Assembly (NCBI GenBank): GCA_015232855.1
Contig: JADFYW010000002.1
Location: 5,490 to 69,489, forward strand
Source of the DNA: Fibrobacteria bacterium
GTDB lineage: Bacteria; Fibrobacterota; Fibrobacteria; UBA11236; JADFYW01
DNA length: 64,000 bases
Direction of reading: 5' to 3'
Positions within the stretch are counted from its first letter, which is position 1, and each line of letters begins with the position of its first letter. Position numbers and translations under genes: made by a program. Under the pieces are notes generated by a model, which had not been told where the DNA came from, made no database searches, and saw only the letters and a program-made list of their open reading frames with translations. Below, piece after piece: positions 1-64,000 of the stretch.

Positions 1-2
1 TT

Positions 3-1520
3 ATGGGCACTATAGATATGTTGGCTTTTTCTCTAAAGAATAGCCTGGGGGATGAACGGTATAGTCGTGATGTAACTTTGTACGGTCTACGCCGGGCCTT
101 AATTGCACTCATGGTACATTTCCCCGTTTATCGTACCTATATTAATAGTTCGACCTTTACTTCTGCTGACAAAGAAGTTTTGGCGAAAGCGGTAAATGCT
201 GCCCGGGAGACCAGACCGGATTTAGTACATGAACTGAATTTGCTGGAATACTATTTTCAGTTAGAAAATGCCGGAGGGCTTAAAGCAGAAAACCAGGAAA
301 AACTATTGCAGTTAATTATGTATTTTCAGCAGCAAACGGGCCCACTTATGGCCAAAGGTTGTGAAGATACTGCTTTTTATGTGTATTACCCTCTCCTTGC
401 TTTAAATGAGGTCGGTGGCAATCCCGGACGATTTGGGTATGACCTGGCCGAGTTCCATGCCTGGAACAAAGATCGTGCCCGAAATTGGCCATTGGCACTG
501 AATGCCACAGCCACTCATGATACGAAAAGAGGAGAAGATACGCGCATGCGGCTTCTGGCCCTTTCAGAACATCCTAAGGAATGGGAGAAACTGGTAAATG
601 GCTGGTCACGTTACAACAGAGACTATAAAAAGATTCGGCGTGATACGGTAATGCCCAGCTGCAACGATGAATACATGCTGTACCAGACCATTACAGGCAC
701 CTACCCGCTGGCAGGTGATCATGATAACAAATATGTAGAGCGGATTAAATCCTATGTTTTAAAAGCAGTAAAAGAAGCTAAAGTGCACACCGCCTGGATA
801 AAACCCGATGAAGAATATGAAAATACCTGTGTAGAATTTGTCGAAAAAATCTTAGACAATAAGCGAAAAGATCTGTTTTTACCAGAACTTAAAACCTTTA
901 GCCAAAAAATATCCTTTTTTGGGATGCTTAATTCTCTTACCCAATGTGTGTTAAAAATGACGTGTCCGGGCATTCCTGATTTTTATCAGGGTACTGAACT
1001 CTGGGATTACAGTCTGGTTGATCCCGACAATCGCCGCCCCGTCGATTATACCCATCGGGCAGAGATGCTGGCAGCAATTCAAGGAATGATGGTATCAGAT
1101 AATACAGCAGAGAGGCAAATACTTCTGCAATGGAAAACAGGTATTCCAAAAATGTTTCTTACCCACAGAGTTTTAAAATGGCGTAACCAACATGCTCAGT
1201 TTTTTGAAAAAGCTACTTACCAGCCCTTATCCTGCAAAGGAAAATATAAAAACAATGTTATTGCTTTTGCCCGCAACGAAAATTCACAGTGGGCAATTGT
1301 ACTGGCACCTCGCTTTTACTCCAAAGTAGTTCCTTCCGGAAAAATGCCTTTAGGAAGCGATACATGGGAAGATACTTATGTTGTTCTTCCCAATGGGGCC
1401 CCAACAAACTGGGTAAGTGTTTTAGATAATCGAAAAGTAACCTTTTCCGGTAAAGCGATGGTAGGAACGTTGTTATCAGCTTTTCCTGTAGAAGTGCTCC
1501 GGTCAGGAGAAGCGGTATAA
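3..1520 (+). CDS. treY: maltooligosyl-trehalose synthase, C-terminal part (5' end lies outside the window)
   Basis: The frame is open to the window edge. The translation contains NATATHDTKRGEDTRMRLLALSE and PGIPDFYQGTELWDYSLVDPDNRRPVDY. I recognise both as hallmark stretches of GH13 TreY enzymes. Confidence 0.8.
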   Translation: MGTIDMLAFSLKNSLGDERYSRDVTLYGLRRALIALMVHFPVYRTYINSSTFTSADKEVLAKAVNAARETRPDLVHELNLLEYYFQLENAGGLKAENQEKLLQLIMYFQQQTGPLMAKGCEDTAFYVYYPLLALNEVGGNPGRFGYDLAEFHAWNKDRARNWPLALNATATHDTKRGEDTRMRLLALSEHPKEWEKLVNGWSRYNRDYKKIRRDTVMPSCNDEYMLYQTITGTYPLAGDHDNKYVERIKSYVLKAVKEAKVHTAWIKPDEEYENTCVEFVEKILDNKRKDLFLPELKTFSQKISFFGMLNSLTQCVLKMTCPGIPDFYQGTELWDYSLVDPDNRRPVDYTHRAEMLAAIQGMMVSDNTAERQILLQWKTGIPKMFLTHRVLKWRNQHAQFFEKATYQPLSCKGKYKNNVIAFARNENSQWAIVLAPRFYSKVVPSGKMPLGSDTWEDTYVVLPNGAPTNWVSVLDNRKVTFSGKAMVGTLLSAFPVEVLRSGEAV

Positions 1521-1577
1521 CCTTGACCAGTCATTGTAAAGGTGTATGTACAGATTTAATTATGGCAAATTATTTTC

Positions 1578-4412
1578 TTAAAAGGTATAACCAATAGAAA
1601 AATGAAACTGGCCGGGATCTTCCCCGCTTCGCTTTGCCAATTTTAAACCATAGAGTAATCCGATAGGACCGATTGGCGTGAAGTACCGCAATCCGCCGCC
1701 TGCAGCGCTTCTGCCATCAGAAAATGGTTTATCGGCAAAGGTCTCACTTAACTGTCCCCAATCATAAAATGTGCAAATCTCAAAACCAAATCCGGCATAA
1801 AATCGCAGCTCTGTTGTAAATGATAAGAGCCGGTCTTTACTTACCGCCCTGCCTTCTGCGTTCCGCTCCATTAGATTTTCACTATACCCCCTTACACTGT
1901 TTGTTCCGCCAAGATAAAAAGCATTATCGGGTGATACGACTCCGCCAGAAGTACGACTATGTACAAAAGCAGCCTTGCTGCGAAAGGCAAGGGTAATGGG
2001 TTTTACAGGAGTCAAAAAGTATTTGGCCTCCAGAATATAGCGATTAAAATCATCTATATCATTATCCATTCCTTGTGAGAAATCACTAAAAAAACTAACG
2101 TAGGTGCCGTTTTTAGGCTGAATAAAACTATCCCGACCATCAAAAATAATTTTAGGAGAAGTTACCAGTGCGTTCCTTGGATCAAGAAAATCTCCTGCGG
2201 CGTTATTTGTATCACCATCGACATCACGCCATTCATACCGGAATTCCAGTCCGGTTAATATATATCTACATAACCGACGGTTTAAACCAATAGAAGCTCC
2301 AAAGGTCTGTAAGGCATAATCCTTATTAAACTCCTGACGATCTTCATGATAAATATTAAAAAGTGCAGCAATACCGGTTCTAAACAGTTCCGGTTCCAGG
2401 ACATTAGCTTCAACCCGATAATCAAGGAAATTCAAACCATCATTAAACCATTGGTACCCCAGACGGTTTATTCCACCATCAAGCCAGGCATGTTTGTTTT
2501 TGCCAAACAGATTACGATTGCCTGCACGGGAATTGATAAAAACTCCGTTATCACTTTGATATCCCCCTGAGGCCTCAATATAATATTGGGGCTTTTCCAG
2601 CAAATCTATAAACAAATGTGCCTCTTCACCCTTTTCCCGCAATCCAACGGGACGGATAACAGCAGACTTGAAAATATCCCGTTGCTGCAGACGCTTTTGC
2701 CCTTCAACCACTTTACGCATGCTGAAAGGGTCTCCCTCGCTGAGGCGGACAATTTTACTCAGGTACTGTTCATTGGTAGTAAAATTCCCGGAAAAATAAT
2801 ACGCTCCCATCTGCACATTTTCTCCTGGCTGCACCCGGTACACAACACCAACCTCTGAGCTATCTGCGTTAAAAGCAAGATCATTCTGTATCTTTACATG
2901 GGGATATCCCTCTTCCGCTGCGACGGCGGATAGAATATTGGCCTGTGTTTTTACCAATCCGGAAACAAATGGCTTTCCTTGTTTCAGAGTAAGAGACTTT
3001 TTCAGTTTCTTCAATGGCACTCCATTTTCAGAAATAATAGAGACATCCCCCATTAACCGGCGTATACCTTCTATAATGTGAACATGGACTAATGCCGTAT
3101 CATACGAAGGTGATAAAGAAACTTCTTTAGTCAGAGCAACCCGTTCAAACCCTTCATTTCGATACATGGTTTGTAAATAATAGAGGTCTTCATCCAGTAT
3201 TTCAGGAACATAAGGTGACTTGCCGGGCTTTGTGGCAAACCAATCCAATATTTGTTTGTTTGAATAAAATACATTACCGGTAATCTGTAGAGCCTCAACC
3301 CGGGTTGCCTGACCCTCGCTAATAGTAAAAAGGATCCGTTTCTCGGCAGGATGACTCGTTATAATAGTATCGTTATGTAAAACTTTAACTTGAGCAAACC
3401 CATTCCGAATATATATATCCCGTATTTGCTCCACCATTTCAACGACCCCTAAATTATTTCTGTTACCATTGGAATACATCGGAGAATTTTTCGTGAGTGA
3501 CCTGCATTTTTTTAATTTTTTACACCCCTGTATGTTAATAACATATTTAAAACCCTCGTTAATTTTAATCAGTGCATGGGCCTCCCTGTTCAGAGTATCA
3601 TAGTTAATCTGATATTTAATCTCCGCTTCCGGGAAAAAAAGTGCAGAATGAAAGAGTTTTTTCTTCCGGTAAAGCGTCAGAATAGTTTGTATATCCTGGC
3701 GAAGTTCATTTTCTTTAAAACGCCCAGCCATACCGGGGAGCAGACTTAGCCGCCATGACTGGCAGTTCCATTTTATCCGGCTTGCGGAAAAGGCGTCTCC
3801 ACCGGAAATTTCAAAACTCGCCAGTCTGAAATAAGGCCCTTTTTTAATTACTACCGAAATCACCCAATATCCATCCACGGTATCGAGGTATGAAGTGATG
3901 TTGATAGCAGCATTATAAAAGCCTTCATTCACATAGAGGCGTTTAATATTATCTTTTTGTTCCTTAAAACTTTCTTTATCATAAGATGCTCCGCGATATA
4001 TGGACATAGCATTGCGGATATCACTTTCAAACAGGGGGTATTCTCCCTGTATCTTAATTTTTTTTATATAAGTATGGGGAGTAAGAAAAAGATCAATCGT
4101 CTTCTTGCGAGTATGCTGTGTGCTGTCTACCCGTATTTCTTTAAATCGCCTGGTGTCGTTTAAGCTTATTAATGCCGAAGTTAATGATTCTTGAGATACC
4201 GATTCGCCTTGCCTCCATCCAAACACTCTTATTGCCAAATTTATAAGCTTCAGGCTATCGGCTGCGTTTCGGGTTAAGCGGATATCCCCCATAATAACAG
4301 CAGGTTCGACGCTTTTTAAGCTACCCGTATCGGACGGTGTTAATGCCGAGGCACCCATTAAGAGGAACAGCACAAAAGATAATATGTATGTTGATTTAAA
4401 ATAATCCGTCAT
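1578..4412 (-). CDS. Omp85-family outer-membrane protein (BamA/TamA-like: POTRA-type N-terminal repeats plus C-terminal beta-barrel)
   Basis: 944 aa with a hydrophobic N-terminal signal-like segment and no lipobox Cys. The C-terminal half is glycine/aromatic rich and ends in FHFSIGYTF, an aromatic beta-signal. Its ATG overlaps the stop of the upstream TamB-like gene (ATGA at 4409-4412). Confidence 0.7.
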   Translation of the reverse strand: MTDYFKSTYILSFVLFLLMGASALTPSDTGSLKSVEPAVIMGDIRLTRNAADSLKLINLAIRVFGWRQGESVSQESLTSALISLNDTRRFKEIRVDSTQHTRKKTIDLFLTPHTYIKKIKIQGEYPLFESDIRNAMSIYRGASYDKESFKEQKDNIKRLYVNEGFYNAAINITSYLDTVDGYWVISVVIKKGPYFRLASFEISGGDAFSASRIKWNCQSWRLSLLPGMAGRFKENELRQDIQTILTLYRKKKLFHSALFFPEAEIKYQINYDTLNREAHALIKINEGFKYVINIQGCKKLKKCRSLTKNSPMYSNGNRNNLGVVEMVEQIRDIYIRNGFAQVKVLHNDTIITSHPAEKRILFTISEGQATRVEALQITGNVFYSNKQILDWFATKPGKSPYVPEILDEDLYYLQTMYRNEGFERVALTKEVSLSPSYDTALVHVHIIEGIRRLMGDVSIISENGVPLKKLKKSLTLKQGKPFVSGLVKTQANILSAVAAEEGYPHVKIQNDLAFNADSSEVGVVYRVQPGENVQMGAYYFSGNFTTNEQYLSKIVRLSEGDPFSMRKVVEGQKRLQQRDIFKSAVIRPVGLREKGEEAHLFIDLLEKPQYYIEASGGYQSDNGVFINSRAGNRNLFGKNKHAWLDGGINRLGYQWFNDGLNFLDYRVEANVLEPELFRTGIAALFNIYHEDRQEFNKDYALQTFGASIGLNRRLCRYILTGLEFRYEWRDVDGDTNNAAGDFLDPRNALVTSPKIIFDGRDSFIQPKNGTYVSFFSDFSQGMDNDIDDFNRYILEAKYFLTPVKPITLAFRSKAAFVHSRTSGGVVSPDNAFYLGGTNSVRGYSENLMERNAEGRAVSKDRLLSFTTELRFYAGFGFEICTFYDWGQLSETFADKPFSDGRSAAGGGLRYFTPIGPIGLLYGLKLAKRSGEDPGQFHFSIGYTF

Positions 4413-7400
4413 TCTATTTCCAGATAAACTTTAATTTCTCCGCCAAATTTTCCTTCTGAATCCTGAAAACCGTTCAGGATAAGGTTCTCACTTAATTTAT
4501 ACTCAGCCACCGCTTTTTGAACGACTTCACCCTTTTCAGATTCCAACAAATATTTGGTTTTCAGACGTTTAGAAAGCTTTTTACCAACGGTCAGCCTGAG
4601 ACCTGTTTGTTGCCCTTCCCCACCATCCAGCACAATTTCATCAAATCCTGTGGCTTTTTCAATCTTACCAGAATATGAAGAAGCTAATACTTGAGCCAGA
4701 AGCTGGGTGGCAGAGGTCGTGTTACCAAAGTCCTCTTTTCCGGTCAGTTGACTGATGGTCTTTCCGGTAAGGATAAGGGAGAGAATATCTTCATGTTCCA
4801 GACCCGGTTCCGAGCTTAAACTAAAAGTGAGTGCATGCAATTCACCAGATAAAGAAAGAAATATCTTGTACTCGCGGATATGAGTCTCGCTTTTAATATC
4901 CAGTTCCGGAGCAATTTTATAGGGATTCGTGAAAAAAATGTTCCCGCGGGTAACATCAAACTTTTTTTTGCGGAAAAGAATATAACCACTTTCAATAGCG
5001 GCCTTTCCATTAATAACAGGTGACATGGTTGTACCTGAATAACTGAGATTCGGCCGAACGGCAAGTTGGGCAAGATTGTTTTTCACCATAAATGGAGCAG
5101 CACTTTTTACAGCAACATTCCATTTAATATTTTTCCAAAAGGCTGGATGTTCTTCGTTATTATGAGAAACATCAGGTCGTTTCTTTTTTATGCTTTCCCA
5201 CACATTTATCTTTACATCTTTGTGGTATAGTCCTTCTACTACGAGAATATTCCCGTTGACGGTTCCTCCTCCATCAACACCGATATTGCCTGCAAAGTGC
5301 AAATCTGAATTCAAAAGCATATACATCATCCCCGGAACCTGTAAAGGTGCAGCATTGGTAGTTAAATAAGCCTGCACATCCCCAAAGTCCCAGTTGTTGT
5401 GGGCAATAGCTCCACGGAAGTCAATAGCACCTGTTTCCCATAAACCGTTTAACCCTTCTACCACAATACTATCAGGTTTTACTTTTATTTTAGCGTTTAC
5501 ATCATGGAAATTCTGCTGTAGTCCCGGTACCGTCCAGGAGGCGTTTTTAATTGAGACTTCAGCGTTAACCAATGGCTCTTTTCCACTTCCTTCTATGATT
5601 CCATCAAGCAATAACCTTCCTGATAAATCGGACATCACCGGTACCCATAGTGGTAATAATTTTAAAGACAGATCTCCCTTTATTTTCAAATCCGGATCAC
5701 CAGCAGAAGTTACCTGACCAGAAACCGTTAAAAATCCGTTTTCAAGAGTCTGCAGCGCCAGGGTATCTATGTAAAGGGTCCGGTTTTTATAGGTTAGAGA
5801 AAAGTGTTCCACGTCAGCAAGAGCCATGTTCCCAATACTGGCTTCCGAAACTCTAAAGGATGCTTTAAACAGGGGATTATTCAGATTTCCCTGACCGGAA
5901 ATCTCTGCGGTTAAAAGACCGTTTATAAATTCAGGCATAACGTTACCCATATGTTGTAATGGGAATTTTGGAACATTGAGCTGTATTTGATAATTTTTAT
6001 TCAGGGTCACAAAACCCGTACCACTAAATGTTTCATTCTCTCTTGTTTGTCCAATTACCTTTTGGAAAATTATGCTGTCTTTTTGAAATATTGTCTGTGT
6101 TTCAAAACTTTCAAGAGTATAACCAGAAACATCAATTGCTTCTCCGGTTATCACTAATTTCCCGTTAAAACCACTGTCTGGTGCATGAACAATATGTGAT
6201 AGCAGGGAAAGGCGTCCCTGGAGGGAATCATTGCAATCGTGTAAATTAAAGCCATCGCTCATTAGTTCGATTTCTCCGTTTAACGAAGTTAAGAGAATCG
6301 GAGAAGATTGAAATAACGGTCCCAGAGAACCCCTGGCATGCACCGTTGAGTTACCCGCATTCAGCAGGAGTTGTTTAATATTTGCCCGGCCGGCGGAATC
6401 TGTTTCTGCTTCTAAAGCTACACTGTCCAGGTGAAAATTGTTATACCGTAAACCAACTCCCGACATCTGCATTGCCAGAACTGGTTGCTGAATAAAACCA
6501 GTGATACTGCCCTGTCCGCTAAAAACACCTGCCGCATCCTGATTTACTATACTCTTTATATAGGGAGAAATCTCACCTGTTGAAAATGAAAGATTTGCGT
6601 CTAGTTTTTTTGTAGCTATGTCAAAAACGCCTATACCTCTTAGAAACATCTCTCTTTCATGAATTAAAATGGAGTCAATCCATAAACGGGATGAGTTGGT
6701 TTCAATATGGATATCGGCAAAAAAAGACAATGGTCTCTGCAAACTTTCCCAGGAAGATGCCTCTTGCGTAAGGCCTGAATCCTGCTCTGAACCCCGGCTT
6801 TGTCCCAGGTTAGCCTGAAAGAGGGAGTCGAGCAGAAAATCACCTAAAAACAGTGAATCTGCTTTAATGCTACTGGTAAAAACCTTACTATTTTGTCCCC
6901 CTTTTCCAACGGTAATAAAGGGGATGCCCCCATCAGCGTTGAGGCTTAAAGCAGAATTTCCATTTTGCAATGCTAACACCAGTGAACTATTACCTTTATT
7001 TAAAGTTGCGATTCCTGAAATATTCCCAAAGGCGTAGTTTTGATACTTTAATGCTTTCGCCTCTATTTCTGACTTCAAACTTAAAGCGGATAAAATGTTT
7101 TGTTGGTTTAAATTTCCACTAACAACAATTGAATTTAACACATTGCCCTCTATGCCCTCTACACCAAATGAGGATAAGGTGTTTCCGACACTGGGAATAA
7201 TCGTCTTTAATGTGCCTTCGTAAAAGGCTGTGGACAGTTTATACTTACCGGTAAGATGCAATTGTGTTGTTCCATAAGCCATTTCTAATTTGCGGCAATG
7301 GATAACACCGGAAGCAATATCGGTGGACAGGTTTATGGTTCCGTTCAATAACGACCTGATTTTTTTTCCATAGCCAAAATCAGTCAATTTCAAATTCGTG

Positions 7401-8638
7401 GTAATAGTTGCCTTAAGACTATCGGGATCCAATCCTGTACCCGTAAGTCGGAAAATTCCCTGTCCCCTTCCTTGTACGGGTTTCTGTTGCGAACCCAAAT
7501 GTTTGAGGTTAAGGCCCTTTGTTGTTGTTACCAATTGATAACTACACCGGTTCAGATATTTCTCCTTCCCCATAAGACCATTTGGAAAAACCTCGTTCAT
7601 ATTCACATCACCTGATACAAACACCTTCCCTTCAAACAGCGAAAGCATTATGCTGTCTATGGTAACTTTCTTATTTCTTAAACGGATGGTTCCTGCAGAA
7701 GGCCCAATGTTAACGGTTTTAACATTTCCACCTGTGTAATCAAGGTCAGCAATAATTTGCGGATTATTCAGGGGTCCTTTAATCTCTATAAAAAGACCTG
7801 CATCACCGGTAACTATTTCTTTTGAGTTAATGGCTCCTGTCAATTCTGGTAAATGAGCATCGGCTTTTAAAGACAAGTCAAAAAGTGGTACGGTAAAAAG
7901 GTCTTTTATTTGTCCAATAATATTGATGGAACTCTTTTGACTTTGTAATTCGATACTCAGACTATCTATGGATCCTCGTTTCATGGCCGCGTTGAATATG
8001 GCTTTTGTCAGAGGTATTTCTGCAGTTCCAATTGACAAGAAACCTGAATCCAGCTTGATTTCGAGGTTTGCATCCCGTCTGGGCAATATAAGACCTGCTT
8101 TAAGCCTGATATCAGGAAGGGTATACTGGGTTTCATTTGTTTTATCCCGATAATTAAAATTGGCATTGGTAACTAAAAAACTTTTAAGGTCAAAAAAAGG
8201 CATCTGGAAGGGTGTAGTGGATTTTTGTTTTTGATCCTTTTCCTTTGAATCAATCAGGGCATGTATCAGATTAAGCTGTCCGGTACTATCTACTTCAAGC
8301 TTTGCCCAGGGAGTGGAGAGATGAAATTTATTAACCACATATTTATTTCTGATTAACGATAACAGATTTACCTGCAAGGTAAGATGTTCAAAACCAGCCA
8401 AAGGTGACCCATCGATATTCAAAAGCCTGGCCTCAGTACAATCGACCTGGCCATTAAAAAGAGAAAGTTTTAGGCTTTGAAAAGTAATTGAACCCGGTAG
8501 CCGGGTATTAATATTCCGCAGGACAATTTCATGGACAAATGAAGCATTGAGTAATAAGGAAATACAGAGGATCAAACAGGGAAGGGTAGCTGCCGGGAGA
8601 ATTACAAAAAAGAATGTCTTTTTCCGAATAAGTGACAT
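4409..8638 (-). CDS. tamB: TamB-like translocation and assembly module protein (AsmA-like/DUF490 C-terminus)
   Basis: 1409 aa with a single N-terminal membrane anchor (FFFVILPAATLPCLILCISLLL) and a long beta-rich body. The C-terminal region reads IFLSLSGELHALTFSLSSEPGLEHEDILSLILTGKT, matching the DUF490 pattern as I remember it. It is translationally coupled to the Omp85 gene. Confidence 0.7.
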   Translation of the reverse strand: MSLIRKKTFFFVILPAATLPCLILCISLLLNASFVHEIVLRNINTRLPGSITFQSLKLSLFNGQVDCTEARLLNIDGSPLAGFEHLTLQVNLLSLIRNKYVVNKFHLSTPWAKLEVDSTGQLNLIHALIDSKEKDQKQKSTTPFQMPFFDLKSFLVTNANFNYRDKTNETQYTLPDIRLKAGLILPRRDANLEIKLDSGFLSIGTAEIPLTKAIFNAAMKRGSIDSLSIELQSQKSSINIIGQIKDLFTVPLFDLSLKADAHLPELTGAINSKEIVTGDAGLFIEIKGPLNNPQIIADLDYTGGNVKTVNIGPSAGTIRLRNKKVTIDSIMLSLFEGKVFVSGDVNMNEVFPNGLMGKEKYLNRCSYQLVTTTKGLNLKHLGSQQKPVQGRGQGIFRLTGTGLDPDSLKATITTNLKLTDFGYGKKIRSLLNGTINLSTDIASGVIHCRKLEMAYGTTQLHLTGKYKLSTAFYEGTLKTIIPSVGNTLSSFGVEGIEGNVLNSIVVSGNLNQQNILSALSLKSEIEAKALKYQNYAFGNISGIATLNKGNSSLVLALQNGNSALSLNADGGIPFITVGKGGQNSKVFTSSIKADSLFLGDFLLDSLFQANLGQSRGSEQDSGLTQEASSWESLQRPLSFFADIHIETNSSRLWIDSILIHEREMFLRGIGVFDIATKKLDANLSFSTGEISPYIKSIVNQDAAGVFSGQGSITGFIQQPVLAMQMSGVGLRYNNFHLDSVALEAETDSAGRANIKQLLLNAGNSTVHARGSLGPLFQSSPILLTSLNGEIELMSDGFNLHDCNDSLQGRLSLLSHIVHAPDSGFNGKLVITGEAIDVSGYTLESFETQTIFQKDSIIFQKVIGQTRENETFSGTGFVTLNKNYQIQLNVPKFPLQHMGNVMPEFINGLLTAEISGQGNLNNPLFKASFRVSEASIGNMALADVEHFSLTYKNRTLYIDTLALQTLENGFLTVSGQVTSAGDPDLKIKGDLSLKLLPLWVPVMSDLSGRLLLDGIIEGSGKEPLVNAEVSIKNASWTVPGLQQNFHDVNAKIKVKPDSIVVEGLNGLWETGAIDFRGAIAHNNWDFGDVQAYLTTNAAPLQVPGMMYMLLNSDLHFAGNIGVDGGGTVNGNILVVEGLYHKDVKINVWESIKKKRPDVSHNNEEHPAFWKNIKWNVAVKSAAPFMVKNNLAQLAVRPNLSYSGTTMSPVINGKAAIESGYILFRKKKFDVTRGNIFFTNPYKIAPELDIKSETHIREYKIFLSLSGELHALTFSLSSEPGLEHEDILSLILTGKTISQLTGKEDFGNTTSATQLLAQVLASSYSGKIEKATGFDEIVLDGGEGQQTGLRLTVGKKLSKRLKTKYLLESEKGEVVQKAVAEYKLSENLILNGFQDSEGKFGGEIKVYLEIE

Positions 8639-8831
8639 TGTTGTTCTGGAATTTAGTTGTTAATACCTTTTTTTTATCGTCCTGTATTTCTAAATATTAG
8701 AACAAGAACAGCCAAAAGAGATGATAGATAAATCCACCTCTTTTAACAATAAAAATACATTCTCCTATTTTTAGGTTTATTCTCCAACTTAACAGGAAAA
8801 AAATATTCTAAAGGGCCCTAACCAGTATTTA

Positions 8832-8852
8832 TTGAAAAGCCACCCTTTTCAA
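8832..8852 (-). terminator. short hairpin downstream of the esterase-LRR gene
   Basis: TTGAAAAG-ccacc-CTTTTCAA, with 8-bp arms, lies 15 nt after the stop at 8867. Confidence 0.35.
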
Positions 8853-8866
8853 CAGAAACTCGTTAT

Positions 8867-10897
8867 TTACAGAACAAGGAACTTGATAGAATGTGTTCCT
8901 GCTTCGGTGATCGTTTGAAGAAGATATATTCCTTTTTTCAGTCCATTTACCGTCCAGGTGGACAAGTTTTGACTAGAAGAAAACTGTTTTGATTTTATTC
9001 TTTTCCCCTGAAGATTTACAATATTGAGCACAACATTCTCTTGAGGTTCTAAAAGCCTGATACAGACTTCTTTTCCTTTTGAACGTATGTTTATCGCAAA
9101 TGGGGAGAAATTTTCTTTATGTTCAATTCCTGTTACACATTGCTGACTTATCTTCCAGTTACTATCCACCGAATTTTCATTGACCCATGTTTCTACGGTA
9201 TCAGGTAATTCACAAAGCTTGTTGCCGTTCACATTCAAGGAGTCAGGTATTAACCTTGTCAACTCCAAAGGCAACGTAGTTAGGAGATTGTTATTTAGAT
9301 TTAATGCCGTGAGATAGCTTAGCTGACTTATTTCTGGAGGTAATTGAGTCAGTTCCATATCTGATAAGTCTAAAGAAATGATATGGCCATTTACATCTTT
9401 TTCAGAAATTGATTCAACGGATTCAACCCGATTATTCGCGTCCAAAATTACCCTCACAAAAGAAGAGTCTCTGGAAAATGGTGTGTACACAGGTAAATTT
9501 GAAAAATGGACTGCCCCTATGCCATTATTATTTATCACCATCGGCTCATTGTTCCAGGGAGTACCTTTGAAACTTATAGCAGTAACGCCCGATACCGGCC
9601 CGGAAAAGTTTAGCATAATTTTGTGGCCGTCAATAGCCGGAGAAGTAACCGTTATGTTTGCGCCGGTTACCTCAAAAAAGCTCAATGCCGCTATGTCAAA
9701 AAGATAGGTATCTGACTTGTTTTTCATATACAAAGTGATCTGGTTCGTACCGGTAATTTCTGCCCAGTCTACCTGAGGGGCTTCTACATTGGAGTTATCA
9801 ACGCCATAGAGATCACGGGCTATTAATCCATATATATGATTACCAAATAACTTATAACCGGTTCCATAGGTGTAATGACAATTATCTATATAATGAACCT
9901 CCCCGGATGTAGACATTATCTCTACGTCTTCAATTTCTTCCGCAAGCTGCCTGTGGGCTTCTTTAATTAACAATATGTCCTCCACCGGCATCATAACTCC
10001 GGGACTACTATAACAGCCATTTCTTATCTGAAAAATGTACGTCTTTTCAATAGAAGGGTAATCTTTTAACCAGTCCTTATGTAATGCTACCCAATACTCT
10101 TTATATTCATTTATTCCCATCCCCCAATTACTCTCGCCCTGATGCCAGATGACCCCTCTAATACCGTTATTAAGCCCGGCTTCATTTACCCGCTTAAGCA
10201 ATCTGCCATAATTAGTAGTCTGATCAGTAGGATTACTATCATTTCGAGTGAAAAATTGTATAATCATCCCGCCATGGGCACCATTCAAAATTGAAACAGG
10301 GATTTTTTGATTATCCACAATACGCTTAGCCAGGCGTAAACCCCATTGCCCCGTATTGCCATTAGTCTTTCTGTTGCCATCTCCCTGTCCCACGAACCAT
10401 TTTAGGGGAGAACCTCCCTCATTACCATTACCAAATACCCGAATAAAGGGACTGTTGTTTTCAGCTGCACTGCCCTCCATGGAATAAGCTTCAGCGTTTG
10501 ATTGCCCCTGAATAACATAGACATCACCTGCAACTATTTGAAAAGCAGAATCAATTGGGGTACTTACGCCCCCCGCCACCCCATATACCCTGAATTGGTA
10601 ATTGGCCAGTTCGGCCTTTATTTTCTGAGAAAAATTAAAGGATACGGTATCAGCGGTGTATTTCAATTCCTGGGAAAGCGTACACAAAGGCACATTTTCA
10701 CGGTATACATTTACTCGTAACTCCGAGTAAATGGTGTCATCGAGCTTATCAGCTATTCCTTTAATTATAACATTGGCACTATCAGTAACGGGATCACGGG
10801 CATAAAGCTTCCAATGACGGGGGAAGCTGGTAAAAACAACTCCCGCAGATATATCACTAATCAACAAGAAAATAAATAAGGAATAAACTTTCATCAC
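8867..10897 (-). CDS. secreted SASA/DUF303-type carbohydrate (sialate-like) O-acetylesterase fused to leucine-rich repeats and a T9SS-type C-terminal domain
   Basis: Signal peptide present. GDVYVIQGQSNAEAY and GVIWHQGESN match the esterase family motifs. The LRR stretch reads LDLSDMELTQLPPEISQLSYLTALNLNNNLLTTLPLELTRL. The C-terminus GIYLLQTITEAGTHSIKFLVL resembles a Por/T9SS sorting domain. Confidence 0.6.
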   Translation of the reverse strand: MMKVYSLFIFLLISDISAGVVFTSFPRHWKLYARDPVTDSANVIIKGIADKLDDTIYSELRVNVYRENVPLCTLSQELKYTADTVSFNFSQKIKAELANYQFRVYGVAGGVSTPIDSAFQIVAGDVYVIQGQSNAEAYSMEGSAAENNSPFIRVFGNGNEGGSPLKWFVGQGDGNRKTNGNTGQWGLRLAKRIVDNQKIPVSILNGAHGGMIIQFFTRNDSNPTDQTTNYGRLLKRVNEAGLNNGIRGVIWHQGESNWGMGINEYKEYWVALHKDWLKDYPSIEKTYIFQIRNGCYSSPGVMMPVEDILLIKEAHRQLAEEIEDVEIMSTSGEVHYIDNCHYTYGTGYKLFGNHIYGLIARDLYGVDNSNVEAPQVDWAEITGTNQITLYMKNKSDTYLFDIAALSFFEVTGANITVTSPAIDGHKIMLNFSGPVSGVTAISFKGTPWNNEPMVINNNGIGAVHFSNLPVYTPFSRDSSFVRVILDANNRVESVESISEKDVNGHIISLDLSDMELTQLPPEISQLSYLTALNLNNNLLTTLPLELTRLIPDSLNVNGNKLCELPDTVETWVNENSVDSNWKISQQCVTGIEHKENFSPFAINIRSKGKEVCIRLLEPQENVVLNIVNLQGKRIKSKQFSSSQNLSTWTVNGLKKGIYLLQTITEAGTHSIKFLVL

Positions 10898-11006
10898 ACT
10901 TTTCCTAAATAAATTTTATAATCAAGTTTTTCGGCATTTTTTAATTTGTTTTCAGTAATTTTATTAACAATCAAAAACATAGATAGTTGAAATCCTAATT
11001 TCTAAG

Positions 11007-11040
11007 TCCTAAATCCTAAACAAACGTTTTGGATTTAGGA
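11007..11040 (-). terminator. hairpin downstream of the 1466-aa gene
   Basis: TCCTAAATCC...GGATTTAGGA is a 10-bp perfect stem, extendable by 3 A:T pairs. It lies about 50 nt after the stop and has no clean U-run. Confidence 0.4.
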
Positions 11041-11087
11041 TTTATTTGTGATAAAAGTATTTTAATATTTGTATATAACCACCCACT

Positions 11088-14000
11088 TTATTGGGCACAA
11101 CTCGCTTTGGGATTTTCGTATGCCCGCACCACTCCCTGGCGGTAAACAGAAGTATGCTGACCAGCTGAAGTGGTAAACTTTACTTTCCATATATATACCC
11201 CCGTACCTACAAGAGTTCCCTGGGTGTCTTTTTGATTCCAAACCAACCAGCTTTGCAGCCCACGAGGAGTGCGGCGGTAATGATTATCCAGTTCTTTGCA
11301 ACTCCCAAAGTATTGTGTAGACTGGTGAACAAACTTACCCAGATGATCAAAAATGGCTATTTCTGCAATATAGGCATCTGTAGAAAATACTTGTACGGTT
11401 GACAGACAATTTTCAGGGTATTGAGACAGACTGGACCCCTCATCAACCATCAATTCACATTCAATACCAGGTGCCGAAACAGAACCATCCTCTTGCAAAC
11501 CGGCGGGTTTTATCCACATACGCTGGTATTCATAGGTTCCCTCCTGATTTAGCACAAGAATTACATCACGGCCGGGCGTTACGTTTCCATTTTGGTCAAT
11601 ATGGAGGTTAGCAGACAGAGAGCTGGGATTGTTAAGAGAAACCCCAACAACCGGGACAAAAACGGTAGTATGGTTAATAGGGTTTAAATTCTCTATTCCA
11701 CGTATCTGCATCTCTAATTCTTCAGGCTTATTGGCATTGGGAGCGGCATCCACATAAGGTGAACCAGAATTCATAAATATTTCATCATCAACAAGTGGTT
11801 TAATGATATTTGCATTATTACTAATTACAAAGGTCCAAATGAGGCTGTCCGGGCTTTTTACCACAGGCTCTGAACCGGGAAAAGAAATAAGAGGATACGC
11901 CTCTGATTTTTCCATGTTTGGAGAAATAAACAGAAAAAGAGAGTCCCAGGGAGTTCCATTATTATGTGAAGCTCTTATTTTCTCCGAGAGGGTAATAACC
12001 AGAGTATCCGGCTGTTTTTGTAAATCACCGTTAGAATCTTTGTAATAGGTGTTATCTGAAGGGTGCTTCGTTGCATCCACAATTACAGCACCGATACCAT
12101 CTTCTATAAGAACTTCCTGATTTTGGAAAAGTTTGCCGACGGGCAGAGTGAGACTTGGTGGATTTGAAGGGTCAATACTCGTTTCACCAGCAAGAAATAT
12201 ATTGAGTTTTTCATCCAGACTCCCAGGCAAAAGTATGGCAATGGTTTGAGGATCTCCTGCCAAAAGATTAAGGTCAAAGTCCTGCATCACGGGGTCATAA
12301 AAAGCAGTATAGCCCGAGGCTCCTTCATAAGGCCAGTCTATAGAGGTAATGGGAGAAGGTAACTCAGACAATGGTTCCTTAAAACGAATATAAATTGAAT
12401 CAGCATGTCCGTCGCCATTACCATCTACAATCCAGGCCCTATCAACAGGAACATAGGCAGCATTAACATTTATGCTCGTAGAGACACTACCCATAAATCC
12501 GGTTAATATCATCTGGTTGTTGCTTGCATCAGAGAAAAGGGTACCTTCAAGAATATTATCTCTTTTGTTGGGCGTCTCGGAAAAGCCAATATTTACCATT
12601 GCCTCAAAGATTCCATTATCATTTGATGTTTCATATACCAGCACATCAAGAGTATCACCGGAATCTGTTTTAAATTTAACCAATAGGGTATCTTTCACAT
12701 TTAGCTTTGGGGTCTTATGAATGAGTCGGACTATTATCTGATTACCCGTTACTTCGTCATAGTGGCCAGTAATAGGAGTTCCCAAAATATCAACGAATTG
12801 AATAGTGGTACTCGTAGCATCCATAATGGTAACCTGCCCGTTAATTTTTGTACCGTAGACAGGGTCAGTGTATGTTGCCGACAGATTATCAATATCCTGA
12901 CAATGAAGTATGTCATCTGTCAGTACTCCTGAAACAGACTCCTCCTTTTTGACGGTTCCGCAGTATTTAGTTGAGTTGGCAGCAGTTTGTATCAGTATAA
13001 CATCTTCCAGCTTATCACCAGAGCTTTTACAGGTCACCTTATCCAAAAGAAGAGTGTCTACTATACTATTGGAAAAAGTCTGATCCACGATGCAGATTTG
13101 AACAGACGAGGTATTGCGGTTTATCTCTGCCCCGGTTTTAGCTTCTTTAATCGTAATCTCTTCTTTTTGATTATCATAGGCTACATTAATTACGGCTCTG
13201 GCCGTATCACCTGCAAGTTTTTCTACGGTACCACTTTTGTGAGTGGCCACTTCCACTTTTACTTCACCCGTGAAATAAAACTGTAGTTTGCCATCTCCTG
13301 ACACTGGCCAGGGATTATCATCCAAAGGCAGTTGAACAACCCACTCACCAATACTGTCTCTATATCCAGAAAAGCTCATATTAACTATTTCTGTATCCAT
13401 TATATTTACGCCCTGCCCATTAATGCTGGTGAGTGTGACTGCAACCAATTTATGAGTAATAGCGGCCACATAATCATCCTGGTAAGAGAGGTTCACATGA
13501 GAGATGGATGCGTCCCATTTACCTGCGTCCGTAAGCGAAGCAGGCGTAATAAAATCATCATTCGTAAAGGTAATGCGGCCCAATAGCTGGTTGGGTACAC
13601 CAAAACCTTTGCTATCACTAGCTTCCAATTTATCCAGAGGATCAATATACACCACTTTAAGATCATCACCCTTTCGGATTTCAAAACTGCCATTACTATG
13701 CGCAACAGGTGAAGGTCCTGTTAACAAAGAAACGGGGATACTGACCCCGTAAATACCGGGAGAAAATTCTGTGAGTTGGAAGACCTCTTTATCCGGGAGA
13801 TTCGTATTATTTTCACCCTTGCTATTTGTAAGGGTGACTCTATATTCACTAAGCCGGGTAGGATCAAAAATCTGATCTTCTACCACCACATACAAGGTTG
13901 TTTCATTCCCGATGAGATTTGTTATTGAGTCTCCATTTACATCTGCAAAATACACCTTACCCGGATTGGGAGAAGGTTTGACAAAAAAGGCCCCGGTGGG

Positions 14001-15488
14001 TTTGTCTTCTGTGTTTATGGGATTATCCCAGACGATATTTACCGTATCATAAGAAAAAGCCTCTACGGTATCGTTACCTGGTCCCGGCCCGCTTATAGCA
14101 AAATCAAGGGTATCAATAAATTCAAGAAACCTCCCCGTATTCTTTGGGTTAGAAATTATAATAGTTTCTCTATCCTTACCTGTAGTAGTAGTAACATCGA
14201 GTGAAACAGAAGTAAGTGTAGCGTAAGGAGTTGTTAATTTCACAATAAATTTATCATCTTTTTCAGTAAGTATACTAAGACCTCCCAGAGACTCGCCTAA
14301 ATATTTGGTAATTTGGATGGCTGAGGTATAGGACGTTTTCGTATAATTTTCTATGGTAGTATCACTACCTACATACCCCACTTTTTCCGCATAGGCTTGC
14401 AATTCGGTATTTTCAGTAATTTCTATGAGAGTACCGTTGTATACGATAAAAGAATCTAAGGCATTGGTCCGGTAATAAATAGTAGCATTGGCGGTAGTCG
14501 ATGAGAGGACCACTCTCTCTATAAATGCAAACTCTTTAGTAGCCGGATCTGCAACAGGAGCGTCCACTTTAAACCCCTCATGGGCAAAAGAGGCCCACAT
14601 TATGGCATCATAAACAATTTGTTCGGTAGCACTGGTATTTTGGATATTGTGCGGTTGAAATGAAAGACTTACCCCACGGCGTTTCTCGTTACCAAAGGCT
14701 GCTATAACCGATAGCTCTGTTTCCCCACCTATATAAGTACTTGCAGAAGCATCATAAGCACGTTGATATCCCATGAAGGATAATTGATGAAGGTAACCGG
14801 GGAGTACAGAGTACTTATCAGCATCAGCATGACAGCGTCCATCAGGCGCAAAAGGTTTGAAATCAAGTCGGGGGTTATCGAGTAAGTGATTGAGTGCATT
14901 GGTAATAATGCCGGGTTCCTGGGGAACATCACCCGTACTGTGAAGGTCTATCCATAACTGGTCATCCGGCTGGTCATATTGATGAGCGTCACCCATGGGT
15001 AGAGGACCATTATCAACATTGGTGAACCCAAATACATCCTGAGCCAGGTGGGCCGCGTCATCACCCACCGAAACAACCCCAATACCACTGTCTGCGGCAT
15101 TATTTAATATAGAAGAAATGTAGGGACCATTGGGAGCACCAGAATGCCCAGCTTGTACATGCACTATTACATGAGGCAACAGGGGAGCCCAGACAGATTG
15201 GACATCACTCCATTGGGTCTCGAGGGTTTTTACAACTTTGATATTAGTAACGCCTAAAAGAGACCTGGTTACAAAATCTTTGTTATCTAAGCCTGTGGCT
15301 TTAGTTCCTTCAGGGCAATAAGAATGACCAACTGCGGTATGATTCCATATGACAAGTATTCTCACACTGTCTTCATGGATCTTACTATAGCGATACTCAG
15401 CCTGTGACCATACAGGGGAAGAAAAGATACTGCTGAAAACAATAAAAAGTAAAGCGTTCAGACTTAGAATTTTATAATTAACAATCAT
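11088..15488 (-). CDS. giant secreted multidomain protein (chitobiase/hexosaminidase-C-like Fn3 module, many Ig-like repeats, FlgD-Ig/T9SS-like C-terminal domain)
   Basis: 1466 aa with a signal peptide (LLFIVFSSIFSSPVWSQA). ATIYYRTNALDSFIVYNGTLIEITENTELQAYAEKVGYVGSD resembles CHB_HEX_C-type modules. The C-terminal stretch WNQKDTQGTLVGTGVYIWKVKF resembles FlgD-Ig/CTD domains. The function of the N-terminal ~300 aa is unassigned. Confidence 0.55.
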   Translation of the reverse strand: MIVNYKILSLNALLFIVFSSIFSSPVWSQAEYRYSKIHEDSVRILVIWNHTAVGHSYCPEGTKATGLDNKDFVTRSLLGVTNIKVVKTLETQWSDVQSVWAPLLPHVIVHVQAGHSGAPNGPYISSILNNAADSGIGVVSVGDDAAHLAQDVFGFTNVDNGPLPMGDAHQYDQPDDQLWIDLHSTGDVPQEPGIITNALNHLLDNPRLDFKPFAPDGRCHADADKYSVLPGYLHQLSFMGYQRAYDASASTYIGGETELSVIAAFGNEKRRGVSLSFQPHNIQNTSATEQIVYDAIMWASFAHEGFKVDAPVADPATKEFAFIERVVLSSTTANATIYYRTNALDSFIVYNGTLIEITENTELQAYAEKVGYVGSDTTIENYTKTSYTSAIQITKYLGESLGGLSILTEKDDKFIVKLTTPYATLTSVSLDVTTTTGKDRETIIISNPKNTGRFLEFIDTLDFAISGPGPGNDTVEAFSYDTVNIVWDNPINTEDKPTGAFFVKPSPNPGKVYFADVNGDSITNLIGNETTLYVVVEDQIFDPTRLSEYRVTLTNSKGENNTNLPDKEVFQLTEFSPGIYGVSIPVSLLTGPSPVAHSNGSFEIRKGDDLKVVYIDPLDKLEASDSKGFGVPNQLLGRITFTNDDFITPASLTDAGKWDASISHVNLSYQDDYVAAITHKLVAVTLTSINGQGVNIMDTEIVNMSFSGYRDSIGEWVVQLPLDDNPWPVSGDGKLQFYFTGEVKVEVATHKSGTVEKLAGDTARAVINVAYDNQKEEITIKEAKTGAEINRNTSSVQICIVDQTFSNSIVDTLLLDKVTCKSSGDKLEDVILIQTAANSTKYCGTVKKEESVSGVLTDDILHCQDIDNLSATYTDPVYGTKINGQVTIMDATSTTIQFVDILGTPITGHYDEVTGNQIIVRLIHKTPKLNVKDTLLVKFKTDSGDTLDVLVYETSNDNGIFEAMVNIGFSETPNKRDNILEGTLFSDASNNQMILTGFMGSVSTSINVNAAYVPVDRAWIVDGNGDGHADSIYIRFKEPLSELPSPITSIDWPYEGASGYTAFYDPVMQDFDLNLLAGDPQTIAILLPGSLDEKLNIFLAGETSIDPSNPPSLTLPVGKLFQNQEVLIEDGIGAVIVDATKHPSDNTYYKDSNGDLQKQPDTLVITLSEKIRASHNNGTPWDSLFLFISPNMEKSEAYPLISFPGSEPVVKSPDSLIWTFVISNNANIIKPLVDDEIFMNSGSPYVDAAPNANKPEELEMQIRGIENLNPINHTTVFVPVVGVSLNNPSSLSANLHIDQNGNVTPGRDVILVLNQEGTYEYQRMWIKPAGLQEDGSVSAPGIECELMVDEGSSLSQYPENCLSTVQVFSTDAYIAEIAIFDHLGKFVHQSTQYFGSCKELDNHYRRTPRGLQSWLVWNQKDTQGTLVGTGVYIWKVKFTTSAGQHTSVYRQGVVRAYENPKASCAQ

Positions 15489-15540
15489 TTTTTCCTTGTC
15501 TTATTAAGGTTTTTTACCAGTTTCATTTACGTTCCTGCGT

Positions 15541-17859
15541 CTACAGGAGACTGATTTTCTTTATTGCTAAAACTTGTTTGCCAGTTTCTTCTGAAGAGGA
15601 CACTTTCAGAAAAAGTACTCCCTTTGCCAAGCGGCTTAACAAGATTTCTGTTTTGCCTTGTCCATTTTGTTCCACCAGGACCTGTCCATTTAAGTTAAGG
15701 AGGGTTATATGGTATCCTTCTAAAGAAGACGGCACAATTTGCAGAACTTTATTCTGTACACCTATTTTAAATTGAAGAAGAGAAGGGGGTATCTTCTGAG
15801 AGAGCGGTGGAGTGTTTAATATCATATTGGAATCACGATATTCATCACCTTTGGTGCCCATTTCATAATAGGGCGGCGGTAAAAAATCAGTAATTTTAGA
15901 ATACACCGTGGCATTTTCTTTGATAGTCCAATCGCCATTTGTCTGATTAACAAACATATTTTCATCATTACCAGAGGTATAATTATTATTAATACCCGCC
16001 CATTCTGCTTTAGCGTCTGTAACCTTGGTTACCCGGTAAAATAAATTTTTAACGATGAGGTTCCTTTTGGGTTTTGCCGGAGTATCATTCCAATAGTTGG
16101 CCAACGTTGGATAAGCCGTACTATAGGGGGGTTGTGTATGGTTTACGTAATTAAGATGGTATTCAATGATTCCGCCGGGAACGATGAAGGCCGCCCCCCA
16201 CCCTTCACCACGATTATCAATATGCACACTCAACTCGCCAAAAATAAAAATATTGTTAACTACATAATTATCCATTCCTCCGCCTATAAGTACCGTTATT
16301 GAGCCTGCGCCAAAAAATATATTACCATAAACCTCAACTCCGCAAGCCATGTCATCTATATAGACTCCTGCACTTGTTCCATAGCTCCCAATGTGATGAA
16401 GATAATTGTATAAGATTCTATTGCCCTGTTCACTGGGGTTGCGTCCCAGGTAGATAGCTCCCATATCTTCTGCGTGCTGTACCACATGGTGTATATGGTT
16501 ATGTTGTATTATGATATTATTCCCTCCATATATGTATATGGCCATATTGGGTGCATTATATATTTCATTATGTTCAATGTAATTTTCAACGCCTCTCACG
16601 ACAATACCACTGGTACGACAGTCATCGAGACGTTGATAATTAAATATTTTACAATTACGCACAAAACATTTACCCGGCGCTAAGGTAAGGCGGTCTCCGC
16701 CATCCATCCATATTGCACCAGAGCCGGTATTATAAATATCACAACTTTGTACACCGTTTAAGCTCCCATCATGAGAAAATACCGCCCGCAACCCAAGGTT
16801 CCGTAAGGTACAGCCTGCTATTAAGACTCCCTTAGTTCTCTCCATAAAAATACCATGGGACCTTGATGACTCAAAATTAATATGTTTAAAGGTAACGTAT
16901 TCCGTACTATCTAATCGAAATAAGGTAGTATCTAAAAGAGACACCGTTATATCAGAAGAGCCTGTTTGGGAGCGGGGATAAAAATAAACTACTCCGGTAT
17001 TCCTATCCAGATAATACTCTCCTGGCATATCCAATTCTTCCAGAATATTTCGGGCAAAATATCCCTGCCATTCTCTACCTGATTTAATACCATCATGAAA
17101 AGAATTTGCGAGGGTCACCGTTCCATTAGCTTTGTTAATGGCTTTCACTCTAAGCATACCGGGATTAAACCCATAGCTCCAAAGGCCCTTCAAAAAAATA
17201 TCACCAACATTTGACCAAAGAGCATGCCTGTTATCATTATAATAAAAGACACCACCCCTGTTGTCTGCAGAATTACCTATAGCTCCAGGGTCAAGTACTC
17301 CACCGGTTTGTACTATACCGGTATTGGGCCAGCGGGCAAGTACCATAGCAGAATCGTCTATAAATAGCTCCAAGCCTACACGTTCTTCCGTTTCCCCATA
17401 TTCGCCTAATTGACGTCCCCAGCCATTGGCAGTGATAGTACCGTACTCCGTTATACCCAAGGAAGCAAGATCTATTTGCTTAATGTATGGCCTTGCTGCC
17501 TCGTCAATAATTTTTTGCAATACGGTGCTATCTTTTACATCAGTCACATATTCAGAGGATATTTTACGACCTCCCACAATCCTTGCCTTCTCGCCTGGAT
17601 AAGAGCTATACAGAATGGGTTTTTCAGCAGTACCCGAATGTTCTTTCGTAAGCCTGAATGGTTTGGTCCTTTCGTATACTCCTCCCCGCAGCCAAATAGT
17701 AGAGCCCGCATTACTCCCTACCACATCACGGGCTTTTTCCAGAGTTTTATAAGGTGAACCTATTGAACCGCTATTATCATCATTCCCATCCGGAGAAACA
17801 TACACTTCCATGGTATATGCTGAACATATTGCCAATAAAATTATAATAATCTTTAACAT
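15541..17859 (-). CDS. secreted right-handed parallel beta-helix repeat protein with T9SS-type C-terminal domain
   Basis: 772 aa. The N-terminus VYVSPDGNDDNSGSIGSPYKTLEKARD is typical of pectate-lyase-fold proteins. It has repeated N/G/I-rich beta-helix turns. The C-terminus is GVLFLKVSSSEETGKQVLAIKKISLL. Confidence 0.6.
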   Translation of the reverse strand: MLKIIIILLAICSAYTMEVYVSPDGNDDNSGSIGSPYKTLEKARDVVGSNAGSTIWLRGGVYERTKPFRLTKEHSGTAEKPILYSSYPGEKARIVGGRKISSEYVTDVKDSTVLQKIIDEAARPYIKQIDLASLGITEYGTITANGWGRQLGEYGETEERVGLELFIDDSAMVLARWPNTGIVQTGGVLDPGAIGNSADNRGGVFYYNDNRHALWSNVGDIFLKGLWSYGFNPGMLRVKAINKANGTVTLANSFHDGIKSGREWQGYFARNILEELDMPGEYYLDRNTGVVYFYPRSQTGSSDITVSLLDTTLFRLDSTEYVTFKHINFESSRSHGIFMERTKGVLIAGCTLRNLGLRAVFSHDGSLNGVQSCDIYNTGSGAIWMDGGDRLTLAPGKCFVRNCKIFNYQRLDDCRTSGIVVRGVENYIEHNEIYNAPNMAIYIYGGNNIIIQHNHIHHVVQHAEDMGAIYLGRNPSEQGNRILYNYLHHIGSYGTSAGVYIDDMACGVEVYGNIFFGAGSITVLIGGGMDNYVVNNIFIFGELSVHIDNRGEGWGAAFIVPGGIIEYHLNYVNHTQPPYSTAYPTLANYWNDTPAKPKRNLIVKNLFYRVTKVTDAKAEWAGINNNYTSGNDENMFVNQTNGDWTIKENATVYSKITDFLPPPYYEMGTKGDEYRDSNMILNTPPLSQKIPPSLLQFKIGVQNKVLQIVPSSLEGYHITLLNLNGQVLVEQNGQGKTEILLSRLAKGVLFLKVSSSEETGKQVLAIKKISLL

Positions 17860-17993
17860 TATCTCTCCTTAATGCCTCTGAACCAGAGTTTTTCGTTATA
17901 AATTTGCGATGCTACAACTTCTAATTTATACTCGGACAGAAAATATTGAAAGTCGATTTACCTTATAAGTGATGAATTTTTTTTCTACACCCC

Positions 17994-19934
17994 TCAATTT
18001 GATTTTTGAATGGTTATCATTTTTGAGCCGGATTTTTGGTTTTGAAAACTAAGGGCAATCCACGCCGCACTACGAGCAACTTTAGACAACCTCACTTCAT
18101 CAATTACACCATGAAAATACTCACGGGTATTACCGGGGTCCCACCCAATTACAAAATCCCCTTCGGAATCAATGTCTCTATTTGCCTGCACACCGGAGGC
18201 TTCTGGTACACCATTAACATATAAACGGGTAAGACCATTTAAGCGCTGCATACTGACCTGATACCAATTATGCAGTAGTATATGGGTACTACTGGTCAAA
18301 GAATCCTTAGCCATGTCTTCTGATAAACGCCCAACCAGAAGGCTATCCCGGAAAACCTCTAACTCAAAACTCCCTTGTTCCAGATTAACCTGAGAGTATT
18401 TACTAATGATTTTCCGGATAAAAGAAATGGTCTCTACTTGTACCATGGCCGATAGGGTAAAATCACCCGTTCCAACATTCAGCGTGTTGTTATGAGGGAT
18501 CTCTATAAAACCGGAAGTACCATTAAAAAACTGAGCTCTGTCAACCATGCCTCCAGATTCAAAGTAGTTAGTCATGTTGGTACCTGTCCCATGGTTCCCG
18601 TTCACCGTAGCATCCCGGTACCCTTCTGGCTCGTTATTGGCCAGTTCCGCCAGATGCCAAACCCCCATAAAACCATTGGAAGTATCGAACACATTCACCC
18701 CGCTTGATTGTGAAGAAGCGGTATCGTTTCCGGTAAAAAGGTAAATGGACTGGCTATCAGAGGCTCCATAAAGCGTATCGACTTTTACCCAGATTTCAGC
18801 TCGTCCACCGGCAGAGTTCCAACGCTCTATCTCAAAGTTTAGCGGAGTGCGACCATCTGATTTGGTAAATCGAATACCAGAACCATCCACATTTAAAGAA
18901 AGAAATGAAGATAACGATAAATCTAAACGTATCAGAAGAGGAAAATCATATACATCCTCAGCTACATCTGCACCCGTAGCCGAGGTATTAATAATAAACG
19001 TTGTAGTATCCTGCCAGAAACGATAGGGTTCGGGATCAAGTGCTTCCCCCAGCTCCAGTACAACATCTTCAATTGTCACACCCCATTCTACATCTACTTC
19101 TTTTTCCACCCCCTCACGAGGCGGATCCACTCCCCATGTCCGGAGGACATATTTCCCAGCCTCCAGATTTGAAATTTCAAATATCCCGGTTGTTGAATCC
19201 AAAACTATTTCGGTGGTTTTTCCCACAATCGAAATTGCAAAACTACCGTCATGGCCCAAAGGTAATTTGACCCTACCAACGATTCCCCCAAACAACGGCG
19301 AACCCGCTTTCAGAACGATATCAGCAGATTCCTCTCCTGATATAACGGTCACGGGGTCTGACTCAACCCTATTCCCGGGAGGATCTATTCCTGTGACTCT
19401 GAGCGTATAGACTCCTGCCGCTACATGAGGTATGTCATAGCGTGACGTCCCTGAATCAAGAACAACTTCGCTACCGGTTCCCAAAATCTGAATAATTATG
19501 CTGCTTCCCGGATATTCAGAAAAATCCACAGAGCCCGATATTGAGCCGGTTGCAGACACGATGGACGTTCCTAAAGTTATTGGCAAACTATCAGATTTTT
19601 CTACCGGAAGTTTAACCGCAAAAGAGTCGTTTGCATAAGCCAACACGATATAAGAACCAGTGTCTTCAATAACAAACTCAAAAAAACCATGCGCATCTGT
19701 TGTATCAACCTGGAGAAAGTTTGGAGAAGTCCCCCTTTTGAGTAAAGAGCTGTTATCCTTTGCAAAAGTAGCTGAACGAATAGCTACTTCGATGTTTGGT
19801 ACAGGTGTTCCTTTTTCGGTTACGATATTACCGGAAATACCATTGGTAGTTTCTGAACCAACGGTCGTATCTGACACCTCTGTATTACAACCAAACAGAA
19901 TAATCAAAAGAAACAGGAGTGACCACAACTTCAT
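17994..19934 (-). CDS. lipoprotein with carboxypeptidase-regulatory-like repeats, a DUF2341-like module and a LamG/concanavalin-like C-terminal domain
   Basis: Lipobox-like LLIILFGC. The stretch FPLLIRLDLS...GIRFTKSDGRTPLNFEIERWNSAGGRAEIWVKV looks like DUF2341. GVIDEVRLSKVARSAAWIALSFQNQ is typical of the LamG tails of that family. Its ATG overlaps the stop of the upstream TIGR02147-like gene (ATGA at 19931-19934). Confidence 0.55.
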   Translation of the reverse strand: MKLWSLLFLLIILFGCNTEVSDTTVGSETTNGISGNIVTEKGTPVPNIEVAIRSATFAKDNSSLLKRGTSPNFLQVDTTDAHGFFEFVIEDTGSYIVLAYANDSFAVKLPVEKSDSLPITLGTSIVSATGSISGSVDFSEYPGSSIIIQILGTGSEVVLDSGTSRYDIPHVAAGVYTLRVTGIDPPGNRVESDPVTVISGEESADIVLKAGSPLFGGIVGRVKLPLGHDGSFAISIVGKTTEIVLDSTTGIFEISNLEAGKYVLRTWGVDPPREGVEKEVDVEWGVTIEDVVLELGEALDPEPYRFWQDTTTFIINTSATGADVAEDVYDFPLLIRLDLSLSSFLSLNVDGSGIRFTKSDGRTPLNFEIERWNSAGGRAEIWVKVDTLYGASDSQSIYLFTGNDTASSQSSGVNVFDTSNGFMGVWHLAELANNEPEGYRDATVNGNHGTGTNMTNYFESGGMVDRAQFFNGTSGFIEIPHNNTLNVGTGDFTLSAMVQVETISFIRKIISKYSQVNLEQGSFELEVFRDSLLVGRLSEDMAKDSLTSSTHILLHNWYQVSMQRLNGLTRLYVNGVPEASGVQANRDIDSEGDFVIGWDPGNTREYFHGVIDEVRLSKVARSAAWIALSFQNQKSGSKMITIQKSN

Positions 19935-20761
19935 TCAATCATGCCTTTGGTTACTTTTGAAAGCGGGAAAATCTGCATATTTATTTGGTACACGCTGTCT
20001 ATTTCCTGGCCTTTCTGATTAAGTTGCAAAATGGACTGTCGTAGCTTTTTAACTTGTGACTTAATTTCTTTTAAATTTCGCGCATTTATAGCGACGGTGA
20101 TCGTTGAAATATCCCGGGTTTCTTTTGGATGCCGCTCAAGAGATTCCCCGCCCATCCGGATCATTTCCAGTTGAAATTTACGAATTGCCACTGATTTCCA
20201 TTGATCTCCTGTTGTAAGTGTTGCTTCGGTGATTTCATAAAGGCCATCTTTATTCTTTTTGATAAACTTGAGTGCTTCAAGTAACTGCAGAGATTTTTTA
20301 ACCTCTTTTGCACTAATGGGGGGAGTTAAACTCTTCCCAAATTCACTATAATTAGCTTTTAATTTTTTAAAGGCTAACATACAGCGAATCGCAGTATGAT
20401 ACCATTTCTGATAAAATTCATACTCAGATTTCTCTGTTTTATAGGCCTCCATCTCCTTTAGAGATAAAAGTTTCTCAAAATAGACAGCAATGGTCCGGGG
20501 AGATTTGGCTCGTCCATAATGAACAAGCAGATCAAAGTACTCCGCTTCTTTACCTTTTAATCCACAAAAATCGATAACACGAGGTATTGCAGCTTTAGAA
20601 AGGGGCATTTTGCCCTGGAGTACTTTTACCAAAAAACCCGGGTCAAGCAGGAGCCTCCTGCCCATATACCGATATGAAAAAAACTCATTTTCTGCCTTTT
20701 GCGATTCATACCAGTCTTTTAGGTATTGGTTATAATTTAAGTACTTATAAATGTTAATCAT
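19931..20761 (-). CDS. TIGR02147-family protein (Fibrobacter-type putative HTH regulator, DUF4423-like)
   Basis: 276 aa. The N-terminus YLNYNQYLKDWYESQKAENEFFSYRYMGRRLLLDPGFLVKVLQGKMPLS and the C-terminus VYQINMQIFPLSK match my recollection of the F. succinogenes TIGR02147 paralog family. Confidence 0.6.
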   Translation of the reverse strand: MINIYKYLNYNQYLKDWYESQKAENEFFSYRYMGRRLLLDPGFLVKVLQGKMPLSKAAIPRVIDFCGLKGKEAEYFDLLVHYGRAKSPRTIAVYFEKLLSLKEMEAYKTEKSEYEFYQKWYHTAIRCMLAFKKLKANYSEFGKSLTPPISAKEVKKSLQLLEALKFIKKNKDGLYEITEATLTTGDQWKSVAIRKFQLEMIRMGGESLERHPKETRDISTITVAINARNLKEIKSQVKKLRQSILQLNQKGQEIDSVYQINMQIFPLSKVTKGMIE

Positions 20762-20815
20762 CTCTAATTAAGATAGCGGTAAAATGCGGCTTCACAAGGC
20801 AATCGACGAATAATT

Positions 20816-20844
20816 TGTTGAAATTTATTTCAACGGGTAACCCG
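20816..20844. promoter_or_regulatory. two abutting palindromes upstream of the TIGR02147-like gene (candidate operator)
   Basis: GTTGAAATttATTTCAAC (20816-20833) overlaps ACGGGTaACCCGT (20832-20844). They lie 55-85 bp upstream of the start codon at 20761. Confidence 0.3.
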
Positions 20845-21016
20845 TAAATAGCCGTTTTTATCGTTTAACAGCGGTTTTCACCGTAATTTAATCGTCAAAA
20901 CCGATTTTTGCAATTAATTGTATTTTACAGAGGTTTTTGTGAAGACCATAAAACCTCTTTTAAATAACAATTATCATTTTACAGAGGAATAATCATTATC
21001 CTTATTTTAAGTTCAC

Positions 21017-22321
21017 TTAAAAATACTCCGAAAATCCTGTAGCAGGAAGTTCCTTTTTCGCAATATTAAAAAGGTATTCTGACTCCATAATATCATCGGG
21101 TAGGCGACCTTCTAAAAGTTCACAAAAGCGTCCTCTTTCAATAGGTTCAATGTTGATAGTGGCTTTTTCATTTTCCTTCACTACAACAATGTGTTCCGGC
21201 TCAGTTACGGTAATTTTGGTAGCTTCACATAAAGGCTTTTCATAGATTTTGGGTGATTTGTAATGTACAAAAACGGGTTCTTCACCAAGCTGCATCTGGA
21301 AGAGTAGGCTTTTTTTAAGAAATATTTGTTCTTTATCTTGTGATACCTGCCACCCCTTCCCCTCAGGGGATAATATGCTCAACTGCTGTGCTAATACTTC
21401 AAGCCTTAGAGAAACTCCTTGTAGACTGAGCGTGCGGATAAAACCGTTCCGGGTTACCTCTTCCTGCCCTTTGGAATCAAAAGCCGCTGCTTTTTTGCGG
21501 AAGGCTGATTTTTGATAATTACTTTTATAATGATAGGAACAATAATTTACTGCTAATTTTAGTTCTTGTTTAAAAACAAAGTTGATAATTTTAAGTGCCG
21601 TTAATTCCGATTCCAGAACAATAATTTTGTCACCAGGTAAGAACGTATAGTCCCGCTTGACGAGATTTTGAAAATTAAAGGGTGTAAGCCTCATTTGATG
21701 GAGATTCAAATAGTTTACACCAAGGCTATCGAGTTCGATAACCATTTTTTTTAACAGTTCCAGGTCCTCTGGAATTGCAGGTATTTCAACGGTTACATTT
21801 GGGAATTTCCCCAGAGCGCGTTTCAAATATTTAGTGTTATACCCGGTAGCACTGAGGTCGAAGCGGATTTCATCCAGGCCGGCCTCAGATAATTTTATTG
21901 CGATTTCCTTATCGAAAAGTGTTCCGTTGGTATACATCCAAACATAAATCGAATCCCCAAATTCATTTTTTAATTTTGATAGAAAATCCAGGGTGGTATT
22001 AAAAGTAAGGAGCGGCTCTCCCCCACTCAGCCCAATTCCTTTAAATCCGTAACTTTTTATGTATTCAATATAATTTTCAGGATTTTCGAAAGCAATGCCC
22101 TGGGTCTCAGGTATTGATGTATCTACCTGGGATGTCGGGCAATAAAAACACTTGCAATTGCAGCGGTTATTTAAAAAAAGGCACGACCATTGACCCTCTC
22201 CGCAAAGCCTGCACCCCGGGGACACAGCGTATAAAAATGGTTTTGTTCCATTACAAAGATAACCGGCCTTACCTTCAATTTCGGAAATGAGTTGTGAACG
22301 CTCTTCATCAGCCTCCATCAA
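21017..22321 (-). CDS. radical SAM protein (PFL-activase-related, COG2108-like; substrate unknown)
   Basis: A CX3CX2C cluster lies in NNRCNCKCFYCPTS, preceded by CRLCGEGQWSC, and a GLSGGEPLL glycine motif is present. The track start is TTG at 22321. The adjacent ATG at 22318 is the more likely start. Confidence 0.7.
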   Translation of the reverse strand: MMEADEERSQLISEIEGKAGYLCNGTKPFLYAVSPGCRLCGEGQWSCLFLNNRCNCKCFYCPTSQVDTSIPETQGIAFENPENYIEYIKSYGFKGIGLSGGEPLLTFNTTLDFLSKLKNEFGDSIYVWMYTNGTLFDKEIAIKLSEAGLDEIRFDLSATGYNTKYLKRALGKFPNVTVEIPAIPEDLELLKKMVIELDSLGVNYLNLHQMRLTPFNFQNLVKRDYTFLPGDKIIVLESELTALKIINFVFKQELKLAVNYCSYHYKSNYQKSAFRKKAAAFDSKGQEEVTRNGFIRTLSLQGVSLRLEVLAQQLSILSPEGKGWQVSQDKEQIFLKKSLLFQMQLGEEPVFVHYKSPKIYEKPLCEATKITVTEPEHIVVVKENEKATINIEPIERGRFCELLEGRLPDDIMESEYLFNIAKKELPATGFSEYF

Positions 22322-22592
22322 ACGGTAATAGGATGGTTTTTTGAGTTGATCATAATAGATGCCGTATTCTTTTCTATTAGCTGCAATCTGGACCTTTTGA
22401 AAGTCAATAAGTGCATCCCTGTTTATTTTTTTAATAATACCATCCTGGGGGTTACCCTTTTCTTAAATGAATGTGGTCGTTTAGCAGTATCCTTCCATAA
22501 CCATTAGGTGCAATGAGTTGAGATTGTTGATTTTTTTACAAGGTTCTGTCGAGGTCAGGGATATATGAGGCTTTCTTCCTGATCCTCTGGAA

Positions 22593-24320
22593 TCAGGCTG
22601 CGAATTGAATGATAAAGCGTGTACCTTCCTGTCGTTCAATTTGGAGGGTTCCACTCAGCTGCCGGACAAGCACGCCTATTAACTGCAGACCAAAGCCGTT
22701 GGTATTTTCTACATCAATATTTTGTGGTAAACCAATCCCGTTATCTTCGTAGGTAATAGTCACAAGAGCATCTTTTATGGTGGCCAATATACGTATCTCA
22801 CCGTTTTCTCTGTTTTTAAAAGCATACTTCATGGAGTTAGTTATCAATTCGTTAATAATGAGCCCTAATGGGAGAAGTGTTTCAGAACGGAGTGTAAATT
22901 CTTCAAGCTGAATACTTGTCTCTATCTGTTTGATATTACGGAAAGGTGAGGTTATTTCGTTGACCAGTGGGTGCAAAAAAGTTTTTATGCTCAGTTTGTC
23001 GAATTTATCGACGTCGCGCAGACGGTCATAGAGAACAACCATGCTCTTGATACAACCTGCTGCGTCATTTAACCTCTCACGAACAAGTTCATTATCTTGC
23101 CGCCCGGCCTTGAGTGAAAGCAGGCTGAGAATGGTGCTCATGTTGTTTTTGATGCGGTGATGGGATTCTTTGAGAAGGAATTCTTTTTCCTGGAGAAGTG
23201 CATTGATTTTTTTGGCAGCCAGGCTGCGCTTGGTAATATCACGAACGATAAACAAGAAACGATCACCATCCATAAGAGTGATGCGGGCTTCAAATACCAT
23301 TTTGCCCATTGGAACATCCATATCATATTCCAGTATCTGGTTCTCACGGGTAGTACACACGGTTTCAAAAGCATCCATAAAGCGTTTAGCAATGTCTACA
23401 GGAATAACCTTGAGGATGGATTGGCCAAGGAATACATCGGGCGGGACATGGAGGAGAGCTTTGTCTGGCGTATTGTAATCGAGAAAAACGCCTTTGCGGT
23501 TTACAATGAACATAATGTCTGGAATTGCATTGAGGATGGCGAGGTTCCGTGCTTCACTTTCACGCAAAGCCTTGTCGGCATTCTTGCGCTCGGTAATATT
23601 CTGAATCGCGATACCAAGTTCGTCGTGGCTTGTCGCAAACACAATAAGTTCAAACCATTGTTGAGTGTGGGAAGAAAACATTTCCCGCCGAACTGAGGTT
23701 CTGGTGGCAAGAACGGTGGTAAAAATTTCCATAAGTTCTTCGGCTTCAGCTCCGCTATATATGTCACGAACATTTTTACCAATAATTGAATTGAGAGAAA
23801 AGCCGGAATGGACCTCAAAGGCATTGTTGGCCATTACACATTCACCATCACATGGCACGCCATCGGAGTTGTAGTGCATACGAAGGATAGCGAGCCCATT
23901 GAAGGAGTGGGCAAAGGTGTCGCTGAAGCGTCGTTTTGATTCGTAGAGTTTAAAAGCCATATTGATAGCGGCCAGGAGAATAGTTTCACCGGAATTCTTG
24001 ACCACATATCCGTAGGAAGTAATATCCTCTGTTTTTTCAACCACCTCGCGTTCCGTGTGAGAAGAAAGAAAAATAAGGGGAATGTTTGTTATTTCGAGAA
24101 TGCGCCTGGCAGCCTCTGTTCCTTCCATACCAGAACCCAGATTGATATCCATAAGTACAAGATGTATACCCGAATTTTCCTCAATAATATGGAGTGCCTG
24201 TTCACCACTGTAAACAGAAATAACCGCATAACCGTTCCTTTCAAGCATATTCTGCTCATCAAGGGCGGTAATAGCGTCATCTTCAACCAGAAGGATATTT
24301 TTTTGTCCCAGCGCTTTCAT
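22593..24320 (-). CDS. hybrid two-component protein: receiver + PAS repeats + HisKA_2-type histidine kinase + HATPase
   Basis: The receiver reads ILLVEDDAITA...LVLMDINL. PAS-like segments follow. The H-box HHRIKNNMSTILSLLSL is HisKA_2/HWE-like. The ATPase G-boxes read DNGIGLP and GFGLQLI. Confidence 0.8.
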   Translation of the reverse strand: MKALGQKNILLVEDDAITALDEQNMLERNGYAVISVYSGEQALHIIEENSGIHLVLMDINLGSGMEGTEAARRILEITNIPLIFLSSHTEREVVEKTEDITSYGYVVKNSGETILLAAINMAFKLYESKRRFSDTFAHSFNGLAILRMHYNSDGVPCDGECVMANNAFEVHSGFSLNSIIGKNVRDIYSGAEAEELMEIFTTVLATRTSVRREMFSSHTQQWFELIVFATSHDELGIAIQNITERKNADKALRESEARNLAILNAIPDIMFIVNRKGVFLDYNTPDKALLHVPPDVFLGQSILKVIPVDIAKRFMDAFETVCTTRENQILEYDMDVPMGKMVFEARITLMDGDRFLFIVRDITKRSLAAKKINALLQEKEFLLKESHHRIKNNMSTILSLLSLKAGRQDNELVRERLNDAAGCIKSMVVLYDRLRDVDKFDKLSIKTFLHPLVNEITSPFRNIKQIETSIQLEEFTLRSETLLPLGLIINELITNSMKYAFKNRENGEIRILATIKDALVTITYEDNGIGLPQNIDVENTNGFGLQLIGVLVRQLSGTLQIERQEGTRFIIQFAA

Positions 24321-24563
24321 TGTTTCTGCTCTTTATTTAGTAAGAAAGTAATTTTTTTTAGTGGTTAGATCCTTTTTTTATTCGAAAAGAGGCAAATATT
24401 TTTCATTTTTTTTACAATAAAAACAAAAAGTTACCTCAATTTTTTTATTGTTTAGAAAAGCGGCTAATGTAATAGTTGCAGTTCCTCCTCCAATAATTGA
24501 GACCGTTTTTTTCACTTTTATCTATTTGCTTAAAAACATCGATATTAAAACCACAGGTACCGG

Positions 24564-24710
24564 TTAATTTATCTTTTTTTGATTGGCAGGCAACAAGTTT
24601 AAACAGCCCTCTTTGGCTATATCAAAACTACGATTCTTTTCACATCTATAGGTTTTTTCTTTGGAATCATACAAAGAATTTTTGCAATAAGGACATGTTA
24701 ATATAGACAT
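24564..24710 (-). pseudogene. remnant of an rlmA/rrmA-like rRNA methyltransferase (N-terminal zinc-ribbon only)
   Basis: My own translation of the minus strand from the ATG at 24710 gives MSILTCPYCKNSLYDSKEKTYRCEKNRSFDIAKEGCLNLLPANQKKIN*. It parallels the E. coli RlmA N-terminus (CPLC...Y.C...H.FD.AKEGYVNLLP). The frame stops just after an A7 run. Only about 240 bp remain before the next gene, so the methyltransferase domain is missing. Confidence 0.5.
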
Positions 24711-24758
24711 GAGGATAAGCGAATACGTTTTTCACACTCCAAGTAAATAAGGATTCTT

Positions 24759-26099
24759 TTATTGTTCCTTTTTCTTGCAGATGTATATTCGATAGTCAGA
24801 TTCAATTTCTCCTGATTCCAGAACCTCTTCTTCTAATTTAATCAGCTTATGTACTAATCCAACGTGCTGCAAATTATCGGGTTTGAAATTATTTTCAATC
24901 AATAAAAAGACATGTGGCAGAATGGAGCCGCCGCAGTCTCTTTTTTCCATGATTTCAAAATGGTCGGCTAATAAGCCAGCGATTTCTCCTGAACGTATGC
25001 CTTCAGTATAGTCAACATTAATCATGGCTTCTAACTTGGGTCGGGCAAATGAATTTTTCAAATACTGCATTCCATCATGTTCATGAATTCTAAATTCTTT
25101 GGGAATCAGTTTAACAAATTGATCGATTAAAGCTATTTGTTTATCACTAAACTGCATTCGACTGGCTCCGAACCAATCATAAATTACAAACACTCCCTTT
25201 TCTTTTAGACTACGAGAAACTTCCCAAAAAACACGCTCGAAATTATGAAAGTGATGTAAGTTGTCGTTAGCTAAAACCATGTCATAATGGTTAGAAGGCA
25301 AGTTTATATAATTAATATCCCGAACAAAATATTTCAGGCAATCATAGCCAGATTCTGAGGCTAGCCTCGAAGCTTCTTCTACACGTTTGTTCGACACATC
25401 AAAAGCTTCAAAAACTTTGGGAGAAAGGCCCTGTTTTAAAACATCTCTTTCGAATTTTCCCTTACCACAACCAAGCGATACTATGTTATCAACTGAAGGG
25501 AGTAACTTCGAAATTTCAAAGATGTATTCGGGCAATGTACAGCCTAATTTATTGTGGTCATAAGCAAAATAAATATCATTCACAGATTTGTTTGATTGAA
25601 GTTCCCCCCAATAGACATCTACTTGTTTGGTCTCTTGAGAAATCTCATGAGAATCAATATTAGTTTCGCCAAAATCTTCCGCGAAAAAGTCCTCTACATG
25701 ACTGGTTTTATCAAACACAAAATTTAACAGTGCCTGACTATTTGGCTCCATCAATGGCGCTTTTGATTGTTGAAAGATTTCATTTTGCCTGTAAGTGTTT
25801 GAATTAATCACCCCATCGACCTGGGAATTATTAAGATCACTAAATACAGTTACACCTATATCCGGTAATGTTTTAAGGAAAAAGAAATCTTTGTGTATGA
25901 CTTGATTAATTGCATCGCCATAAATCGTTAAGCTTTTTTCGTTTTCGTTCTCTGTCATTAAGAAAAATGTTAATGATACAGGGTCTAAATTGCTAAAGCT
26001 GCTGTAATATATTTTTGTTATGGCTTCGTATTTTTCAAAAAATTCATTATAAGTAAAATAGATTCCAAGAGTAATTTTGGTATTCAATGTTTTAGCCAA
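24759..26099 (-). CDS. two-domain protein: unassigned ~200-aa N-terminal domain + class I SAM-dependent methyltransferase
   Basis: Motif I is IVSLGCGKGKFE, and NDNLHHFHNFERVFWEVSRSLKEKGVFVIYDWFG is typical of Methyltransf_11/25 small-molecule-type enzymes. No DPPY/NPPY DNA-methylase motif is present. The start is TTG, and the gene is visibly AT-richer than its neighbours. Confidence 0.55.
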   Translation of the reverse strand: MAKTLNTKITLGIYFTYNEFFEKYEAITKIYYSSFSNLDPVSLTFFLMTENENEKSLTIYGDAINQVIHKDFFFLKTLPDIGVTVFSDLNNSQVDGVINSNTYRQNEIFQQSKAPLMEPNSQALLNFVFDKTSHVEDFFAEDFGETNIDSHEISQETKQVDVYWGELQSNKSVNDIYFAYDHNKLGCTLPEYIFEISKLLPSVDNIVSLGCGKGKFERDVLKQGLSPKVFEAFDVSNKRVEEASRLASESGYDCLKYFVRDINYINLPSNHYDMVLANDNLHHFHNFERVFWEVSRSLKEKGVFVIYDWFGASRMQFSDKQIALIDQFVKLIPKEFRIHEHDGMQYLKNSFARPKLEAMINVDYTEGIRSGEIAGLLADHFEIMEKRDCGGSILPHVFLLIENNFKPDNLQHVGLVHKLIKLEEEVLESGEIESDYRIYICKKKEQ

Positions 26100-26334
26100 T
26101 CAATTAAAAATATTTTTTAGATAATGCTTAATATACATTTTGTAGAGCGTTCTTTTCTGGTTGGTTATTGTTATTGGCCTTTTTGTTTAAATATTTGGTT
26201 TTTACTTTTGTGAGTGAATAGTAAGCACACCTGGCCCGGAATGGCTTAAGAATGCTTGTTTTGTGTCATTGTAGTGCTGGAAAGATAGTAATCAGCTTTC
26301 TTTGCTGAGTCCACTGCTATATCCAGGTAACGTC

Positions 26335-26655
26335 TTATTTTTTTACGGATACCTTTTTGATTTTTTCGAATACGATATCACCTAAAATGGGAATTGTAAT
26401 TTGTATACCAAATTTTCCATCAAAACCTTGAAGGTGTACATAACCTGTATTTGAAACTAGAGTTTTATTTAGCCAATTTAAATTCTTTTTTCTTTCACAA
26501 ATAACTTCTGTATAATACAATAGATTTGCTTGATAAAGACGTGTTGATACATCAATACCATCTTCAATGGTTGAATATTTTTTAAGATTATTTGTAAGGT
26601 AAAAAGGACAACCGGTGGGGGTATTCCACTGGGTACTGATGCCAATGGCCGGCAT
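26335..26655 (-). CDS. hypothetical protein (106 aa), no recognisable motif
   Basis: Supported only as an ORF: no SD and no recognisable motif. It lies between the methyltransferase fusion and the divergent ATPase gene. Confidence 0.3.
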   Translation of the reverse strand: MPAIGISTQWNTPTGCPFYLTNNLKKYSTIEDGIDVSTRLYQANLLYYTEVICERKKNLNWLNKTLVSNTGYVHLQGFDGKFGIQITIPILGDIVFEKIKKVSVKK

Positions 26656-26806
26656 TTTAAAGCTATTTTTCTTGATGTAGCAGGGATTAGTTTTCCGACC
26701 GAGCCCCTTATAATGTAGGGACTATAGCAATTTCTCGACTTTGCACGAAGTAACGTCTATGGATTGTATTAATCTAGTGTATTTACAAGTTAAACGATCT
26801 TCTACC

Positions 26807-26817
26807 TGGTCCGACCA
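26807..26817. repeat. TGGTC-N-GACCA palindrome, copy 1 (upstream of the DUF234-type ATPase gene)
   Basis: ccTGGTCcGACCAaattaag, followed by the tandem 12-mer CCAAATTAAGTA/CCAAATTAAGCA (26815-26838). Confidence 0.6.
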
Positions 26818-26960
26818 AATTAAGTACCAAATTAAGCACTCATAGAATCAGCATATTATGAATTTAAAATACCTAATATGCCGAAATTATTTGATTTTTG
26901 TTGACTTTTGGTAAATATTTGGCATATTATTGATTGTAAACTAATAATAGGCTGATTTAT

Positions 26961-28370
26961 ATGCAAAAATTTATTGGTAGGATTGTTGAAAAAAAGCGAA
27001 TTAAGGCTCTTTTAGACTTATCACGGCCCAGTATTGCTGTCATTTACGGGCGAAGGCGTATTGGTAAAAGTGAATTGATCCGGCAGGCCATTAAGGGTAA
27101 AAATACACTGAATTTTGAGGGCCTGGAAGGACAATCCAAACAGAAACAGATAAAAAACTTTCTGTTTCAATTATCAGAACAAACCGGTTTGAAAAAAAAA
27201 GGTATTACCGACTGGCCCGAAGCTCTGATTCTTTTACGAGAACCGACCAGAAGCGGGCAATGGGTAATTGTTCTAGATGAATTTCAATGGATGGCAAATT
27301 ATCAAAATGAACTGGTTTCTGTAATTAAGATGATTTGGGAAAAATTCCTTTCAAAGAATCCTAGGATGACTCTTATTCTTTGTGGTTCCATTGCCTCTTT
27401 TATGAAATCAAAAGTTTTAAAGTCCAGTGCACTTTATGGCAGGTGCGACTACGAGCTGAATCTTCGTCCGTTAAAACTTCAGGAAATGAGTGAGTTCTTT
27501 CCGGGTAAAGGATCCGATGAAATTCTTGACACTGCAATGTTTGTAGGAGGAGTGCCAAAATATTTGGAATTGATATCGGAACATTCAAGCGTATATGAGG
27601 CTATGACCGAGTTGGCGTTTTCCAAGGACGGTTATTTTAAGACCGAATACGAAAGGCTTTTCGCAAGCCATTTTGGAAAAAATCCCATTTACCGACAGAT
27701 TATTCAAACATTGGCTGAGAACCCCTATGGTTTTACAACAGGAAAAGTAGCTGAGAAATTGGGGGTTATTGCTGGCGGTTCTCTAAGCAGTAAGCTTGAT
27801 GATTTAGAATCGGCGGGATTTCTCTATTCAATGGTCCCCTTTGACAAACCGGAAACATCCAAATTACGTAAATATGTTCTTATAGATGCATACACAAGGT
27901 TTTATACTTCCATGATAAACATGGTATCGAACAAAAAAGGACCGCCGGACACCCAGTTCCACACGATTATGGCAGGCCCCGGATATGCTTCCTGGCTAGG
28001 TAGAGCCTTCGAGTATCTATGTATGCAGCACCACGAAGAAATAAGTAAAATTTTGGGATTTCATGGGATTCCCTATATTGCCGGTCCGTTTTTTCAACGT
28101 AAAAATATCAATAAATCGGGTGTACAAATAGACCTTTTGTTTGAGCGTAGTGATAAAGTTCTGGTCCTTTGTGAAATGAAGTATCAATTGTCACCCGTTG
28201 CGAAAGAGGTGATAGAACAGGTTAATCGGAAGGTGCTAATCCTGCAGGAAAAATATCCGGGAAGAACTATTCTCAAAATACTACTTACAAAATCCCGACC
28301 AACAGATAATGTTGTTAACGCAGGGTATTTCGCAAAAATAATAAAAGCGGAAGATCTCATTCACTGCTAA
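26961..28370 (+). CDS. AAA+ ATPase of the DUF234/'archaeal ATPase' type with C-terminal PD-(D/E)xK nuclease-like module
   Basis: Walker A lies in VIYGRRRIGKSELI and Walker B in WVIVLDEFQW. The C-terminus reads FEYLC...GVQIDLLFERSDKVLVLCEMKYQ, an E...D...E-x-K arrangement. Confidence 0.7.
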   Translation: MQKFIGRIVEKKRIKALLDLSRPSIAVIYGRRRIGKSELIRQAIKGKNTLNFEGLEGQSKQKQIKNFLFQLSEQTGLKKKGITDWPEALILLREPTRSGQWVIVLDEFQWMANYQNELVSVIKMIWEKFLSKNPRMTLILCGSIASFMKSKVLKSSALYGRCDYELNLRPLKLQEMSEFFPGKGSDEILDTAMFVGGVPKYLELISEHSSVYEAMTELAFSKDGYFKTEYERLFASHFGKNPIYRQIIQTLAENPYGFTTGKVAEKLGVIAGGSLSSKLDDLESAGFLYSMVPFDKPETSKLRKYVLIDAYTRFYTSMINMVSNKKGPPDTQFHTIMAGPGYASWLGRAFEYLCMQHHEEISKILGFHGIPYIAGPFFQRKNINKSGVQIDLLFERSDKVLVLCEMKYQLSPVAKEVIEQVNRKVLILQEKYPGRTILKILLTKSRPTDNVVNAGYFAKIIKAEDLIHC

Positions 28371-28421
28371 ATTATATCAATAATTGTCTTGTTTTTACCC
28401 TCATTATGTCCACGAATTTCC

Positions 28422-28432
28422 TGGTCTGACCA
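28422..28432. repeat. TGGTC-N-GACCA palindrome, copy 2 (52 nt downstream of the ATPase gene)
   Basis: ccTGGTCtGACCAaatgtaac. The arms are identical to copy 1 and only the central base differs. Confidence 0.6.
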
Positions 28433-28830
28433 AATGTAACGCCCTGGTTTATATTTTTATGAATCACAATGTGATAATCATAAACACTTTTAGTATTTGC
28501 TAATGAGTAATAGTTCAAAACTATTGCTACCATATCACCTCGGCCATTGAGCCGGGGTCCACTTTATATAAACCAAGAAAATAAAACTAAGATGGATGCC
28601 AGCTCTGAGGCTGGTATGACAGAACGTATTCAAATTAAGAAAATCGTTTAATAGTAAATGATGTGTCATTCACCAATTTTAATTCATCCCCTACGTTATC
28701 TTGCTATCAATTGGAAAAATTATTACTATCACAAATTGCAATTCGAGGGGTTAAAGGTGGGTATGAAGAATATATCATCCTGTGTTGATATGCTTGACAA
28801 AATCCAGGTTCTATGTTCCTTTTATTGAAA

Positions 28831-30893
28831 ATGGCAGTCATCAATACAACAGAATCCGAAGAACGTGCTTTTTTTTAGAAATACTGGCCAAAATTCAAAG
28901 CGAAAAGTCGTGGCTGGAAGAGAGCATAGGGAATCTAACTGAGCAGATAAAAGAGGCCAGGGACCATCTTTGGTTAAACAACCGCGAGTATGATGCGGCG
29001 GAAAAAGCCTCCCTACGGCAAGCCATTGATCAGTCCACCATGTCCAAAGAATCGCACAGCAGGCGCTTGCAGAGGTTGGACAAGCTTTGTGCTTCGCCTT
29101 ATTTCGGGCGCTTTGATTTCACTAAAGACCCCGGTAGTCTGGCCACTCTGGTTTATGTAGGCATACATGATTTTTCCCTCTCTTCTGACCATCAGCAACT
29201 GATTTACGATTGGCGCGCTCCCATTTCAAGTATTTTTTATGACTGGGAATTAGGGCCGGTCTGGTATCAAAGCCCCAAGGGAAGGGTAGAAGGGCAAGTT
29301 GACCTCAAACGTCAATACTCTATACGCGAGAGCCGGTTCCTTTTTATGATTGAGAGCGCTGTGAGCGTCCATGATGAAATTCTGCAAAATGTGCTGGGTT
29401 CCGTATCGGACGACAAAATGCGAAACATTGTCTCCACCATTCAGCGGGATCAGAACGCAATCATCCGTAACGACGCCTCCGATGTGCTTGTAATTCAGGG
29501 TGTGGCTGGTTCGGGCAAGACTTCAATTGCTTTGCACCGTGTGGCCTATTTACTCTACCGGCATAAGGACACTATTTCCGCACAAGATGTCCTTATCCTT
29601 TCGCCTAACCGGGTCTTTTCAGATTACATCTCCCAGGTATTGCCCGAATTAGGGGAAGAAAATATTCCCGAAATACGCATGGAAGAAATAGCTGATAAAA
29701 TTTTAGAGGAAAAGATAAAGTACGAAACATTTGAGGAACAAATTTATCGGCTGGTAGAAAACCCCGAACCGAAGTATGTTGCGAGGGTAAGTTTCAAAGC
29801 CGAACCTGAATTCCTCGAAAAACTCAACAAATACATTTTTCTGTCAAAAGCCGGTGAATTTGCCGCCCAGGACATTCCTCTTGGGCCTTATGTTATTCCT
29901 GCCGACTTTATTGATAAGCAGTATAACGCTGCCTCTAACCTCTCTCCGGGCCGCCGTATAACCCGCGTTGTTGAAAGTGTGATCAAATTTGATAAGCGTC
30001 TCAGAATCACGCCCGAACAGGAAGCTTCGCTGCGCAAGGCAGTACGAAGCATGGTTAAAAAGCGTTCCCTCACCGGGTATTACCGGGATTTTTTCAAATG
30101 GATGGGACATCCAGAAATACTGAAAAACCTATCCGGCAGCAGATGGGAATATGCTGATGTATTTCCTTTGGCCTATCTCTCCCTCAGAATGAAAGGGGGA
30201 CCCGATTACGGTCATGTCCGTCATCTTGTGGTGGATGAAATGCAGGACTACACCGCTGTCCAATACAAAATACTGACCTGGCTCTTCAAATGCCGCAAGA
30301 CCATTCTGGGAGATGCCAGCCAAAAAATTAATCCCGCCTGTTCCTCCACAGGAGAAACTATACATGAGGCTTTCCCCGATTCTGAACTTATTAGACTGCA
30401 GCGCAGTTACCGCTCATCTTATGAGATTATCCGGTTCGCTCAGGGCGTTGCTCCCGACGCAGACTTGATACCCATGGAGCGACATGGTCAGGAGCCCGAA
30501 GTTGTCGTAACAGAGGGGGAGTCTGCAATGCACGATAAACTAATAAATTGGGCAACCGCTTTTAAAGACTCCGGTTTCAAATCTTTAGCCATTATCTGCA
30601 GGCGAGCGGCGCAGGTCAAGCGGGTCGCCGCTGCTTTTGCCGATGCCGGTCTTGAGGCACATACCCTTGATGCTGAAAGCAGTCATTTGAATGAGGGTAT
30701 CATCATTACCACGGCTTATCTGGCCAAGGGTCTGGAATTTGACCAGGTTATAGTGCCTTATGTGTCTGCTGATGAGTATGAGGGAGAAACTGACCGAGGT
30801 CTTTTGTATGTGGCATGTACACGTGCAATGCACCAGTTGGACCTAGCCTACTTCGGGCAAAAATCAAAACTGTTGGATTTTTTTAGCGTCTAA
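28831..30893 (+). CDS. helD: HelD-like UvrD/Rep superfamily-1 helicase (RNA-polymerase-associated type); N-terminus interrupted by a frameshift in a T8 run
   Basis: YFGRFDF...VYVGIHDF...IYDWRAPISSIFY and VIQGVAGSGKTSIALHRVAYLLY are HelD-type signatures, followed by VVDEMQDY and C-terminal LYVACTRAMHQL. The track ORF starts at GTG 28782 with an implausible leader. The ATG at 28831 gives MAVINTTESEERAFF, then TAG at 28876. It joins the main frame by a -1 shift in T8 (28869-28876). Confidence 0.7.
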
Positions 30894-30898
30894 AAATA

Positions 30899-32668
30899 TC
30901 ACCAGTCAGGGCCTGCATTTGGTACGGGACTGGTTAGCCAGTTATCATAAATTATTTTCCCTATATTAAAATCATCATAATAATCTTCGATGGTACTTAT
31001 ATTAACACCGGCTCCTTTTGTGTTCATTTCATCGGTGGTAGCAGTGCCCCAATAATTCCCGGATAAATCACAATCAGTAGCATCACTATAGGAAACCAGA
31101 TAAGTTCCCGTTCCAAAAAAGTTGTTATTGGAAAGTGTTCCGGTATACGAGTTATCAGCCCCTATGGACAGAGATCCAATTTCATTATAACTGATGTTAT
31201 TTAGTGGAATGGTCCAGATGCCAAAAATGTTTAATGAATTGATATGGCAATAGGTTACTATTGTCTCTGAATAGGGCTCGTATCCAAGATAATCTATGTA
31301 TGAATTGGTTATGCGGCAATAGTTATAATCAAATGACATAGACTCAATTATACAGCTATCAATATATGACCCCGTCATATATCTGAAGCTTCTATCTGAA
31401 CTGATTTTTTTAACATTTGAGTTTTTTACATAACAACCATATGCATAACGGGTTTCATCTTCATCGTGAACCTCAATAAGGCCGTCTCCCAGACTGCAAT
31501 ATTCAAAACGGGGCCCTTGCAGATAGGTACCGTCTGTGTTATAGGTTTTTGCTCCGGATTCACGCCAACGTAACTGTACGTACCCATTTTCAAAATAGAT
31601 AGAGTCTGTTTTGGTACCCACGGCAGAAAATTCTTTATTAACAGCAAGATAATAATTGCTCTCACATTTTACATGAGTACCTGCTAAAATGGTCAAAGAG
31701 TTGCCATCTTCAAAAAGCACATTACCATTTACGACATAGAGGGTATCTGGTGACCACGTTTCTGATTGTGTTCTCGCGCCTGATACGTATCTGGTCTTGG
31801 ATAGTGATTGAATAACCATATTGTACGGAGTGGACCACGATGAGATAACATGTACACTGTCTGAGCATCTGGACACAACCGTTATATTATAATTATTCGC
31901 CGTAAGCCAGGTGTGGTTCCATGTGGTATCCTGTCTCCAGTTAGAAATGTTGCCATCCCCCCAATCAACACGATAGTCTGTCGAGCCTCCATTAACGCAA
32001 GTGCCTCCTGCTATGGTAAAAGTGTAGTTAGTGTTGGGTGCACCTACAGAAGTGGTCCCTGCCACTGCGGGTTCAGTAATTGAGGCGATGTTAGAATAGA
32101 TGATAATGGTATCTTGCACCACAACTGTGTCGCTCACTTCAATGGTATCGCTTACTTCAATGGTATCGCTTACTTCAACAGTATCAGAAATATAAATAGA
32201 ATCTATTTCGTATATAGTATCAATAAGCTCCAGAGAATCTATCCTGAATAATGTGTCCATAATAAAAATAGAATCGGTTTGAACGATGGTATCAATACTC
32301 AAAAGAGTATCGGTAGTAAAAATACTATCTACCTTTATAATCGTATCTATCTGATAGACGGTGTCACTATGAAATATAGTATCATAAACCACTGTACTGT
32401 CTTCAATTGTTAATGTGTCTACGGTCCAGATTGAATCAAATACAATGAAAGAGTCGGTTTTTAGAATTGTATCAAGTCGAAGAACTGTATCCAGGAATTT
32501 TACCGTATCTAAAAGCATGAATGTGTCATTAATAAATAATGTATCGATAACATGCATGGTGTCTTGCCGGTCCTGAATCTCTGAAGGGCCATTAATATCA
32601 CTTTCCGGGGAGATGCAGGAAGAAAAGAAACAAGTTGTAATGAATAGTATTGCGAGAATTTGTTTCAT
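30899..32668 (-). CDS. lipoprotein with 26 tandem D-[TS]-h-x-h-x hexapeptide repeats, a PKD-like module and a C-terminal beta-helix-like region
   Basis: Lipobox FFSSC. Residues 36-191 are uninterrupted hexads (DTLFIN DTFMLL DTVKFL ... DTIEVS DTIEVS). YRVDWGDGNISNW is PKD-like. The C-terminal half is rich in N/Y/S turns. Confidence 0.55.
   Translation of the reverse strand: MKQILAILFITTCFFSSCISPESDINGPSEIQDRQDTMHVIDTLFINDTFMLLDTVKFLDTVLRLDTILKTDSFIVFDSIWTVDTLTIEDSTVVYDTIFHSDTVYQIDTIIKVDSIFTTDTLLSIDTIVQTDSIFIMDTLFRIDSLELIDTIYEIDSIYISDTVEVSDTIEVSDTIEVSDTVVVQDTIIIYSNIASITEPAVAGTTSVGAPNTNYTFTIAGGTCVNGGSTDYRVDWGDGNISNWRQDTTWNHTWLTANNYNITVVSRCSDSVHVISSWSTPYNMVIQSLSKTRYVSGARTQSETWSPDTLYVVNGNVLFEDGNSLTILAGTHVKCESNYYLAVNKEFSAVGTKTDSIYFENGYVQLRWRESGAKTYNTDGTYLQGPRFEYCSLGDGLIEVHDEDETRYAYGCYVKNSNVKKISSDRSFRYMTGSYIDSCIIESMSFDYNYCRITNSYIDYLGYEPYSETIVTYCHINSLNIFGIWTIPLNNISYNEIGSLSIGADNSYTGTLSNNNFFGTGTYLVSYSDATDCDLSGNYWGTATTDEMNTKGAGVNISTIEDYYDDFNIGKIIYDNWLTSPVPNAGPDW
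32096..32563 (-). repeat. 18-bp-period coding repeat (26 hexapeptide units) inside the lipoprotein gene
   Basis: The protein-level period is D-[TS]-h-x-h-x. The last units are nearly identical at the DNA level (gcttacttcaatggtatc repeated around 32128-32185). Confidence 0.8.
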
Positions 32669-32713
32669 TGAGACCTCTATAGTTATTGAAGTATTAAATG
32701 AGTTTCTGGTCTA

Positions 32714-32729
32714 TGCAATTCCTTTGCCT
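32714..32729 (-). promoter_or_regulatory. sigma-54-like promoter upstream of the hexapeptide-repeat lipoprotein gene
   Basis: The minus strand reads AGGCAAaggaaTTGCA with correct spacing. The ATG at 32668 lies ~47 nt downstream, and a long AT-rich tract lies upstream. Confidence 0.45.
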
Positions 32730-33204
32730 GGAAACACAATATGGAGTTCAACCTCTCCACTTGTGTATTAAGCCTGAGAATACTGATTGTTTTAAATATA
32801 AATTTTCTATAATTATAAAATATAACACAATAATTAAATATATAAATTTACTCATATTTGTAACGTAAATAGTATTTGTAAAGGGGTTTTATTGCTTTAA
32901 ATTGTATAATCACTATATTTAGGCAGTTTAAAGCTGTTTTGTAAATGAGTCTATTTGGTAAATAGTTTTCATATATTAGTGTAATAAGCTGTTTAATATG
33001 ATTTACGTGTTTTGTATTAATTAGTTGCTATCGCTTAATTATTTGGTTGTGCTTTGGGTCTTAATTGGGTGTTTTCGCTTATCTTTTTCGATTTTTCTTG
33101 TTTATTGCGTTGCTAATTTTTGTCTATTCATCATGTCACGAAATAGTTGGTACAAATCGATACCAGGTACAGCCCTGTACCTGAAGGCGACTTAGAAAGT
33201 ATAG

Positions 33205-33264
33205 ATGATGGCAATGAAAGCTTCTAAGAGATCCAGGACCCAATAAAATCGACCAATTTTAACT
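33205..33264. repeat. composite intergenic repeat, internally deleted copy
   Basis: GATGGCAATGAAAGCTTCTAAGAGATCCAGGACCCAATAAAATCGACCAATTTTAAC aligns to both ends of the 34317-34412 copy and lacks ~35 nt in the middle. Confidence 0.5.
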
Positions 33265-33286
33265 ATGTATGTGGTATTTATCTGGG

Positions 33287-34198
33287 CTAGAAAACCTGAA
33301 ATACCCTGGTCATTATTTTACTATCAGACTCAATAGAAAGAACAAAAACACCCCTATATACAGGCCTGAATTCTGAGAAATGAATGGTCCAGGCTGGGCT
33401 GTCTATTGTTCTTTTATTATAAAGCACGATACCATCTATTGCACTAACTTTTAAACTGATTTGTTTATCTTGTGAATCTGAGATATATACGGTAAGAGAT
33501 GAATTCTCTTGTTGAACACGTAACCCTTCTAATGTATTTGGCCTCAAGTTTGAGGCAACATCCTGACACTCTCCATGGAGCACTTCATTGTCTTGTTTAT
33601 AACATAATAAAGAGGTGCCTCCTTCGAAATAGTCGCATACCCCAAACAAACCACATGTTGTACCAATACCCTCTATCAACGAAACGGGAGTGAGAGGTTG
33701 AGTTGTGATGCCTGTTAAGCTGTATTCATTCCTATACATGCCCTTTATTAGTATAGAATCAATTTTGGTTACGACCATAGGTATAGACCTATAGTCAATT
33801 AATACGGTATCTTGAATATCTACATTGAAATTATAGAGGACTTCTTCAGTGTTGCTTGTCAAACCTCTAAAGTATACCGTTTTTGTAGCTGTATCTTCTC
33901 TGATAAAACCTTCTGTTTTAATAGCACTCGTTGAGTCCCAATTCCGAAAGTCATCGCATGCAAAAGTGGTTAATGGTTTGAGACATTTAGCAATTGTGCG
34001 CTTCTCTAATATTTGATAATTAACAGCACTAACTATTGTATCATTTTTCATTTGGAATTGATAGGTTTCTATTCCTCCCATTGCCGAGCATGAACTTTCT
34101 ATCCACTTTGCGTTTTTTTTAACCAAAGGGAAATATTGCGCTCCAAAAGAGGTGGATACAAAAGCCACTAGCACTATTTGGTAAAGAAAAGTATTCAT
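33287..34198 (-). CDS. secreted hypothetical protein with T9SS-type C-terminal domain
   Basis: The likely start is the internal ATG at 34198 (MNTFLYQIVLVAFVSTSFGAQ signal peptide); the track start is 34231. The C-terminus GVFVLSIESDSKIMTRVFQVF is CTD-like. Confidence 0.45.
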   Translation of the reverse strand: MNTFLYQIVLVAFVSTSFGAQYFPLVKKNAKWIESSCSAMGGIETYQFQMKNDTIVSAVNYQILEKRTIAKCLKPLTTFACDDFRNWDSTSAIKTEGFIREDTATKTVYFRGLTSNTEEVLYNFNVDIQDTVLIDYRSIPMVVTKIDSILIKGMYRNEYSLTGITTQPLTPVSLIEGIGTTCGLFGVCDYFEGGTSLLCYKQDNEVLHGECQDVASNLRPNTLEGLRVQQENSSLTVYISDSQDKQISLKVSAIDGIVLYNKRTIDSPAWTIHFSEFRPVYRGVFVLSIESDSKIMTRVFQVF

Positions 34199-34316
34199 AT
34201 GAATTTCCCCATTTTCATATATAATATGCAAATATCATACCACCCCTATTGTACACAATTTTCAACTATTTCATATCATATCTGAGATTCTAAGATTCAT
34301 TTATGAGAACTATTCA

Positions 34317-34412
34317 CGATGGGAATCAAGGCTTCTAAGAGGGTCAGTATCCTATAAAATAGGCATATTTAGATTGACTTCATCGAATCTCTTGGTCCGA
34401 CCAACTTTAACT
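34317..34412. repeat. composite intergenic repeat, full copy (includes TGGTCcGACCA at 34393-34403)
   Basis: GATGGGAATCAAGGCTTCTAAGAGGGTCAGTATCCTATAAAAT...CTTGGTCCGACCAACTTTAAC has related copies at 33205-33264 and 37173-37222. Confidence 0.55.
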
Positions 34413-34482
34413 CCAAATGTGTTCTCAATCACATCTACTAAACAGGTAACTTTCTATTTTAAGAAAAAAGGAGGGGGCCATT

Positions 34483-37062
34483 ATGCAAAAACTCATTATT
34501 GCCATTAGTTTTTTCTTATCTAGCTCATTCAGCGAGATTGTAAAAGACGATTTCCAAGTATCCGGAGATTTGGATAGCGTGGCACATACGGTCCCGGAAA
34601 TTGCCTGTGCAAAAAATGGCAACTATGTGGCAGCCTGGCTGGAGCCGGCCGGAGTGGATAAATACACCATCGTAGGCAGACTCTTTAATGCAGAGCACAT
34701 AGCAATTTCAGAAGAATTTGTCGTTAATGCAGATTATCGAAAAGCATACGGATCCAGGTTTTCATTAGCCATATCTGATAGCGGGTTATTTGTATTTGCC
34801 TGGTACTATAACTATGGTAGGGGCTCTGGTAGCGATCACTATATATTCTACCGCCGTTATAACAAAGACGGGACACCCTTTGATGACGGCCCACTTGTTG
34901 CTTTTGATAACAACTCTGACCGTGTTGTTTTAGGCGATATTGATATTGCCAATAATGGCACCTGTGTGGTTTCCTGGTTTGCCTATAATACGACGATGGG
35001 GTTGCAATTTGGAATCATTTCCACTGCAGTTTCGCCAACTCCCATAAGAAAGGAAGTAAATAAAGTTGGAGATGATTCGAAAATAGGCATAAGTGAAAAC
35101 GGAAGAGTAGCTATTCTGTTTGGAGGTGAAGATTTCACCTTAAAAAGTGCTGTCTATAATCATAAGGTCAAAGGTATGCCCCAAATTGGAGCAAGCTATA
35201 CTGTGGACACACTGGTGAATGGTAAAACCTGGGATATGGCTATGACCGCATCTGGTAATTTTGTAGTCAGTTGGGAAAAAGAAGGTAATGATTGTTTAGG
35301 GATACGTGCCCAACGCTTTAATGCTGATGGTGTCCCGGTAGACCAGGAGCTGAACGTAGATGGCTGTGTTTCTTCTTCTGCAGATAAAACCCCTCGAGTA
35401 GCCATAGGATTTAATGAAATATTTACCATATCCTGGGAGGACGTCATTGAAGGTAATGCATATTTTCGAACCTACACCCCTTCAGGTGAGCCAGCCACCA
35501 ATGTTCTTGAAATTAATTCTTTAGAATCTGATAAAATAAATGATATCCGACCGGCTGTTGACCAGGCAGGTAAAATAATTTTTGTTTGGGAAGACAATAC
35601 AACAAGTCCAAGCCAGATAATGGTCCAAAAATATTATACCGCAGGGACAAGAATTGGTGTCCCGATAAGAGTCAATGGCATGGGCTCTAGCGCTGCATAT
35701 CCAGATGTGGCCTATAACAAAGAAACCGGTCAATCAGCAGTAGTTTGGGAAGATTATAACAATGGTGAAATCTACTTACAAACTTATGATCCTGAAAATA
35801 TGCAAATAAGCACGTCAGTAAGCGTGAACACCTGGGACCCGGCAAAAAACCCTTCTGTTGCCCTTGGTGAATCTGTTTTTGTAGTCTGGCTGGATAAAGA
35901 ATCTACTATTCCCGGAATATGGCTTCAGCGCGTTTCTTATGAAGGAGTATTAATCGGTAATCTCATTGGTTTAAACAGCTCTGGGAGCGACAGCTGCTAT
36001 GATGTAAGCATTGCTGCCGGTGGTGACAAGGTGGCCGTGGTATGGGCCGGTAAGGATACAAATGGAGATAGAAAAATACGGGTAAAAGGCAAACTCTTGT
36101 CTTCATCAGGAGCGGTACTGAAAGACAGCCTTTCTCTAGGCGAAGGATCGGCCCCCTCTGTGGCATTCGATCAAAACGGACAATTTATCGTAACCTATCA
36201 CAAATTAAAAACTACCTATTTTAACGGCAGACCTATTAACACAACATCCAATGTGTATGTCCGAAGATATAATGCCAGCGGAACGCAAATAGGAAATGTA
36301 ATTACGGTCAACAGCGAAGCAGGAAAAGCATCATCACCCAAAGCAGGTATGGCCTCAGATGGTAACTTTGCGATATGTTGGATAGATGGAAGAGGCGGTA
36401 CTCTTCAGTTTAATGTATATGGACAATTATTCAGTAATAATGGCACAGCAATAGGAAGTAACTTTAGAATAGACACCAGTACTACACCGAAATCATATCT
36501 TGACATAGATATGAATGAAACCGGAACTATTGGGGTAAGCTGGTTTGAGTCTGTCAATAACCGGGTTGCCGCCCGCATTATAAACACAAACGGAACTCCT
36601 AACGGGCCAGTCCGTTATCCATTGAATAAAGAATTAATAACACCATTAGCAGGAGCGAAAATAGCCTTAGTGGGCGCAAACTTTTTCACCGTATGGATGA
36701 ACGCGTATAATACTGATATTAACCAAAGAGACATTTGGGGAGAAATCTATGGATTCCATGACAGCTCCAATCCGGTTAATACAGAGAAAAAAATCTTCCA
36801 GGTTAGACTGGTTGAATTTTCACTGTGTATTCAAAAAAACAGAAGACCTCATGAGATTAAATTCATAACATCTCTCCCCAGCCGCAACCTGGAAATTTTA
36901 GACATGCAAGGGCGTGTTAAAACACGGCTACAGTCGAGTGCAATAAATCCCGATGGAAAAACCAGCTTTATCTGGAATACAAGTATGTATGCCAAAGGCA
37001 CTTATTTAGCCAGGACTTGTAATGCAGAAACCTGCCTAAGGGCTATTGTTATTAACAAATAG
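34483..37062 (+). CDS. secreted repeat protein (~14 copies of a ~55-aa h-h-V-W-x-D ... G ... V-N unit) with T9SS-type C-terminal domain
   Basis: A strong SD (GGAGGG) precedes the ATG and a signal peptide is present. Recurring units include FVVSWEKEG..IRAQRFNADGVPVDQELNV, IIFVWEDNT...QKYYTAGTRIGVPIRVN and FAICWIDGR...GQLFSNNGTAIGSNFRIDT. The C-terminus is GTYLARTCNAETCLRAIVINK. Confidence 0.55.
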   Translation: MQKLIIAISFFLSSSFSEIVKDDFQVSGDLDSVAHTVPEIACAKNGNYVAAWLEPAGVDKYTIVGRLFNAEHIAISEEFVVNADYRKAYGSRFSLAISDSGLFVFAWYYNYGRGSGSDHYIFYRRYNKDGTPFDDGPLVAFDNNSDRVVLGDIDIANNGTCVVSWFAYNTTMGLQFGIISTAVSPTPIRKEVNKVGDDSKIGISENGRVAILFGGEDFTLKSAVYNHKVKGMPQIGASYTVDTLVNGKTWDMAMTASGNFVVSWEKEGNDCLGIRAQRFNADGVPVDQELNVDGCVSSSADKTPRVAIGFNEIFTISWEDVIEGNAYFRTYTPSGEPATNVLEINSLESDKINDIRPAVDQAGKIIFVWEDNTTSPSQIMVQKYYTAGTRIGVPIRVNGMGSSAAYPDVAYNKETGQSAVVWEDYNNGEIYLQTYDPENMQISTSVSVNTWDPAKNPSVALGESVFVVWLDKESTIPGIWLQRVSYEGVLIGNLIGLNSSGSDSCYDVSIAAGGDKVAVVWAGKDTNGDRKIRVKGKLLSSSGAVLKDSLSLGEGSAPSVAFDQNGQFIVTYHKLKTTYFNGRPINTTSNVYVRRYNASGTQIGNVITVNSEAGKASSPKAGMASDGNFAICWIDGRGGTLQFNVYGQLFSNNGTAIGSNFRIDTSTTPKSYLDIDMNETGTIGVSWFESVNNRVAARIINTNGTPNGPVRYPLNKELITPLAGAKIALVGANFFTVWMNAYNTDINQRDIWGEIYGFHDSSNPVNTEKKIFQVRLVEFSLCIQKNRRPHEIKFITSLPSRNLEILDMQGRVKTRLQSSAINPDGKTSFIWNTSMYAKGTYLARTCNAETCLRAIVINK

Positions 37063-37172
37063 TCAAAAGAAAGCAACATTGAAACTGTCACTATTTCCAA
37101 TTGCTATTACAAGTGAATCTTTTTCTAATAATTCAACTATGAGGCTATCGATATTATTTGTGTCAATGAAAG

Positions 37173-37222
37173 AGGAATGAAAGCGTTACACTTCAGTGCA
37201 CAACCCCTAAGAGATTGTAGGA
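37173..37222. repeat. composite intergenic repeat, divergent copy with a ~22-nt insertion
   Basis: GGAATGAAAGC[gttacacttcagtgcacaaccc]CTAAGAGATTGTAGGA shares AATGAAAGC and CTAAGAGAT blocks with the 33205 copy. Confidence 0.4.
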
Positions 37223-37270
37223 ATTCTTTGGCTGATTCTCAATATCAATTCCGATTACCGGATAAATAAA

Positions 37271-37606
37271 TTACTCCTGGATGATTGTAAAAGAAGCATC
37301 TTTGGGCAGGGCCAGTCCTGCTGATACTTGCATAACTTTAACAGCACAGGCTGGTACAATGCAGGCATCACAACAACCCTTTACTTGTAATAATTTTCTT
37401 CCTTCTAAGAGAACAGGGTTTTCTTCCGGACCTAATGTCATTATGGCGTTAACCGGTGAGATATCAGCGACTTTTTTTGCGAAGGCCTTTATGGTTTCAC
37501 ATTCAGAATTAAATTCGAAAGTTACATTTTGACTGTCTTCAGTGGAAGCTGTTACTTCTGTTTCAAAATTACAAACACCTGGATTAATATTAGTTTTTGT
37601 TTTCAC
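37271..37606 (-). CDS. small conserved-looking cysteine-containing protein of unknown function
   Basis: 111 aa with NPGVCNF...SECETIKAF...KGCCDACIVPACAVKVMQVSAGLALPKD. It resembles a small uncharacterised family I recall from anaerobes, but I cannot name it with certainty. Confidence 0.4.
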   Translation of the reverse strand: MKTKTNINPGVCNFETEVTASTEDSQNVTFEFNSECETIKAFAKKVADISPVNAIMTLGPEENPVLLEGRKLLQVKGCCDACIVPACAVKVMQVSAGLALPKDASFTIIQE

Positions 37607-37710
37607 TGTGATATCCTTGTTTTTAAAATGCTAATTGAACTCTTATTCACAAAAATATTTTATAATTATTTTTTTTCATAATACGTTTTGGGTTTAGATT
37701 GATTTAAAAC

Positions 37711-40497
37711 TTAACGCACTACCCACACTAACTTCTGCACCATGGCAGCCGCCTGCTGTATTCTACAGATATACATACCCTGACCAACCGTACCATTCCC
37801 AAAATCAGAGTAAATGCCCATACCAGAAAACGATTGGCGGAAAACCCTTTTACCAGAAAGAGTATACAATTCAACATGAGCTGGTTCGCTTCCGGGTGCG
37901 GTGTAAACCAGGCCGGTACCATAAAAATATTGTGCATCGAGAATACGAGCTGCTATTGCCTGCTTTTGGTCGATGGGGGATAATGAGGAATCATTGTTGA
38001 TAGTCAGAGTAATTTCCTGGTAACTGTCTGCAACATCCTTTTGTTTGGTCCAGAAAATTAAGGTGTAAGGAAAGTTATCACCGGTTCCTGTGACACTGAC
38101 ATCAATTTGATTGGCAGTACCAGAAGCCAGTTGACTCGGCGCTTTACCAATAGAATAGGTGACACCTTCAGAAGCTTCTTTCGTGCCTGTCTCAATAACA
38201 GCATCTTCCAAACCTAAATTAGCCAGGTTCAGAATGAAGGTGTGATCCACGTCTGAACTTCCTGTAGATACATTATGGGTAGGATTGTCACAGGCCAGGA
38301 GGAGACCAGCATCAGCATCGGTAAAAACTGAACGCAATGCAAGCTCCTTTTCCAAAGATCGTTTTGGTGCAGGACCGGTCATTTTAACCCGTAGCGGTGC
38401 ATCAAACACACCTGCTTCCGGAGCACTCAGTGAAACCGTAAACACGGCACTTTCGTTAGGTGCAAGTTTGGCTTCCTCCGGGAACACCTTTGCGGTATGA
38501 GGAAAATTTATCATTTCAGATGTGAAGGTAACGACTTCAGTTAGTTTGATACTATTATTTCGTACCGTAATCTGGTATTGTACTGTTTCACCAACAGCAC
38601 CTATTTTATTTGTTGCGTCTGCGCTTAAACTAAAATCTGCACCCGGAATAGTATAGGCACCCTCATAGGGAAATGAGGAATAGGATTGGGTGCTGTCTAC
38701 CTGAAATACATAGGTACCAAAGCGATTGTCAAGATAAACCCGTACAGCAAAGTTGTCCCAGCTTTCATTATCGAAAAGAGTATAGGATACTTTACGAGTA
38801 TTTTCTTCGCCATCTTTAGTACTGCCCCCTGTTGTCGCTTTCAGATGTAACTGACCACCAACTTTGAATCCCGACAGCATCAGTTTTGCTTTCATATCTA
38901 GAGAGTATCCAATGGAAAGTTGATGAGATACGGCACTGCCGGTTTTTTCGCTACTGGTACGAGTGAAGTCCGAGTTCCCTGAATAGATCCAGTTTTCATC
39001 CAGCCTGGTAAGGCGGCCGGATGAAATGCATTCCGGGCGGATTTTTCCGGTTTCATAGTCGATTACCGATTCATTACGCAGAATAGTCATGGCAGAGGAA
39101 TCGTCTTTCATTTCCCGGAGCAGATCGGTCATCCTGGCTGCTCTGGTATAACTTGTTTTGTCGGGAATAGGTGTATGAAACACATAATAAATATATGCGG
39201 TATCAGCATCACCGGTAAATCCTCCGCCGAGTTTGGGGCGACGGAACATTTTACGCTCCAGTCTGAATGGCTCATAAACTACCATATCACCCCCGCCAGG
39301 TCCGATGTATGTTCTCAGAAAACTTTCTTTCTGCGATGTTCGTTTGCTTTCTGATTGATAGGTGGTTGTCCATTCACTGCCGTATTGGTAAGAGGCACTG
39401 GCTGTAGTCGAAAACTCGAAATCGATAGCTGTTTTGCCACCTATTCCTAAAAGGTCCGCTTTACTGAATTCCCGCTCATACCCGGCCATCATCGTTATGC
39501 TAATTTCTCCACCAATAGTAAATGCCATTTTATTGGTAATTGTTTGGCCATCGCTAATAGAAGAGTAGCTCCCATCGCCCGGCGGGTCATAGAGAATCTG
39601 GTGCACATAAACTGGATAAATAACAGTGTCACACATATTCTCACCTGGTGCTTCTTCCCACTGCATATATCCCTTTGATACTTCATCACCCGTAACTCCT
39701 GCAAAATGAGCAAAGCTCCCTACATGGACTGATTCGTCGCGCCCTCCTCCAATAGAGACCACAAGAGAGTCCTGGCTTGGATTAGGTCCTATGGTATCTC
39801 GGTAAGCCTCCGACTCTCCTAAAAACAGCGCCATCTCTTTTACACTACCGACCGTTTGAAACTGGACGATAAGGGGAATCCACTCATCCGTCAGGAACTT
39901 TGTGCGCAGCGTATCGGTATAGGTCTTGTCGATGGGTTTCCCCACCTTGCGACGTATTTCCAGGTAGCCCTGGGAAGTGAGGGTGATTCCGCCATAATTA
40001 TTATCGATTCTGGTAGTACCTTGGTGATAATCATACCGGTAGGAGAAAAAACGCAAACCTTTATCCCCGGTTGACATTGGGAATTTGATATCTGCAACAA
40101 TAACATTGAATACTGGCTTCGGATTGAATTGGTAGGATACCGAGCTCTGTATACCATTTGCGCCATCCGTATTAATACAATTCAACGCACGGGGCAACGA
40201 ATCGTCGGGTTGGACCCATGGTGCCCCTTCGACCCAGACACTCTCATTGTCCAAATCAAGAAAATTGGTACCATTTGATTGGGGTGTGGTATACAAATTT
40301 AATTTCAAGGCCTCAGTAATTTTAGCTGCCCGGTATGGATTTACATAAAAGCTCCTGAACGTGCCATCATCAGTTGTATTCGAGTCCGCAGAGTTAATCT
40401 GCGTCAACCGATATATTGCATATTCGCTGGGCAGAAATTCCGCCCACCCTTGCCCATAAAGACAAACTGCCAGTGCAACAGTAAAGATGTACTTCAA
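37711..40497 (-). CDS. large secreted protein: LamG-like N-terminal region, unassigned S/T-rich beta central module, CARDB/DUF11-like repeats, T9SS-type C-terminal domain
   Basis: 928 aa with a signal peptide. The central stretch reads ILYDPPGDGSYSSISDGQTITNKMAFTIGGEISITMMAGYE...FEFSTTASASYQYGSEWTTTYQSE...IGPGGGD. ETVQYQITVRNNS and NESAVFTVSLSAPEAG are CARDB-like. The C-terminus is GMYICRIQQAAAMVQKLVWVVR. Confidence 0.5.
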   Translation of the reverse strand: MKYIFTVALAVCLYGQGWAEFLPSEYAIYRLTQINSADSNTTDDGTFRSFYVNPYRAAKITEALKLNLYTTPQSNGTNFLDLDNESVWVEGAPWVQPDDSLPRALNCINTDGANGIQSSVSYQFNPKPVFNVIVADIKFPMSTGDKGLRFFSYRYDYHQGTTRIDNNYGGITLTSQGYLEIRRKVGKPIDKTYTDTLRTKFLTDEWIPLIVQFQTVGSVKEMALFLGESEAYRDTIGPNPSQDSLVVSIGGGRDESVHVGSFAHFAGVTGDEVSKGYMQWEEAPGENMCDTVIYPVYVHQILYDPPGDGSYSSISDGQTITNKMAFTIGGEISITMMAGYEREFSKADLLGIGGKTAIDFEFSTTASASYQYGSEWTTTYQSESKRTSQKESFLRTYIGPGGGDMVVYEPFRLERKMFRRPKLGGGFTGDADTAYIYYVFHTPIPDKTSYTRAARMTDLLREMKDDSSAMTILRNESVIDYETGKIRPECISSGRLTRLDENWIYSGNSDFTRTSSEKTGSAVSHQLSIGYSLDMKAKLMLSGFKVGGQLHLKATTGGSTKDGEENTRKVSYTLFDNESWDNFAVRVYLDNRFGTYVFQVDSTQSYSSFPYEGAYTIPGADFSLSADATNKIGAVGETVQYQITVRNNSIKLTEVVTFTSEMINFPHTAKVFPEEAKLAPNESAVFTVSLSAPEAGVFDAPLRVKMTGPAPKRSLEKELALRSVFTDADAGLLLACDNPTHNVSTGSSDVDHTFILNLANLGLEDAVIETGTKEASEGVTYSIGKAPSQLASGTANQIDVSVTGTGDNFPYTLIFWTKQKDVADSYQEITLTINNDSSLSPIDQKQAIAARILDAQYFYGTGLVYTAPGSEPAHVELYTLSGKRVFRQSFSGMGIYSDFGNGTVGQGMYICRIQQAAAMVQKLVWVVR

Positions 40498-40724
40498 AAT
40501 GAACCTCTCTTTTTTAGATGGTCTTAAATTCGGAACGTGATATAAATGAATAATTTAGAAAAATTCTGATATTGTCGAAAGCCACTTTTTTCGATATCTT
40601 ATTACCTGCTTAAAATAGCTCAAGTTCTTATAAATTTTCAATATTTGCTGGTTTTTTGGATATTATTAAAATAAGTATATTTCCGCTCATAATTGAAAAA
40701 CTGATTTTTAAAAACTGAGTAGGA

Positions 40725-42218
40725 ATGTTACAGGTAAGCAATCTTTCAAAAAGCTACAACGGTAAGCTTCTTTTGGATAAAGTCACTTTTGTAGTGAATC
40801 CGGGAGAAAAACTGGGACTTATTGGCCGGAATGGTCATGGGAAGTCTACCATTTTCAAAATCCTTATGGGAGAAGAAGATGCAGATGATGGCGTATGGAG
40901 TACATCAAAAAACTATAGCATCGGTGTACTCTCACAGTACTTTGAATTCTCAGAGTCTACAGTACTTCAGGAGGCCTGTCTTGCCCTCCCTGATTATGGT
41001 GGCTGGAAAGAGGAATACAAAGCAGAAGCAATACTTGCCGGTCTTGGTTTTACTGATAAAAATCTAAAGCAGCCACCATCGGAGATGTCCGGTGGTTTTC
41101 AAATGCGACTCAATTTAACGAAACTACTCCTATCAGAACCCAATCTGCTCTTGCTGGATGAACCTACCAATTATCTGGATATTGTCTCTATTCGCTGGCT
41201 TAGGGGGTTTCTAAAAACCTGGGAGGATGAATTTATTCTTATCACCCATGACCGGAATTTTATGGATGCGGTATGTACCCATACTATGGGGATACTGCGC
41301 TATAAGCTGAGAAAAATTAAGGGTCCCACAGAGAAGTGGTATGCACAAACAGCTCAGGAAGATGAAATCTATGAGAAGACCCGGCAAACAGAACAGGCGC
41401 GACGGGCAGATACAGAACGCTTTATTGAGAGATTTAAATCTCAGGCTGCTAAGGCATCTTTAGTACAAAGCCGGGTCAAGCTCCTTGAAAAACAGGGACA
41501 AATGGAAAAACTTCAGGACATATCGGAACTGGAATTTAAATTCAGTGAATCTCCTTTTGCTGCTAAATGCATTCAAAAAATCAGTGCACTGAACTTTGGC
41601 TATAGCAGCGATAAGATGTTAATTACCGATATAGACCTGGATATACGCCCCGGTGATCGCATTGGAGTTATTGGGCCCAATGGTAAAGGTAAATCCACCT
41701 TACTCTCACTGCTTGCAGGAGAGCTTTCTCCCCTGAGCGGAACTATCAGTAACCATGAAAAAGCCACCATAGGCTCCTTTGGCCAGACTAATATAAACCG
41801 TCTGAATTTTGCCAATAATGTATGTGAAGAGATTATGAGTGTGCATCCTTCTATCAGCATGGGCTATGCCCGTGACCTTGCAGGGTTAATGATGTTCTCA
41901 GGTGATGATGCCCTTAAAAAAATAAAGGTTCTGAGCGGTGGAGAAAAAAGCCGGGTACTTTTGGGGACGATTTTGGCAACCCCGGTCAACCTGTTATTAC
42001 TGGATGAGCCAACGCATCACCTCGATATGCAATCAATCGAATCATTAAAAGAAGCTATGCAAACCTTCTCTGGTGCGGTAGTACTTGTGTCCCATGATGA
42101 AATGATTGTGCGTGAGATTGCCACCCGACTTATTGTTTTTGATGATAATAAAGCATTTTTATTTGAAGGTAATTATGATAGCTTTCTGGAGAGGATAGGA
42201 TGGTCATTTGAACATTGA
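40725..42218 (+). CDS. ABC-F family ATPase (two ABC cassettes, no membrane domain)
   Basis: Walker A occurs twice (GRNGHGKST and GPNGKGKST). ABC signatures are MSGGFQMRLNL and LSGGEKSRVLL. Walker B reads LLLLDEPTN and LLLLDEPTHHLD. A charged linker lies between the cassettes. Confidence 0.85.
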   Translation: MLQVSNLSKSYNGKLLLDKVTFVVNPGEKLGLIGRNGHGKSTIFKILMGEEDADDGVWSTSKNYSIGVLSQYFEFSESTVLQEACLALPDYGGWKEEYKAEAILAGLGFTDKNLKQPPSEMSGGFQMRLNLTKLLLSEPNLLLLDEPTNYLDIVSIRWLRGFLKTWEDEFILITHDRNFMDAVCTHTMGILRYKLRKIKGPTEKWYAQTAQEDEIYEKTRQTEQARRADTERFIERFKSQAAKASLVQSRVKLLEKQGQMEKLQDISELEFKFSESPFAAKCIQKISALNFGYSSDKMLITDIDLDIRPGDRIGVIGPNGKGKSTLLSLLAGELSPLSGTISNHEKATIGSFGQTNINRLNFANNVCEEIMSVHPSISMGYARDLAGLMMFSGDDALKKIKVLSGGEKSRVLLGTILATPVNLLLLDEPTHHLDMQSIESLKEAMQTFSGAVVLVSHDEMIVREIATRLIVFDDNKAFLFEGNYDSFLERIGWSFEH

Positions 42219-42393
42219 GTCTATTATAAGTGTTTGTTTTTGTTATCCCATCAATTAAAGTGGTGATATCTCCGCATATTACTTTCATATTTTCTTTTTC
42301 ATTATAATTGTCAACATAATACGTCATTTGATGTGAAGAAGATTCTTAACAATTGCCAAGAGAACTCAAGGCCGTATTTTGTATTTATATCGC

Positions 42394-42921
42394 TTACTTC
42401 TTTTTTTTATTTAGTTTAAAACTCAAGCCAATATCAATTCCAATCCGAAATGTCCCTCCACTTGAAACCTCAACAGCATCACTACCACTGTTGTTAGAAG
42501 CACCCTTTAGCCCGTACCCTATATCTAATTCAATACTGGAGTATGGAATCAGCTTATCTATAGTCGATATTTGAAACCGATAAAACACTTCCGTAATCGT
42601 TTCATTGTGAATACTATAAAACGCGGTCATTATACCGTTCGAAACATGACTTTCTCTATGTTTCCTGAAAAGAATTGAATAAGCTATTCCATAACCACCG
42701 TCTCCACCAAAAACCATTATGGGTTCAATCATTTGTATGAATTTGTTTAATTTCAAATGCACGCCGCCTAGTCTTGCAGGGAAAGAAAATTCATCATCTG
42801 AATTAGAATTTGCAAATACAATCCCGAGAGGTTTTGTGGAAATGGAACAGTAAATGGAATTTCCCCTGGCAAATGGCAAGGTTAAAAGAATAGTTGTAAT
42901 TAGAAGTGTTTTAGCTAACAT
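42394..42921 (-). CDS. small putative outer-membrane beta-barrel protein
   Basis: 175 aa with a signal peptide (LLITTILLTLPFARG), alternating beta-strand pattern and a glycine/aromatic-rich body. No specific family was recognised. Confidence 0.35.
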   Translation of the reverse strand: MLAKTLLITTILLTLPFARGNSIYCSISTKPLGIVFANSNSDDEFSFPARLGGVHLKLNKFIQMIEPIMVFGGDGGYGIAYSILFRKHRESHVSNGIMTAFYSIHNETITEVFYRFQISTIDKLIPYSSIELDIGYGLKGASNNSGSDAVEVSSGGTFRIGIDIGLSFKLNKKKK

Positions 42922-43708
42922 AATCCGCTCTTATTAAAAATTAATTGTTTTGTATTTTGGATTCATAACATCTTGTAATATAGAATATTCTGAATTTTTA
43001 CAACTCATGTATTGCATCCAAGTCTTTAACAACATGGATATTCCCCATATCTAATATTGTGAAGTTCAATAAGTGCAATTGCTGTTTTAAAGTATTGGTC
43101 ACCAAACTTTTCTTCAGCCATGTCAGTGAATTCACATGAAAGAATAAAGAATATATATGAAGGTAATTGGAAAACTTAATTTATTCATTAAATCTGGTTA
43201 TATAATCATGCCATATTTCAGGGCTAAGTGCGCTCCGCCCCCTTCAGTAGTACCTGGTAAATCCGCTTACCTCATTAATAAACTCCAGAAGGTCTTAAGC
43301 CCAATGAGCCAGTTTACTATAAGAATTAACAAAACCCATATAGTCTCTTAGAAAATATCAATTAATTTTCGATTTACGAGGTTTTTTATCAAATATAGCT
43401 ATTTTTATAGGAAATCACGTATTCTTTCAAAATCAGGAAGTATACTATTTTTCTTTATACAAAAATTCTCATAAATTTAGCAAGAAACCCTCAGACATTT
43501 CTTTATTTAGTCTTTCGTGTTCCAGTCCCTGCTTTTTGAAAATATCCCATACGGAAAGGCGGTATCCCCATAAAACCAACCCTCTCTTCTAATTCTCGTT
43601 GCTCTGGAAGCACATGGCTTTATCTGGCGAGTGAGAGCGACAACCTAATACAGACAGGTTCATACCCTTATATGGAAGAGTAATATATATTTTACATTTC
43701 ATAGTTTA

Positions 43709-44401
43709 ATGATAGGATTACCAATGCATAAAGTTCATATAATGTTTCTTCTTATGTTGTTTACCACAATCAACACCTTATACTCCCAGGAATGTGGTCC
43801 CTCTTGCCCCGTGTGTTCGGGTACCGGAGAAAGTGGAGGCACCTTATTATCACCAAAGTCTTTGCTTATCAGTGGTATAGCCATCCCCACCAGTGATGAG
43901 GATAAGGGAGTCGTAAATTTAAGATATGGAGTTACCAAATGGTTGGATATCGGGGCAGGATATACCATAAATACCAAAAAGCCCTTATGGAGTCTTAGAG
44001 TCTCCCCTCTTTCAGAGAATGAGGATGGCTGGAGACCAGGAGTAATATTAGGCACCGGAAGTGTACAAACCGGAGGGAATGATCAATCCGTTTTTGCTCA
44101 ATTAACAAAGTCCTGGGAATTTTCTGAAGGCTTTGCCATGAGAGTTTCTGGTGGAGTAGCCAGTCTTATACCCGATTTTAATAAAATTTATGGGGTGGCA
44201 GGTCTTACCTTAACGGTCACCGAACGGGTCAGCCCTTTTGTAAGCTTTGATGGAAAAAATTTACATTTTGGTTTAGCCTGGATACCGGTGGATTGGATGA
44301 CGATAGGGGGATTGCTTGTTGAGAGCAAGTATGCTGCAGTTTCTTTGGGATTCCGCTGGAGTTTTGCAAAACCCGAGGCAGAATCACCGGGTACCATTTA
44401 G
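43709..44401 (+). CDS. putative outer-membrane beta-barrel protein with an N-terminal CX3CX2C motif
   Basis: Signal peptide FLLMLFTTINTLYSQ, followed immediately by ECGPSCPVCSG. The body has alternating beta-strand segments and a near-C-terminal LGFRWSF. Confidence 0.4.
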   Translation: MIGLPMHKVHIMFLLMLFTTINTLYSQECGPSCPVCSGTGESGGTLLSPKSLLISGIAIPTSDEDKGVVNLRYGVTKWLDIGAGYTINTKKPLWSLRVSPLSENEDGWRPGVILGTGSVQTGGNDQSVFAQLTKSWEFSEGFAMRVSGGVASLIPDFNKIYGVAGLTLTVTERVSPFVSFDGKNLHFGLAWIPVDWMTIGGLLVESKYAAVSLGFRWSFAKPEAESPGTI

Positions 44402-44515
44402 GTTCCTTAGCAGCTTCTCGACTTTGCTGAACGTGATGTTTGTAGGTACTTCAACTACCTTGCTTTGTAATAAGTAATCATCATATTACATTAGCAATTA
44501 ATAATACTATCAAAG

Positions 44516-46270
44516 TCAAACTTTAAAATAAGGAGCATAAACCTCACAGATCTTGGGAATGAGCTTTTTGTTAACGGACTTTACGTTATCAAGCATTTCT
44601 TCTGCTGATGCTTTAGAAAAGAGATGTTCCATATAATTAGCAATATCTGATATCGCTACTTTTGAAATAATTTCTTTTATTATTGGAATGTGATCCGGAG
44701 TAACACTAAAACTCCTTAATCCGATTCCAAGGAGTAATAAGGTATACATTGGATAACTGGCAAATTCACCGCAAATAGAAAGACTTTTTCCTCCCTTCCG
44801 TGCTGTTTCACAAGCATTTCTTAAGATGTTCAAAAAAGCCGGGGCAATAGGATTATGTAAATAATTAACATTTGGATTATTTCGGTCAGCGGCTAAAAGA
44901 TATTGGATGAGATCATTGGTTCCAATAGAAGCAAAATCTATCTCATATAAAAATTGTTCCATTTCCAGGAGAGCAAGCGGGACTTCAAATAAAATACCAC
45001 ATTCCGGAACTGGTACGTTCTGGGAAATAGCCGTTTTTATAATAAATTGTTTTGTATGTTTCCATTCTTTTAGCGTAGAGACCATAGGTGCGAGAAGTCC
45101 ATAGGATCTCCCTGCGGCAGCAGACATTATCGCCGTTAAATGCTCCATAAAAAAATCTGGTTTTTGTAAGAGGATCCGGATACCTCTCCACCCCATAAAA
45201 GGATTAAACTCTTTAGGAAGTTTTAAATACGATGGCGTTTTATCTCCTCCAATATCCAGTAATCTTATAATAAGATGTTTCCCTTTTGCAACGTCAAATA
45301 AAGATTCGTAATACTCCTTTTGTTCGTTAAAAGAAGGCGCTCTGTTCCATTTAAAGAAAATATATTCGCTTCTCACCAACCCAATACTATCTGCTCCATA
45401 TTCCATTGCCTGATGTATGTCTTTCAGAAAAGCAACATTCGCAGATACCGATATTGGAATGCCGTCTTTTGAAACCGCTAAATGAGAGTGTGCTTCACCC
45501 AATCTTTTTATTTTTGATTTATAGGCTAATTCAACTTCTATTTCTTTAATTTTTTTGTCATTTGGGTTGATATAAATGGTACCCGTATATCCGTCAAGAA
45601 GAAGAGAAGTGCCTTCTTGTACATTTCGATTGAGGTATTTAACACGGCTGACTAAAGGTATACCATGAGCCCGGGCAATAATTACGGCGTGGGAGGTTGG
45701 GCCGGCATTAAAAGCGACAATACCTTTTATCATTGACTCATCAAAATTAAAAATATCAGATGGGGTAAAAGTACCCGGAACAATAAGTATTTTCGGCTCA
45801 CTAAATTTTATTTTGGGAGTATTTGTTGTAATATATGAAATTAATTTTTCACATACCTCGGTGATGTCAGCAGAGCGTTCTTTAAAAAAATCAGCTTGTA
45901 TTGAATCAAACTTCGTTACAATTTCCGCGGATACATCACGAATAGCAGTTTCAAGACAAACCAGGTTTTTAGAAATTGCATCAACAATAGCTCCCACAAA
46001 AGAGGGATCATCCAATATGCCGCTATATATTTTGAGAATAGAAGCATCTATTTGCAATTGAGATGAAATCTGCATTTGCATGTAAAATACTTTTGCCTTT
46101 TTCCGGATCTCATTGAATTGCAATATTTCTTTCCCAACACCATCACTGGTGATATTTCTTCGTTGATAGTCTGTACCCACTTTTTGTGTATAGTACGCCT
46201 TCCCCAGCCCTTTTCCATTAATTACAGGAGTACCCCTAATTTCTTTTTCGTTTGACATAGACTTTCTCAT
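44516..46270 (-). CDS. ptsI: phosphoenolpyruvate-protein phosphotransferase (PTS enzyme I-like, PEP-utilising family)
   Basis: The phospho-His loop reads AFNAGPTSHAVIIARAHGIPLV. The PEP-binding TIM-barrel motifs are IGLVRSEYIF and FASIGTNDLIQYLLAADR. No HPr or EII genes lie in the window. Confidence 0.8.
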   Translation of the reverse strand: MRKSMSNEKEIRGTPVINGKGLGKAYYTQKVGTDYQRRNITSDGVGKEILQFNEIRKKAKVFYMQMQISSQLQIDASILKIYSGILDDPSFVGAIVDAISKNLVCLETAIRDVSAEIVTKFDSIQADFFKERSADITEVCEKLISYITTNTPKIKFSEPKILIVPGTFTPSDIFNFDESMIKGIVAFNAGPTSHAVIIARAHGIPLVSRVKYLNRNVQEGTSLLLDGYTGTIYINPNDKKIKEIEVELAYKSKIKRLGEAHSHLAVSKDGIPISVSANVAFLKDIHQAMEYGADSIGLVRSEYIFFKWNRAPSFNEQKEYYESLFDVAKGKHLIIRLLDIGGDKTPSYLKLPKEFNPFMGWRGIRILLQKPDFFMEHLTAIMSAAAGRSYGLLAPMVSTLKEWKHTKQFIIKTAISQNVPVPECGILFEVPLALLEMEQFLYEIDFASIGTNDLIQYLLAADRNNPNVNYLHNPIAPAFLNILRNACETARKGGKSLSICGEFASYPMYTLLLLGIGLRSFSVTPDHIPIIKEIISKVAISDIANYMEHLFSKASAEEMLDNVKSVNKKLIPKICEVYAPYFKV

Positions 46271-46483
46271 TAATTTTAAGAACTCATGGTTCCGATAATT
46301 TTGTAAAATGCGACACTAAAGTTCTGATAGGTGTTCAGTATTTATAAATATTGTGGTGATTTTAATTGAATAATTATGGGATCAGCCAAAGATTTGCTAC
46401 ATATTTCCTTGGTTCTTTTCAATTATAGGATAAACATATGACTTAAAAAACCCCATTTTAACAGTGGTAATTAAAAGAATTAC

Positions 46484-46499
46484 TGGCATCATAATTGCA
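46484..46499 (+). promoter_or_regulatory. sigma-54 (-24/-12) promoter upstream of COG4067 paralog 1
   Basis: TGGCATcataaTTGCA with correct spacing. The ATG at 46552 lies ~54 nt downstream. Confidence 0.7.
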
Positions 46500-46551
46500 T
46501 ACTACTGCAATAATAATGCCATGAAAACACCATTGGATTGGAAAAATATAA

Positions 46552-47100
46552 ATGCAAAAAGGAGAGCCTATCGAATCCGAAAAGAACAGCCCGATACTTC
46601 CCCTAATAGTTGAAAAGAGAAAAATAAAGAAGTTCAGGAAGCCCTATTTTTTATTGGGCTGGAAAGAATCCGTTGGCCTCCCACACTTGGGGATTTCACA
46701 AATAATCGCCAAAGTCGATTCTGGAGCACGCACATCAGTTATTCATGCTGAAAATATTAACGTGTTCAAAAAGAACCGGAAGTGGATGGTCTCTTTTAAT
46801 GTAAAATACAAAATTGATAATATGACTAAATCCATTATTTGCCAGTCTCCGATAATTGATAAACGCAAAGTATACGACTCAGGTGGTCATACAGAAAATA
46901 GAGTTTTTATTAATACCGCTCTTAAAATTGGAGAGAGGGTACTATCCGCTGATTTTTCCCTTTCAGATAGAAGTAGTATGCGATATAGTATGCTACTAGG
47001 CAGAATGGCTTTATGTAATGGTTATGTTATTGTCCCTAATAAAGCATTCTTATCTGGTATACCCATTTCCTTAAACAACTACGCCGTGGAATCTAAATAA
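46552..47100 (+). CDS. COG4067/PF05618 'ATP-dependent zinc protease'-family (retropepsin-like, RimB-type) protein, paralog 1 with ~35-aa N-terminal extension
   Basis: LLGWKESVGLPHLGISQIIAKVDSGARTSVIHAENI...MRYSMLLGRMAL is homologous to the ORF at 61819-62259. The D-S/T-G-A motif fits a retropepsin fold. Confidence 0.65.
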   Translation: MQKGEPIESEKNSPILPLIVEKRKIKKFRKPYFLLGWKESVGLPHLGISQIIAKVDSGARTSVIHAENINVFKKNRKWMVSFNVKYKIDNMTKSIICQSPIIDKRKVYDSGGHTENRVFINTALKIGERVLSADFSLSDRSSMRYSMLLGRMALCNGYVIVPNKAFLSGIPISLNNYAVESK

Positions 47101-47142
47101 AAATCGCTATTTTAAAGAATTGTATTCAACAAAAGGTTTTGC

Positions 47143-48552
47143 TCAACTCTTTTTGTAGTCTTCTTTTTTTAAGCCATACTTGGTGAGTAGCTTGTGCAAC
47201 TGTCGGGTGGTGATATCGGCTTGTTTTGCAGAAAGATTGATTTTACCTTTATTTTCTTCCAGAAGCATTTTTAGATAGTTACGTTCAACACTTTCCACTC
47301 CTTCTTTCCGGGCCAGGGCAAGAGGTTTGGAGGTATTCACGATAACTTTTGGCTCTTGAGATCTATCGGAGTCAAACAGTTCAACAGGGAAACTCTCCGG
47401 AGAAAGGACAGATGAATTCTCCAGAATATACGCACGTTCCATCAAGTTTTCCAGCTCTCTAATGTTCCCGGGCCAGAGGTAGTTTGAAAAAGCCTGGAGT
47501 ACCTGTGGGTGTACTTCCATAATATTCTTCAGTTCAATGTCATTCAAGCGTTGTAATATGTTGGTTACAAGAACAGGAATATCCTCAATACGTTTCCTCA
47601 GGGGAGTGACTTCAATAGGAAAGACATTTAAACGGTAGTAGAGATCTTTCCGGAAATCCCCACTATCTGCCAGGTTCTTGAGATCACTGTTAGTCGCAGA
47701 TACTATTCTTGCATCTGATAGTATATCCGTCTCTCCACCAACTCTTTGGAAACTTTTTTCCTGAAGAACTTTTAATAGTTTAATCTGGAGGGGTTTACTG
47801 ATTGTGCCTACTTCATCCAAAAATATTGTTCCGTTGTGGGCCAACTCAAATTTTCCAAGTTTCTTTCGAATGGCTCCTGTAAAAGAACCTTTTTCGTGGC
47901 CGAATAGCTCACTCTCAATGAGATTTTCGGGGATGGCTCCACAATGCAAGCTGATGTATGGTCCACCTTTCCGATGGCTGTATTTATGAATAAGCTGGGA
48001 CAATACACCCTTGCCTGTCCCGGTTTCTCCGTATAACAGCACTGTCGATTTAGTTGGGGCCACAGATTTTATTTTATTGAGGACAGCCTTCATGGCCGGA
48101 CTTCGAGTTTGAGTGACAGGCATGTCCTCTATATTCCAAAATTCATCTCTGAGATAATCAAGTTCACCCTGGGTTTTTTGGTTCTTGTAATCATCATCTA
48201 ATAAGAATTTTATTTCTTCAGATGTGATTGGATAATTGAGATAAACCTCTGCCCCTGCTCGCACCGCTAACACAGCCCGTTTTGTATTTTGAATAGGTGA
48301 AAGAATAACAAAAAGAGCAGACGGAAAACTAACGCGATAGTTATTTAAAAGAACCTGGTAATCTTCTAAAGGAATTTCTTTTCCATCATCGATAAAATCA
48401 ATCTCGAAAAATACCATATCAATATTGGGATTCCGAATTTTTTCAATATCAGAGCGGGAAATGACTTCGACAAGGTATCCACTGTTAAATCCCGCTTTAA
48501 TAGCTTGAATACATGAATCATTGCCAGAGGCTACAAGTATGTGCCTTTTCAT
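47143..48552 (-). CDS. sigma-54-dependent enhancer-binding protein (degenerate receiver + AAA+ sigma-54 interaction domain + Fis-type HTH)
   Basis: Walker A lies in VLLYGETGTGKGVL and the GAFTGA-loop variant in ESELFGHEKGSFTGA. Also present are FLDEVG, RIVSATN and RKDLYYRLNV. The C-terminal HTH reads ITTRQLHKLLTKYGL. Confidence 0.85.
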   Translation of the reverse strand: MKRHILVASGNDSCIQAIKAGFNSGYLVEVISRSDIEKIRNPNIDMVFFEIDFIDDGKEIPLEDYQVLLNNYRVSFPSALFVILSPIQNTKRAVLAVRAGAEVYLNYPITSEEIKFLLDDDYKNQKTQGELDYLRDEFWNIEDMPVTQTRSPAMKAVLNKIKSVAPTKSTVLLYGETGTGKGVLSQLIHKYSHRKGGPYISLHCGAIPENLIESELFGHEKGSFTGAIRKKLGKFELAHNGTIFLDEVGTISKPLQIKLLKVLQEKSFQRVGGETDILSDARIVSATNSDLKNLADSGDFRKDLYYRLNVFPIEVTPLRKRIEDIPVLVTNILQRLNDIELKNIMEVHPQVLQAFSNYLWPGNIRELENLMERAYILENSSVLSPESFPVELFDSDRSQEPKVIVNTSKPLALARKEGVESVERNYLKMLLEENKGKINLSAKQADITTRQLHKLLTKYGLKKEDYKKS

Positions 48553-48828
48553 CTTAAGTCCGTTCCGATCCCGACGAGAATGATGATTAGAAAAACATCG
48601 TGATTAATAAAGCCTGGCAAATTGTGATTCATTTTTTCAAAAGTATAGAAATTAGTTGTATGATTATACAGAACTGTTTAAAAACTTAAAACCTTGCATA
48701 AGGCGTTTATTGGACACATTAAACAAGAAATAGGAACTAAGGGTTCTGTACTCATCACAATAATAGAATTATAAATTCCGTTTTTTGGTGTAGTCTCAAA
48801 AAAATATGAAAAAATATGAAAAAAAAAT

Positions 48829-48844
48829 CGGCCTGTTATTTGCT
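48829..48844 (+). promoter_or_regulatory. weaker sigma-54-like element upstream of the hyper-acidic ORF
   Basis: CGGCCTgttatTTGCT with correct GG-N10-GC spacing. It is nearly identical in form to the 54105-54120 element. It is preceded by the perfect tandem AAAATATGAA x2 (48801-48820). Confidence 0.35.
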
Positions 48845-48891
48845 ATACAAAATAGATAGAGGTCGTTTTATTTAGATGAGTGAGGTGTTAT

Positions 48892-49074
48892 ATGTTTAAT
48901 AATATTGAAGACGACGAATTTGATGATTATGAGCCCATCCCGGAAGAGGATGAGTACGAATTCGACTCATTGGAAGAGGAAGAAGAAGAAGAAGAGGAAA
49001 ATGAGTATGAAGTAGGTGATTATCTAGAACGATATAATTTTGATGATCTCCCTGAGGAAGGTTGGGAAGAGTAA
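48892..49074 (+). CDS. hyper-acidic 60-aa protein (32 of 60 residues D/E, 10 aromatic, 1 basic)
   Basis: The ATG at 48892 follows GAGGTG (48883-48888); the track starts at GTG 48880. The sequence is MFNNIEDDEFDDYEPIPEEDEYEFDSLEEEEEEEEENEYEVGDYLERYNFDDLPEEGWEE. A -24/-12-like element lies 49 nt upstream, and a hairpin follows 21 nt after the stop. Confidence 0.45.
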   Translation: MFNNIEDDEFDDYEPIPEEDEYEFDSLEEEEEEEEENEYEVGDYLERYNFDDLPEEGWEE

Positions 49075-49094
49075 TTTAAATTTTTGGTTCCTCT

Positions 49095-49130
49095 GCAACT
49101 TCCCGACCTGGCTCGAAGTCAAGAAGTTGC
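49095..49130 (+). terminator. hairpin downstream of the hyper-acidic ORF
   Basis: GCAACTTC-20 nt-GAAGTTGC lies 21 nt after the stop. Its stem sequence is related to the groEL/clpB hairpin (GCAAGTTC...GAACTTGC). There is no U-run. Confidence 0.3.
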
Positions 49131-49218
49131 TATAAAACCTAATTTGTTTCCGAATAGCACGCTTACTATTCTTGATATTATTGTATCTTTATAGAGATGA
49201 TCAACAATATGTCAACGC

Positions 49219-49473
49219 TTAGGCTAACCTGTGGTCTTTAACGATGAACGTTACTTTACCCTTGTGAACCCTTGAAACACCTCGTAAAACCATTGAATTA
49301 TGAACAAGTTTCAGGATGTCTTTGAAATCAGGAGATACATGATCTAAGGGGTATTCTTCTTCAGTATTGGTATTTAAAACCGCCCCCAGAACATTCCCTG
49401 CCGAATCCCACTCCGATGGAACCAGGACTCCCTCTATCTCTATTTCCCGATTATTTGTATTAGTCTGTTTCAT
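49219..49473 (-). CDS. small cytoplasmic hypothetical protein, apparent paralog of the mature part of 49553-49933
   Basis: 84 aa. IEIEGVLVPSEWDSAGNVLGAVL...EEEYPL...MVLRGVSRVHKGKVTFIV follows the same pattern as the neighbouring gene (LEGVVEATEIDDDANVQGISL...TEYAV...VTVTGSVKEG..LLSV). Confidence 0.4.
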   Translation of the reverse strand: MKQTNTNNREIEIEGVLVPSEWDSAGNVLGAVLNTNTEEEYPLDHVSPDFKDILKLVHNSMVLRGVSRVHKGKVTFIVKDHRLA

Positions 49474-49489
49474 ACTAAAATCAGGTTAT

Positions 49490-49533
49490 CTTTATTTCTG
49501 CATCCAAATGACTTTTGGTATGCAGAAATAAAG
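49490..49533 (-). other. long near-perfect hairpin between the two small paralogous genes
   Basis: CTTTATTTCTGCAT+CCAAA / TTTGG+(t bulge)+ATGCAGAAATAAAG gives 19 bp with a 5-nt loop. It sits between the stop at 49553 and the start at 49473. Confidence 0.45.
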
Positions 49534-49552
49534 TGATATAAGATTGTTTTTT

Positions 49553-49933
49553 TTATAATTCCTCTTCAATTTCTTCTGTATTCATATCTTGAACCGGTTC
49601 CTCTGATTCCTGGGTTACTTTCTTAAAACTGATTACAGAAAGTAACGGAGTACCATCAACGCCTTCTTTGACGCTTCCAGTAACAGTTACAATTTCACCG
49701 GTTAACTCAAAAAGAGGCGCAGATTTACTATTCTTTACAACAGCGTACTCTGTGGTTATGGTTTCGCCATCTTTTTCTTCATAGACCATTAAAGAAATGC
49801 CTTGAACGTTGGCATCATCATCAATTTCGGTGGCTTCAACAACACCTTCCAATGTGACATTCTTTGGATTGGAGAAACCGATTGACACTCCGAAAAAAAG
49901 TGTGGCAACCATTATCCATGTAATATTTTTCAT
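49553..49933 (-). CDS. small secreted protein, OB-fold/BOF-like by pattern, with acidic C-terminal tail
   Basis: 126 aa. A strong SD (AGGAGG) lies 10 nt upstream of the ATG. It has a signal peptide (IMVATLFFGVSIGFS) and an acidic tail QESEEPVQDMNTEEIEEEL. Confidence 0.45.
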   Translation of the reverse strand: MKNITWIMVATLFFGVSIGFSNPKNVTLEGVVEATEIDDDANVQGISLMVYEEKDGETITTEYAVVKNSKSAPLFELTGEIVTVTGSVKEGVDGTPLLSVISFKKVTQESEEPVQDMNTEEIEEEL

Positions 49934-49976
49934 TTGAGTTGTACCTCCTGATTAAGTAATTGTTATATATTGCACT

Positions 49977-49992
49977 ATCAACTATCATGCCA
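49977..49992 (-). promoter_or_regulatory. weak sigma-54-like element upstream of the secreted OB-like gene (-12 GC replaced by GA)
   Basis: The minus strand reads TGGCATgatagTTGAT. The -24 half is perfect and the -12 half is imperfect. The ATG at 49933 lies ~45 nt downstream. Confidence 0.25.
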
Positions 49993-50187
49993 ATAACAAT
50001 ACGGTCTTTTTAATTGAATTTAGCCGTTGGGGTTAAAAAACCGGAATCTATAATTCTGCTTGGGTATTAATAAGAAACAGAAAATGAATTTTTAATTACG
50101 AACAGGAGAGTGTATTTCAAAGGTATTCGTTTTTCGGAGGCCCTTACTATCTTCTATAGGTTTGACGATTACGGGAATTAAATAAAT

Positions 50188-51630
50188 TTACTGCATTTTT
50201 GAAAGCATCTTATTAATATCCACAATAGCAATTCTGGAAGCATAATCCGACATTGCGTAGGGCAGGATAATCTTTCCATTAAATGCCATGCAACCGCATG
50301 AGTAAACTACGTTGGGCACATAACCCTCTCTTTCATTTTCGTTGGGCTCAAGCAAGGGATGTTTGAGTCTTCCAATAACTTTAGTCGGGTCTTTTTTATC
50401 CAACAAGACAGCCCCAAGACAGTATCTTCGCATGGGCCCCACACCGTGTGTTATTACAAGCCAACCGTCATCAATAAGGATTGGAGAACCACAGTTCCCA
50501 ACCTTTACCATTTCCCATGGGTAACTGGGCTTTAACAGAGGGATATGCTCTCTCCAAAATCTTATATCATCAGAGTAAATCAGATACATATTTTCTCCGT
50601 CCTGGCGGGCCAGAGACGCATATTTACCATCTATTTTTTCGGGAAAAAGTGCCATGCCTTTGTCGTTAATCGAATCCCCGTGAAGAGTAAACATTTTAAA
50701 ATGCAGGAAATCTTTTGTCTCAAGCAATTGGGGAAGGGTCTGTTGTCCACTCCAGGCCGTATACATTGCATAATAAGTTTTTTCGCCGGCTTCACTGGTA
50801 AATAATACAAAACGAGCGTCTTCTATTCCTTTTCTTTCACTGGGTGAATTAGGAAATATTACTCTGGCCGAAAGCGGCAGGTCATCATAAAATTCTATCT
50901 GGTAGTCAGATTGTACCAGCATTTTCATGGTATCCCTTGCTTGATTATTTTTTCGGGTTAACCTGGGATCTTCTTCATATACTTTTCTGACTGCTTTTTT
51001 TAAATCTGATGCCGTATACATTTTCGGAAGGTAGCTGGAAACTTTTTCGGTAAATTTATTTTCTATTTCCATTTCCAGCAATTTATCCTTTAGTCTTTTC
51101 TTGCTGTGTTCGGTGTCGATGAGTGGTTCCGGTGTTGTTACAAACTGGCAGGCTTTCTCCATAGTAATCGAATTATCTTTGTGAATTATACCGTCCCTAA
51201 AGGTGACAGAGGAAATATGTCCTTCTCCAATAGCCCTCAGACTCATAATAAAACGAAGTGAACCACTTGGCACATGATCCTGGTCGGGATGTGGAACAAT
51301 GGATGGATTAAACAGCGCAGCGGATTCAAGGGAAAATTCGCTGGTGAAATAAGCACCAATAAGCAACTGTCTTTCTTTGGAAGGTTTAATATCAGTCAGC
51401 ATATACTGCTCAATTTCCCGGTAATGACTCAGGATAATAGCTTCAGTATCAAAATGCCTATCAGAAAAGTGTCTCAACACGTTATGCAATTCTTGTGTCA
51501 CTTCCTTTTCTGTAAGTGACATAACTCTTGCTATTACTTTGGTATTTTCTTTCTTGTGATAAGGGAAAAAGGGACGGATTATTACGCGGCTCCTATCCGG
51601 TGAAATTTTTATTTTTGTCCGGTGTAACAA
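50188..51630 (-). CDS. GH130-like glycoside phosphorylase/hydrolase-fold protein with ~240-aa N-terminal extension
   Basis: The TTG start follows GGAGGA at 8 nt. The C-terminal half has GIEDARFVLF...YYAMYTAWSG, NDKGMALFPEKIDGKYASLARQ, IRFW and VVYSCG...ILPYAMSD, matching the GH130/COG2152 pattern as I recall it. Confidence 0.6.
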   Translation of the reverse strand: MLHRTKIKISPDRSRVIIRPFFPYHKKENTKVIARVMSLTEKEVTQELHNVLRHFSDRHFDTEAIILSHYREIEQYMLTDIKPSKERQLLIGAYFTSEFSLESAALFNPSIVPHPDQDHVPSGSLRFIMSLRAIGEGHISSVTFRDGIIHKDNSITMEKACQFVTTPEPLIDTEHSKKRLKDKLLEMEIENKFTEKVSSYLPKMYTASDLKKAVRKVYEEDPRLTRKNNQARDTMKMLVQSDYQIEFYDDLPLSARVIFPNSPSERKGIEDARFVLFTSEAGEKTYYAMYTAWSGQQTLPQLLETKDFLHFKMFTLHGDSINDKGMALFPEKIDGKYASLARQDGENMYLIYSDDIRFWREHIPLLKPSYPWEMVKVGNCGSPILIDDGWLVITHGVGPMRRYCLGAVLLDKKDPTKVIGRLKHPLLEPNENEREGYVPNVVYSCGCMAFNGKIILPYAMSDYASRIAIVDINKMLSKMQ

Positions 51631-51661
51631 AATTTTTCCTCCGTTTTATGTGTCTTTATTT

Positions 51662-53926
51662 CTATTCGACTCTTTGATACATGTTTTCACCAGCGCGAAT
51701 ATAATGCATTGCGATAAGTGACTGGAGCCAGGCAAGGGTCGATTCGGCACCCTGATTAAAGTTGGCGCCGTCCGGCGTCAGTCCATCGCAGCAACCATCC
51801 GTCTGATAATCGTATAACTGGACATTTAAATCATTCTGACCCAGGAACCAGTCAAAGCATTTTTGCGCAAAATCCTGATATTTGTTTTTTTTAGAAACAT
51901 AATAAGCCGCCATGCAGGCTTCCATCATTGTTTGAGATTCTACAGGCTGCTGATCAAAATGAGCCTTATAACCATCTTTTGTCATCCACCCCTTGTTGCC
52001 CACAGGTGAAAACATGTTGTGGCTCAATTGTTTTTCCATGAGCCAATCCAACGAAATAAGACCCTGATCAATTATACGCTTCTTTTTCATCATTTGTCCA
52101 GACAATAAAAGCGCATGGGGAATCTTACCGTTTGAATAACTTACGGTCTCTTCCAGCCAGGGCCAGTCGGCCTGGGACACCCCTTTAAAAAGAGAATCTA
52201 ATTTTTTTGCAAGGGTATATTGTATTCTTTTCACTTCGCTGTCTCCAGGATATTCACTAAGATACGCATGTATGCCAATCAAAGAAAAGGCGATTGATCT
52301 TGGGCTTGCCAACTCTTCTGTACATTTTAACGCCTGCCTGAAAAGCACCGCCCCCGCCTGTTGGCAGCCCTTGTTTTTTGATAGCAAATAATTAATTCCC
52401 AGTGCCCATATTGCCCTCCCATGGCAATCATCGGATCCCTCATCCTCCAACCAGTTTCTTTTGTAATCCATGAAGTTGCGGAACCGACCTGTAGCAGGAT
52501 TAAAGGCATGCTGGAGAAAAGACAAGTAACGATATTGTAAGGTCATCAAATCCAAATCATTGGTTAAAAAACGTTGGGCTGTCAAAGTAACTATTAGTGC
52601 CCTGGCATTGTCATCAGTGCAATAGCCATGTTCTCTGTCTGGTAACGAGAATCTGGAGTGCTGGAGAATACCGGTTTCATCGGTTAACCTTATCATATGA
52701 TTTAAGCGTAATTCCGGCAAACTTGCTTGTTTCTTTTCAAGGGTCCTGGGAAAGGAAACAGGCCTGGGACGCCCCATTCGTTCCAATTTAACTTCTTCAA
52801 AAACCCTGAGGTATTGCATGGCAACTTCACGCCATATTGCTTTTCTGCTATACAAGTAACCGCGCTTTCGCATAGCATGACGTTTTGTTTCATCGTCAAA
52901 TAGGTCAATTACCGCTTCTGCCATAGCTTTGGGATTATGAACGGGAACAATAACTCCACGGCCATCGGCCAGCATTTCATTAGCATACAAATAGGGAGTG
53001 GATACCACTGCTTTCCCTGCCCCAAGCGCATAGGCAAGCGTACCCGAAACCATCTGTGATTCTTGAAGATAGGGAGTTACATATACATCTGCTGAACCAA
53101 GGAATTCGCTGAGCTCTTTTAATTCCACAAATCGATTGTGGAATATAATATTTTCACTGACATTCAATTTTTTAGCCATTTGTTCCAGACTAATGCGATA
53201 AGACTCTCCATTTGCTCTTATGGTTGCCGGGTGTGTGGCGCCCAGCACCATATAAATGGCCTCTGGATATTTTTTAACAATATCCGGTAGTGCTTTAACC
53301 ATTTGCTCAATGCCTTTCCCTGGGGAAAGTAATCCAAAAGTCAGTATTACTTTTCGTCCTTCGACCCCGAACTGGTCTTTATAAAAACTGGGATCAACAA
53401 AAGGGATATCCGGTATGCCATGAGGAATAAAAACAATCTTTTCATCAGGAACTTCATATATATTTTTGAGTAATTTCCTGGCAGTTTCCGCCATGATAAC
53501 CACCCGGTCGCATTCTTTAATAATGTTTGTAAACATAGACCGTTGGGTAGGTTTAGGGTGGTTCAATACGGTATGCAGGGTCGCGATAACCGGCATACGG
53601 AGATCCTTGAGAAGATTCAGAACGTAACCACCATCATGACCTCCGAAAATCCCGAATTCATGCTGAAGGGAAACAACGTCCATTAAATTGGTATTGAGAA
53701 ACTCTGCTGACTGTGAATACTGGTTGATGGCGTTCTGATTTATCTCATAATGAACATTATCGGGGTAATCGTATCCATCCTCCTGGTCGTTTATTGCTGC
53801 AACCCAGCATTTTGCATCTGACACCGCTGAGATCGACTGTGCCAGGTCTGTGGTAAAGGTTGCTATGCCGCACTTACGGGGGAGGTAGTTACCAATGACT
53901 CCAATGTTGGTTATACTACTTGGCAT
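51662..53926 (-). CDS. GT4-family glycosyltransferase fused to a ~360-aa C-terminal domain (possibly alpha/alpha-toroid glycosidase-like)
   Basis: The N-terminal half has RKCGIATFTTDL and GLLSPGKGIEQMVKAL...VLGATHP plus a retaining GT-B E-x7-E-like region. The C-terminal half reads ETGILQHSRFSLPDREHGYCTDDNARALI...; its fold assignment is inference. Confidence 0.65.
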   Translation of the reverse strand: MPSSITNIGVIGNYLPRKCGIATFTTDLAQSISAVSDAKCWVAAINDQEDGYDYPDNVHYEINQNAINQYSQSAEFLNTNLMDVVSLQHEFGIFGGHDGGYVLNLLKDLRMPVIATLHTVLNHPKPTQRSMFTNIIKECDRVVIMAETARKLLKNIYEVPDEKIVFIPHGIPDIPFVDPSFYKDQFGVEGRKVILTFGLLSPGKGIEQMVKALPDIVKKYPEAIYMVLGATHPATIRANGESYRISLEQMAKKLNVSENIIFHNRFVELKELSEFLGSADVYVTPYLQESQMVSGTLAYALGAGKAVVSTPYLYANEMLADGRGVIVPVHNPKAMAEAVIDLFDDETKRHAMRKRGYLYSRKAIWREVAMQYLRVFEEVKLERMGRPRPVSFPRTLEKKQASLPELRLNHMIRLTDETGILQHSRFSLPDREHGYCTDDNARALIVTLTAQRFLTNDLDLMTLQYRYLSFLQHAFNPATGRFRNFMDYKRNWLEDEGSDDCHGRAIWALGINYLLSKNKGCQQAGAVLFRQALKCTEELASPRSIAFSLIGIHAYLSEYPGDSEVKRIQYTLAKKLDSLFKGVSQADWPWLEETVSYSNGKIPHALLLSGQMMKKKRIIDQGLISLDWLMEKQLSHNMFSPVGNKGWMTKDGYKAHFDQQPVESQTMMEACMAAYYVSKKNKYQDFAQKCFDWFLGQNDLNVQLYDYQTDGCCDGLTPDGANFNQGAESTLAWLQSLIAMHYIRAGENMYQRVE

Positions 53927-54104
53927 TACCTAATCTCCTTATGATGAAACTTCACCTTTTTTTAACCCGGTCTTTTTTTGCCCCGGTAACGGTGAGAACG
54001 TGTTTTAAATATTTGGTATCCCGTTTAATTCAATCTGTTTTTTTACCGATTGAAACTTGACAACTACCTCATTTTGAACAATGAATAAGTCTGTAACGGT
54101 TAAT

Positions 54105-54120
54105 AGCAAATAGTATGCCG
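54105..54120 (-). promoter_or_regulatory. sigma-54-like promoter facing the GT4/GH130-like operon (divergent from the groES promoter)
   Basis: The minus strand reads CGGCATactatTTGCT with correct spacing. The GT4 start (53926) lies ~180 nt downstream. Confidence 0.5.
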
Positions 54121-54254
54121 TGTATTTATTTCTTCTGAAACAACTCTGTCGTTTTAGCGTCATGAACCTATCTGCATAGAAATACCAACATTCTGACTTA
54201 TTTACTGAGCATAAAATTAATGCCTTAGAAATCAATAATTATTAAGACTCTTTT

Positions 54255-54289
54255 TTATCAAAATGAGAAGCCCTTTTTCATTTTGATAA
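54255..54289. promoter_or_regulatory. 12-bp-arm inverted repeat between the two divergent sigma-54 promoters (candidate enhancer/UAS)
   Basis: TTATCAAAATGA-gaagccctttt-TCATTTTGATAA with perfect arms. It lies ~100 nt from the groES -24 element and ~135 nt from the opposite -24 element. No gene ends here, so a terminator role is unlikely. Confidence 0.4.
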
Positions 54290-54385
54290 TATACGGTCTT
54301 ATTTCTGATGCCCTGTATTTTAAAAGGGACGTTGGATATCATACTATTTCCAGGTATATATTCATAATCCCGGCCGAACTTTTTG

Positions 54386-54401
54386 TGGCACGTGTTTTGC
54401 T
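54386..54401 (+). promoter_or_regulatory. sigma-54 (-24/-12) promoter upstream of groES-groEL
   Basis: TGGCACgtgttTTGCT. GG is at 54387-54388 and GC at 54399-54400 with exactly 10 nt between them. The groES ATG lies ~78 nt downstream. Confidence 0.75.
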
Positions 54402-54477
54402 CATGCTGATATAATAACTAAATGAAATATTGTTCAAATACCTTAATAAATTTCCAACCATAACAACGGAGAAAAAT

Positions 54478-56429
<1,952 letters not shown>

Positions 56430-56470
56430 TTAAATCAAACTACAAAGATATAATACATTGAAAAAGGAGA

Positions 56471-56506
56471 AGCAAGTTCTGTGACGAAGGCATTACAGAA
56501 CTTGCT
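56471..56506. terminator. hairpin between convergent groEL and clpB (candidate bidirectional terminator)
   Basis: AGCAAGTTCTGT-12 nt loop-ACAGAACTTGCT, a perfect 12-bp stem. The U-run (UCUCCUUUUUC) is present only in the clpB direction. Confidence 0.5.
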
Positions 56507-56587
56507 CTAAGTACTATATTCAGAAATAAATATCATATATATTGAATAGAGTACCAGAATAAAAAAACCGTTCTCCACCAAACTCCG

Positions 56588-59179
56588 CTACAAAGATCCT
56601 TTTCTGACTGAAAAGTCCAATTCGTTTTTTCCAGTTGTCACCGATAACTTGTCTCCACTATTTAAAGATCCTTCAATGATCATTTTAGAAACAATCACTT
56701 CGACTTTTCGTCTGAGAACTCTCTTCAGTGGCCTCGCACCATAAACAGGGTCAAAACCTTCTTCTGCCAGCAGGTCTAAAGCTCTATTGTCCATTTCAAG
56801 CTGAATACCTTTATCCGAAAGGCGTTCCTCAAGGCGCTTAAGCTGAATGGTAACAATTTTCCGTATGTGGTCCTTTTCCAGTGCATGAAAAACAACCGTT
56901 TCGTCAACACGGTTAAGAAACTCAGGGCGAAAGTGATGCTTTAATTCACCGAGAACTGTGTTACGGATCTCCTCATAGGACCGTCCCGTATTTTCCACTA
57001 TGTGAGTGCTCCCAATATTGGAGGTCATGATAATGATGGTGTTTTTGAAATTAACCATCCGCCCCTGGGAATCAGTCAATCTTCCATCGTCAAGAATCTG
57101 AAGAAGAATATTGAATACATCGGTATGGGCCTTCTCAATTTCATCAAAAAGGAGGACAGAATAAGGTTTGCGTCTAACGGCTTCAGTTAACTGTCCTCCC
57201 TGATCATAACCAACATAGCCTGGAGGCGCACCGATAAGGCGGGAGACCGCGTGTTTTTCCATATATTCAGACATATCTATTCTAATAATGGCATTTTCAT
57301 CATCAAACAGATTATAGGCCAATGTCCTGGCCAGTTCCGTCTTTCCAACACCTGTTGGGCCAAGGAAAATAAAACTTCCAATAGGCCTCTGTGGGTCTGT
57401 TAATCCCGCCCGTGATTGCAATACTGCATCTGCTACCGCGTCCACAGCCTCATCCTGCCCGATAACACGCTCATGCAGAGACTCATTTAATTTCAGAAGT
57501 TTTTCTCTTTCCCCTTTTATAAGTTTGTTGACCGGAATATGGGTCCATCGGCTGATAATAGCCGCTACATCCTCTTCGGTAACTTCTTCATTCATAAGCC
57601 GATTCTTTCCATCCTTCAGAATGAGTTCAGCTTCAGCAATATCTTTTTCCAGCTTAGGAACCTCGCTATACTGAAGTTCAGCTGCCTTGTTAAGGTCATA
57701 ATCACGCTGGGCTTTTTCTATTTGCGTTTTCACGTCTTCCAGTTGTTCGCGCAATGCCTGGAGGTTGGTTACTTTCTGTTTTTCGTTTTCCCACCGAACC
57801 TTAAGCTCAGTGGTCTTGCCTTTTACCTCGGAGAGAAGTTGTTTCAAATCATTCAGACGAGCTTTTGATGGTTTATCTTTTTCTCTGGTTAGACCCGCTA
57901 TTTCTATTTCGAGCTGCATCTGCTTTCGACTGGCTTCATCCAGTTGAACAGGACTACTGTCCATCTCAGTACGAAGTTTGGCCGCAGCTTCATCTATCAG
58001 GTCAATAGCTTTATCAGGAAGGAACCGGTCAGCAATATATCTATCAGAAAGTACAGCTGCCGCAATCAGAGCCGTGTCCCGAATTTTAACACCATGATGA
58101 ATTTCATACCGTTCATTGAGTCCTCTGAGGATTGAAATAGTATCTTCTACAGTGGGCTGATCTGCAACTACTACCTGAAAACGTCGTTCAAGAGCTTTGT
58201 CCTTTTCAATATACTTGCGGTATTCATCCAAAGTGGTAGCACCAATACAATGCAGCTCACCACGGGCCAGCATGGGTTTGAGGAGATTACCGGCATCCAT
58301 GGATCCCTCTGCGGCACCTGCTCCTACAACAGTGTGCAATTCATCGATAAAAAGAATGATGTTACCTTCAGAAGCGGTTACTTCCTTGAGTACCGCTTTC
58401 AGACGTTCTTCAAATTCCCCCCTGAATTTTGCACCGGCAATAAGCGCGCCCATATCAAGACCTACTAATGTACGGTTTTTAAGCCCATCCGGGACGTCCC
58501 CGTTCACTATCCTCAAAGCCAGACCTTCGACAATTGCTGTTTTGCCCACGCCGGGATCACCGATTAATACAGGATTATTCTTTCTCCTTCTGGACAGTAT
58601 TTGAACAATTCTCCGGATTTCTTCATCCCTTCCAATAACCGGATCCAGTTTCCCTTTTTCGGCTAATTCGGTTAAATTCCGCGCATACTTTTCCAGTGCC
58701 TGAAAGCTACTTTCTGGATCCTGAGAGGTAACCCGCTGATTTCCCCTTAGTGATTTAAGAGCCTCAAAGACCACTTTTTTACTGACACCAGCATTCTCAG
58801 CTATCATTGTACACGACTTATCAATCTCAATAATGGCAAGAAAAAGATGTTCCACACTAACAAAATCATCTTTCATTTTATCAGCGATTTTCCGTGACTC
58901 ATTCAGTACTTTTGAGAAATCCCTCGAAGCATAAACTTGAGACACTCCACTTCCGGATACCACCGGGATTTTCTTCAGTGCCTCAGTTACAACCGTATCA
59001 AAATTTTTCAGCGGTACGCCAAGTTTCCCTATCAATGCAGGAATCAGTCCCTGATCTTGTCTTATAAGGGAAGCCAGTAGATGAAGTGGGCTTATCTCCT
59101 GATTGTTTAGTTCCACAGCCAGCTCATGAGCACTGCTGATTGCTTCCTGTGATTTTATAGTAAGTTTATCTGTATTCAT
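56588..59179 (-). CDS. clpB: ATP-dependent disaggregase ClpB
   Basis: 863 aa with an N-domain, two AAA+ modules ([15 protein letters not shown] and [15 protein letters not shown]) and a long coiled-coil middle domain between them. Confidence 0.95.
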
Positions 59180-59260
59180 TTTAAATCACTACTCCTTCTA
59201 AAAACTCCTGAATCAACATAACCAGCATTGATTCTCCTGTTATTACCTTAACATAACCAG

Positions 59261-59276
59261 AGCAAAGAATATGCCA
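59261..59276 (-). promoter_or_regulatory. sigma-54 (-24/-12) promoter upstream of clpB
   Basis: The minus strand reads TGGCATattctTTGCT (plus strand AGCAAagaatATGCCA) with correct GG-N10-GC spacing. The clpB ATG lies ~83 nt downstream. Confidence 0.7.
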
Positions 59277-59497
59277 TTCGTAACCCACTAGAATAACGGC
59301 CTATTTTCATCAGTTCAGACATATCTAATGACCTGCGGTATATTTACAGCTGTTCTATTATCAGCCTATGTCAAAAAATGAAACCACATAATACCAGCGA
59401 CATCGCGCTTGAACAATAATATTCAACATGATATTGTGCGTAAAAAATCGACCTCTTTTCTGCGCGACTTGCAAAAATCCTACAAGAACTAGTGTAG

Positions 59498-59537
59498 TGT
59501 CCTAAACTGCATGGAATTTAATTTACAATTTAGGACA
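59498..59537 (-). terminator. hairpin immediately downstream of the rimK-cluster M14-like gene
   Basis: TGTCCTAAA-22 nt-TTTAGGACA is a 9-bp perfect stem starting 6 nt after the stop at 59543. It shares the TCCTAAA/TTTAGGA core with the 11007 hairpin. Confidence 0.4.
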
Positions 59538-59542
59538 TACCA

Positions 59543-60556
59543 CTAGTTATTTTGTTCTATAGCATGCTTAACTCGTTTTGAGTTAGAAAAGGTGGCTACA
59601 TGAATCATTGCGTCCCCTTTGTTGACCAGAGGAATGGCACTGATACCAATAACAATCCCACCTACCTCTGCGTTAACTTCAAAAGGATGATTGCCAAATG
59701 GATCGGAGACAATTGCCAGCAACTCCCCGGTTTGAATTTGATCTCCAATTATTTTAACCGTCCGAAATGAGCCACTATGCGGAGCCCGTATCCAATAGCT
59801 ACTCTTCGCAACATACACTTGTGTTAAAGGTTTGTGCAGGCGTGATTTTGTTGGTGGAAGCATTCCAATTTTTCGCATTACTGCCATACAACCTCTTACG
59901 CCTTGTTTTATCACCCTGGCTTCAAATCGAAGGGCTTGACCTCCCTCAAAGAGTAGCGACGTAACCTTTTTTTTACGGGCCGCTTCCCGTAATGAACCAT
60001 CGCGTAATTTTGAATCGATAATCACTGGAACACCAAAACATTTTGCCAACTCGTCTGTATGAGCATCGTCGAGACAAGCTCGAATTTGAGGTAAATTCAC
60101 CCGGTGAATCGCTCCCGTATGTAAATCAATCCCATGAGTACATTTGCTGACAATTTCTTTCATGAAGATGTGAGCAAGCTGAGACCCTAAAGAGCCATTG
60201 GCATGACCAGGAAAACATCGATTGAGATCTCTTCTGTCGGGTAGATAGCGCGACTTGTTATTAAATCCAAATATATTTACCACTGGTACGACGATGAGAG
60301 TGCCTTTTAGTTTTGATAGAATATTTTTTTGTAATATCTGCTTGATGATCTCAACACCGTTAATTTCATCCCCATGAATAGCAGCACTGATAAACATAGT
60401 AGGACCTCTCAATTTACCCCGAATGACTTCAACCGGAATGGTTAACTCTGTAAAGTCAAATAATGCAGCAACGTCAAGATGTACCCGCTTTCGCTCACCA
60501 GGTAGAATTTTTGTATTACCGATTTTCAGGAAATCTTTTTTTGGGGCAGTTTTCAT
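59543..60556 (-). CDS. succinylglutamate desuccinylase/aspartoacylase-family (M14-like) zinc hydrolase
   Basis: AAIHGDEINGVE (H-x-x-E zinc site), RDLNRCFPG and GIDLHTG, plus a C-terminal beta domain. It is the last gene of the rimK cluster. Confidence 0.7.
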   Translation of the reverse strand: MKTAPKKDFLKIGNTKILPGERKRVHLDVAALFDFTELTIPVEVIRGKLRGPTMFISAAIHGDEINGVEIIKQILQKNILSKLKGTLIVVPVVNIFGFNNKSRYLPDRRDLNRCFPGHANGSLGSQLAHIFMKEIVSKCTHGIDLHTGAIHRVNLPQIRACLDDAHTDELAKCFGVPVIIDSKLRDGSLREAARKKKVTSLLFEGGQALRFEARVIKQGVRGCMAVMRKIGMLPPTKSRLHKPLTQVYVAKSSYWIRAPHSGSFRTVKIIGDQIQTGELLAIVSDPFGNHPFEVNAEVGGIVIGISAIPLVNKGDAMIHVATFSNSKRVKHAIEQNN

Positions 60557-60589
60557 TGCATTTATTCCCTATCATAATCAAAATAAATA

Positions 60590-61810
60590 TTAGAGGATGT
60601 CAGGCCCTTGAGTTTGTGCTGCCTCAATATCAGCTTTTTTCAATTTTTTCATTTTCGGTTTACGCCGCTTTCGGGTCTTCTCAGGAATTAATTCTTTCAT
60701 TGATTCCATTTTCCCAAAACACAAAAGGCGGTCCTCGGCTTGTAACAATCGGCTGGATTTTGGATTGGGAATAACTTTCCCTTCTCTATGCAAAGTAAGC
60801 ACATTGATATCTTTTTCTCGGAGTCCTGATTCACTAATGGATTGTTCAACGAGCTCGGCACCTTTGGGAATATAGAGCTCAGTTACACCATATCCTTTGC
60901 TCACCGTGAGCCGCTGGCGCAAATCAATTTCCGGAAAATCCACTTGTGCAGCAATGTAGTCAATCATTGCGCCTGCAACATCGAGTTTTGTACACCCCTC
61001 AACACCTTCTAAACCAGGCGACGAGTTTATCTCCATTATCTGTGGACCATCTTTACCTTCAAGCATATCAACACCAGCGATACCAAGTCCAATAATTTTC
61101 GTTGCCCGTAATGCGGTTTCTATATATTGGTCATCCAGTGTTACCGCTTCAGCAAGCCCTCCCCGATGAACATTGCTGCGAAATTCCTGACCCTGAGCCA
61201 CCCGGCGCATGGCAGCGACCACCTGGTCTCCCACGACTATGGCCCGAATATCTTTTCCTTTGCTTTCGGAAACAAATTTTTGAATAAGCACATTTTGTTT
61301 TTGGCTCTGCAAAAGTTCAATAATTGAAGTTGCGACTTCCAATGTGTGTGCCAGCAAAACCCCAATCCCTTGAGTTCCCTCCAGAAGTTTAATGACAACA
61401 GGTGCACCACCCACACGCTCTATTGCAGGAAGAACATCATTTTTATTTTTTACAAAGGTGGTAGGAGGAATTCCAATTTTATGCCTGCTCATTATTTGAA
61501 GGCTGCGCAGTTTGTCCCGTGAATTTATAATTCCATCGGCTGAATTGGGGCTATAAACGTCCATTTGTTGAAATTGTCTGACCACTGCTGTGCCATAGTA
61601 GGTGATTGAAGTACCAATTCTTGGAAGTATAGCATCAAAATGTCTTATTCTTTTTCCATCATACAACAAGTCTGGGGTTTCTTCTTCCAGATCGATAGCA
61701 AAGCGCAATGTGTTGAGCACCTTGACCTTGTGTTTTCTTTTTTTACCGGCCTCTACCAGACGCCGTGTACTATAGTTATTGGGTTCTTTAGATAATATTG
61801 CAAGTTTCAT
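60590..61810 (-). CDS. rimK: RimK-type ATP-grasp alpha-L-glutamate ligase with C-terminal TrkA_C/RCK_C-like domain and basic tail
   Basis: The ATP-grasp core reads PVVIKLLEGTQGIGV, DIRAIVVGDQVVAAMRR and MEINSSPGLEG. Residues ~300-385 (GAELVEQSISESGLREKDINVLTLHREGKVIPNPKSSRLLQAEDRLLCFGKMESMKEL) fit the TrkA_C pattern. The tail is KTRKRRKPKMKKLKK. Confidence 0.8.
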   Translation of the reverse strand: MKLAILSKEPNNYSTRRLVEAGKKRKHKVKVLNTLRFAIDLEEETPDLLYDGKRIRHFDAILPRIGTSITYYGTAVVRQFQQMDVYSPNSADGIINSRDKLRSLQIMSRHKIGIPPTTFVKNKNDVLPAIERVGGAPVVIKLLEGTQGIGVLLAHTLEVATSIIELLQSQKQNVLIQKFVSESKGKDIRAIVVGDQVVAAMRRVAQGQEFRSNVHRGGLAEAVTLDDQYIETALRATKIIGLGIAGVDMLEGKDGPQIMEINSSPGLEGVEGCTKLDVAGAMIDYIAAQVDFPEIDLRQRLTVSKGYGVTELYIPKGAELVEQSISESGLREKDINVLTLHREGKVIPNPKSSRLLQAEDRLLCFGKMESMKELIPEKTRKRRKPKMKKLKKADIEAAQTQGPDIL

Positions 61811-61818
61811 GTATTCTC

Positions 61819-62259
61819 TTAAGTTAAGTTTCTTTTTCCGTAATAAGAACTGCCGGCATCTACTAAAAATCGCTTTCGAAAACTTTCCCGACCGAGAAGC
61901 ATACGAAAACCCATATCATCACGATTAGTAAGCGTTAATTCAATTGACCAGCAGGCACCAAGCAATTCGATGTTGGTAGAGATGACGGGACGAAGTTCAC
62001 TTTGACCATTTGAGCTTCTAATTTTTCGATGTTCAATGATTTTAGCATTACACGTAACAACGGTTTTGGTCCTGCGTTGAAGAGGAAAAACATTAAAGCG
62101 GGCATAGGACACCCCCTTTTTTTCATATACTTCCAGTTTGTCAGCGTGAATCGAAGAAGAGCGAGCGCCCGTGTCAACCTTGGCTTTTATTTTTTCAATC
62201 CCCAGGTCAGGCAGACAAACCCATTCTCTCCAACCGATAATTTGTACTTTTTTTTTCAC
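61819..62259 (-). CDS. COG4067/PF05618 'ATP-dependent zinc protease'-family (retropepsin-like, RimB-type) protein, paralog 2
   Basis: IIGWREWVCLPDLGIEKIKAKVDTGARSSSIHA...MGFRMLLGRESF. It lies 8 nt upstream of rimK on the same strand. Confidence 0.7.
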   Translation of the reverse strand: MKKKVQIIGWREWVCLPDLGIEKIKAKVDTGARSSSIHADKLEVYEKKGVSYARFNVFPLQRRTKTVVTCNAKIIEHRKIRSSNGQSELRPVISTNIELLGACWSIELTLTNRDDMGFRMLLGRESFRKRFLVDAGSSYYGKRNLT

Positions 62260-62374
62260 TGAATTCGTTTCTACAATACTGCTTGTTGCTTATTACGGTG
62301 CCTTCTCATCACCAATTTAGAATATAGCTATCAAAGCAATAAAACACCAAAATTAACACAAGCTTTGCACGGCT

Positions 62375-63637
62375 TTAAATACCCTCAATCAACCTGGCAG
62401 AAGCTTCTGCAGCTACTTTTTTGAGAATTAGAGTCGCAGTACTATCAGTGGTAACCGTGTCTGTTGGACCAACATTTCCTGTACTCTTAAGAAAGGTGTC
62501 CCCAGATGTATCAACCAGTTCACAGGTGTAGGAAGAGGTTTTCACACTATCTGATTGAGGAACAAAACTCCCCCCTAGTACCAATTCGGCATTTTCTTTT
62601 GTGTCAGTCTTTGTGGCAATATTTTGCTGTACCAGAGCCTCAATTACCAGTTGCAGGAACTCATTTTCTTCTGCCAGATACACAAGAGGTTTTTTACGGG
62701 TAATCGTGAAAGCCCCGGAGAGTTCTTTACTTTGTAGAAAATTCATTCGATTTTTAAAAAAGTACAAATCGGGTGTCGCAGAAACACTCACCTTGCCAAG
62801 GGCAGGACTCAAACCCCTTATACCCACCGGGTAGCGATTCAGAGATAGGGGAAGAGCTCTTCCGGTTACCCCTTTTCCCGAGATATGCCAATTTAAGGTA
62901 AGAGAGGAGTCAGGAAGACTGTCCAGCATCACGGTAACTCCCAGGGTATCGGGGATCTTTTTGCTGCCGCTTAATAGAACATCAGCCGTAACCGGGCGAA
63001 TAAATACTTTACCCAACAATGCGGTTACCAAACCAGGAACGGCTTTATTCAGCACAATGGTAGAATCATTCACAACCGTCTGGAAAGGAACGCCCAGGAA
63101 ATTATCAAGCGCGTTATATGCATTATCCAGAATCAAAAGACGTTCTTTAATACTTCCTTTTTTTGAGGTGGTAAGGGCCTTGGTGCAAACAGCAATGGCC
63201 GAATCAATTTTTGATTTTATGATTTGCCGATATACCGACAAGTCGAGAGTAACCATACACCAGTACACCCCCTTCGGGTCTTTCCAGCTGTCTTTTAGTT
63301 TCCAGTTTTTAAGGATTTCTTTGGTAAGCAGGGTTATTTTTTCTTCAGAGCCTCTATTGAAAGCACCACTTGTTTCATCTTTCGCACTTTTTTCATGGGT
63401 TTTTACTTCTGAAATAATATTCGCCCGAATTTGTTCAGAGATTGATTTAAGAGCTTTTTCAATAGCCTTATCTTTTGACATTTCCTCACTAATACCGATA
63501 TCAGCACTCCCTACTGCAACAAAACAATGGTAGATATCCGGAGGGTTTTTGATCCAGGTAGGAGCACAGCCCGTAAAAAAAAGGCTTAAGCCGAAAAAAA
63601 GTACAACTGAAATAAAAGTTCTGGTGGAGTATATCAT
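62375..63637 (-). CDS. lipoprotein with LPP20-like N-terminal domain
   Basis: Lipobox FFTGC. FVAVGSADIGISEEMSKDKAIEKALKSISEQIRANIISEV resembles LPP20-type domains. The rest is unassigned. Confidence 0.4.
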   Translation of the reverse strand: MIYSTRTFISVVLFFGLSLFFTGCAPTWIKNPPDIYHCFVAVGSADIGISEEMSKDKAIEKALKSISEQIRANIISEVKTHEKSAKDETSGAFNRGSEEKITLLTKEILKNWKLKDSWKDPKGVYWCMVTLDLSVYRQIIKSKIDSAIAVCTKALTTSKKGSIKERLLILDNAYNALDNFLGVPFQTVVNDSTIVLNKAVPGLVTALLGKVFIRPVTADVLLSGSKKIPDTLGVTVMLDSLPDSSLTLNWHISGKGVTGRALPLSLNRYPVGIRGLSPALGKVSVSATPDLYFFKNRMNFLQSKELSGAFTITRKKPLVYLAEENEFLQLVIEALVQQNIATKTDTKENAELVLGGSFVPQSDSVKTSSYTCELVDTSGDTFLKSTGNVGPTDTVTTDSTATLILKKVAAEASARLIEGI

Positions 63638-63788
63638 AAGATACCTTGAGACTACTCGTTAAAACATGAAAAACACTGTTTGTTTTAGAGAATATAATAA
63701 ATGCAGGGCCTTGAATTTGAAGGACCTTTGCCATTTCATTCTCTTAAACCCTATTGACATCAGACGATTCCTAAGGTATACTTAGAAT

Positions 63789-64000
63789 ATGTCTGATCTA
63801 CCGAGAAATTTATTTTCTAAAATTGACAAATTACTCAATTTCTTTCCGGCAGTTCTTATTCTCGGTACCCGCCAGTGCGGAAAGACAACCCTCACAAAAA
63901 TGGTCAGACCCGATTGGGATTATTTTGACCTGGAAAATGGAAAGGATTTTGACAGAATCACCGGTGATTTCGATTTCTTTTTTAAAGAATATCCCAGTCA
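63789..64000 (+). CDS. AAA+ ATPase (DUF4143-type), N-terminal part; 3' end outside window
   Basis: My own translation from the ATG at 63789 gives MSDLPRNLFSKIDKLLNFFPAVLILGTRQCGKTTLTKMVRPDWDYFDLENGKDFDRI... It has a Walker A (GTRQCGKTT) in the context typical of this ATPase family. The frame is open to the window edge. Confidence 0.6.
   Translation, partial: MSDLPRNLFSKIDKLLNFFPAVLILGTRQCGKTTLTKMVRPDWDYFDLENGKDFDRITGDFDFFFKEYPS

What the first reader, a model, noticed from the sequence alone, without database searches (positions are those of the whole stretch)
54105..54401. Divergent sigma-54 promoter pair sharing a central perfect palindrome (candidate common enhancer)
CGGCATactatTTGCT (minus, 54120-54105) and TGGCACgtgttTTGCT (plus, 54386-54401) fire in opposite directions. 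Between them lies TTATCAAAATGA-N11-TCATTTTGATAA (54255-54289, 12-bp perfect arms). This is ~135 nt from the minus-strand -24 element and ~100 nt from the plus-strand one, typical enhancer distances for bacterial EBPs. No gene terminates here, so it is not a terminator. One dimeric or hexameric activator site could co-activate the glycosyltransferase/GH130-like operon and groESL.
Basis: inference. Interest (0 to 1): 0.6.

Follow-up and report, generated by a model that had tools for sequence, protein, structure and literature searches.

The report
Shared sigma-54 enhancer for heat-shock genes
Between a second copy of the chaperonin genes groES-groEL and a sugar-enzyme operon, this uncultured Fibrobacterota bacterium has two back-to-back sigma-54 promoters around a double activator-binding site; the same site precedes other heat-shock genes here and in relatives, so it is one more case of the activator-driven heat-shock control already mapped in Bacteroidota.

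Summary
All three elements are at the stated coordinates. TGGCACgtgttTTGCT (54386-54401, +) is a perfect sigma-54 promoter 77 nt before groES.

The palindrome (54255-54289) is two copies of a 9-bp box, TCA-AAA-TGA, 20 bp apart. This paired box occurs perfectly only three times in the 5.4-Mb genome. Each time it lies 55-150 nt upstream of -24/-12 elements of stress genes (groESL, three hsp20 genes, a Zn-peptidase operon).

The box is the local form of GTTTCA-N3-TGAAAC. In another family of the class, that motif precedes perfect sigma-54 promoters of groESL, grpE, dnaK and clpB; htpG has only a weaker upstream copy.

The whole intergenic region aligns with that of the closest relative. Both promoters and the box pair, including its spacer, are conserved there.

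The minus-strand element CGGCATactatTTGCT corresponds to that relative's hsp20 promoter. The hsp20 genes are missing here, so it now reads into the GT4/GH130 operon.

The likely activator is a sigma-54 enhancer-binding protein encoded directly after dnaJ. It is conserved throughout the class and lacks the receiver's phospho-accepting Asp.

It is a new member of a known kind and of moderate interest.

The parts
54386..54401 (+). Sigma-54 promoter of groES1-groEL1 (TGGCACgtgttTTGCT)
   Evidence: Perfect consensus and the only perfect match in the window. It lies 77 nt upstream of the groES ATG. The orthologous element in G004 is TGGCATaggttTTGCT. rpoN is present in the genome.
54255..54289 (.). 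Enhancer (upstream activating sequence, UAS): two inverted TCA-AAA-TGA boxes (54258-54266 and 54278-54286), 20 bp centre to centre
   Evidence: The paired core occurs perfectly only 3 times in the genome, always next to -24/-12 elements. It is conserved in G004 including the spacer. The related box GTTTCA-N3-TGAAAC lies upstream of sigma-54 heat-shock promoters in G040, G005, G015 and G013.
54105..54120 (-). Sigma-54-type promoter CGGCATactatTTGCT reading towards the GT4/GH130 operon (a former hsp20 promoter)
   Evidence: It aligns with the G004 hsp20 promoter TGGCACactgtTTGCA, and the leader is conserved as far as the hsp20 ribosome-binding site (Shine-Dalgarno, SD). The same CGGCAT variant with a dual box upstream drives hsp20 at C286:27099. 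This form of the motif is rare genome-wide.
54189..54210 (-). Conserved block AGTAAATAAGTCAGAATG between the enhancer and the minus promoter; role unknown (a bending site is one possibility)
   Evidence: It aligns with G004 GCAAGTAAGTCAGGAATG inside otherwise diverged sequence.
54069..54077 (-). Third perfect TCAAAATGA copy, 28 nt downstream of the minus -12 element; probably a relic of the hsp20 SD sequence rather than a working box
   Evidence: Seen. It aligns with G004 CAAAAGGAGG, the hsp20 SD.
54478..56429 (+). groES1 (54478-54765) and groEL1 (54807-56429), the CIRCE-less chaperonin paralogue
   Evidence: Pfam Cpn10 and Cpn60. A second groES-groEL with the genome's only CIRCE element lies at C222:81605-79629.
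50188..53926 (-). GT4-fusion glycosyltransferase (51662-53926) and GH130-like gene (50188-51630), the operon downstream of the minus promoter
   Evidence: Pfam. The G004 orthologue (82% identity) lies downstream of hsp20 x3 and has its own perfect TGGCACgcaccTTGCA.
59261..59276 (-). Sigma-54 promoter of clpB (TGGCATattctTTGCT), probably the same regulon
   Evidence: clpB also has sigma-54 promoters in G040, G015, G013 and G003.

Best explanation
The 550-bp region between groES1 and the GT4/GH130 operon is a bidirectional, enhancer-dependent control region of a sigma-54 heat-shock and stress regulon.

Shown by sequence and comparison:
- A perfect -24/-12 promoter faces groES1-groEL1.
- A conserved -24/-12 element faces the other way.
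- Between them sit two TCA-AAA-TGA boxes, each itself a small palindrome. They are 20 bp (two helical turns) apart and therefore on the same face of the DNA.

Inferred mechanism:
- Each box binds a dimer of a sigma-54 enhancer-binding protein (EBP) through its Fis-type helix-turn-helix (HTH) domain.
- The two dimers seed the active AAA+ ring.
- The ring reaches RNA polymerase-sigma-54 at either promoter by DNA looping and uses ATP to open it. One enhancer therefore co-induces both transcription units.

The most likely activator (inferred, about 0.6) is the 453-aa EBP at C222:72576-73937, 3 kb beyond the window end. It is the last gene of the groES2-groEL2-hrcA-grpE-dnaK-dnaJ cluster. Its receiver-like domain lacks the phospho-accepting Asp, so it is probably not switched by phosphorylation.

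The minus promoter is the former hsp20 promoter. The hsp20 genes were lost at this site, and the promoter now reads through a 179-nt leader into the GT4/GH130 operon.
For: 1. Sigma-54 machinery is present. rpoN is found and about 22 EBP genes.

2. The paired box is far from chance. It occurs perfectly 3 times in 5.4 Mb and is essentially confined to this genome among 296 genomes of the phylum.
   - All three copies lie near -24/-12 elements of stress genes: groESL1; hsp20 x3 on one side and a membrane protein plus cbpA-type dnaJ on the other; a Zn-peptidase operon on one side and a small acidic protein on the other.

3. Boxes and promoters are associated genome-wide.
   - 9 of 50 intergenic sigma-54 sites have at least one box 40-200 nt upstream (0.94 expected, p = 4e-7).
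   - 5 of 50 have at least two boxes (0.07 expected, p = 1e-8).

4. The same box accompanies sigma-54 heat-shock promoters in relatives.
   - G040 (another family of the class): GTTTCA-N3-TGAAAC 50-80 nt upstream of perfect sigma-54 promoters of clpB, dnaK, grpE and groESL; htpG has only a weaker upstream copy.
   - G005: box copies upstream of the sigma-54 promoter of hsp20.
   - G015 and G013: boxes 115-135 nt upstream of clpB sigma-54 promoters.

5. Orthologous footprint in G004. Both promoters, the box pair with its spacer, and the leader are conserved in otherwise unalignable DNA. G004 also has a divergent sigma-54 pair around the box pair.

6. Evidence for the proposed activator.
   - Its orthologous group is sharply separated from paralogues and present in 81 of 81 genomes of the class.
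   - It lies next to dnaJ, or 7-8 kb downstream of groES, in families f1, f3 and f4.
   - Its HTH is nearly invariant across the class.
   - In the reduced genome G005 only three EBPs exist. The other two are an NtrC-like EBP coupled to a histidine kinase and a GAF-domain type.

7. Published context: mapped transcription start sites (TSS) show sigma-54 promoters at groESL, dnaK, grpE-dnaJ, htpG, lon and clpB in Flavobacterium psychrophilum (PMC9723704).
Against: - There is no transcript, start-site or binding evidence.
- The minus element departs from consensus at two positions (C at -26, T at -21). It sits 179 nt from the ATG and could be a decaying relic. The GT4-proximal sigma-54 promoter that G004 has is absent in G000.
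- More distant GT4 orthologues (47-60% identity) have no sigma-54 promoter.
- In family f3 the same box sits about 45 nt upstream of an ordinary sigma-70 -35/-10 plus CIRCE at groES, with no sigma-54 element. The box-binding protein therefore need not act only as a sigma-54 activator, or need not be an EBP at all.
- Another EBP (C286:6661-7992, with its own kinase) lies in a contig full of box and sigma-54 loci and could be the cognate activator.
- clpB in this genome has only weak box-like sequences.
- Only one close relative (G004) exists for footprinting, and its groES1 upstream region is split by a contig break.
Confidence: 0.7

Rival explanations
1. Only the groES1 promoter is served by the enhancer. 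The minus-strand CGGCATactatTTGCT is an inactive relic of the hsp20 promoter left after the hsp20 genes were deleted, and the GT4/GH130 operon is transcribed from some other promoter.
For: - The element has two departures from consensus, where G004 has a perfect site.
- It has a 179-nt leader that holds apparent remnants of the hsp20 5' end.
- More distant GT4 orthologues lack sigma-54 promoters.
Against: - GG and GC with exact spacing, and TTGC, are kept.
- The same CGGCAT variant drives the hsp20 cluster at C286.
- G004 keeps its GT4 operon under sigma-54 control twice over.
- No convincing sigma-70 promoter faces the GT4 gene.
Confidence: 0.3
2. The boxes bind a conserved stress regulator that is not the sigma-54 activator, such as a repressor or an architectural or co-regulatory protein. 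The true enhancer would then lie elsewhere.
For: - In f3 genomes the box sits upstream of sigma-70 plus CIRCE groES promoters that have no -24/-12 element.
- In G040 htpG, a perfect box lies downstream of the promoter.
- A third box copy lies downstream of the minus promoter here.
Against: - The box is the only motif shared upstream of the sigma-54 heat-shock promoters. In G040 it keeps a tight distance of 50-80 nt from -24.
- Every sigma-54 promoter needs an upstream activator site.
- Pairs spaced two helical turns apart are typical of activator seeding.
- The third copy here is explained as an SD relic.
Confidence: 0.15
3. The boxes are an enhancer, but for a different EBP. Candidates are the kinase-coupled C286:6661-7992, or the EBP inside the window at 47143-48552.
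For: - The C286 EBP sits among box and sigma-54 loci: trehalose synthase (TreS), glycogen phosphorylase (GlgP), hsp20 and cbpA.
- The regulon includes two single-domain receivers resembling the C286 EBP's receiver.
- The window EBP is only 6 kb away.
Against: - Neither has a clear orthologue in G040 or G005, which both have the box plus sigma-54 heat-shock promoters.
- No boxes are found near the promoters next to the window EBP.
Confidence: 0.25
4. The palindrome acts as an RNA or DNA hairpin, for example a terminator, attenuator or thermometer.
For: It would fold at -21.7 kcal/mol, z = -7.3.
Against: - No gene ends there, there is no T-run and no terminator call, and no Rfam family matches.
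- It lies upstream of both promoters, so it should not be transcribed.
- The three genomic copies share the arm sequence but not the spacer, and single boxes occur in relatives. That pattern fits a protein site, not a structure.
Confidence: 0.03

Closest known systems
Sigma-54 ('SM4') promoters of protein-quality-control genes in Flavobacterium psychrophilum (PMC9723704), and the position-specific scoring-matrix survey predicting sigma-54 control of GroES/GroEL/IbpA/GrpE/DnaJ/DnaK in Bacteroidota and Planctomycetota (PMC12316311)
   Same: -24/-12 promoters in front of groESL, clpB, dnaK, grpE, htpG and small heat-shock genes, in a phylum of the same superphylum. An enhancer-dependent chaperone regulon replaces or supplements sigma-32 and repressor control.
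   Different: Those papers do not define the enhancer sequence or the activator. Here a box (TCA-WWW-TGA / GTTTCA-N3-TGAAAC) and a dnaJ-linked candidate activator are proposed. The sigma-54 groESL here is a second paralogue beside a CIRCE-controlled one. Fibrobacterota are not covered in either paper.
Bradyrhizobium japonicum groESL multigene family, with groESL3 under NifA/sigma-54 and other copies under CIRCE or sigma-32 (own knowledge: Fischer et al. 1993; Babst et al. 1996)
   Same: Chaperonin paralogues in one genome are split between a sigma-54/activator promoter and a CIRCE/HrcA promoter.
   Different: There the activator is the nitrogen-fixation regulator NifA (site TGT-N10-ACA) and the context is symbiosis. 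Here the regulon consists of heat-shock and stress genes and uses a different box.
Escherichia coli zraP-zraSR and hyc-hyp: divergent sigma-54 promoters sharing activator sites in the intergenic region. Also glnAp2, with two NtrC dimer sites. (Own knowledge.)
   Same: One enhancer lies between two outward-facing sigma-54 promoters. Paired dimer sites on one face of the helix seed the AAA+ oligomer.
   Different: The activator families, signals and site sequences differ. The spacing here is 20-21 bp.
E. coli ibpB sigma-54 promoter, and the PspF/pspA system (own knowledge)
   Same: Sigma-54 transcribes a small heat-shock or stress gene. PspF is an activator controlled by protein-protein interaction rather than phosphorylation.
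   Different: PspF has no N-terminal domain and is held by PspA. Here the candidate activator has a pseudo-receiver domain, and its control is unknown.

Membership tests
Sigma-54 (-24/-12) promoter | GG and GC exactly 10 nt apart within TGGCAC-N5-TTGCW | tested here: met
   The plus site has 0 mismatches. The minus site keeps GG, GC and TTGC, and departs at -26 (C) and -21 (T).
Sigma-54 (-24/-12) promoter | The genome encodes sigma-54 and enhancer-binding proteins | tested here: met
   rpoN at C296:7193-7666. About 22 genes with a Sigma54_activat domain.
Sigma-54 (-24/-12) promoter | Intergenic, facing a gene, and conserved in orthologous regions | tested here: met
   The sites lie 77 nt before groES and 179 nt before GT4. 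Both align with sigma-54 elements in G004.
Sigma-54 (-24/-12) promoter | Transcription starts about 12 nt downstream of the GC element and depends on rpoN | not testable with these tools
Bacterial enhancer (UAS) of a sigma-54 activator | Inverted-repeat site(s) roughly 60-200 nt upstream of -24 | tested here: met
   Box centres lie 104 and 124 nt upstream of the first base of the plus promoter element, and 142 and 162 nt upstream of the minus one.
Bacterial enhancer (UAS) of a sigma-54 activator | The same site recurs upstream of several sigma-54 promoters of one regulon | tested here: met
   9 of 50 intergenic sites against 0.94 expected; 5 of 50 with two boxes against 0.07 expected. Loci are listed.
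Bacterial enhancer (UAS) of a sigma-54 activator | Conserved in relatives together with the promoter | tested here: met
   G004, G040, G005, G015 and G013.
Bacterial enhancer (UAS) of a sigma-54 activator | Bound by the activator and required for activation | not testable with these tools
   Needs a gel-shift (EMSA) or footprint assay and reporter mutants.
CIRCE/HrcA operator | TTAGCACTC-N9-GAGTGCTAA between promoter and groES | tested here: not met
   The genome's only good CIRCE is at C222:81645, before groES2. There is none in this intergenic region.
Intrinsic terminator | G+C-rich hairpin followed by a T-run at the end of a gene | tested here: not met
   0 terminator-like sites. The flanking genes diverge.

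The most novel reading that the evidence does not exclude
The dnaJ-linked enhancer-binding protein would be the master positive regulator of the heat-shock response in Fibrobacterota. It has a receiver-like domain that has lost its phospho-Asp, and it would recognise GTTTCA-N3-TGAAAC. It may play the same role in other poorly studied phyla where earlier notes of this scan report the same box. In this reading it is switched by free DnaK/DnaJ or by unfolded protein rather than by a kinase. That would be a third type of bacterial heat-shock control, beside sigma-32 and the repressors HrcA, HspR and CtsR.
Probability: 0.3. Interest if true: 0.8.

Novelty: new member of a known kind. Interest (0 to 1): 0.5.

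Why it matters
Textbook bacterial heat-shock control uses sigma-32 or repressors such as HrcA. Mapped transcription starts in Flavobacterium show that the Bacteroidota put chaperone genes behind sigma-54 promoters, but the activator and its DNA site have not been described in the papers I could search.

This region, read with its paralogous and orthologous copies, offers three things:
- a concrete enhancer sequence;
- a recurring bidirectional architecture;
- a specific candidate activator encoded in the dnaK-dnaJ cluster.

All three are testable in the cultivable relative Fibrobacter succinogenes or in E. coli reconstitution.

The region also shows two layers of control in one genome: a CIRCE/HrcA chaperonin copy and a sigma-54 copy. 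It further shows how a promoter can be inherited by a new operon after a deletion.

Tried and rejected
- The metagenome scan with GroEL1 returned only hits of 72% identity or less from many phyla. Two had sigma-54 sites in the right place, but they were of no use for footprinting.
- The homologue search with the GT4 protein found no relative closer than G004 (82%). The next hits (58-60%, including a Chitinivibrionales contig) have no sigma-54 promoter.
- The strict motif GTTTCA-N3-TGAAAC is not enriched in G000 itself. The local form is TCA-WWW-TGA with T/A-rich flanks.
- Global MAFFT alignment of the hsp20 loci of G000 and G004 was uninformative. Local alignment of the groES region was decisive.
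- An E. coli-type IHF (integration host factor) consensus does not fit the box or the conserved block (by eye).
- An extended -10 element, TGATATAAT (54407-54415), lies just after the groES -12 element and was considered as a sigma-70 promoter. It is not conserved in G004 (TGATTTTGG), so it was kept only as a side note.
- The Rfam scan found nothing.
- A call to align the three palindrome copies used the wrong locus coordinates and is not used.

Full report
**Observation**

The 552-bp region between the GT4-fusion gene (ATG at 53926, minus strand) and groES (ATG at 54478) contains the three reported elements at the stated coordinates.
- TGGCACgtgttTTGCT (54386-54401, +) is the only perfect match to TGGCAC-N5-TTGCW in the window.
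- CGGCATactatTTGCT (54120-54105, -) keeps GG-N10-GC.
- TTATCAAAATGA-N11-TCATTTTGATAA occupies 54255-54289.

A generic 2-mismatch sigma-54 match is at background in the window (34 found, 26.7 expected). The restricted form YGGCAY-N5-TTGCW is rare, with 57 sites on both strands of the 5.4-Mb genome. TGGCAT is as common as TGGCAC among them, so the T at position 6 is not a real departure in this organism.

**What the palindrome is**

Each arm contains TCA-AAA-TGA, which is itself a 9-bp palindrome. The two copies are 20 bp apart centre to centre.

The paired core TCAAAATGA-N11/12-TCATTTTGA occurs perfectly only three times in the genome. It is found in only 4 of 296 genomes of the phylum, while the reversed control pattern found nothing.

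The other two copies are on contig C286.
- One lies between a minus-strand TGGCATatttaTTGCT (a 129-aa protein plus a Zn-metallopeptidase) and a plus-strand TGGTATacaatTTGCA (a small acidic protein).
- The other lies between a minus-strand TGGCATcctatTTGCG (a membrane protein plus a CbpA-type DnaJ) and a plus-strand CGGCATggtttTTGCG, 41 nt before three tandem hsp20 genes.

Slightly degenerate pairs sit between divergent sigma-54 promoters on C302 and C111. Single boxes precede sigma-54 sites at another hsp20 gene and at a trehalose-synthase gene.

A control using intergenic positions only gives a clear association:
- 9 of 50 intergenic sigma-54 sites have at least one box 40-200 nt upstream (0.94 expected, p = 4e-7).
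- 5 of 50 have at least two boxes (0.07 expected, p = 1e-8).

**Relatives**

The genome belongs to Fibrobacterota. An NCBI source names the G004 orthologue of the GT4 protein as coming from a 'Fibrobacterota bacterium'.

G000 has two groES-groEL operons. The copy outside the window (C222:81605-79629) carries the genome's only CIRCE element. The window copy has none.

Among 35 relatives, most have a single groES with a sigma-70 -35/-10 plus CIRCE. Sigma-54 sites precede groES in G006, G002 and G040.

In G040, from another family of the class, perfect sigma-54 promoters precede groESL, grpE, dnaK, clpB and htpG. The first four have a GTTTCA-N3-TGAAAC box 50-80 nt upstream of -24. htpG has a weaker upstream copy and a perfect copy downstream of the promoter.

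The arms of the G000 palindromes (TTTCAAAATGAAA on C286) are this same box. Further cases:
- In the 1.6-Mb genome G005, hsp20 has a sigma-54 promoter with two box copies upstream.
- In f3 genomes, clpB has AGGCAC-N5-TTGCT with a box 115-135 nt upstream.

**Orthologous footprint**

Only one close relative, G004, exists in the searched collections.

Local alignment of the whole G000 intergenic region with G004:C135:11-409 scores 130. Shuffled sequences gave 43 +/- 6.6, with a maximum of 67. The aligned blocks are:
- the groES promoter (G004 TGGCATaggttTTGCT, at a contig start; a groES1 fragment 89% identical sits at the end of another G004 contig);
- the box pair including its spacer (ATTATCAAAATGAAAAAGGGCTTCTCATTTTGATAA against ATTCCCAAAATGAAAAGGGCCTTCTCACTTTGAAGA);
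- a block AAGTAAGTCAG(G)AATG of unknown role;
- the minus promoter, which aligns with G004's hsp20 promoter TGGCACactgtTTGCA and its leader as far as the hsp20 ribosome-binding site (Shine-Dalgarno, SD).

In G004 this promoter drives three hsp20 genes followed by the GT4 operon, which also has its own perfect TGGCACgcaccTTGCA. In G000 the hsp20 genes are absent at this site and the GT4-proximal promoter is not present. The ex-hsp20 promoter therefore reads through a 179-nt leader into the GT4/GH130 operon.

The third perfect TCAAAATGA at 54069-54077 aligns with the hsp20 SD and is probably a relic of it.

More distant GT4 orthologues have no sigma-54 promoter.

**The activator**

rpoN is present, along with about 22 EBP genes.

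One EBP (C222:72576-73937, 453 aa) overlaps the dnaJ stop codon by 4 nt. It closes the cluster groES2-groEL2-hrcA-grpE-dnaK-dnaJ.
- Its orthologous group (44-68% identity, full length, E of 1e-117 or better) is sharply separated from paralogues (42% or less). It is present in 81 of 81 genomes sampled from the class.
- In at least 17 genomes of f1 and f3 it lies 7-8 kb downstream of groES on the same strand. It directly follows dnaJ in G005, G010, G009 and G279.
- Pfam finds a sub-threshold receiver domain, Sigma54_activat, an AAA lid and HTH_8.
- The phospho-accepting Asp is Ser in f1-f3 orthologues, Asp in G040 and G279, and Glu or Asn in other f5 genomes.
- The helix-turn-helix (HTH) sequence is nearly invariant (LGISRsTLWRKiK).
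- G005 has only three EBPs. The other two are an NtrC-like EBP coupled to a histidine kinase and a GAF-domain type. Its usable sigma-54 sites are at hsp20 and amtB.

This makes the dnaJ-linked protein the best candidate, at about 0.6. A kinase-coupled EBP on C286, surrounded by box and sigma-54 loci, remains a rival.

**Mechanism**

Shown:
- the sequence elements and their significance;
- their recurrence in the genome;
- their conservation in relatives.

Inferred:
- Two activator dimers bind the two boxes on one face of the helix.
- They assemble the AAA+ ring and open the sigma-54 closed complexes at either flanking promoter by DNA looping.
- The result is co-induction of groESL1 and the operon on the other side.

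**Unexplained**

In f3 genomes the same box lies about 45 nt upstream of a sigma-70 -35 at the CIRCE-controlled groES, with no -24/-12 element.

**Comparison with what is known**

Sigma-54 promoters at groESL, lon, dnaK, grpE-dnaJ, htpG and clpB were mapped by transcription start sites in Flavobacterium psychrophilum. That paper notes three possible activators and assigns none (PMC9723704).

A scoring-matrix survey predicts the same control in Bacteroidota and Planctomycetota (PMC12316311).

I found no paper on Fibrobacter combining sigma-54 with chaperones, and none describing this box as an enhancer.

Earlier notes of this scan report the same box at sigma-54 heat-shock promoters in Eisenbacteria and Hydrogenedentota. 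I did not check those notes.

This finding is therefore a new member of a known kind. Its added value is a defined enhancer, a bidirectional layout and a candidate activator.

**Limits**

There are no expression or binding data. Only one close relative exists, and its assembly breaks inside the region.

Noticed in passing
window 46484-46521: A perfect 38-bp palindrome made of two back-to-back sigma-54 consensus sites, TGGCATcataaTTGCA-tactac-TGCAAtaataATGCCA. It lies next to the EBP gene inside the window (47143-48552). No TCA-WWW-TGA boxes are nearby.
   Followed up: partly
G000 contig C222:72576-81650 (3-12 kb beyond the window end): A conserved heat-shock supercluster, groES2-groEL2-hrcA-grpE-dnaK-dnaJ-EBP. 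It carries the genome's only CIRCE element, before groES2. The EBP start overlaps the dnaJ stop, and the EBP's receiver-like domain lacks the phospho-Asp.
   Followed up: yes
L004-L031 (groES upstream regions of family f3 genomes): GTTTCA-N3-TGAAAC lies about 45 nt upstream of a normal sigma-70 -35/-10 plus CIRCE, with no -24/-12 element. What the box does there is unexplained.
   Followed up: partly
L123 (G040:C33), box at 713-727: At htpG, a perfect GTTTCATTTTGAAAC lies about 100 nt downstream of the sigma-54 promoter and about 20 nt before the ATG. A weaker copy lies upstream.
   Followed up: no
G000 contig C286:1-31612: A 'sigma-54 stress island': TreS-Pep2, GlgB, a kinase-coupled EBP, a single-domain receiver, GlgP, a further TCAATTTGA-N11-TCAAATTGA pair (13888-13916), a Zn-peptidase operon, cbpA-type dnaJ and three hsp20 genes. 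Most of these lie behind -24/-12 elements.
   Followed up: partly
window 54407-54415: An extended -10 element, TGATATAAT, lies 6 nt after the groES -12 element and could be a basal sigma-70 promoter. It is not conserved in G004 (TGATTTTGG).
   Followed up: partly
G000 C286:26830-26935 and C222:77430-77530 (grpE-dnaK spacer): REP-like (repetitive extragenic palindrome) inverted repeats, CATTCCGGCTTGTCCGGAATC...GATTCCGGACAAGCCGGAATG, and a related GTCATTCCCCGGCTTGGCCGGGGAATC element. They are inserted in intergenic regions. One lengthens the distance between the box pair and a promoter.
   Followed up: no
G004 contigs C156 (end) and C135 (start): These two contigs probably join across a gap of about 200 nt inside groES1. 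If so, G004 reads groEL1-groES1 <- sigma-54 | box pair | sigma-54 -> hsp20 x3 -> GT4 operon.
   Followed up: partly
window 54108-54117 and 54340-54349; also 54115-54127 and 54308-54320: A 10-nt perfect inverted repeat and a 13-nt direct repeat copy part of the minus promoter sequence on the groES side of the palindrome. The second copies lack GG/GC. Their meaning is unknown.
   Followed up: no
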